From: Candidatus Krumholzibacteriia bacterium
GTDB lineage: Bacteria > Krumholzibacteriota > Krumholzibacteriia > WVZY01
NCBI GenBank assembly: GCA_036478295.1
Contig: JAZGDW010000040.1
Location: 1-37,805, forward strand
Length of the DNA stretch: 37,805 nucleotides
Direction: 5' to 3'
The translations under genes were made by a program, and so were the position numbers. The notes under the pieces are model-generated. The model searched no databases and was not told the origin of the DNA. It saw only the letters and a program-made list of their open reading frames with translations. Shown in pieces: positions 1 through 37,805 of the stretch (positions are counted from its first letter, which is position 1; each line of letters begins with the position of its first letter).

Positions 1-149
1 GACGAATGAGGCGCTTACCCAGTCATTCCAAACGCATGGCAGATATCCCCATTTCTCCATCCATGAAAGCTCGCCTTCCCATTCTGTTCCCCTAGTTGGT
101 TGTCACCCCTCCCTTTTTGTTTTCCCAGCTCGTTGTCCATCCAAGCAAC

Positions 150-163
150 TTGATAAAAATCAA
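150..163. promoter_or_regulatory. Crp/Fnr-type palindrome TTGAT-AAAA-ATCAA
   Basis: Exact match to the FNR consensus TTGAT-N4-ATCAA in an AT-rich patch about 90 bp upstream of the first CDS. Confidence 0.55.
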
Positions 164-250
164 TTTATTGTGAGAGAAAGCGGTGACCAAGACGTGATAA
201 CATAACGGGTTATCCTGCTCGATCTGCCTTTTCTCGTGAGGAAATCCGCC

Positions 251-1705
251 ATGACGACTCGTACGTGGCGACCGCTGCTCAGCCTGCGTTCGCTCCTCTG
301 CGGGGTCGGCACGATCCCCTTTCTTCTAACAGTCGTCTCTTGTACCCAATCCCTCTCACAGTCACCTGGCCAGGTTCTCGCAAAGGATGCTATGTGGGAG
401 CCCCCGGCCTTGTGGGAATCCCGCACGCCACCAGGTTCGCTGTGGGCGCAGCAGGATCAAGCGCCAAACGAGGAATCGAAGCAAGAGGTTTGGGGCGACG
501 ATGACTGGGACGATGAGGATGAAGAAGGCCCCGGAAGGACCTTTTTCTACAAGGAAGTTGTCCTCTCCGGATTGTATTCTCCCGCAGGCGTCGTGGGGAT
601 GCCGATGAATGACGCGACGACGGATCACTTCGAATTGACACAACGGCCCCCTGGTAATTATATCGGCGTGGATTACGTCCGTACTTTCAACTCTTCCTCC
701 GTGCTCAATAAGCAGCTGTTGCCGAGGTGGTTGCCGTTGAGCGCCCTCGATTTTCATCCGCGGCTCGCGCTCGACCGGATGTCGCCGGACGATGGCGCCG
801 GGTCACACGCGATGGACGGAGGATGCCCAATGGGGGCGGCCCCCACGCCAAACCCCAAACAAGACCAGCCCGCCCGGAAGTACCGGGCCAGCCCACTTTG
901 TGGCCACCCAAGTCCACCATCCACTCGCATAAGATTCGCGCCTCAGGATTTCTGGGTGCGTTTCAATCCGGTGAGAAAAGACCGGCTGGCGCTGCGTGTG
1001 GGGCAGTTTGTCATCCCTTACGGAGTGAACCCGGTTCTGGCGCCCAGGCAGCGTTTCATGCTGCCGCTCGAAGCGATCGACCTGGGGCTCAAATGGGATT
1101 GGGGAGTTGATCTGAAAGGACCGGTCGGAGGATACGACTGGGAGTTCGCCGCAACCGTTGGCTCCGGTGAAGTTCCCCGTTCTCCGCATCTCTTCGAGAA
1201 CTCGGACCGTGGGAGCTATTTGATTACCGGACGGATCGGCACCCCGACTTATTGGGACTTCCAGTACGGCCTCTCCGCTCTCTACGGTGACCTGCCCATG
1301 ATCCGCGCCGCCGCCCGCTTGAGTGATATGGCGATTTCCCGCTGGAGAGTGGGGTTAGATACGTTCCACAAGGCAGGAACCTTTTTGATGGCCGGTGCGC
1401 AGGTGACGTACGGGCAGGACGGTTTTTCAGAGGATGGAATGGCGACTTTGGACGTGTTGGGTTATCGCGTCTGGGTGGACTGGGTGGTGCCCCAGTTTCT
1501 CGATCTGCGGTTTGCGAGCCAGTTCGAGTCGATCATTCGAGATCTGTCGGCGTCGAGTAGCGACGACACAGCGCTTGTCTTCGAGTCCAATTATTCGCTT
1601 ACAACACTGGTATCCATCGTGTTGGACTATCGTTTGGAGTTTGATCGATCCATGGGAGACGAAAACAATGCATTTTTTCTCACGTTTGTGTACTACGGGC
1701 GGTAA
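251..1705 (+). CDS. Exported protein, probable outer-membrane beta-barrel/porin-like
   Basis: ORF 236..1705; ATG 251 follows GAGGA. Hydrophobic N-terminus (possible lipobox VVSC), amphipathic strands (LRVGQFVIPYG, WDWGVDLKG), aromatic C-terminal strand FFLTFVYYGR. Confidence 0.6.
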   Translation: MTTRTWRPLLSLRSLLCGVGTIPFLLTVVSCTQSLSQSPGQVLAKDAMWEPPALWESRTPPGSLWAQQDQAPNEESKQEVWGDDDWDDEDEEGPGRTFFYKEVVLSGLYSPAGVVGMPMNDATTDHFELTQRPPGNYIGVDYVRTFNSSSVLNKQLLPRWLPLSALDFHPRLALDRMSPDDGAGSHAMDGGCPMGAAPTPNPKQDQPARKYRASPLCGHPSPPSTRIRFAPQDFWVRFNPVRKDRLALRVGQFVIPYGVNPVLAPRQRFMLPLEAIDLGLKWDWGVDLKGPVGGYDWEFAATVGSGEVPRSPHLFENSDRGSYLITGRIGTPTYWDFQYGLSALYGDLPMIRAAARLSDMAISRWRVGLDTFHKAGTFLMAGAQVTYGQDGFSEDGMATLDVLGYRVWVDWVVPQFLDLRFASQFESIIRDLSASSSDDTALVFESNYSLTTLVSIVLDYRLEFDRSMGDENNAFFLTFVYYGR

Positions 1706-3422
1706 TCACACACGCGAGGGTCGATCATCCCGATCGTCGCGCGCTGTCGTAATTACGTGGATATCGATTGCTATCGCTATGTGCGTCGCCGCCACGGATA
1801 CCGCCATCGCGGTGACGCCGTCCTTTACCGACGTCGCCGGAGAATCCGGCGTTCGCTTCCGCCATACCTTTGGCGCGGACAAGCTCGAGAGCATACTCAT
1901 GACAACGGGCAGCGGTTGTGCGATGTTCGATTACGACAACGACGGCTGGCTCGACGCGTTCCTGGTTAACGGTACTTACCTGGACAAGCAAGGCCGCCCC
2001 CTACCCAACAAGCCCGCCTACCACGCCCTGTTTCATAACCGAGGTGACGGCAGTTTCGAGAACGTGACCGAAGACGCAGGTCTCAACGTACCCTCGTATG
2101 GCCAGGGATGTGCATGCGCTGACTACGACGGTGACGGTTTCACGGATCTCTACATCACGAACTACGGACCCAACCAGCTTTACCGGAACAACGGTGATGG
2201 GACGTTTGAAGACGTTACCGAACGGTCCGGAACAGGAGACCCGCGCTGGGGAGGTGGCGCTGTCTTCTTTGATTATGATGGGGATGGTGACCTCGATCTC
2301 TTCGTGGCGAATTATGTCAAGTACAGGCCGGACATGAAGGGCGTACATGCGTCCTCTTTTTCCAAACGAACCGGATTCCGATTCTTCCCGGGACCTCGTG
2401 ACTACGAAGCCGAAGAGGACATTCTTTATCGCAACAACGGCGACGGGACGTTTACGGATGTCAGCGAAGAAATGGGTCTCGTCTCCGGAGGGAAGGGACT
2501 CACGGTCGTTGCCGTGGACCTGGACAACGACGGAGATCAGGATGTGTTTGTCGCCAACGACGCAACACCCAACTTTTTCTATCGCAACGATGGAGCTCGA
2601 TTCGCAGAGATTGCCCTGCAGGCCGGCATCGCATACGACCCGGACGGGGCGGAGACTGCCGCCATGGGCGTGGACGTCGCCGACGTGGACGGGGACGGGC
2701 TTATGGATCTCTATGTGACGAACATGATCTTCGAATTCAACAATATGTACCGGAATCAGGGAGATTTGATTTTTGAAGACGCATCGAGAGATCTTGGCCT
2801 GGACAAGGATAACTACCGTCATGTCGGGTGGGCAACTCGCTTCGTGGACTTCAACCACGATGGCTACCTCGACTGTTTCGTCGCCAATGGTCACGTTGTC
2901 GACTATATCGAGGGGTTCTCTCAGAGCATCACGTACCCCCAGCAGAACATGTTGTTTGTGGGAAACGAAAACGCACGCTTCGAAAACGTTGCGGACGATT
3001 CCGGAAAGTGCTTCAAACGAAAACGGGTCAGCCGAGGGGGCGCGTTCGGCGACTACGACAACGACGGGGACATCGATATCCTGATCTCCAACTCCGGCGG
3101 GCGCGCTGAACTTTTGCGGAACGATCTGCCTGCCAATGATCGTTGGATAAAGGTCCGGCTGTCAGGACACCCCCCCAACACGCACGGGATTGGAGCCAAG
3201 GTTCTAGTCCGATTCGGCGACCGTGTCATTTCATCCGGGGTTTGCTTCGCCAGCAGTTACCTGAGCAGCAGCGATCCGACCGTCCATGTGGGGCTACCGG
3301 CGGGCATTACCAGTGGCACCGTGGAAATCATTTGGCCTTCGGGAAAGCGATCGATTCGAGAAGTCCGTGCGGGAACGTTGATTGTCATTGAAGAGCCTGC
3401 AGAGCCAAATACCTCTGAATAG
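1668..3422 (+). CDS. CRTAC1-family protein (FG-GAP/VCBS repeats plus ASPIC/UnbV C-terminus)
   Basis: Repeated D(Y/F/L)DxDGxxD motifs, LYRNNGDGTFxDV, C-terminal GIGAKV...SYLSSS...VHVGL...IIWPSG. Start uncertain (ATG 1668 after GGGAG, or ATG 1779). Confidence 0.88.
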   Translation: MHFFSRLCTTGGNHTREGRSSRSSRAVVITWISIAIAMCVAATDTAIAVTPSFTDVAGESGVRFRHTFGADKLESILMTTGSGCAMFDYDNDGWLDAFLVNGTYLDKQGRPLPNKPAYHALFHNRGDGSFENVTEDAGLNVPSYGQGCACADYDGDGFTDLYITNYGPNQLYRNNGDGTFEDVTERSGTGDPRWGGGAVFFDYDGDGDLDLFVANYVKYRPDMKGVHASSFSKRTGFRFFPGPRDYEAEEDILYRNNGDGTFTDVSEEMGLVSGGKGLTVVAVDLDNDGDQDVFVANDATPNFFYRNDGARFAEIALQAGIAYDPDGAETAAMGVDVADVDGDGLMDLYVTNMIFEFNNMYRNQGDLIFEDASRDLGLDKDNYRHVGWATRFVDFNHDGYLDCFVANGHVVDYIEGFSQSITYPQQNMLFVGNENARFENVADDSGKCFKRKRVSRGGAFGDYDNDGDIDILISNSGGRAELLRNDLPANDRWIKVRLSGHPPNTHGIGAKVLVRFGDRVISSGVCFASSYLSSSDPTVHVGLPAGITSGTVEIIWPSGKRSIREVRAGTLIVIEEPAEPNTSE

Positions 3423-3502
3423 CCCGCGGGCTGTCTCGCAGCTACGGCCTGTCAGGGATTGGCATATTGATAGGACAAGATCTGGGGCGGCGATCTCAAT
3501 AA

Positions 3503-3516
3503 TTGATATTTATCAA
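3503..3516. promoter_or_regulatory. Crp/Fnr-type palindrome TTGAT-ATTT-ATCAA
   Basis: Exact FNR consensus in the intergenic region upstream of the lipoprotein triplet; CATAAT at 3551-3556. Confidence 0.55.
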
Positions 3517-3744
3517 CTTAACATTTATCGACTGAGCATGCGGCCTGTGTCATAATCTCCCGCGCAAGCACGTTCGGACCGGTCTCTGCCTTTCCGCCCG
3601 GACGGCGGCCCTCTAGTGCATCCAGTGACTCTCTGCCCTCGAGCGAGTGCCTCGCCCAGGAATCCATCACAACAATCGGACAAGACAGGGTAACCGGCCA
3701 AGTCGGGACCGAAAACAAGTCCTCTGGTCGAAAGACGTAGCCTT

Positions 3745-4665
3745 ATGCAGAAGCGCTTCCCCGTCACACTAGGGCTCGTCGCGTTGGTTGGTATTACGGC
3801 ATTCAGCACGCCCTCTTGCCGTGATGACACCACGGTACTTCCGTGCGCCGCCACCATGGTGACCATCGCGGGCATGGTAATAGGCGAAGATACGGGGATG
3901 CCGACCTCTGGAATCAGGGTATCGCTCCTCGGAACCGATTTCTCGAATCACGTGCCTACCGGAACCAGTGGTGCTTATGAGTTCCAAGTGCCTAAAGGAT
4001 CCAGGCTTGTTCTCATGACTGACGATTTCGATGCAAGTCAGGACGATTATGTCCCTTTGATCCACGTGGATCTTCCTAGCGTTGTGGCGAATAACAATAT
4101 GCTCGATGTTTTGACTCCAATACTCCCGTGGTCCAGGTGCGGGTTCGATACGTCTGGAATCGTGGCGCTCTGGGATGATTACCTCCAGAACGGTGACCAG
4201 AACAACGGTGAAGTGTTCGTGCCCACAAGCACGGCCGCGTCGGCAGGTGCGATCGCAATATTTTTTTACAACTGTGATAACGGACGGGATGGACCCGTCG
4301 ACGGCATGTCATATACGACCAACACACCCGAGTTTCCCATTGGCTATATGAACGCCGACAAGGTGTATGGCCCAAATTGGTCGGAGTATCTCCTCTGCAG
4401 GAACGGTCCGGATATCTTCCACCCGCCTTCCCGCACGACTACGGACTGGGCGGGGATGGCACTCAGCTGGGGCGACCCGGCGTTCACCAGAAGCACCGTC
4501 GAAATTACGATCACGGACACCGATGCACAGCGCGCACTCGCATTCCAATCGCCATTCGAAGTACCCGTCAGACCTGGTGCGCTCACCGCGGTCTTTGTCA
4601 CCGCTATCGATGGCCTTCCGAACAAGACAGTCAAGGAGTGGTTCACCTGTATGGGGTGGCGTTAG
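3745..4665 (+). CDS. Lipoprotein, paralogue 1 of 3 (N-terminal carboxypeptidase-regulatory-like domain)
   Basis: Signal peptide ending FSTPSC; MVTIAGMV..GIRVSLLGT..TGTSGAYEF; clear homology to the next two ORFs. Confidence 0.8.
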   Translation: MQKRFPVTLGLVALVGITAFSTPSCRDDTTVLPCAATMVTIAGMVIGEDTGMPTSGIRVSLLGTDFSNHVPTGTSGAYEFQVPKGSRLVLMTDDFDASQDDYVPLIHVDLPSVVANNNMLDVLTPILPWSRCGFDTSGIVALWDDYLQNGDQNNGEVFVPTSTAASAGAIAIFFYNCDNGRDGPVDGMSYTTNTPEFPIGYMNADKVYGPNWSEYLLCRNGPDIFHPPSRTTTDWAGMALSWGDPAFTRSTVEITITDTDAQRALAFQSPFEVPVRPGALTAVFVTAIDGLPNKTVKEWFTCMGWR

Positions 4666-4732
4666 TGAAAGTTGACATTCGTCGAATTCGGCCTCGCGGA
4701 GAAGTATTGTTCCAGTAAAGGAGGACGCAATT

Positions 4733-5647
4733 ATGCGACCGAACCCTAATGTAGAGCGTTGGCTCATCGTCGCACTGGTGGGGGTTGTGGCGTTCACTGC
4801 GCCCTCTTGCAGTGATGACCCAACAGGAACTAAAGTCGAAATGGTGACCATAGCGGGTGTCGTGATGAACATCGACCTGCAAGTGCCCGCTGTTGGAATT
4901 CGCGTTTCGCAGCTGGGTACAAATTACTCGGACGACGTCGCTACCGGTACCGACGGCGCCTTCGAGATCAAGGTCCCCAAGGGAACGAAGCTTGCTCTGC
5001 GCACCGATGATTTCTATGCCGGTCGGACAAACAAATGGGTCCCGTTGATCAATGTAGATTGGCCAAACGTCGTTGCGAACCGAGACATGCTCGATGAGCT
5101 GATTCACGCATGTCCGTTTACCCAGTGTGCAGCCCCACCGGATACGTCCGGAAGCGTGGCCATCTGGGACGTCTATCTTCAAAATGGGGACCAGAGCAAC
5201 GGGGACATGTTCGTGCCCACCAGCACAGCTATTGCGAGCGGCACCATAGTGATATCGATCTGGGTCTGCGAAAACGGCCAAGAGCCGAACGTGCCCGGAT
5301 TCTCGGTTACCTCCAACGTACCTGAGTTTCCGTTTTGTTACATTAATAAGGACAAGCTGTTTTTCCCAGACTTCGCGCTCTGCAATAACGGGTTGGATTT
5401 TGTGTACCCGCCATCACAGACTAGCACGGATGATTGGGGCAACGCGTATAGTTGGGGAGATCCGGCCTACACCGGGAACAGCGTGCAGCTCACAATTACA
5501 GACACGGATCCGCAGCGCGGACTGGACTGGCAGCCTTTTGACGTTCCCGTTCGGCCTGGCGAAATCACATTCATCCGACCATCCGCGATCAACGGCGTTC
5601 CAGATAAATCATTCGCGGAAATGCAGAAGTGCCTGGGAAACTTGTAG
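4733..5647 (+). CDS. Lipoprotein, paralogue 2 of 3
   Basis: AAGGAGG RBS; signal ending FTAPSC; shared WDxYLQNGDQxNG(D/E)xFVPT motif. Confidence 0.85.
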   Translation: MRPNPNVERWLIVALVGVVAFTAPSCSDDPTGTKVEMVTIAGVVMNIDLQVPAVGIRVSQLGTNYSDDVATGTDGAFEIKVPKGTKLALRTDDFYAGRTNKWVPLINVDWPNVVANRDMLDELIHACPFTQCAAPPDTSGSVAIWDVYLQNGDQSNGDMFVPTSTAIASGTIVISIWVCENGQEPNVPGFSVTSNVPEFPFCYINKDKLFFPDFALCNNGLDFVYPPSQTSTDDWGNAYSWGDPAYTGNSVQLTITDTDPQRGLDWQPFDVPVRPGEITFIRPSAINGVPDKSFAEMQKCLGNL

Positions 5648-5718
5648 CAGGAGCTGATATCAATGCGTACATCGAACAATAGCTCGAAATTCGTTTCCAA
5701 GTTGAAAGGAGAGAGGTT

Positions 5719-6633
5719 ATGAGATTGAGACGCTTTGAACCAAAACTCTGGCTGGTCGTTTCGCTGGTGGGTGTTGTGGCATTTGTTGCGCCCGGTTGCG
5801 GCGACGACGAAACCACAGGTCCTACAATCGACATGGTAACCATTGCGGGCATGGTGATGAACGTTGATACCGGCGAGCCAGCGCCCGGAATTAGGGTGTC
5901 GCTTCTCGATACCCCCTACGCGGATGACCTCGCAACTGGAACCGATGGCGCGTTTGAGCTTCAAGTACCCAGAGGGTCCGAGCTCCTTCTCAAGACAGAC
6001 GATTTCAACAGGAACCGAAAGGACGATTGGTTCCCGCTGATCAATGTGGAAGTTCCAACTGTCGTCGCCAATGGCAACATGCTCAACTGGCGGATTCACG
6101 CATGCCCCGTTACGCAGTGCGCGGATGGAGACACCGGAAGCGTGGCTTACTGGGATAACTACCTGCAAAACGGCGATCAGAACAATGGTGACATCTTTGT
6201 GCCCACGAACTCGGCCTTCACGAGCGGTGTGATCACTGTAATTTACTGGTTCTGCGACAATGGGGTGGAGACCTCCCCAGCGGGTCTGTCGGTTACGACC
6301 AACGTGCCGGAGTTTCCTGTCTGCTACATGAAGGAGGGCACCCAAACATGGTTCCCGGAGCTTGTGTGTACGAGCCCGGATGTCGTGTATCCGGCCTCGC
6401 GCGCGACAACAGACAGTTCCGGGTGGGTGATGAGTTTTGGAGATCGGGATTTCACGGGGGACACGGTGGAACTCACACTTACAGACACCGATCCGCAACG
6501 CGGGTTCGTATTCCCACCACCTTTTGATATTCCCGTGCGACCTGGAACACTGACGGCAGTCTTTGCACTTGCCGTCGATGGTGTTCCGAACAAAACCGTA
6601 GTTGAGCTCCTTACATGTTTTGGTTGGATGTAG
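5719..6633 (+). CDS. Lipoprotein, paralogue 3 of 3
   Basis: AGGAGAGAGG RBS; signal ending FVAPGC; same conserved motifs. Confidence 0.85.
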   Translation: MRLRRFEPKLWLVVSLVGVVAFVAPGCGDDETTGPTIDMVTIAGMVMNVDTGEPAPGIRVSLLDTPYADDLATGTDGAFELQVPRGSELLLKTDDFNRNRKDDWFPLINVEVPTVVANGNMLNWRIHACPVTQCADGDTGSVAYWDNYLQNGDQNNGDIFVPTNSAFTSGVITVIYWFCDNGVETSPAGLSVTTNVPEFPVCYMKEGTQTWFPELVCTSPDVVYPASRATTDSSGWVMSFGDRDFTGDTVELTLTDTDPQRGFVFPPPFDIPVRPGTLTAVFALAVDGVPNKTVVELLTCFGWM

Positions 6634-6664
6634 TCGGGGTGACACCTTGGTCACATTAGACAAG

Positions 6665-7663
6665 ATGGATCGATGCAAAACGGCCGATGTCGGACCTGCG
6701 ACGCACGTGTCGTGGATCAGGCATGCGTGCGCCGCGCTGGCGCTCACGGCGGCGGTGTGCCTCGCAATGCCCACCCCCGCCCACGCGCAGGCGTGGCTGC
6801 CATATAAGGGAGAAGGGGCGCTATCGTTTGCATATACGTTCTACAAGGGAGGCGATCACCTCTTCCCCGTCAGTGTTGACGGCCGAATCACCCGCGGCTA
6901 TCCCAGCGACGGCAAACGCTGGTTCCTGGGCGACTCGTACGGCAACATACTTAACCTGAGCTTCGATTACGGACTCGCAAGCAGGGTGGCCGTCAGTGGA
7001 AGTGTTGCGTATGCGATGACCCGTTACGACGGACGCGCCTGGTTCAACTTCGATCTCGACGACGGTGATTGGCACGGGACATTTCAGGACGTTGGGCTCG
7101 AGGTACGGGCGATGGCCCTGCAACGCCCGCTTGTGATAACGCCTCTTGTCGGTATTGGTGCGCCCCTGGACAACTACCCGACAAGCGGCCACGCCGCTGT
7201 CGGCAGGGGGATCAACGAGTTTCGGGTCGGTGCCTACGTCGGCTGGCAGATGTCGTTCTTGCCCTCGGCGTATCTGCACGGGAGTTATATTTATGGCATT
7301 GCCGAAGAGGTCGATAATGTGCGCTTGAAAAGGGGCGTTTTGGCGCTCGAGGCCGGTTATTTCTTGCCGCAGCGGTTGAGTGTGAGTGCGAATGCGAGCT
7401 ATCAAGACACGTACGGGGGACTCGAGTGGGCTTCCGCCGATCCCGACGCCGACGCGCACAGCGGTGGCGGCGAAGCACCGATCGGCGTGAACAAGGTTTC
7501 AGCGACGCGGTTTGCTCTTTTTGGCCTGGGCGCCGGCTTCTCTGTTGGGGAACTGGGGCTTTACGCTTCATGGAGCACGACCGTGTGGGGAGAGAATGTA
7601 GAAGACACGAACTTCCTGACCGTTGGCACAAGTTGGAGCTTCAGCACGCCCTTTGCCGACTAG
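6665..7663 (+). CDS. Exported probable outer-membrane beta-barrel protein
   Basis: Signal peptide ending AHA-QAW; alternating beta-strand pattern; C-terminal LTVGTSWSF. Start uncertain. Confidence 0.65.
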   Translation: MDRCKTADVGPATHVSWIRHACAALALTAAVCLAMPTPAHAQAWLPYKGEGALSFAYTFYKGGDHLFPVSVDGRITRGYPSDGKRWFLGDSYGNILNLSFDYGLASRVAVSGSVAYAMTRYDGRAWFNFDLDDGDWHGTFQDVGLEVRAMALQRPLVITPLVGIGAPLDNYPTSGHAAVGRGINEFRVGAYVGWQMSFLPSAYLHGSYIYGIAEEVDNVRLKRGVLALEAGYFLPQRLSVSANASYQDTYGGLEWASADPDADAHSGGGEAPIGVNKVSATRFALFGLGAGFSVGELGLYASWSTTVWGENVEDTNFLTVGTSWSFSTPFAD

Positions 7664-7683
7664 CCACCGTTGCCCACGCACTT

Positions 7684-10260
7684 ATGATTGGTCGAACCGT
7701 TAATCGCTACAAGATCACCGCAAAGATCGGCGAGGGTGGAATGGGTGCCGTGTGGAAGGCCGAGGATCCCCTCCTCGGGCGAACCATCGCGGTCAAGTTC
7801 CTCGCTGCATCGCTTGCGGACTCCCCCGACGCCCGGCAAAGGCTCATGCGCGAAGCACGGGCCGCATCTGTTCTACATCATCCCGGAATCGCCACGATCT
7901 TCGACGCCGGTGAAGTGGACGACCAGGTCTACATCGCGATGCACTTTGTCGAAGGGGTGACGCTTCGCGACCGCATGGCCCACGGTTCACTCGCCCTGGA
8001 CGAAGCGCGGCGCATCGCGATCGAAGCCTGCGACGCGCTCGGGCACGCCCATTCCAAAGGAATCCTCCACCGTGACGTGACCGCACGCAACATCATGGTT
8101 GAGAACGATGGGCGGGTCGTCATCGTTGATTTCGGGCTTGCCCTTCCCGAAGGTGCGACACGTGTCACACGATCCGGTGTGGCGGTGGGTACCCTTGCCT
8201 ACATGGCGCCCGAGGTATTCAAGGGAGAATCCTCCGACCGCCGTTCCGATCTCTACAGCCTGGGCGTGTGCCTCTATGAAATGCTCGCCGGCCGACCGCC
8301 GTTCCAGGCCGAGCAAGAGGCGGCGCTGACCTATCTGGCGGTGCATGAAGATCCGGAGCCGCCGAGCGCGTTCCGGTCTGAGATTCCACCGGCGCTCGAT
8401 CAGGTCGTTTTAAAAGCCCTTGCCAAAGATCCCGCCGTGCGCTACCAGACCGCCGAAGAGTTCAAGGCGGATCTCGAAGCGGGCTTCGTCGCCGCGCCCG
8501 CAGCGAGGACACTGGAGAGCGCAGCAGCCGCCGAAACGGCGACACCGGGCGTCGAACGACCTCTTCCGGCTGTGAGCCCTGCGCCGGCTCCCGCGGTGCC
8601 CCCACCTCCCACGCCCATGTGGCGCCGCCGGGCGTTCCTGTTGAGCCTGGCCGTTGCGCTCGTTATTGCAGTTGGGGTTTTGTGGGTGACCGGAATCCTC
8701 CAACCCGACGGGACAACCACGCTTGTTTCGCTTGCCGTGCTTCCGCTCCAGGACATGAGCACCGTTCCCGACTCGACGGATTATATTGCATTCGCAATCG
8801 GCGAATCACTCGTTACCAAGCTCACGCAGATTGTGAGTTTCCAGGTCCTCCCGTGGAAAAGCACCAGCCGTCTCGCGGATGCCTCGCAACTCTCGGACTA
8901 CAAGGATGTGGCTGCAGCACTCGGTGTTGACATGCTGATGACGGGCACGCTAAGGCGCGTGGGCGGTCGTACCCAGGGAACGGTCAACCTGATCGACGGA
9001 AAATCCGGATTTCAGATTTGGGCCACGGAATTCAATGAGCCCGCGACGAGATTCGACCTGTTTGGAGTCCCGCGGGCCATCGCCCTCGGTGCTGCTGCGC
9101 AGCTCAAAGGGGAATTAACAGGCGACGAGGAAGCGGTGCTGGCTCGGGACCCTTCAAAAAGCCCGGAGGCATACGAACTCTACGCGCGTGGCTCTGAGCT
9201 GCTTCACCGGGGGGATCAGTCCTCCCAGCGACTGGCTCTCGAGCTCTTTGAGAGGGCGACAGAACTCGACCCGGATCTGGAGGTTGCGTACATCGGAATC
9301 GGCGCCGTCCAGACGGAGCGCTACTTTTTTGGCTGGGAAGGTGGCACAAGAAACCTGGCGGATGCTGAAAGGAATTTTCAAAAAGCGCTCGAAGTCAATC
9401 GTCTATCGGTGCAGGCAAGACGCGGGTTGATTCGGGTTTACTGGGAACAAACCAGGCTTGAAGAGGTACTCGATCTTGGCCAGGAGATTGCCCTTCTCGC
9501 CGGGCCGAACGCCGTCGAGGCGCTCGCAGGTCGCGGAGAGGCCTACATGTTCGGGACGTTGCCGGAGAAAGCCGTTCCCATTTTTGAGCGGGTCATCGAA
9601 CTCGACCCGAGAAACCAGGGCGCCGCATGGTTTCTCGTTTTCGCACACCTCTGGGCGACGCAGTACGAAGCTACACTGGATGCGGGAGAGAGATATTTTG
9701 ACACCTTCGGAGACGATCCCGAGATGCATCACTGGGTAGCGGTCGCCTACATGTACCTCGAGGAGTTCGAGCCGGCCCGGATTCATTTTGAGCGCTCAAT
9801 CGATCTGTTACCGGAAGGGGCGGGGACGTATTACCACATGCGGTTCGGTGAACTCTACTACAAAACGGGTGAGACCGAGATCGCCCGCGAGGTGTGGACT
9901 CGTGGTCTGAGGATCGTCGAGAAAAAGGTCCGGCTCGATCCGGATAATGTCAGAATGCGAAGTCTGTTGGCCTGGTACTATGCCGCGGTGCACGACAGAG
10001 AACACTATGAACAGGAAGCGTCTGCCTGTCTCAGGTTGGCCCCTGATGACGGAGGTGTTCTCGCGCAACTGGGCGAAGCAGAAACCCTTTTTGGCGCTTT
10101 GGAACAAGGTGTCGCGCTGCTTCGAAGAGGTCTTGCGGCGGGCTGTCGTTGGGATCCGCAGGACCTAGCAGAGCTGAGCATGGGGGAATCTTCGCCACTC
10201 ATCGAGGAATTCAAGGCGGAAGCCGCGCGGGAGCATGCGCGCCTGCTGGCGAAGTACTAG
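7684..10260 (+). CDS. Membrane Hanks-type protein kinase with TolB-N-like and TPR extracytoplasmic region
   Basis: GEGGMGAV, VKF, HRDVTARN, DFG, GTLAYMAPE, DLYSLG; Pro/Ala linker, TM helix, LAVLPL domain, TPRs (AAELDP-type repeats). Confidence 0.92.
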   Translation: MIGRTVNRYKITAKIGEGGMGAVWKAEDPLLGRTIAVKFLAASLADSPDARQRLMREARAASVLHHPGIATIFDAGEVDDQVYIAMHFVEGVTLRDRMAHGSLALDEARRIAIEACDALGHAHSKGILHRDVTARNIMVENDGRVVIVDFGLALPEGATRVTRSGVAVGTLAYMAPEVFKGESSDRRSDLYSLGVCLYEMLAGRPPFQAEQEAALTYLAVHEDPEPPSAFRSEIPPALDQVVLKALAKDPAVRYQTAEEFKADLEAGFVAAPAARTLESAAAAETATPGVERPLPAVSPAPAPAVPPPPTPMWRRRAFLLSLAVALVIAVGVLWVTGILQPDGTTTLVSLAVLPLQDMSTVPDSTDYIAFAIGESLVTKLTQIVSFQVLPWKSTSRLADASQLSDYKDVAAALGVDMLMTGTLRRVGGRTQGTVNLIDGKSGFQIWATEFNEPATRFDLFGVPRAIALGAAAQLKGELTGDEEAVLARDPSKSPEAYELYARGSELLHRGDQSSQRLALELFERATELDPDLEVAYIGIGAVQTERYFFGWEGGTRNLADAERNFQKALEVNRLSVQARRGLIRVYWEQTRLEEVLDLGQEIALLAGPNAVEALAGRGEAYMFGTLPEKAVPIFERVIELDPRNQGAAWFLVFAHLWATQYEATLDAGERYFDTFGDDPEMHHWVAVAYMYLEEFEPARIHFERSIDLLPEGAGTYYHMRFGELYYKTGETEIAREVWTRGLRIVEKKVRLDPDNVRMRSLLAWYYAAVHDREHYEQEASACLRLAPDDGGVLAQLGEAETLFGALEQGVALLRRGLAAGCRWDPQDLAELSMGESSPLIEEFKAEAAREHARLLAKY

Positions 10261-10289
10261 ACGGTTCTCGAGCGTCCCGCCACGCGCTC

Positions 10290-10318
10290 TTGACAGCGGG
10301 GAGCATGTCGTCTATGGT
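10290..10318 (+). promoter_or_regulatory. sigma70-type promoter
   Basis: TTGACA-17 bp-TATGGT, 30 bp upstream of ATG 10349 (RBS GGGGGAG). Confidence 0.6.
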
Positions 10319-10348
10319 GTTAACAGATTCACAAATGGGGGAGTTCCT

Positions 10349-10897
10349 ATGAAACGCCTGACCTTCTCGTTTCTCGTGCTCGTCATTCTCTCCTCAGTGA
10401 CCTCGCCTGGGTATCCGTGCGGTGATAAATTTCTCGTCAATAGCAAGTGCCTGAAGCCACGTAACATGCTGACGGCTCAGCGCCCCGGTGTCATTCTCCT
10501 CTACCGGAATCCCGCTTCCGAACTGACCCCGTCGGTCTTGAAGGACGACCTGATCGGCCGTCTCGAGCAAGCCGGACATGATGTGACCGTCGTGGAGACG
10601 ATCGAGGCGGTCGAAAAAGAACTGGCCACCGATCGGTACGATATCGTCGTCGGTGATATTGCAGACGCCGGCGTTCTCGATGGGGGAACCGGTGATCGCA
10701 CGTCCTTGCCCCTCTTCCTGCCAATCATGGACAAGAAGGCTCCCAAGAACGAGAGGAGCGCCGCCAGGGAACAGTACGGCAGCCTGCTTAAGGCTCCGGG
10801 CAGGCTAAGTACCACGATGCTTCTCATTGACGGGACAGTCCGGAAAGCTCGGGAAGCGCGTTCAGTGTCCGGTCCCTCTCGGCCTGCAACCCCCTAG
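10349..10897 (+). CDS. Secreted hypothetical protein with receiver-like alpha/beta pattern
   Basis: Signal peptide MKRLTFSFLVLVIL..., CGDKFL after the predicted cleavage site, LEQAGHDVTVVET...YDIVVGD. Confidence 0.75.
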   Translation: MKRLTFSFLVLVILSSVTSPGYPCGDKFLVNSKCLKPRNMLTAQRPGVILLYRNPASELTPSVLKDDLIGRLEQAGHDVTVVETIEAVEKELATDRYDIVVGDIADAGVLDGGTGDRTSLPLFLPIMDKKAPKNERSAAREQYGSLLKAPGRLSTTMLLIDGTVRKAREARSVSGPSRPATP

Positions 10898-11041
10898 TTC
10901 TTGGGCCCACAGGACCGATCTCGAAGATTCCACAGATTGAGAGTTACGTGATTATCGCCGTCCAAATGCCGGCAACAAAGACCTGCGTGTGTTCGTAGGT
11001 ATTAGTCAGTACGGCTTACGGCGTTTTTCATTTCACAAACC

Positions 11042-11809
11042 ATGACGGTGCCCAACATGCCTGCCCGACCGCATGCGATTTCCACGGCCTTCTGGACCTA
11101 TGTCATCCCGATGACCGCGACGCGCGCCATGAAGGTCGGCGTGGCGCTCTTTTTGTTGTTCATCGTCTCCGCGATGCTCCTCTTCATGAGCGGGTACTTC
11201 GCCTCCTGGGCGGGGACCAGTGCCCTGGTCGGCATGCGCCACTTTCTGGTCATGATCGGTGTGCCGGTGGCGGCGGTGTTGCTCTCGGAGATGCCGATCA
11301 GAGACGGAATCACCCATCGCACGCTACTCTACCCCTTGCTCGGTCCCGTACCTCGGGTCACGCTGGCGGTGGTACGGACTCTGGTCGCCGGCGCCACCGT
11401 CGCCCTGGCGGCGGGGTTTTTGCTGCTTCTCGTTCGCGTGCTCTTGCGCGACGGCTTCGGGTTTCTGCCCCGCGAACTGCTGTCGGTCACCCTGGGCGGG
11501 TTTGCCTATGTCGCCATGTTCGGGTTCGTCCACCTCTATAGTAGAAGAGGACTCATCATGAGTATCATTGTCCTCTTTATGTTCGATATGCCGCTGGGCA
11601 GGGTTCCGTTTTCACTACGCAATATCTCACCGTCCTATCACATGGGTGTGATCGCGAACCAGCAGGAGAACATGGAACTACCGATCCGGTTCGGACTGCC
11701 CGAGACCTCGGTCGTCATGTCCGGTTTGATTCTGCTCGGTATTGCCCTGGTCTTTGTCGCAGCCATCGCCGTCGGATTCCGGCGTAAGAACCTCAGCGAA
11801 CTGTGTTAA
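11042..11809 (+). CDS. ABC-2-type transporter permease
   Basis: About six hydrophobic segments; TLLYPLLGPVPR motif typical of ABC-2 permeases; first gene of an ABC operon. Confidence 0.75.
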   Translation: MTVPNMPARPHAISTAFWTYVIPMTATRAMKVGVALFLLFIVSAMLLFMSGYFASWAGTSALVGMRHFLVMIGVPVAAVLLSEMPIRDGITHRTLLYPLLGPVPRVTLAVVRTLVAGATVALAAGFLLLLVRVLLRDGFGFLPRELLSVTLGGFAYVAMFGFVHLYSRRGLIMSIIVLFMFDMPLGRVPFSLRNISPSYHMGVIANQQENMELPIRFGLPETSVVMSGLILLGIALVFVAAIAVGFRRKNLSELC

Positions 11810-11825
11810 AACGGGAGCCCGATCG

Positions 11826-12752
11826 ATGAACGAACCGTGGATCCGGCTGGACAACGTGCGCCTCTCGCGGGGAGGACGCCTCGTCCTAAAGGGGATCAGC
11901 TCTGAACTGTCAGGCCGCGCGATTGGTCTGGTGGGTGCGAACGGTTCGGGAAAGTCGACCCTGATCGGCGCCTTGCTCGGTGTACTCAAGGCCGAGTCCG
12001 GGTCGATCCGGGTGCTTGGCCTGGACGTGCCGCGTATGGCCATGGAGGTCCGGGCGCGGGCCGGTGTCATGGCCGAGCAGGCAGGTGTCTTTCCCGGCGG
12101 GTCGGGTGTGGATGCGGTGGTATTCGCCGGCATGCTCAGCGGACTCTCGCGCCGCGAGGCGCTCCGCAAGGCGCACCGGGCACTGGACGCACTCGATGTG
12201 GGGGAGGAACGCTACCGTCCCGTACGCGGCTACTCCACCGGGATGCGGCAGCGCTGCAAGCTGGCCATGAGCCTTGTGCACGATCCGGAGATCCTCATCC
12301 TGGACGAGCCGACGGTGGGCCTCGACCCGCCAGGCCGCGCGCAGCTTCTTAGTCTCATTCGGGACCTGCGGGACGAGGGCCGGCGCATCCTGATCAGCAC
12401 TCACATCATGCAGGACGCGGACTTTCTCTGCGACGAGCTCCTGCTGCTGGAGGACGGATCCCAGGCGTACTGCGGGCCGGTCGGCGATCTGGTCGGCACC
12501 GGCATGGGGATCATGGTGGCCGTCGGCGTCGGGCTGGACGAGGCCTTCGCCGAGGCCCTCGGGCAACACGGGTACGCCATTCGCGAGCAGGACGAGCAGC
12601 GCATCACCTTCGAACCGAACGACGATCGGGAGCTTCGTGTGTTCTGGCAGTTGGCCGCCGAGCGGGGGGCCGAGGTGCGCTCGCTCGGTCGCGACCTGCC
12701 GACGCTGGAAGACGCGGTGGTCGGCGCCATGGAGAACCCACATGAACGGTGA
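11826..12752 (+). CDS. ABC transporter ATP-binding protein
   Basis: Walker [10 protein letters not shown], signature YSTGMRQR, Walker [10 protein letters not shown]-loop STH. Confidence 0.93.
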
Positions 12753-13533
12753 ACTGAGGGCACCGTCATCGGTGCAGGTCATCGCCGCAATCGCCCGCCG
12801 CGAGATCGTTGTCGCGCTGCGGCGCCGGCTGGTCAAGCTGCTCTTCCTGGCCAATCTTATGCCCCCGATCATCATGGCCGTGATCCTGGTCGTCACCATG
12901 TTGGCACGCAAGGCGGGACTCGTGGATCTGGGATGGGACCCCCTGCTCCGGCTGCTCGAGATACAAGTCGGACCCGTCCTGCTGCTGGCTCTCGGTATCG
13001 GTACGCCGCTGATAGCTCGCGATCGGAGCGAGGAAGTACTTTTCCTCTACGCCACCCGTCCGGTCACACCCTGGTCCTACACATTGGGCAAGATGATTGC
13101 GGTCGCGCTGCCCGCGGCCGCGCTGCTCGTCGTTCCCGGAATCCTCATCTGCATCCTGCGCCAGGGTCTGATCGAAGATTTCGGGACCATGGATTCGGTC
13201 GCCTTGATGGGCAAGGTTGTGCTCGTCGCGGTCCTCATGGCCTGGGGGTACGCCGGCGTTTCCGTCGGACCGAGTGCGGCGACCAAAAAAGCAAGATGGG
13301 CGCTTCTGCTGGCCTTCCTGTGCATTTCCATTCCTAATGTTGTGTCACAGATCATCTGGGGCAACGGCGGTTACGCGCTCGATGCCGCGCACGCCGTCGA
13401 GGACCTGCTCTACACGCTCATCGAAGGTGGTCTCACCACGTACGGCGTAGTGGGGGCGGTAACACTCGTCGTCTGGGGGTCATTGGGTGCGCTGGTGACG
13501 GCAACTCGCGTGCGCCGGGAGATGACGCCATGA
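12742..13533 (+). CDS. ABC-2-type transporter permease
   Basis: LIARDR..LFLYATRPVT..YTLGK motif; multiple TM segments; overlaps both neighbours. Confidence 0.82.
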   Translation: MNGELRAPSSVQVIAAIARREIVVALRRRLVKLLFLANLMPPIIMAVILVVTMLARKAGLVDLGWDPLLRLLEIQVGPVLLLALGIGTPLIARDRSEEVLFLYATRPVTPWSYTLGKMIAVALPAAALLVVPGILICILRQGLIEDFGTMDSVALMGKVVLVAVLMAWGYAGVSVGPSAATKKARWALLLAFLCISIPNVVSQIIWGNGGYALDAAHAVEDLLYTLIEGGLTTYGVVGAVTLVVWGSLGALVTATRVRREMTP

Positions 13534-14528
13534 GTGAGACACGCACGCCTTCGCAATCCGGCAGGCCCAATCCTGCCGGCGGCCACGCGGACGCGAAAGT
13601 CGTACTCGACGGGGTGAGCGTCTTCTACGGGGAAGTCGTAGGACTGAGCAAGGTTGATCTCGAACTGCGACCGGGGATCACGGGCATCGTCGGCCCAAAC
13701 GGAAGCGGCAAGACGACGATGATGCGCACCCTGGTCGGCCTCATCGATCCCGTGGAGGGGAGCGCCCGGGTACTGGGGCGCTCGCCGTTTCTGGATGCTG
13801 AGGTACGCTCGGCCATCACCCTGGTTCCCGCGAGCGAGAGTTTCTATCCCGGGCTATCGGGGCGGCGAAACCTCGAAGTCGCTTTTATGGCCCGGGGGCA
13901 CGACCGCATGGCGGCCCGGGACCTGGCGCAGCGCGGGTTGGAGCTGGTCAGCCTCGTGGAGGACGGCGGCCGCCGCTTCGGTACCTGGTCGCGCGGCATG
14001 CGACAACGGCTCAAGCTAGGGCTTGCTCTTGCGGGCGACTCGGAGGTGGTGCTGCTCGATGAGCCCTTCCTCGGTGTCGATCCGCCGAACCGAAAGGCCC
14101 TGCGCACTCACGTCAAGGCGCTTGGTGACGAAGGGCGTACGGTGCTGGTTTCTTCACACGTGCTCCATGACGTCGAAGTATTGACCGACCTCGTGGGCGT
14201 GCTCGCGCACGGACGGCTCCTCGGGTTCGGCAAGGTGCACGAGCTCGTTCACAAGATTCGCGACGATCACCCCCATCGCGTGGTCTTGCAGGTCGACGAT
14301 CCCCGCAAGCTGGGAAAGGCGCTGCTCGGTCTCTCGCACATCCGGGAACTCAAGCTGGTGGGCGAGGAAGCGCTGGAGTTCGTAACGGTTCGCCCGGACG
14401 CCGCCTACCGGGAGCTGCCACGGCTGGTTGTGGAATCCGGGGTCGTGGTGCGCCGTGTGGAGTCTCTGGACCACTCGCTGGAAGCGGTGTTCACCCACAT
14501 CACCGCGGCGGGAACCCGCCGGCTTTGA
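13530..14528 (+). CDS. ABC transporter ATP-binding protein
   Basis: GPNGSGKTT, WSRGMRQR, VLLDEP, SSH, C-terminal SLEAVF; ATGA overlap with the upstream gene. Confidence 0.93.
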   Translation: MSETRTPSQSGRPNPAGGHADAKVVLDGVSVFYGEVVGLSKVDLELRPGITGIVGPNGSGKTTMMRTLVGLIDPVEGSARVLGRSPFLDAEVRSAITLVPASESFYPGLSGRRNLEVAFMARGHDRMAARDLAQRGLELVSLVEDGGRRFGTWSRGMRQRLKLGLALAGDSEVVLLDEPFLGVDPPNRKALRTHVKALGDEGRTVLVSSHVLHDVEVLTDLVGVLAHGRLLGFGKVHELVHKIRDDHPHRVVLQVDDPRKLGKALLGLSHIRELKLVGEEALEFVTVRPDAAYRELPRLVVESGVVVRRVESLDHSLEAVFTHITAAGTRRL

Positions 14529-14726
14529 CCTGCACACGCGGGAGGCGCCGGGTTAGAGTCTCGCTGCCTCCACCAGTCTTTTCCACTGCTTCGTATCGAA
14601 CGTGATAAAACAAGACCTTGTGTCGTAGCGACTTAGTGGGTATGATAACGCGGTTATGCATCTCACTCCAGGAACCAAATGCGAGGCGTCGGCGGTACAG
14701 CTCGTGAGCGACTGGATGGGAACGCA

Positions 14727-17700
14727 ATGATCGGCAAGACACTGTTGCATTACGAGATCGTCGAGAAGCTCGGTGAGGGTGGTATGGGGGAGGTGTATCG
14801 CGCCCGCGACTCCAAACTGGGCCGCGACGTCGCCCTAAAGATCCTGCCCCAGGAAATGTCTCGAGACCCCGAGCGTCGCAAACGCTTCGAGCGCGAGGCA
14901 CGAGTGATTGCAGCGCTCAAACATCCCAACATTGTCACGATTCACTCGGTTGAGGAAGTAGACGATCGCCTCTTTCTCACGATGGAACTGGTCGAGGGCA
15001 AAACTCTCCGCGAGTTGATCCCGGAAGAGGGAGTGTCTCTCGGGATGCTGTTCTCCGTTGCCGTTCCCTTGGTGGATGCAGTGTGTAGCGCACACGCCAA
15101 GGGTATTACACATCGGGATCTCAAACCGGCAAATGTCATGCTGGACGACGAGGGACGGCTCAAGGTACTCGACTTCGGGCTTGCCAAACTCTTTCAGGAG
15201 GCAAAAGGCATCGAAGACGCCAAGACCGTGGGTTTGGATACCGACACGCAGGAAGGTCGCATCCTTGGAACCGTCGCGTATATGTCCCCCGAGCAGGTCG
15301 AGGGCAAGGCGCTCGATGGACGCTCGGATATTTTTTCGCTCGGGATCCTTTTCTATGAAATGGCGACGGGACGGCGGCCCTTCGGTGGCGACACCAACAT
15401 CTCGACGATTTCATCGATTCTCAAGGACACGCCGCCGCCGGTGACCGAGATACGGCAGAGGCTCCCGTATCATTTGGGCCGGATCATCCGGCGTTGTCTG
15501 TCCAAGGAGCCGAATCGGCGCTACCAGTCCGCCTTGGATCTTCGGAACGATTTGCAAGAGCTGGCGGAGGAAGTCGATTCCGGAGATGTCGCAGTCGATG
15601 GAGGAGAGACCGCTGGAGTGAGCAGTGTGACAACCGGCACGGCAAGTGCGGGCATCCAGAAACCGATCTCCAGCGATTCGATCGTCTTGCCGGGAACGAA
15701 GAGCACCTACCGCCGTATTCTGGGTTTGGTCGGACTTGCCGTTGTGGCGGCAATCGTCATTGGTTTTGTGGTTAAACGGTTGCCGGACAACTCCAGGACC
15801 GGGTCGGCGGCAGTCGTCACCGGTGAGAAGGCGACACTGGCGGTCATCGGGTTCGAGAATCTCAGCGATCCGGAGGACACGGAAAACCTCGGCCGTGTAT
15901 TGATGGGTCTCGTAACCACGGGGCTTGCCGAATCTGGAGGGCTCAAGGTCGCCTCGACGGCGAAGGTTCTCGCCGCGCGTCGTCAGGTCGGAGCGGGGGA
16001 CCGTGTGTTCGATGCGTCGCTGGCGCCTGCCGCGGCACGGGATGCCGGAGCCGACGTCATGCTCGTCGGCCAGGTGATTCGTGACGGGGAACGGATGATC
16101 CTCACCGCGGAGCTCGTCGATGTGACGTCGGGGAACGCCCTCGGTTCTTTCAAGAAGCAAGCGGCCTCGAGTTCCGAACTCTTCGAGCTGGCGGGCGCGA
16201 TCGCCCGCGATGTTCGTGACCTGATGGGTGTGACAGACGACGAGGGGACGTCGAGCGATTTCGATCTCGCCCAGTCGCTCACGGACTCTCCCGAGGCGTA
16301 CCGGCACTACGCCGCCGGAGAAATGGCGTTGCACCAGGGTCAATACGACGAAGCGGCGGAACTGTTCGAACAGGCGATCAAGATCGATCGCTCTTTTGCG
16401 CTCGCGTATCTCCGCATCATGATGGCGTACACATGGAACGGAGAAACGGGCAAGGGGGTTGCCGCGATGAAGCTCGGCCTCCCTTATGTCGAGCGGCTAC
16501 CCGAACGCTGGCAGGTCGTCTATCAGGCGAATATCGACTACTATGACGACAATATCGATGCCGCGTATAAGAGGCTGATGCGGTTGATCGAATCGTCCCC
16601 GGACATTCCCGATGCCTACAACACGCTGGGCGAGATCACCACCCACCAATCGAAGTACACGGACATTCGACGCTCACGCGAGTACTTCGAGCGCGCGCTG
16701 GAGATCGATCCGACCTTCGAGGTGGTTTTTTTCCACTTAGTCGAAGATTACATCGCTGGCAACGACGTTCGGGCCCTGGAAAATCTGATTGCGCGATACC
16801 GCGATGCAAATCCGAACGATCCGAGGGTTGTGGATGCCGAACTCGCGCTTTTGGAGGCTCAGCACAAGTACGACGACGTCATCGCGCGGATCGACGACAA
16901 GATGCGTGAGGGGGATGTGACGCGCTGGACTCGAATGGCGCGGTGTCTCGAAGCGATCGGCGACTGGGATCGGGCTTTCGAGTTGAGCGCAGCGGCGGTT
17001 CAAAGGAACGAGAAAGGTTACAACCATGCCTTCGCGATCGATCGGAGAGGTAGCGCGCAGATCGGGCGTGGGAATATCGCAAAGGCGATGGCCGATTACG
17101 ACGCGGCGAGTGCCCACCTGGAAGCCATGGGGGCACCCGGTGGTTGGGCCGCCTCCATTGTGTGCTCTTACCGGATAAAACAAGCATTTGTTCTCACCCA
17201 CACCGGGGATTTGGATGGTGCGCTCGGGGCGGCACGGAAGGGCATCGAAGTCGACCCCCACAACACTTCGGCTTACCTTGCGCTTCTGCAGACGCTACTG
17301 AGGGCGGGTCGAACCGCCGAAGCCCAGGAGACATTACGTGATCTCCAGAAAGTACGGGAGGCGAACCAGAATCCGTCGGATGCGTTTGTTGTTTTGATGG
17401 CCGAGGCCGAGTGGGAGCGAGCCCAGGGAAACGCGGACAAGGCGCTCGAAGCGCTGCATCGAGCCGACACACTGCCCATCGAAACCCGCTACCCGTGGAC
17501 TCAGTGGTGGATCGAAGGTGATGTAATGGTCTTGCGAGGCGACCGTCAGGGAGCAATAAATGCATACCGGAAGATCGTCGAACCCGAGCCGTTTCTCGTT
17601 GGTCAACAAGCCGCTGGTGCGGCTTTTCGGATTCCATTTTACTACGAGCTCGCCCGCCTGGAGGAAGAGGCAGGACAGCTCGCCAAGGCGAGGCAGCACT

Positions 17701-17798
17701 ACAACGCCTATCTCGAGCACTGGGGAAACGCCGATGTCTCTATCCCCAAAGTCGACGACGCTCGCACACGGCTCGCGAAGCTGGGCGCGCAGATGTAG
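14727..17798 (+). CDS. Membrane Ser/Thr protein kinase with TolB-N-like and TPR region
   Basis: GEGGMGEV, VALK, HRDLKPAN, DFG, GTVAYMSPE; TM helix; LAVIGFEN domain; TPRs. Confidence 0.95.
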   Translation: MIGKTLLHYEIVEKLGEGGMGEVYRARDSKLGRDVALKILPQEMSRDPERRKRFEREARVIAALKHPNIVTIHSVEEVDDRLFLTMELVEGKTLRELIPEEGVSLGMLFSVAVPLVDAVCSAHAKGITHRDLKPANVMLDDEGRLKVLDFGLAKLFQEAKGIEDAKTVGLDTDTQEGRILGTVAYMSPEQVEGKALDGRSDIFSLGILFYEMATGRRPFGGDTNISTISSILKDTPPPVTEIRQRLPYHLGRIIRRCLSKEPNRRYQSALDLRNDLQELAEEVDSGDVAVDGGETAGVSSVTTGTASAGIQKPISSDSIVLPGTKSTYRRILGLVGLAVVAAIVIGFVVKRLPDNSRTGSAAVVTGEKATLAVIGFENLSDPEDTENLGRVLMGLVTTGLAESGGLKVASTAKVLAARRQVGAGDRVFDASLAPAAARDAGADVMLVGQVIRDGERMILTAELVDVTSGNALGSFKKQAASSSELFELAGAIARDVRDLMGVTDDEGTSSDFDLAQSLTDSPEAYRHYAAGEMALHQGQYDEAAELFEQAIKIDRSFALAYLRIMMAYTWNGETGKGVAAMKLGLPYVERLPERWQVVYQANIDYYDDNIDAAYKRLMRLIESSPDIPDAYNTLGEITTHQSKYTDIRRSREYFERALEIDPTFEVVFFHLVEDYIAGNDVRALENLIARYRDANPNDPRVVDAELALLEAQHKYDDVIARIDDKMREGDVTRWTRMARCLEAIGDWDRAFELSAAAVQRNEKGYNHAFAIDRRGSAQIGRGNIAKAMADYDAASAHLEAMGAPGGWAASIVCSYRIKQAFVLTHTGDLDGALGAARKGIEVDPHNTSAYLALLQTLLRAGRTAEAQETLRDLQKVREANQNPSDAFVVLMAEAEWERAQGNADKALEALHRADTLPIETRYPWTQWWIEGDVMVLRGDRQGAINAYRKIVEPEPFLVGQQAAGAAFRIPFYYELARLEEEAGQLAKARQHYNAYLEHWGNADVSIPKVDDARTRLAKLGAQM

Positions 17799-18024
17799 CG
17801 CAGCGGGGGCACACCTGGGGCACACAACGAAGTATCGTAAGTGCCCGGCAAGTGTTCAGGAACTGTCGTGTCTTTTGGCTTTGGTTTGGCGGGCGAACCG
17901 TCGCAACCTGATCTCGTGTAACAGTCTTGTATAGGATCTGTACGTGCGGTGCCGCTATTTCAGGATAGCTACTCGCTAAAATCCCTTGGGTTACCCCGTT
18001 AGCGCTGTGCTATCATCCCCTCCC

Positions 18025-20649
18025 ATGATTGGCAAGACCCTCGCACACTATGACGTGACGGAGCTCATCGGCGCCGGTGGCATGGGCGAAGTTTACCGTG
18101 CCCGCGACACCAAGCTCGATCGCGACGTCGCGCTCAAGATCCTCCCCGAGTCCTTCGCGGCCGACGCAGAGCGCCTCTCGCGCTTCGAGCGCGAGGCCAA
18201 GCTCCTCGCGGGCCTCAACCACTCAAACATTGCCGCCATCTACGGCATCGAGCAAGCCGACTCCCAGCGTTTCCTGGTCCTCGAACTCGTCGAGGGCGTG
18301 GACCTTGCCAAGCGCCTCTCCGAAGGGCCGCTCATCGTCGAGGACGCGCTCGCTGTCGGCTATCAGATTTCCGAAGCCCTCGAGGCTGCCCACGAGCAGG
18401 GCGTCGTCCACCGTGACTTGAAACCGGCCAACGTCATCGTCACTCCCGGCGGCACCGTGAAGGTGCTCGACTTCGGGCTGGCTAAGGCGCTCGAAGCGGA
18501 AGGAAGTGCGAACACGCTGTCACATTCGCCCACGGTCCTGGCCAGCAGCCCCACGGTTCAGGGAGTTATTCTGGGCACGGCGGCCTACATGAGCCCCGAG
18601 CAGGCGCGTGGCAAGGTGGTCGACCGCCGCGCCGACATCTGGGCGTTCGGCGCGGTGCTTTTCGAGCTGCTCACCGCGCGACAGCTCTTCAGCGGCGAGA
18701 CCGTCTCCGACATGCTGGCCAGCGTCATAAAGACCGAGCCCGAGTGGGATTCGCTGCCTAAAGACACACCGCAAGCGATCGTCAATCTTCTCAAGCGCTG
18801 TCTCGACAAGGACGCGCGTACGCGCCTTCGCGACATCGGTGAGGCACGCGTCGTTATAGACAAAGTGCTCCGGGGCGAGATCAAAGACGAAGCGGCCCCA
18901 GGAGCCGAAGCCGCCCCGTCCGCCACGGCCAGCCGCATCGGCTGGATCGCGGCCATGGTGTTGTTCGCCGCGGTCGCGGCTGCGGGGGCATGGATGTTCA
19001 AACCCGGCGCACCCGAGCCACCGCTACGCAAGTTCAAGCTGCCCGTGGAGAGTAAAGAGGGACTGAGACCGTTCGATCCGGTGATCTCTCCGGACGGCAG
19101 CAAGGTCGCCTATATCCTCGAAGGCCAACTGTTCGTGCACGAACTCAACGAACTCGACCCGCGGGGAATTGCGGCGGAAAGAGGCGCGCACACGCCGTGC
19201 TGGTCACCCGATGGTGAGTTCATTTGCTACGTCTCTGGTGATGACATTTGGAAAGTGCCATCCGGCGGCGGCGCCAGTGTGAAAATCTGCGAACCGGTGG
19301 CTGGCTTCACAAGTGGGCGCGGCGTTGCCTGGTCGCACGACGATCGAATCATTTACGCGCAGGGCAACGGGCCGGGCTTCGAGGTGTCCGCCAATGGCGG
19401 TGATCCGCGAATCCTGGTGGGGCTTCTGGAAGATGAAGCTGATATCCATGAGCCGTCGCTGTTGCCGGGCGACAAGGGGCTATTGTTCGTTTCGCATCGA
19501 AAAAATGACTCGCCCGACAAAATCGAGGTGGTTGCCGGCGACGAGCGCAAGCGGCTGCTTCACATTGAGGGCGTTCGTTTGGGGCACCCGATCTACTCGC
19601 GAAGCGGCCACCTGGTATTCACCCGATCGGGAACCAACGCGGGTGTTTGGGCGGTTCCGTTTTCGTTGTCGAGCCTCGAGGTCACCGGTGAGCCGTTTCC
19701 CGTGGCGGCGGAGGCCGGCGATGTCAGTGTGTCCAGCGACGGAACGCTGGTGTATCTCCGGGGCGCGAGTGGGCAACAGCTTCAACTCCTGTGGGTAGGC
19801 CGAGACGGTGTGTTGAGCGATCCCATTACCGAGGTGGCTCCGGCTTATTTCGATCCCACACTTTCACCGGATGGCAAACGTATGGCGGTGTGTGAATGGG
19901 ACGGCACACAGATCGACATATGGATACACGACCTGGAACGTAAGACGCGCACCCGTTTCACTTTTAGCGAGGCAAACCAGTTGGGGCCGGAGTGGACTGC
20001 CGACGGCTTGCACCTGATGTACTCCAACAGCCGAACCGACACGATCACGGTGCGAAAAGCCGACGGTACCGGATCGCCGACCGAACTCACGAAAGGGCGA
20101 GATCCGTCGCTCTCGCCCGACGGGAAGTACATTGTGTACCACATGCTGGGTAGTGCCACCCAGGAGGACGTGTGGTATCTCGAACTCGGCGGGCAATCGG
20201 AAGCGAAGCCGTTGATAAACACACAGGCACGGGAGTACCGCGCGCGCATCTCGCGTGACGGCAACTACGTGGCGTACGCTTCCAACGAGTCCGGCAGGTA
20301 CGAGATCTACATCACTCGTTTTCCGACCGGCGAAGGGAAGTGGCAGGTGTCGACAAAGGGGGGCGACCGCCCGCGCTGGGGGCGTGACGGGAAGGCGATT
20401 TACTACCAGGAGGAACACGGCAACCTGATGGAAGTGTCTGTGACGCTGGATCCGTCGCCGGCGTTGGGGACGCCAACCAAAGTCGTCGATTGTGTGCAAC
20501 TGGGGCTGGTTGCCGGCTTCGGACGCGAATATGAAGTCGACATCGACGGTTCTCGATTCCTGTGGACGAAATCGGCGGCGCCGACGAAGGGGTTGATCGA
20601 CGTGGGCATCACAGTGGTGGAGAACTGGGCAAAGGAGTTCCTGGAGTAA
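18025..20649 (+). CDS. Membrane Ser/Thr protein kinase with PD40/TolB-like beta-propellers
   Basis: GAGGMGEV, HRDLKPAN, GTAAYMSPEQARG; TM helix; repeated SPDG motifs; C-terminal ITVVENW. Confidence 0.95.
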   Translation: MIGKTLAHYDVTELIGAGGMGEVYRARDTKLDRDVALKILPESFAADAERLSRFEREAKLLAGLNHSNIAAIYGIEQADSQRFLVLELVEGVDLAKRLSEGPLIVEDALAVGYQISEALEAAHEQGVVHRDLKPANVIVTPGGTVKVLDFGLAKALEAEGSANTLSHSPTVLASSPTVQGVILGTAAYMSPEQARGKVVDRRADIWAFGAVLFELLTARQLFSGETVSDMLASVIKTEPEWDSLPKDTPQAIVNLLKRCLDKDARTRLRDIGEARVVIDKVLRGEIKDEAAPGAEAAPSATASRIGWIAAMVLFAAVAAAGAWMFKPGAPEPPLRKFKLPVESKEGLRPFDPVISPDGSKVAYILEGQLFVHELNELDPRGIAAERGAHTPCWSPDGEFICYVSGDDIWKVPSGGGASVKICEPVAGFTSGRGVAWSHDDRIIYAQGNGPGFEVSANGGDPRILVGLLEDEADIHEPSLLPGDKGLLFVSHRKNDSPDKIEVVAGDERKRLLHIEGVRLGHPIYSRSGHLVFTRSGTNAGVWAVPFSLSSLEVTGEPFPVAAEAGDVSVSSDGTLVYLRGASGQQLQLLWVGRDGVLSDPITEVAPAYFDPTLSPDGKRMAVCEWDGTQIDIWIHDLERKTRTRFTFSEANQLGPEWTADGLHLMYSNSRTDTITVRKADGTGSPTELTKGRDPSLSPDGKYIVYHMLGSATQEDVWYLELGGQSEAKPLINTQAREYRARISRDGNYVAYASNESGRYEIYITRFPTGEGKWQVSTKGGDRPRWGRDGKAIYYQEEHGNLMEVSVTLDPSPALGTPTKVVDCVQLGLVAGFGREYEVDIDGSRFLWTKSAAPTKGLIDVGITVVENWAKEFLE

Positions 20650-20653
20650 GTGC

Positions 20654-20682
20654 AAAAAAAGGGCCGCGCACGGGCGCGGCCC
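20654..20682 (-). terminator. Intrinsic terminator between convergent genes
   Basis: GGGCCGCGC-ACGG-GCGCGGCCC perfect 9-bp stem with A7 on its left (U-tract on the minus strand). Confidence 0.8.
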
Positions 20683-20707
20683 CTGAAACAAACGCGTTTG
20701 GTTCGTT

Positions 20708-21283
20708 CTAGTTGAACGAGAACATCATGCCGAGATTGAGCGTGACGAACTCGCCATCCGCGGACGCACCGGAAACACGGTGGTAGATCCCCTCGGTGTA
20801 GATCGAGGAGTTCTTGAAGCCGTTGAACTGGAACCCGCCGCCAATGCCCATTCCGAAGTTCGTGCTCGAAATATCAAAGGTACCTAGGGGCGACGTCAGG
20901 TCGGTAGCCAGGCGATAACCGCCGGCGAGAGCTTTCGCATACATGTGGTGAACGGCCATGGGAAACTTGTATTTCGCCATCGCCGTAAACTGCACCGACG
21001 ACAAGCTAAACTCCGAACCCGTTCCCAGCAGTGCGAGAGTCTGGTCCGAGGCACTGCTGCCAAAGAAACCGAACTCGGCACCGATGATGAACATCGGTGC
21101 GACGTTGTAGCCAACGCTCGCGTTGAAACTGTAACCGTTGTTCATGCCGTCGCCGATGTCTCCCAGCGGGAGGTTGAGCCCGCCACCAACACCGAACTCG
21201 AACGACGGAACAAATGGTACCTGGGCCCACGCCGCCGGGGCGAGGACCATAACGAAAAATGTAGCCAACAGAATGCGCTTCAT
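20708..21283 (-). CDS. Small outer-membrane beta-barrel protein (OmpA-membrane/OMP_b-brl type)
   Basis: AAAGGAGG RBS; signal peptide ending AWA; beta-strand pattern; terminal MMFSFN. Confidence 0.85.
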   Translation of the reverse strand: MKRILLATFFVMVLAPAAWAQVPFVPSFEFGVGGGLNLPLGDIGDGMNNGYSFNASVGYNVAPMFIIGAEFGFFGSSASDQTLALLGTGSEFSLSSVQFTAMAKYKFPMAVHHMYAKALAGGYRLATDLTSPLGTFDISSTNFGMGIGGGFQFNGFKNSSIYTEGIYHRVSGASADGEFVTLNLGMMFSFN

Positions 21284-21461
21284 GTTTTCCCCTCCTTTTA
21301 AGAGTTTCCTCGGATGTGCAAGGCCCGTGCCATATGCGGGGGGCAGGCGGGCGGAGGGGTGCGACCTTGCCCATTACGCTGCCAAGTTCCTCATGAGGCC
21401 GCAAAAGGCCAGGTGAATAGAACGGCGGCGCCTCTTTTTTGATGCTCTATATAGTGCGTTT

Positions 21462-22544
21462 TCAGAAATAACGGAGAGTCAGGGGCACCGTCAGTCCGTG
21501 TTCGAGCTGAAAACGAGGACGAAGTTGCTCTTCTACCCAAACGATGGCGTCGCCGTCTTGCTGGGATTCGATGAGGACGACGGACAGGTCTTCGCGCTCA
21601 TGGGCAACTCGGCGGGCGGCCTCAGGGCCGAGTACGAACAGGGCGGTCGCCCAGGCATCGGCCACAGTTGCCCGGGCGGCGACGACAGTCACCGATGCGA
21701 GGCCGTGTGCCGACCAGCCTGTGCGCGGGTCCAGGATATGACCATAACGCTCGCCATCGGAATCGACGAACTGCTCGTAGTCCGCCGAAGTTGCCACGGC
21801 CTCATCGAAAAGGTGAATACGAGCCAGGTGGGAACGCGTGCCGGAGGGGTCGCGGATACCCACGGTCCAGCCTTCGTGTGTGGCGGCATTGCCGAGAGCC
21901 ACCATGTTGCCGGAGAGATCCAGCAGCGCGTCTGTTACAGCCGCACGCCGCAGGAGGTCGGCGGCCTTGTCGACGCCGTACCCCTTGGCGATCCCTCCCA
22001 GGTCTATCCTGACGTCGTCGCGCGTGAAGTGCAGGGTGCCGGCATCGGCATCGTAGCGCAGCTTGTCCTGGCCGACGCGTTGGAGGACAGCGGCGATCTC
22101 GCCTTGCCGAGGCACCCGTGGGGGACCACCGAGAAATCCCCACAGTCGCACAAGCGGTTCGACGGTGATGTCGAAAGCTCCGTTGCTTTCACGGGCGACC
22201 TGCTGTGCCAGGCCGATTACCTCGGCGACTTCGGGGTGAATGTGGATCGGACCCCGCGCGGCCTCGCGGTTGATGCGTGCGACCTCGCTCGCATCGGTCC
22301 AGTTGCTCATCAGGGAATCGACCTCGTGGAATACCGATAGAGTTGCATAGGCCAGATCCGCCACCGCGGCGGAATCGGCGGTCACGATAGTCAGCGAAGC
22401 CCAAGTTCCCATCGTCTGGGTGCGGAATGCAACCGGCCGGCGTTCGTCTTCCGGGCGTGCGTATGTGCACGCCGCTATCAAGCAAAGTGACAGGCAGGTG
22501 CCAAGCAGAATAGATGGCCACACGCGGGGCAGTCCATTTTTCAT
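21462..22544 (-). CDS. apbE: FAD:protein FMN transferase
   Basis: TMGT, GAFDITV, DLGGIAKGY, ATSADY, HILDPRTG, ADAWAT; lipobox-like LIAAC. Confidence 0.95.
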   Translation of the reverse strand: MKNGLPRVWPSILLGTCLSLCLIAACTYARPEDERRPVAFRTQTMGTWASLTIVTADSAAVADLAYATLSVFHEVDSLMSNWTDASEVARINREAARGPIHIHPEVAEVIGLAQQVARESNGAFDITVEPLVRLWGFLGGPPRVPRQGEIAAVLQRVGQDKLRYDADAGTLHFTRDDVRIDLGGIAKGYGVDKAADLLRRAAVTDALLDLSGNMVALGNAATHEGWTVGIRDPSGTRSHLARIHLFDEAVATSADYEQFVDSDGERYGHILDPRTGWSAHGLASVTVVAARATVADAWATALFVLGPEAARRVAHEREDLSVVLIESQQDGDAIVWVEEQLRPRFQLEHGLTVPLTLRYF

Positions 22545-22551
22545 GGCCTGC

Positions 22552-22580
22552 AATCTAGCAACATTCCGTGGGAGTGTCAA
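22552..22580 (-). promoter_or_regulatory. sigma70 promoter of apbE (probably leaderless)
   Basis: TTGACA-17 bp-TAGATT with extended TG; ATG begins 7 nt after the -10. Confidence 0.65.
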
Positions 22581-22598
22581 CGGCGAGAGGTCAGCGGA

Positions 22599-23819
22599 TT
22601 ACGCGGCGGGTGTGTAGTCACTCTCATGCATGAACTCCGGGACGACAGCGGTCTCTTTCGGATGATATGCGCATGTTAGAAAAAGCACCGTACCGGTTAT
22701 CATAACGATCGCACCCCCTGCGAAGGCATAACGTAGCTGGAACAAATCCATCATGATGCCACCCAGAAGGGCACCGGTAAGCATTCCGAGACTGTGGGCG
22801 ACTGTCATCAGGCCCATGACGCTCCCCATGGCGTCACTCTTGTTTCCCTTCCGGGTCGCCATGGCCGAGAGGGCCGGCATACATATGCCGCCGCCTATAC
22901 CAAAGGATATCGAGGCGAGTACCATGTCACGATAACTCGTGGCCCACTCGAACGAAAAAATCGCATACGCAACGATGAGCCCGCCGATGACGACCATCAT
23001 CTTTTTGTTGATCCGGTCAGCAAGAACCCCCATTGGAGCATTCATCATTCCGCTGGCCAGGATGCCGACGGTAATCAAGAGCCCGATGGACGAGCTGGAT
23101 AGCGGGAGTTTCAGAGCGGCGTACAACGGCAAAAATCCCCATATAATCCCGATACAGACGAGGTACGCAAATCTGAAAATCAAAAGACCCGCCAGGGCGC
23201 GATCGTTCACAAGCCGTCGCCACGAAACGAGTTCCTTGTGGGTCCTGACGATGCTTTCGGACCGTGTTGGCGGGAGCATCAAGAGACACATGGCAAAACC
23301 CAGAAAGGCCAGCATCCCCATACACACGAATGCCGCCCGCAGCCCAAAGTTGTCGTTTACCAATCCTCCGATCAGCGGTCCGAGGCTCAATCCGAAGAGT
23401 ACGAACGTGGAATACAAACCCATGATACGGCCTTCGCGACCGAGAGGTGCTATATCTCCGACGTAGGCCAGAATTACCGGCATGAGCATCGCCGAGGCAA
23501 CACCGTGAAAAAAGCGGATGATGATAAGCGAAGTGACATCCGTTGAATAAACAAAGCCAACCGAGATCAGCGCATAGCCCAGAAGACCCGAAATGATAAT
23601 CGGCCGACGGCCCTTTCTATCCGAGAGCCTTCCAAAGAACGGCAGAAAAAACGTTCGCGACAGTGAAAAGGCGCCAAATATCACAGCAATATAAAATCCA
23701 CTCGCGCCCAGGCCATGAGCGTAGATCGGGAGCAGCGGCACCACGATCCCTACTCCGGTTACGGTCGCAAATACGGAGAAAACGAGAGTCGCGAATGTTC
23801 GTTTGTCGAGCTTGTCCAT
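22599..23819 (-). CDS. MFS transporter (TetA/DHA1-like)
   Basis: Motif A GRLSDRKGRR, motif C-like LGPLIGG, repeat GVLADRINKK; about 12 TM segments. Confidence 0.92.
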   Translation of the reverse strand: MDKLDKRTFATLVFSVFATVTGVGIVVPLLPIYAHGLGASGFYIAVIFGAFSLSRTFFLPFFGRLSDRKGRRPIIISGLLGYALISVGFVYSTDVTSLIIIRFFHGVASAMLMPVILAYVGDIAPLGREGRIMGLYSTFVLFGLSLGPLIGGLVNDNFGLRAAFVCMGMLAFLGFAMCLLMLPPTRSESIVRTHKELVSWRRLVNDRALAGLLIFRFAYLVCIGIIWGFLPLYAALKLPLSSSSIGLLITVGILASGMMNAPMGVLADRINKKMMVVIGGLIVAYAIFSFEWATSYRDMVLASISFGIGGGICMPALSAMATRKGNKSDAMGSVMGLMTVAHSLGMLTGALLGGIMMDLFQLRYAFAGGAIVMITGTVLFLTCAYHPKETAVVPEFMHESDYTPAA

Positions 23820-23885
23820 TCACAGCCTGTGGGCGGAAGGATTCTGCTAGTGTCGTTTTGATAGCGTAGTGAACAAGAAGGCTGC

Positions 23886-26711
23886 CTAATCATTCCAGTT
23901 CATGATGGCGTTGTAGACCAGCCCGAACGACGCGTGCGTGAGGTAGCGGTGCATCGGGTTGAAGCTGAAGATTATGACACGCCCTTCACCCTGCTTGATC
24001 TCCAGGATCGCCGGTTTGCCCTTCAGGTGCTTTTCGCCCTTCACAAAACCGCTAATGCAAATGGGTTCGGGCTTTTTGGATTTTTCGGTGTCCTTTTTCT
24101 CATCCTCGTCTTCTGAGTCGTCTTTGTCGGGCTCGATGCCGTAATGGAGCACCTTCCAGGAGCGGTACTTCTTCGGCACGTCGAATAGCGGGAGGTTGCC
24201 CCGGAAAATATTCGGCGTCTCGTCGTAGCCGTACAGGATGTTGCTCGTCTTGTCGGTAACCAGGGTACGCACGACCGAGCCGGGGTTGTTGAACCCCGAC
24301 GGTTTCTTGCGGTCCACGCCACGCACAAGACCGAGCTCGACCGGAATCAGACTGCCCGCACCAAGCGTGATCAGCGTACCGCCTTGTTCTATGAACGATT
24401 CGAGATGCCCGAGGCCCTTGAAACCCATGCCGCCGGTCAGGTCGTCCGTTTCGTCCACCAGCCCGTGGTACTTGAACTCCGAACTCGCCGTATACGGCAT
24501 GGGCCCCCACTTGCTGTCGATGCCGTGAACGAGCTGTTTGGGCTGAAACCACCGGCCCAGGTCGGGGATGAGGATCACGTCGAAATGCCGGCGCAGGTCG
24601 CCGTCGCGAAGGTGGTCCTTGTTGATGAGCGTATACGGCACGTTCGCCTGGTCGAGCGTAAAGCGCACCCACCCGGAATCCTGGGTATAGGTCCAGGTGT
24701 GAAACACGGCGAGTCGCGGAAAGTCGAGGTTGTGCTTGGGAACATCGGGCACCGACCGGCTCGAGTACACGTCGATACCGAGCTTCGCCGCAATGCCCTC
24801 GACAGCATCTCGCAGACCTGGCGTCTCGACCGCGGGAATGACCCAACTGCCCACCGGGTACGTCCGTTTGCCCACCTTGAACGCCTCTTCGGCCGCGAAG
24901 ACGGCGATGTCTCCCAGCATGAGGCGCGCCTCGATCAACTTCTGGGTCGACGACGCCGAGATAAGGTAGGCGCGGCGCCTGGCCTTCGGTTTCTCGCCGG
25001 CTATCCGTACGTCCGATTCGACGGGTGACATCGGCGCTTGCAACACGGCCTCGTCGTCGATCTTATCGGCCTTTACGCCGTAGAGCAGCGGCAGCGTCCA
25101 CGCCACGTCGTCGTAGGGCTGAAACTCCGCGTCCTCGGGGAAATCCTGCTTCTCGAGCAGCGTCTTCGCGAGGTCGCGGTACGGCTGGTCCATGCGCACC
25201 ACGAAATCACCCTTGGCATATTTGTCGTCACCGACGGTGAACGTCTTATCCAGGCGGTGTACCTCTATCCCCTGCGCCCTGAGGTTATTGACGAGGTAGC
25301 CGAGTTCCCAGTTGTTCTGGCCGTCCCCAGGGATGATCCACGCACGCGGTTTTTTCGACCGGCCGCGTTCGACGGCGTTGGCGCCCTTTTTCCAGAAGTT
25401 GTAGAGGAGCGATTTGCCGTTCTTCGCCACGAAGTCGAGGCTTACCAGGACGCCGGACTGCATGTAGTTCGTGTTGTTGCGAAGCGACCATTTCACCTTC
25501 TTGTGCGGCGGCCACGGGCGGTACCACTGTTTGCTCGTGACTTCCTTGCCGGCGAACTTGCGCTTGGGCTCGCGATCGATGGTCGAGGCACCCGCGTTGC
25601 CGTAGGTCTCGTAGAAACGGCCGATGCTGTTGTGGTTGTTTCCCCACCAGAGGAGATACCCGGGGTACCAACCCGTGTAAAAGCCCCAGGTCCATACGCC
25701 GGGCATGCCGAACTTGGTAAGCTCGGCCACTTCATGGTTCGAGATCCACTGCCATTCGCTGGTCACGATGGGGTCGAGGTTGGGACCGTAGGGACCGGTG
25801 CCGGCGGACACATAGAGAAACGGAACCGACTCGTGCAGATCGAGCATGACCTGCGGGTGGTACTCGAAGAACAGCCTGGCGACGTTCCGTGTCAGCGGCT
25901 GGCTCAGCTGGATGCCGTCACGATTGTTGTCGTGAAAGACGTACTTGCCCCAGTAAGGGGGCGTACGCGGTGGCATGTCTTCCCAGTCCGTGTGGTCCTT
26001 GGTATAGCGGTTGTACCAGTCGACCATGCGCTCGCGACCGTCGGTTTCGAGGACGGGCGTAATCATGGTGATGACGCGCTCGCGGATGTTTTCGATGAAA
26101 TGGCTCCGTCCCACGGCGAGGCGGTAGGCGAGCTCCATGAGCATCTCGGGCGGACCGGTTTCGGTGGAGTGCAGTCCCCCCGTGATGTAGTAGATCGGTC
26201 TCGCCTGCTCGATGATTTCTTCCGCGCGGGACTCGCTCGTCACCCGCGGACGGGAGAGTTGTTTCGTGTAACCAGTGTAGCGTCCCATGTCATCGAGCAC
26301 CGCCTTGTCGGCGATGAGCATGACAATCATTTCTTTGCCTTCGTTGCTGCGACCGATCGTGTAGAGGCGCGCGTTGTGGGAGGCAGCGGCGAGCGCTTCG
26401 AAGTACGCCTTGATTTTGGTGTAATGCGTCAGCTGCCTGGGCGTGCCGGGGATGTAGCCGAGAAACTCACGGGGCGACGGCACGTTGGGGTCGGAGGGAA
26501 CGTGGTCGACCAGCGGTGAAAGAAACTGTGGGTCGGTCGTATACTCCCGGATCAGGCCGGCGTACACGCTATCGACTGCGGGCTCCCGGTAGTCCGACGC
26601 ACGGGCCGGTTGCACAAAACACGCCGCCAGAACGAGCCAGGCCGCGAATGTCCCACAAACGGTACGGGCAGGTGAGCGGCGCCCTGAGATCACGGTTCTC
26701 AACACGGTCAT
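23886..26711 (-). CDS. Secreted M14-family zinc carboxypeptidase-like protein
   Basis: Signal peptide ending ARA; GLHSTE (HxxE), DNNRD, LDLHES; long C-terminal extension. Confidence 0.9.
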   Translation of the reverse strand: MTVLRTVISGRRSPARTVCGTFAAWLVLAACFVQPARASDYREPAVDSVYAGLIREYTTDPQFLSPLVDHVPSDPNVPSPREFLGYIPGTPRQLTHYTKIKAYFEALAAASHNARLYTIGRSNEGKEMIVMLIADKAVLDDMGRYTGYTKQLSRPRVTSESRAEEIIEQARPIYYITGGLHSTETGPPEMLMELAYRLAVGRSHFIENIRERVITMITPVLETDGRERMVDWYNRYTKDHTDWEDMPPRTPPYWGKYVFHDNNRDGIQLSQPLTRNVARLFFEYHPQVMLDLHESVPFLYVSAGTGPYGPNLDPIVTSEWQWISNHEVAELTKFGMPGVWTWGFYTGWYPGYLLWWGNNHNSIGRFYETYGNAGASTIDREPKRKFAGKEVTSKQWYRPWPPHKKVKWSLRNNTNYMQSGVLVSLDFVAKNGKSLLYNFWKKGANAVERGRSKKPRAWIIPGDGQNNWELGYLVNNLRAQGIEVHRLDKTFTVGDDKYAKGDFVVRMDQPYRDLAKTLLEKQDFPEDAEFQPYDDVAWTLPLLYGVKADKIDDEAVLQAPMSPVESDVRIAGEKPKARRRAYLISASSTQKLIEARLMLGDIAVFAAEEAFKVGKRTYPVGSWVIPAVETPGLRDAVEGIAAKLGIDVYSSRSVPDVPKHNLDFPRLAVFHTWTYTQDSGWVRFTLDQANVPYTLINKDHLRDGDLRRHFDVILIPDLGRWFQPKQLVHGIDSKWGPMPYTASSEFKYHGLVDETDDLTGGMGFKGLGHLESFIEQGGTLITLGAGSLIPVELGLVRGVDRKKPSGFNNPGSVVRTLVTDKTSNILYGYDETPNIFRGNLPLFDVPKKYRSWKVLHYGIEPDKDDSEDEDEKKDTEKSKKPEPICISGFVKGEKHLKGKPAILEIKQGEGRVIIFSFNPMHRYLTHASFGLVYNAIMNWND

Positions 26712-26721
26712 CGCGGTTTTC

Positions 26722-26937
26722 CTTTCCAGGACGGGGAGGTAAAGCGATCAAATTAAATTTTTCACAAGTAGTTTTTGGTGGCGCGCCTGGGTACCTGCGA
26801 CTATATTTTTATCGACAGCCAAAAGGAAGCCGGTATCGTTTTTTTACCTCCCTTCCTGGAAAGAGTAGTTGGTTTTACTCTCCTCCATTTCGTGCTCATG
26901 TGCCGAGTTACCTCCCTGGTAAAAAACGATACCGGCT
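26722..26937 (-). promoter_or_regulatory. Leader with three mutually complementary segments (attenuator-like)
   Basis: 26918-26937 is complementary to 26828-26848; 26835-26863 is complementary to 26722-26748, which overlaps the peptidase RBS. Confidence 0.5.
26801..26899 (-). CDS. Putative 32-aa leader peptide MSTKWRRVKPTTLSRKGGKKTIPASFWLSIKI
   Basis: AGGGAGGT Shine-Dalgarno 10 nt upstream of ATG; below the length cut-off of the ORF track. Confidence 0.35.
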   Translation of the reverse strand: MSTKWRRVKPTTLSRKGGKKTIPASFWLSIKI

Positions 26938-27039
26938 GTATTTACGCCCGTCCCGCGGGTTTTTTTTGTGCCGGGTCCTCACCGTCGAATCCCACGCAGG
27001 TCGCTCTTTGAAGTATGCCGCGGGCGAAGCTGACGCCGC

Positions 27040-27086
27040 TCCACGCCGGAAGCCGGCACCGCTGCCAAGTCCACGCCGGAAGCCGG
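27040..27086. repeat. 17-bp direct repeat TCCACGCCGGAAGCCGG x2 (period 30)
   Basis: Identical copies at 27040-27056 and 27070-27086. Confidence 0.8.
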
Positions 27087-27199
27087 TGCGAAACCGACAT
27101 CATATCAGTATCGTTGCGGCCAGTAAAGTGCCGAGGAATACCGTCAGTGGAGCCGCGACAAGTCGCCGGGTCCACCGGAGCGGCGTGCCGGGGGCCTGC

Positions 27200-28516
27200 T
27201 CAAGGACGGATGTCTGCGGCCAGGGAGGTCGTCCCGTCCGACTCGTCGTAAATGGACATGTCGACGCGGAGCGGCATGGCCTGGTAGAGAATGACCAGGT
27301 TCGCTTCGTCGTCGGTGATGTCCGGCGGCAGCGGTTGACCGAAATACATGATGAATTCGGGCGGTTTGATATGATCCAGGCGAATGGTGTGCCCGAATTC
27401 ATGCATCATTACCTTGAAGAGGAAGTCGGGGTCGTTGAGATCGTTGTCGACCTTGATCTCGGCCAAAATGGGGTGCTTGTCATCGCCGAAGGTGTAGAAC
27501 GTCGTCGCCGTGCCGATTCCCGGCGCCCGGGGACTAACCACGATCCCGGTGTCGGGCCGCTGGGAGACGAAATCGAATAGCGGCTGGCCCGTCCGGTCCA
27601 TCCACCGCTGGGCGCCGTCCCTGGATATTGCTTCATAGTCGAGACCGCTCGTGTTTACGAACTCGAAGTACGTGGGAACGGGCGTCCGTTTCCATTTTGC
27701 GAGGAGGAACGGTGACACGTTGACAAACGTCATTTTCTTGAAAAAGGCCAACAACGTAATCCCCTCCAACGAAGGCGAAATGGTGGCCTGAACCGGTATC
27801 ACTTCGAAGGTGTGAGAGGTGTCTCGTACCATGACAAAAAGCTGGTGCATGCGGTGGTAGTCCGGAGGGGCGGGGTTGTCCGCAATGGTCACGGTCACAC
27901 CGCCCGGAGGCAGGTCATCCACCGCGAACTCACCGCTCGCGTCCGTGGTTACGTTGAAGCCGCCGACCTGTACGGGCAGCCCCGGGATCGGATTTTCGGT
28001 GTACACGTCGACGCAGCGACCCGTGAACGTCGGCCCCGGGATCCTGACCGAGACCAGGTCGCTGCCCGGGGACCGATTACCCACGGCATCGTAGCTCCGT
28101 ATCCCAACCCAAAGATCCTGAAACTGGGTCAGCCCGGAAATCTCCACCTGCTGAGGCGTTCCCGGAGCCCCGGGCACGGGCGGGTTGGACACGGGGATGG
28201 AGAGGTCCCAGAAGGCGGGGGGGAACACGCCCCTGGAGGTCTGCGCATAGCGGATCTCGTAACGGTCCGCCGGTTGATCGGCGGCATCATCATGGGGAGC
28301 CGACCACGAGAAGGTCGCGATGCCAATCGCACGGATGAAATTCACCGCCGGGTCCGTAACTTGTGAAGGTGCAATGGTATCCAGTCTTACGATGGTCGTA
28401 TCGTCATCGCCGCCATTGCCGCCGCCCGGGCCGGTCGGGGCGTCAGAATTGCAGCTGAGGACCACGGCCACACCGAGTGCGGACAGGCGTATTATAAGGG
28501 GATGAAACCGGCGCAT
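27200..28516 (-). CDS. Lipoprotein with FN3-like, carboxypeptidase-regulatory-like and metzincin-like peptidase domains
   Basis: Lipobox VLSC; DTIAPS..FSWSAP..YEIRY..YDAVGNRS (FN3-like); TTDASGEF; HEFGHTIRLDH followed by Met-turn-like IMY. Confidence 0.8.
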   Translation of the reverse strand: MRRFHPLIIRLSALGVAVVLSCNSDAPTGPGGGNGGDDDTTIVRLDTIAPSQVTDPAVNFIRAIGIATFSWSAPHDDAADQPADRYEIRYAQTSRGVFPPAFWDLSIPVSNPPVPGAPGTPQQVEISGLTQFQDLWVGIRSYDAVGNRSPGSDLVSVRIPGPTFTGRCVDVYTENPIPGLPVQVGGFNVTTDASGEFAVDDLPPGGVTVTIADNPAPPDYHRMHQLFVMVRDTSHTFEVIPVQATISPSLEGITLLAFFKKMTFVNVSPFLLAKWKRTPVPTYFEFVNTSGLDYEAISRDGAQRWMDRTGQPLFDFVSQRPDTGIVVSPRAPGIGTATTFYTFGDDKHPILAEIKVDNDLNDPDFLFKVMMHEFGHTIRLDHIKPPEFIMYFGQPLPPDITDDEANLVILYQAMPLRVDMSIYDESDGTTSLAADIRP

Positions 28517-28552
28517 ATTCTACAGGGAGCCTGTGGGGTGGGATCTCATCTA

Positions 28553-28581
28553 ATTATATGATTGAGCTAAACGGTTGACAA
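28553..28581 (-). promoter_or_regulatory. sigma70 promoter of the metzincin-like lipoprotein
   Basis: TTGTCA-17 bp-TATAAT on the minus strand. Confidence 0.7.
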
Positions 28582-28622
28582 GACAAAGTTTTGAGGCGAA
28601 TTGGCCTCAACAGGCCTGCGGC

Positions 28623-28650
28623 TTGACAATTCGGCGGATTGGATTATTGT
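28623..28650 (+). promoter_or_regulatory. sigma70 promoter of trxB
   Basis: TTGACA-16 bp-TATTGT; AAGGAG RBS downstream. Confidence 0.55.
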
Positions 28651-28689
28651 AGCGTATGCATTCCCAAACACTGAAGGAGTTTCGCGGCG

Positions 28690-29634
28690 ATGTCAGATGA
28701 AATCCACAACGTGATCATTTTGGGCTCGGGCCCGGCGGGACTTACCGCTGCCATCTACGCCGCCCGGGCCGACCTCAGCCCATTGGTGCTGGAAGGCGCC
28801 CAGCCGGGAGGCCAGCTGACCATCACCACGGACGTTGAAAACTACCCTGGCTTCGAGCAGGGCGTCATGGGGCCGGACCTGATGGAAATCATGAAGAAGC
28901 AGGCCATGCGCTTCGGGGCGGTGGTCGAGCAGGTCACGGTGGACCGCGCCGAGCTGGGCAAGAACCCCAAGGTGGTGTATGCGGGCGACAAGAAGTACCT
29001 CTGCAACACATTGATTATCTCCACGGGAGCCAGCGCCATGCTATTGGGGCTCGAGAGCGAGCAGCGCCTGATGGGGCGCGGGGTGTCGGCATGCGCGACC
29101 TGCGATGGATTCTTTTTCAAGGAAAAGGTGATCGCCGTTGTGGGTGGGGGTGACACCGCGATGGAGGAGGCCACGTTCCTCACCAAGTTCGGCAGCAAGG
29201 TCCATGTGATCCACCGGCGCGACAAGCTGCGGGCGTCCAAGGCGATGCAGGAGCGGGCGTTCAAGAACCCGAAGATCGAGTTCATATGGGATTCGGTGGT
29301 GACCGAAGTTCTGGGGACCCCGGAGGAAGGCGTGAAGGGAGTTCGGCTCGAGAACAAGAAGACAGGGGAAACGTCCACGCTGGAGTGCCAGGGTTTCTTC
29401 GTTGCCATTGGGCACACGCCGAATACCGAGATCTTCAAGGGCCAACTGGAGATGGATGCGACCGGATACCTCATAACGAAACCCGATTCCACTCACACAA
29501 ATGTGCCCGGCGTTTTCGCGTCGGGTGATACACAGGACAAAGTGTACCGGCAGGCGGTCACTGCTGCGGGGACCGGGTGCATGGCCGCGTTGGATGCCGA
29601 AAAATACCTGGTCGCCGAGGAGCTCGTCGAGTAA
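28690..29634 (+). CDS. trxB: Thioredoxin-disulfide reductase
   Basis: GSGPAG, VENYPGF, CATCDG redox motif, [25 protein letters not shown]. Confidence 0.97.
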
Positions 29635-29807
29635 GCGGGCGCGGCGCGCTGTTGGAACACGCTCGCTGCCGGGCGCCCGTTCGCTGCCACCCGCTTCGAG
29701 CCGTGGGTAGCCGAGCGAAGTGGAGCACGGTACCGGAAGCGATTCACAGGATACAGCCCTCCCTCCGGGCACGACTCTTCGACGATCCAACAACGCGCCG
29801 CGGCCGC
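29635..29807. repeat. 173-nt element bounded by 22-bp imperfect inverted repeats
   Basis: GCGGGCGCGGCGCGCTGTTGGA (29635-29656) vs TCCAACAACGCGCCGCGGCCGC (29786-29807), 20/22 complementary. Confidence 0.65.
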
Positions 29808-29881
29808 GGTAGAATGCGCTACTCAGCCCCCGAGCTCTTTGATATGATGGGGCGGAAAACCACCCCAGAAGGCAAGCGACA

Positions 29882-30292
29882 ATGCTCTATATCACGCGCA
29901 AGATGCATTTCTGTGCGGCTCACCGCCTGTACGATGACTCGCTCTCACCGGAGGAAAACCGTGAGCGGTTCGGTGAATGCGTGAACCTGCACGGCCACAG
30001 CTATGTTCTGGAGGTCACCTTTGCGGGCAACCCCGATGAGAAGACCGGCATGGTCGTCCACCTCTCGGAGCTCGACGCCATCACCAAGGAACGCGTGGTC
30101 AGGCGCCTGGACCACAAGTATCTCAACGAGGACGTAGACGTCTTCAGGAGGGATGTCGTGCCTACGGTGGAGATGCTGGCGAAATACGTGTGGGAAAGGC
30201 TCGAAGGAGCGGTGCCGGGCGCCAGGCTGCACCAGGTCCGTATTCACGAAGACAACCTCTTCTACGCCGACTACTACGGCAAGGAATACTGA
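29882..30292 (+). CDS. queD: 6-carboxytetrahydropterin synthase / PTPS family (Cx3HGH motif)
   Basis: FCAAHRL, CVNLHGHSY, GMVV, LDHKYLN, PTVE. Confidence 0.85.
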   Translation: MLYITRKMHFCAAHRLYDDSLSPEENRERFGECVNLHGHSYVLEVTFAGNPDEKTGMVVHLSELDAITKERVVRRLDHKYLNEDVDVFRRDVVPTVEMLAKYVWERLEGAVPGARLHQVRIHEDNLFYADYYGKEY

Positions 30293-30297
30293 CGCCG

Positions 30298-30732
30298 ATG
30301 GTATACCTGACTTTTGCTTCGAGTTTCAACGCGGTGCACAGGCTGTGGAATCGGGACCTGAGTGAGGAGGAGAACAGAGCGATCTATGCGGAGTGCGCCA
30401 ACCCCGCCGGCCACGGCCATCAGTACAGGCTCGAGGTCACCGTGGCGGCGCCCGTCGGCGGCCGGCGACCCGTCGTCATCGCACGGGGGGCGGTGCAGAG
30501 GCTTGTCGATGAAGTCCTGAAGCCAAAACTTCACCACGCCGATATGAACACGGCGTTCGGTATCGACAATTTCATATCGACCGGCGAAAACGTTACCAAA
30601 CTGATCTGGCGCCTCATTCAGCCTGAAATCAACGAAGGCATCACGCTGGTCAGTGTAAGAGTTATCGAAACACACAAGAACAGTTTTACCTACCGCGGCG
30701 GGTCCGAGGAACCCGCGCTTCCGTCTGCGTGA
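30298..30732 (+). CDS. 6-pyruvoyltetrahydropterin synthase family (Cx5HGH motif)
   Basis: FNAVHRL, CANPAGHGHQY, STGEN, ETHKN; AAGGA RBS. Confidence 0.85.
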   Translation: MVYLTFASSFNAVHRLWNRDLSEEENRAIYAECANPAGHGHQYRLEVTVAAPVGGRRPVVIARGAVQRLVDEVLKPKLHHADMNTAFGIDNFISTGENVTKLIWRLIQPEINEGITLVSVRVIETHKNSFTYRGGSEEPALPSA

Positions 30733-30792
30733 AGGCCGTCAAGTGCCGTATGAGACCGCACGACGGTACCGGAGGCTTTGCAAGGAGAACTT

Positions 30793-31383
30793 ATGAGCGC
30801 TGTGAATCCGAAACATGACAAGATCGCGGAGTTCGTACGGGGGATTCTGGCCGAGATCGACGAGGACCCGAACCGGGAGGGACTCCTGCAGACCCCGAGC
30901 CGCGTGGGCGAGGCACTGGCGTATTTTACGCAGGGATACCACATCAACATCGACGAGATAATCTCCGACGCCGTGTTCAACGAAGAGCAGGAAGAGATGG
31001 TGGTGCTCAAGAACATCGATTTCTACAGCCTCTGCGAGCATCATCTCGTGCCGTTCTTCGGCAAGTGCCACATCGCGTATCTTCCGAGGAACCGCATCGT
31101 CGGACTGAGCAAACTGGCGCGCACGGTGGACGTGTTTGCCAGAAGGCTCCAGGTCCAGGAACGGATGACGCGCGAAATAGCCCATGCCATCGAGCGCAAT
31201 CTGCGACCACACGGGGTGGCCGTCGTCATCGAGGCCCAACACCTGTGCATGATGATGCGCGGCGTAGAAAAGCAAAATTCATTGGCGATGACCAGTACCA
31301 TGCTCGGCATGTTCAAGGAAGACGCCGCCGCGCGCATGGAGTATTTCAGCCTTTTGGGAAATCCGGGCAGAGGTTTTCGTTAA
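30793..31383 (+). CDS. folE: GTP cyclohydrolase I
   Basis: [55 protein letters not shown]. Confidence 0.97.
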
Positions 31384-31484
31384 CAACCGGTGGTTCGCGC
31401 CGTGGGTCGGCCTCTCGCCCAGGACGTTCGCGCTGCAGCCCATCCATTGATTGATACCGGCGATAGCGCCGCGGGACAACAAGC

Positions 31485-32642
31485 ATGGACACCATCTACA
31501 TGGATTACAATGCGACGACTCCCATTCGGGACGAAGTATTCGACATGATGCTTCGCGTTTCCAGGGAGTGCTTCGGCAACCCGAGCAGCGCCCATTTGCC
31601 GGGCAGGATGTCGAAGGCGTGTCTGGAAGACGCGCGGCGCAAGGTAGCGGCGAGTCTGGGGGCGGACGCCAGCGAGATTGTGTTTACCCACGGTGGCTCG
31701 GAGAGCGTCAACCTGGCGGTCAAGGGAATCGCGGCCGGGCGCACGTCGGGCCACATCATCACGACCTGCATCGAGCATGCCGCCGTGCGTAAGAGCTGCG
31801 AATACCTGGAGAGCTGCGGCTTCGAAGTCTCGTGTCTGCCCGTCGACGGAGCGGGCTGCGCGGACCCCGAGGTCATCCGGGGCGCCATCCGCGACGATAC
31901 ATTTCTCATCACCGTCATGTGGGCGAATAACGAAGCCGGACAGATCCAGCCGGTGGCGGAGATCGCCCAAATTGCGAGAGACCACAAGGTGGTGTTCCAT
32001 ACGGACGCCGTCCAGGCATTCGGCAAGATTCCCGTCGACGTGAGGAAGACACCGGTGGACCTGCTGTCCGTGTCAGGGCACAAGTTCTACGCGCCTAAGG
32101 GAGTCGGGGCGCTCTACATCCGCAATGGTATCGGGCTCTCGCCGGAGGTGCACGGCGGCGGCCAGGAAATGGGTCTGCGCAGTGGCACCGAGAACGTTGC
32201 CGCGGCGGCGGCACTCGGCGAAGCGTGTCGCCTCGCTGTCCGTGACCTCGATGAGATCGCCACGCGCCTGTCCGCACTAAGGGATACATTGGAGAACGGG
32301 ATCCTGGAGCGCGTGCCGGATACGCTGGTCACCGGTGACCCGGATCGTCGCGTCCCCAACACGACGAATATCTCGTTTCGGGGTATCGAGGCGTCGCGCT
32401 TGATCCAGCGGCTCGACGAATCGGGTATCGCGGTCTCCGGTGCATCGGCGTGCGCGTCGGCTACCGCAGATCCGTCGCCAGTTCTCATGAAGGGAATGGG
32501 GCTGAGCCGGAAGCAGGCCATCGGCGCGGCGCGCTTCAGTCTCGGCCGGCATTCAGAAGAGTCTCACGTCGAGCGGGTGCTCGAAATTCTGCCCAGCATC
32601 GTGGCGGACCTTCGCCACGGTGCGTCCGGGGGTGCGGCATGA
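31485..32642 (+). CDS. iscS: Group I cysteine desulfurase (IscS/NifS family)
   Basis: DYNATTP, GNPSS, EHAAV, DAVQ, SGHK (PLP Lys), RSGTEN, SGASAC (catalytic Cys), RFSLG. Confidence 0.92.
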   Translation: MDTIYMDYNATTPIRDEVFDMMLRVSRECFGNPSSAHLPGRMSKACLEDARRKVAASLGADASEIVFTHGGSESVNLAVKGIAAGRTSGHIITTCIEHAAVRKSCEYLESCGFEVSCLPVDGAGCADPEVIRGAIRDDTFLITVMWANNEAGQIQPVAEIAQIARDHKVVFHTDAVQAFGKIPVDVRKTPVDLLSVSGHKFYAPKGVGALYIRNGIGLSPEVHGGGQEMGLRSGTENVAAAAALGEACRLAVRDLDEIATRLSALRDTLENGILERVPDTLVTGDPDRRVPNTTNISFRGIEASRLIQRLDESGIAVSGASACASATADPSPVLMKGMGLSRKQAIGAARFSLGRHSEESHVERVLEILPSIVADLRHGASGGAA

Positions 32643-32947
32643 TTGCAATATTCAGCGTGGTTCCGCTGGGAAAAGAAGCACTCAGCGAGGATGTCTCCAG
32701 GGTTATCGATATCATCGATCGCAGCGGGATGGAGTACCGGCTGACCGCCATGGGCACGGTAGTGGAAGGCGAACCCGAAGAGGTATGGAGTTTGATCCGC
32801 CGCTGCCACGAGAAGATGCGGGAATTCTCGCGACGCGTTCACACACAGATTACCATCGATGATCGCGAGGGCGCCACGGACACGATTCGAACCAAGATAG
32901 AAGACGTCGAGCGGCACCTGTCCCGAAAGCTCAAGACGCGACCCTAA
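32639..32947 (+). CDS. MTH1187/YkoF-like (thiamine-binding family) protein
   Basis: FSVVPLG, LTAMGTVVEG, RVHTQITIDDR; ATGA overlap with the desulfurase gene. Confidence 0.88.
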   Translation: MIAIFSVVPLGKEALSEDVSRVIDIIDRSGMEYRLTAMGTVVEGEPEEVWSLIRRCHEKMREFSRRVHTQITIDDREGATDTIRTKIEDVERHLSRKLKTRP

Positions 32948-32985
32948 ACGTAGAGTAAAAACGTTTAACCAGGAAAGGACGATGC

Positions 32986-33540
32986 ATGTCGATCAAACCC
33001 GACAAGTGGATCATGCGAATGGTCAAAGAGCACAACATGATCGAACCCTTCGTGTCGGAACAGATGAAGGACACCAAGGTGTCCTACGGTGTTTCTTCGT
33101 ACGGGTACGACATCCGAATTTCGGACGAGTTCAAGATTTTCACCAATATCAACACCACGGTTGTGGACCCGAAGCGATTCGACCCGAAGGCGTTCGTCGA
33201 TTACAAGGGAGACGTCTGCATCATCCCGCCTAACTCGTTCGCCCTCGGCCGGAGCGTCGAGTATTTCCGGGTGCCCAGGAACGTCATGACCATTTGCGTG
33301 GGAAAATCCACCTACGCCCGCTGCGGGATCATCACCAATGTGACCCCCTTCGAGCCCGAGTGGGAGGGGTTCATCACCCTGGAAATTTCGAACACCACAC
33401 CGCTGCCCGCGAAGATCTACGGCAATGAGGGAATCGCGCAAGTGCTGTTCTTTGAAAGCGATGAAGAGTGTTTGACCTCGTACGCGGACCGCAAAGGCAA
33501 GTACCAGGCGCAGAAGGGCATCACCCTGCCCAAGGTCTAG
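32986..33540 (+). CDS. dcd: dCTP deaminase
   Basis: [52 protein letters not shown]. Confidence 0.97.
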
Positions 33541-33610
33541 GTGACGGGTCGGGTCCCGGCTCGGGTGTGGAATATGGCCCTCAGAGCCGAAATGAGGCGA
33601 AAATCGCGTA

Positions 33611-33694
33611 AATTTTTCTTTGACAAGACTGGGGAATTCGGGTAATTGATACGGTATTCGGTATCTATTCAAGTTTTCATCCCAGAACAGGAGG
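33611..33694 (+). promoter_or_regulatory. Probable promoter region and strong RBS of the histone gene
   Basis: AT-rich tract then perfect TTGACA (33620-33625); -10 not clear-cut; AGGAGG at 33689-33694. Confidence 0.5.
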
Positions 33695-33701
33695 ATACTA
33701 G

Positions 33702-33890
33702 ATGGCAAAGGCAAGAAAAACGGGTGACCTGATCATTTCCAAGACCAGGACCAAGGCCGCCTCGAAGAAGTGCAACGTTTCAGGGGATTTCTACGGCGCG
33801 TTGGATCTGAAGGTTCGTGAAATGATCAAGAGTGCCGAAACAAGGGCGATTGCGAACAAGAGGAAGACCCTCAAGCCGGCCGACCTCTAG
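33702..33890 (+). CDS. Prokaryotic histone-fold protein (short, face-to-face/DUF1931-like class)
   Basis: 62 aa with 16 K/R vs 6 D/E; LIISK helix 1, NVSGDF loop 1, long helix 2, RAxANKRKTLKPADL with the RxTxxxxD clamp; strong RBS. Confidence 0.88.
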   Translation: MAKARKTGDLIISKTRTKAASKKCNVSGDFYGALDLKVREMIKSAETRAIANKRKTLKPADL

Positions 33891-33937
33891 ACCGGAGTCA
33901 ATTGACCGGCTTCTTAGTGAACCGGCCCACAGGAACA

Positions 33938-33980
33938 CCAAGGGTTCGGGCACGCGTGCTCGGACCTTTGGTCTTTCTCT
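33938..33980 (+). terminator. Intrinsic terminator after the histone gene
   Basis: CCAAGGGTTCGGGCA...TGCTCGGACCTTTGG about 15-bp stem with G.U pairs on the plus strand, followed by TCTTTCTCT. Confidence 0.7.
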
Positions 33981-33983
33981 CGC

Positions 33984-34637
33984 CTAGAACTCGAGGCGTA
34001 CCTCGACTCCCTCGATGTCGCGCATCGCCTGCACAACCCGGCCGTGCTTGTCGTCGGACGCCACGTATTCCACATCGACCACGATTTTCGTGTCCCCACG
34101 CCTCAATTCGAGGTTCTCCGGATTGATCCGGTAGGTGGCAAAGACTTTCTTGGCCGGTTTCATGGCGTTCGCCTCGATGGGAAACCGGAACTGCAGGATG
34201 TGGCGCCGCATCCGCACCGCCACCCGCTGCTCGATACTGCTGAGGAGGGTCAGGGTCAAGATGATCAGGATAGTAGAAGCCGACGCCAGCAGGTAGTCAC
34301 CCCAACCGATGACGAGCCCAATCGCGGCCACGAACCACAGGGTGGCCGCGCTGGTCAGGCCGATCACCGAAAAGCGCGACTGGATGATCATGCCCGCGCC
34401 GAGAAAACCGATACCGGTCATGACCTGCGATGCCATGCGCGAGGGGTCACCCATCCCCGCCCCCTGTCTGAAGACCTCGATGGACAAGATCATCAGTACG
34501 CAAGTACCCATGCACATCAGCATGTTCGTGCGCATTCCGGCGGGCTTGCCCTTGATCTCGCGCTCGATACCGATTAGCCCGCCGACAATGAGGGCGAAAA
34601 CCATCCGCATGACGTAGTGTGCAAAATCATTATCCAC
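33984..34637 (-). CDS. MgtC/SapB family membrane protein
   Basis: [41 protein letters not shown]. Confidence 0.93.
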
Positions 34638-34792
34638 GGGGCCGATATTCCGGTCTGCCCCAACGGTTTGTCAAGGGAATGTCTCTCCGGCGGCGCGGCG
34701 CTCCTGCCCACATCTCACCTTGCCAAACCAGCCTGTTCGGTGCTAAATTATATCAATTCACCCAAAAAGCGGAATACCATTCAGGGGGGCAT

Positions 34793-36250
34793 GTGGAGAA
34801 AATTATCGGCAATGGGATTACTTTCGACGATGTTTTGCTGGTGCCCGCAAGGTCGTCGGTCCAGCCGTCCGAGGTGAGCACGGTGACACGTCTCACCAAG
34901 AAGATTCAGCTGAACCTTCCCATCGTTTCGGCGGCGATGGACACGGTCACCGAGGCGAACCTGGCCATCGCCCTGGCGCGCGAAGGTGGTATCGGATTTA
35001 TTCACAAGAATTTGAGCCCGATCGCGCAGGCAGGACAGGTGGACCGCGTCAAGCGCAGCGAGAGCGGCGTGATCCACAATCCGATCACCCTCGAGCCGGA
35101 TCAATCGGTAAAAGAAGCACTGGCCATGATGAAGAAATACCACATCTCCGGTGTGCCGATTACCGACAAGGGCAAGCTGGTGGGTATGCTTACCGGCCGA
35201 GACCTTCGTTTTATCGACGACGATTCCGCTCCCATCCGCGACTTCATGACGAAAGAAAACCTGGTGACCGCCCCTGAAGGCGTGACCATGGAGGAGGCCA
35301 AGCGGATCTTGCACGAGCACCGTATCGAGAAGTTGCCGGTCGTGGACTCCAAGAAACGGGTCAAGGGGCTCATTACGTTCAAGGACATCAAGAAGAAGAT
35401 GGATTTTCCCCTCGCCAGCACGGATCAAAAGGGCCGGTTGCGGGTTGGCGCGGCGATCGGGGTTGGCGCCGACGCCTTGACACGGGCCGACCTGTTGGTG
35501 GAGAGCCACGTGGACGTCGTGGTCATCGATACGGCCCATGGCCACACGCAAAACGTTCTCGACGCCCTGGTGACGCTCAAGACCCGGCACCGCAAGCTTC
35601 AGGTGATTGCGGGGAATATCGCCACCGCTCGGGCCGCGACGGATCTCATCAAACAAGGGGCCGACGGGCTGAAGGTAGGTATGGGACCGGGTGCCATCTG
35701 CACGACCCGGGTGGTCGCCGGTATCGGAGTGCCCCAGATCACGGCGATCATGGAGTGCGCGCGGGTGGCGTCGAAAGTCGGCATTCCGATCATCGCCGAC
35801 GGCGGCATCAAGTACAGCGGCGACATCGTCAAGGCCATCGCCGCCGGGGCCGACTCTGTGATGATTGGGAGTCTCTTCGCCGGTACCGAGGAGAGTCCGG
35901 GCCAGATAGAGCTTTTCGAGGGGCGGGCCTTCAAGATTTACCGGGGAATGGGTTCGATCGAAGCCATGAAGGGCGGCAGCGGGGATCGCTACCTGCAGGA
36001 AGGCGTGGAAGAGTCGAAGCTGGTGGCGGAAGGCATCGAGGGCCGCGTTCCCTTCAAGGGCAAGCTCACCGACTCGGTGTTCCAGCTGGTCGGCGGCCTC
36101 CGGTCTGGCATGGGTTACTGTGGTGTGGAGACCATCGACGACCTCAAGAAAAAGGGACGCTTTATCCAGGTCTCAGCCGCCTCGCTCAGGGAAAGCCACC
36201 CCCACGACGTCATGGTGACAAAAGAAGCGCCCAACTACCGGATCAGCTAG
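34793..36250 (+). CDS. guaB: IMP dehydrogenase with CBS pair
   Basis: [54 protein letters not shown] start after AGGGGGG. Confidence 0.98.
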
Positions 36251-36258
36251 GAATACGA

Positions 36259-37113
36259 ATGACCTGGCACGGACAGATCAATCGGACTATCTGGGAAATC
36301 GAGACCCTCCTCGAGAAGAATCCCAACGACTTCAAACTCGGACGCGAACTTCTTCGCGCCCACTTTCTCCAGCGCTTCGAGTATGACCGCAGTGTTCACG
36401 TCCCGCGTGACGATCGCTCGTTTCTCTTTCTACAGCAGCAAAAGGCACCGGCGTTGCTCGTGCTCCATGGCGCGCACGGCACCCCGGCGGAGGTGAGGGA
36501 GCTCGGGAACTATTTCTACGGTAAAGGCTATACTGTCTTCTGCCCGCGGCTCACACGTTACGACCTCAAGAATCGGATGGTGACGTGGGAGTCATGGGTG
36601 ACGATGGCGGAGACCGCGCTAACCACGGTGCTGCGCTACTCGCCGAACGCGATTGTCGTCGGTCTGAGCCTGGGCGGCACGGTCTGCATGCTTCTCTCCA
36701 GCCTGCACGGGCTGAAGGGAATGATACTGCTCGCGCCAGCCATCTACCCCAAGTACGACCTCAAGGGACGGTTCTACGCGCTGGCCAGGCACGTTACGCC
36801 AACCCTGTTCTTTCGTTTCGCGGGCTGGAACGGCGAAGCCACCAAAGCCATGGAGCGGATCCGCAGGTCGGACCCCAACACCCAAACCCCGGTGCTGGTC
36901 CTGCAAGCGCGGGACGATCGCGTGGTCTCGAACAGGGGGCTCAAACTCATCAAGAAATGGGCTTCCAGCGGCCAGAGTGAAGTCGTTCTCCTGCCACAGG
37001 GCTCGCACGCTCTGACCCGCGGCAAGGCCAAGAAAGAGGTGTTCGAGCGGATGTACGACTTCGCGCAGAAGCTCCAGACCTCGGACAGGGGATCCCGGAG
37101 GAATCGCAGGTAG
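36259..37113 (+). CDS. Alpha/beta hydrolase (carboxylesterase-like)
   Basis: LVLHG, nucleophile GLSLG, DDRVV acid, GSH histidine; ATG 9 nt after the guaB stop. Confidence 0.88.
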   Translation: MTWHGQINRTIWEIETLLEKNPNDFKLGRELLRAHFLQRFEYDRSVHVPRDDRSFLFLQQQKAPALLVLHGAHGTPAEVRELGNYFYGKGYTVFCPRLTRYDLKNRMVTWESWVTMAETALTTVLRYSPNAIVVGLSLGGTVCMLLSSLHGLKGMILLAPAIYPKYDLKGRFYALARHVTPTLFFRFAGWNGEATKAMERIRRSDPNTQTPVLVLQARDDRVVSNRGLKLIKKWASSGQSEVVLLPQGSHALTRGKAKKEVFERMYDFAQKLQTSDRGSRRNRR

Positions 37114-37129
37114 AGGGTTGGGGGATCGC

Positions 37130-37804
37130 TCAGTCTTCGATGTGAAATTTGAACGACGGGTCGATCCGTTTGATGTCGTTGACCATCGTTTCGAGCTTTT
37201 TCCGCAGAATTTTGCTCTTGTTCTTCATGTAATCCGAGTACAGATCCAGGAACTTGTCCTGGAGGCCCTTCAGCTCTTTGCTGACCGCCTCCCGGTCGAT
37301 CGACCGTTCGAGATGATAGATCTCGCCTTTTCCGAGGCGATCGAGGATGTTGAAGTATTCTCCCCTCATATGGCTCAGGATCTCCACGTAACGTTCGAAA
37401 CCCCTCGAGAGCTTCTCCAACACCTCGCTGATCCCGGAGGACTTGTTGAACATCGACTGGCTGTACGAATAGGCGAAATTGTAATACGTCTTTGCCCTTC
37501 CCATGTGGGCTTCCTCGGAATTTATCAGTAGCGATGCCGGATCCAACTTATCGTTGTGCCCGTCCTTGAAGATTCCGATGGAGATGAGCAGAAAATCTGC
37601 GTTGGTTTTGTATATCGTGTACTTCAGCCGTACGTCTGAAGAGTTTTCTATCTTGGAAAACAGGCTCGTATCGTAGCGCGAAATATATTTTTTTACCCGC
37701 CGGTGGTACTCGGGCTTCATGAACGAACAAAGGAGGTTCGTCAGGTACATATTGACGTCTTCGTCGTAGAAATCCTTGTTGGAAGGATGTCCAGTTTCTA
37801 GCCG
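37130..37804 (-). CDS. Hypothetical alpha-helical protein, 5' end outside the window
   Basis: Frame stays open upstream of ATG 37750 to the window edge (RLETGHPSNKDFYDEDVN-MYLTNLL); convergent with the esterase. Confidence 0.75.
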   Translation of the reverse strand, partial: RLETGHPSNKDFYDEDVNMYLTNLLCSFMKPEYHRRVKKYISRYDTSLFSKIENSSDVRLKYTIYKTNADFLLISIGIFKDGHNDKLDPASLLINSEEAHMGRAKTYYNFAYSYSQSMFNKSSGISEVLEKLSRGFERYVEILSHMRGEYFNILDRLGKGEIYHLERSIDREAVSKELKGLQDKFLDLYSDYMKNKSKILRKKLETMVNDIKRIDPSFKFHIED

Positions 37805-37805
37805 G

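Follow-up and report, generated by a model that had tools for sequence, protein, structure and literature searches.

What kind of histone is encoded by a 62-residue open reading frame in the genome of a Candidatus Krumholzibacteriia bacterium, what would it do in a cell that also has HU, and what is its likely origin? A preliminary description of the window (the whole stretch of 37,805 nucleotides that was analysed) had taken the ORF for a stand-alone bacterial histone resembling a short archaeal type. The analyses described here place it in the face-to-face (FtF) alpha3 class, and the features needed to follow the argument are these:

32986..33540, plus strand: dcd (dCTP deaminase), upstream neighbour of the histone gene
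33620..33625, plus strand: -35-like hexamer TTGACA, conserved upstream of orthologues
33643..33648, plus strand: weak, putative -10-like TAATTG, at 17-nt spacing from TTGACA
33689..33694, plus strand: Shine-Dalgarno AGGAGG, 7 nt 5' of the ATG
33702..33890, plus strand: FtF histone gene, 62 aa, from ORF translation and alignment to the histones HLp and HTkC
residues 1-8 of the histone: short basic N-terminal tail, net +3
helix 1 of the histone, with S13, K14, R16 and K18, followed by long helix 2
R48 and N52 of the histone: tetramer contacts, by alignment to HLp and HTkC and from the papers on them
R54-D61 of the histone: RKTxxxxD, followed by the chain end at L62 (...PADL-stop)
33937..33972, plus strand: terminator-like 16-pair hairpin with a modest T tail, CTTTCTCT
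33984..34637, minus strand: MgtC-family gene, convergent with the histone gene
34793..36250, plus strand: guaB (IMP dehydrogenase), downstream of the histone gene

That the ORF is a real gene was supported by the 639 homologues collected for its product and by comparisons among 30 orthologous loci of the same phylum, in which pN was below pS in 29 of 29 cases (e.g., 0.033 vs 0.45 and 0.054 vs 0.83); the histone is under purifying selection. Its translation agreed with the preliminary description in position, length and net charge (+10, from 11 K, 5 R, 4 D and 2 E), and the truncated helix 3, the R54-D61 RxTxxxxD clamp and the end at DL were also as described. Measured over only 62 codons, its GC3 was 0.73, vs 0.79-0.82 in four neighbouring genes, and no match to the protein was found in the phage collection. 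The AGGAGG and TTGACA signals reported upstream were both present, and the latter occurred within 170 nt 5' of the IISK codons in 27 of the 30 orthologous loci, vs 4.6% of windows drawn at random from those loci. By eye, GGAG-type motifs preceded the orthologous starts, and TA-rich hexamers like TAATTG lay at the same spacing from TTGACA; a consensus scan of 33400-34100 accepted no promoter, nor TAATTG as a -10 element. The downstream hairpin folded with z = -3.29 and was equalled by none of 200 shuffles, so the terminator-like element stood, but as the histone gene lies on one side of it and the stop of the convergent mgtC (33984) on the other, it may serve both genes and need not be the “dedicated” terminator that had been claimed. 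Nor could the gene be called monocistronic, since the scan of 33400-34100 showed no terminator that would separate it from dcd, making read-through from dcd possible.

As had been anticipated for so small a gene, standard annotation misses it, with no match in Pfam and none in NCBIfam, and in the ESM Atlas the nearest clusters were unnamed, with one CBFD_NFYB_HMF lead at 0.89. The sole PDB sequence matches of the protein were 9F2C, the archaeal HTkC of Thermococcus kodakarensis, and 9QT0, the bacterial HLp of Leptospira perolatii, which are the two solved FtF histones. Single-sequence E-values were 0.0013 vs 0.0015, respectively, and a 45-row family profile matched 9F2C at 2.6e-7 and 9QT0 at 3.4e-5. 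Among the 10 PDB matches of that profile at E ≤ 10 there was no entry for HBb (Bd0055), which we take to be the dimer histone of Bdellovibrio bacteriovorus (PDB 8FVX, 8CMP), so that the proposed placement, away from Bd0055 and nearer to the short FtF histones of archaea, held. HMf-type nucleosomal histones carry the His of the four-helix bundle; here the residue three before the Arg, position 51, is Ala, in keeping with what had been read from the letters. Together with a helix 3 of one turn, against the roughly 10 residues published for HMf, and with no HMf match for either the protein or the profile at E ≤ 10, this led to the rejection of an HMf-type nucleosomal histone.

The published definition of the FtF class is a ring-shaped tetramer with conserved HMM positions R48, N52, R54, T56 and D61, the first two of which bacterial dimer histones do not have (Schwab 2024, PMC11390915). 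All five residues occur in the 62-aa histone at the very same numbers, and by alignment R48, N52, R54 and D61 correspond to R49, N53, R55 and D62 of HLp. R48 and N52 were invariant in the 45-row alignment, and R48, N52, R54, K55, T56, D61 and a chain end one residue past D61 were found in 120 of 120 proteins, a count that leans high, since these were the best 120 of 639 homologues and were gathered by shared words. The other marks of the class were likewise found, i.e., a helix 3 reduced to 3-4 residues, with helix 2 shortened as well, within a near full-length alignment to HLp and HTkC, R48 and N52 in combination with a free C-terminal carboxylate, the RxTxxxxD of R54, T56 and D61, and, in the model discussed below, a predicted tetramer via the end of helix 2, loop 2 (L2) and helix 3. 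The counterpart of R48 in HTkC is R45, and the R45A mutant of that protein is a dimer (PMC11390915; bioRxiv 10.64898/2025.12.06.692711).

The class named earlier, “face-to-face/DUF1931”, was therefore half right: the R48/N52 signature bears out face-to-face, but DUF1931 in the sense of a PF09123 pseudodimer was rejected, the protein being a single 62-aa fold with no PF09123 match. PF09123 matched 29 of its 45 relatives weakly, with a best E of 0.0031, and true DUF1931 proteins form a separate pseudodimeric cluster (Hu et al., bioRxiv 2025.05.08.652872); on short FtF proteins the name is a mere RefSeq label.

The modelling of dimers and tetramers, which had been proposed as a check, gave a dimer plus a dimer-dimer contact of the FtF type. 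The four-copy model scored 0.85, the best of three controls scored 0.00, the runs agreed on at least 98% of contacts, and pLDDT was at least 87. In calibration 20 of 30 proteins solved as pairs of one chain, and 1 of 23 solved as single chains, came up to the mark, with the qualification that two copies rather than four were used there and that the tetramer pass may be recall of 9F2C/9QT0. The scored copy contacts one partner along its whole length, as in a dimer, and another via residues 47-48, 51-52, 54, 58 and 60-61, i.e., the FtF interface; as the contacts were listed for one copy only, closure of the ring on both sides is deduced from symmetry. Cys24 in loop 1, invariant in 120 of 120 (again the best 120 of 639 homologues), packs in the model on partner-chain residues 46, 49, 56 and 57. 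The AlphaFold2 monomer model had a mean pLDDT of 66.6 and a pTM of 0.36, and a histone fold outside its dimer may score low; with this model (pLDDT 66.6) Foldseek found no match in the PDB and VIA-align returned generic helices at Z ≤ 4.5.

These data also bear on the reading of the protein as an HBb/Bd0055-type dimer that bends or coats DNA without a ring. The two types do share the alpha3-truncated fold and much of what first catches the eye, since a short helix 3, the RKTxxxxD motif and a basic helix 1 are present in bacterial dimer histones as well (PMC11390915). HBb, however, is without the R48/N52 pair and stays a dimer, and in the 62-aa histone that pair is invariant, the model shows a dimer-dimer contact, and neither protein nor profile matches HBb, a match that a different histone of this genome does produce (8FVX/8CMP, E 3e-10). 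The HBb-type reading is accordingly highly improbable, and from the HTkC/HLp-only PDB matches, the R48/N52 signature and the modelled contact we conclude that the protein is an FtF alpha3 histone, neither an HBb-type dimer nor a DUF1931 doublet.

Within the class its best PDB match is HTkC (9F2C; PMC11390915; bioRxiv 10.64898/2025.12.06.692711), with 16 of 42 residues identical in the aligned stretch and VSxxFYxAL, the tetramer Arg (R45 = R48) and RKTL in common. HTkC has His for the Asp of the R-D clamp and Glu for N52, whereas the 62-aa histone keeps both residues and differs further in its bacterial host and its short basic tail. HLp (9QT0-9QT2; PMC12701072) also has an N-terminal tail, is identical at 20 of 58 residues, and keeps all four of the aligned residues listed above, but judged from the profile alignment (HLp being outside the trees) it is a distinct sequence sub-type. 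The settings differ too: Leptospira is reported to have one histone and no HU, vs two histones and three HU/IHF genes in the Krumholzibacteriia genome, and the neighbourhood is smc/map for HLp but dcd/guaB here. The short haloarchaeal and DPANN FtF proteins, labelled “DUF1931 domain-containing protein” in RefSeq, have 44-56% core identity and do not differ in length between helix 1 and the C-terminal DL. Core charge is -4 to -8 in the haloarchaeal proteins, +1 to +5 in the DPANN-labelled ones and +10 in the 62-aa histone, and the signature IISKxRxK...CNV sets the clade of the latter apart from them.

The 62-aa histone is not the only candidate chromatin protein of its genome, which encodes three HU/IHF genes and an SMC hinge; HU/IHF was found in all 128 phylum genomes that are at least 90% complete. 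A paralogue search with the 62-aa histone alone found none in its own genome, but a broader histone profile recovered a second histone of 61 aa (C271:12080-12265, minus strand; L132:4081-4266). In place of R48 and N52 this protein has Lys and Ala, and it gave the 8FVX/8CMP match already mentioned; it is on these two grounds that we regard it as the HBb-like dimer type. Direct BLASTP of the FtF histone vs the second histone gave no alignment, both matching broad profiles. The second histone stands alone between a nitroreductase-like ORF and a secreted multiheme-cytochrome-like gene. At E ≤ 3e-15 a search of 128 phylum genomes recovered close orthologues of it in six (in 11 at E ≤ 1e-3), and five of the six also carry the FtF gene.

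Other histone combinations were seen in the phylum. Four genomes of family f7 (G018, G068, G136 and G042; loci L120, L121, L123 and L137) have a second histone, which bears a long Lys-rich tail as well as a short extension at its C-terminus and groups with Elusimicrobia-labelled sequences, so these genomes hold two FtF-like types. Six proteins of 117-122 aa (P0158, P0167, P0171, P0177, P0198 and P0213) consist of two tandem FtF-like folds and would form a ring from two chains; the three that were checked had weak matches to histone families.

How widely the FtF gene is kept was examined at several levels. The closest named relative, also a Candidatus Krumholzibacteriia bacterium (L034), has a 94% identical protein in the same gene order. 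The expected conservation of the ORF in relatives was found: with the 62-aa histone as query, 130 of 201 sampled phylum genomes matched at E ≤ 1e-3 and 123 at E ≤ 1e-12, the remaining seven belonging to family f5 and having a divergent histone. The broader profile, run on the 128 genomes at least 90% complete, matched 90 of them, and by family the gene is either retained (f1 7/7, f2 7/8, f4 3/3, f7 8/9, f6 57/58) or mostly absent (f3 1/11, f5 6/26, f8 0/4, f9 0/1); as most genomes of the latter four families yielded no match, part of the phylum can do without the gene. Beyond the phylum, the best 80 of 316 loci in the genome collection were all bacterial. In sets of 61 genomes, each of which includes a centre genome chosen for having the gene, the family profile matched 11 around the Eisenbacteria genome, 10 (9 strongly) around the Myxococcota one, 7 around the Methylomirabilis-labelled one, and 25 (only 2 strongly) around the Planctomycetota one. 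A locus titled Spirochaetales (L086/G204) falls in the same phylum sample as the Myxococcota genome, so the labels of some “Spirochaetota” members of the clade may be wrong. In one near-closed genome the histone match is split over two frames (G135:C1:1956114-1956285), either a frameshift or a sequencing error. The divergent histones of f5 (L118, L119 and L124, about 40% identical to the 62-aa histone) and one of f3 (L139, in G077) keep R48 and N52 and fall outside the clade of the 62-aa histone, which suggests, from their sequences, a further acquisition or fast evolution.

We consider it very probable that the FtF histone serves as a general, sequence-independent DNA-compacting protein with a ring-tetramer mechanism. 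Two chains would form a histone handshake dimer, and two such dimers would join into a ring where helix 2 ends, at loop 2 and at the one-turn helix 3. In this contact R48 would pair with the free carboxylate of L62, the C-terminus of the dimer facing it, and N52 would touch R54. DNA would lie on a basic and polar belt of S13, K14, R16 and K18 in helix 1, N25-S27 in loop 1, and K55 and T56 in loop 2, around which about 60 bp would be wrapped, and the short basic tail may add DNA affinity. The histone would work beside HU/IHF, SMC and the HBb-like dimer histone rather than replace them. We infer the tetramer in solution, the DNA wrapping and the high abundance from HLp and HTkC, both of which are characterised and wrap DNA around a closed tetramer. 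The “non-nucleosomal” chromatin of the preliminary description sits badly with that behaviour and was given up.

The main rival, given the presence of HU/IHF, SMC and a second histone, is that the tetramer exists but is a minor or conditional factor (local bridging, regulation, perhaps nucleotide supply via dcd and guaB) rather than the bulk organiser of the chromosome. With three HU/IHF genes, an SMC and a second histone alongside, the FtF histone need not be the main chromatin protein; bridging by HLp is not excluded in the preprint text (Hu et al., bioRxiv 2025.05.08.652872), and FtF expression is reported to vary among archaea. The flanking genes lend a functional link some colour within the order, where dcd adjoins the histone in 14 of 15 loci and guaB follows it at a distance of up to 1.5 kb in 11 of them, and to that extent the synteny proposed earlier was borne out. 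It went no further: mgtC was present in only 3 of these 15 loci, is no fixed neighbour and was rejected as a functional partner, and none of dcd, guaB and mgtC was present in the 1.5-kb flanks of the histone at 15 loci taken from the phylum's other families. Among a further 87 loci any of five neighbours was found in 16, none of them labelled Myxococcota, Planctomycetota, Methylomirabilota or Eisenbacteria. A neighbourhood confined to one order fits, and looks like, inherited gene order, and a minor role is further opposed by the conserved consensus -35 and strong ribosome binding site and by the abundance reported for the characterised FtF histones; we judge it improbable. Further upstream of dcd are two tandem PTPS/QueD-family genes (29882-30732 and 30778-31383), and after them genes for GTP cyclohydrolase I and a class-V aminotransferase and one of the thiamine-binding family, together a pterin or queuosine precursor cluster.

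The question of origin was approached with trees of 55 columns, unrooted, with 124, 54, 49 and 54 rows (subsets), from all of which HLp, HTkC, HBb and nucleosomal histones were absent and in which archaeal sampling consisted of protein matches plus four plasmid records, with few archaeal rows named. In each of the four, a starred branch set off the clade of the 62-aa histone (99/95, 96/93, 97/93 and 95/92, the bootstrap of the first not being fully settled), which forms one bacterial group among Halobacteria- and DPANN-labelled FtF histones. A second group, of Elusimicrobia and Diapherotrites-type rows, was split from this sub-clade by a 100/99 branch in two of the trees; HLp resembles it in the profile alignment, and a pairing of Leptospira with Iainarchaeota has been described (Schwab 2024, PMC11390915). 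In a tree that included dimer histones, the sub-clade stood beside an Altiarchaeota-labelled row (90/82) and Halobacteria (92/83). Core identity to the 62-aa histone was 42-56% for DPANN-labelled proteins, 44-50% for Halobacteria (45-52% for haloarchaeal plasmid copies), and 33-40% for the second bacterial group. AU tests rejected all bacterial rows as one clade (p 0.021, 0.0014 and 0.006), part of which is due to the Elusimicrobia rows nesting among Diapherotrites-type ones. A Halobacteria plus DPANN-labelled clade without the sub-clade was marginally rejected (p 0.040) in a post hoc test, the group having been picked after the trees and one long-branch Thorarchaeota row dropped. Neither the sub-clade and Halobacteria as sisters (p 0.20) nor the phylum's own copies as one clade (p 0.079) was rejected. 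The tail-less 56-aa copies of f6 fall outside the starred set of tailed forms and other phyla, and these sequences give hints of an entry of the gene through this phylum.

An archaeal affinity of the sub-clade, as far as sequences of this length speak to it, is thus moderately supported; a specifically haloarchaeal sister or donor is neither shown nor excluded, the DPANN-labelled proteins being equally close. A tentative proposal, to which we give somewhat less than even credence, is that the sub-clade (IISKxRxK...CNVxxxFYxALD) is a second bacterial FtF lineage that was acquired from an archaeon independently of the Leptospira/Elusimicrobia type, is near-fixed in five Krumholzibacteriota families with tail-less 56-aa forms branching first, gained its basic tail, and was passed on to Eisenbacteria, Methylomirabilota, Myxococcota and some Planctomycetota. 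What competes with it is descent of all bacterial FtF histones from one ancient bacterial or LUCA gene, the likeness to archaea being due to slow evolution or to the poor resolution of 55 columns. Separate bacterial and archaeal FtF clusters have been published (Hu et al., bioRxiv 2025.05.08.652872), the single-sequence E-values to HTkC and HLp are alike, and in unrooted trees with few named archaeal rows no starred branch joins the clade to a named archaeal group. Such a single origin has to contend with the AU rejections of bacterial monophyly, the marginal post hoc rejection of Halobacteria and DPANN without the clade, and the position of the clade in the tree with dimer histones; it is nonetheless a serious possibility, to be held at a little under an even chance.

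Much of the setting is already in print. FtF histones of Spirochaetota, Planctomycetota, Bdellovibrionota and Myxococcota have been published, as have the basic tails of bacterial FtF histones and archaea-to-bacteria transfer (Schwab 2024, PMC11390915; transfer also in Hu 2025, PMC12701072), and LUCA descent vs repeated transfer is stated in the papers as an open question. The 62-aa histone belongs to this described class, with a possible archaeal origin of bacterial FtF histones likewise on record. Eight rows of Table S1 of Hocher 2023 (PMC10627809) have the IISK signature (Planctomycetes, Deltaproteobacteria and unassigned bacteria); in file 8 of that paper the phylum is first listed in Table S4, a list of genomes that comes after the histone table. 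No Krumholzibacteriota histone was matched in the searched parts of the supplements of PMC11390915 and PMC12701072, and no paper linking histones to this phylum was found in the literature accessed; the taxonomic figures and alpha3 tree of PMC11390915 may already include the clade or the phylum. What is new is worthwhile but incremental, namely another FtF lineage in bacteria, of archaeal affinity, and the presence of two classes of histone in a single genome that also has HU, and none of these additions is a new kind of system.

Their value lies in what they allow. Only two bacterial histones had been characterised at the time of Hu et al. (bioRxiv 2025.05.08.652872), and the differences between HLp and HTkC have been read in print as bacterial vs archaeal; a bacterial protein of the HTkC-like sequence type, cheap to express, tests that reading directly. 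If the second-lineage proposal is true, the histone would be expected to behave like HTkC, with a regular protection ladder and hypercompaction, and not like HLp, and the chromatin of this genome would have three layers, with a tetramer that wraps DNA, an HBb-like dimer that bends it, and HU/IHF. The natural pairing of an FtF and a dimer histone in one genome also allows a test of class mixing, and the near-complete retention of the gene (57/58, 7/7 and 7/8 genomes) argues for a lasting function in bacteria that, unlike Leptospira, have kept their HU/IHF.
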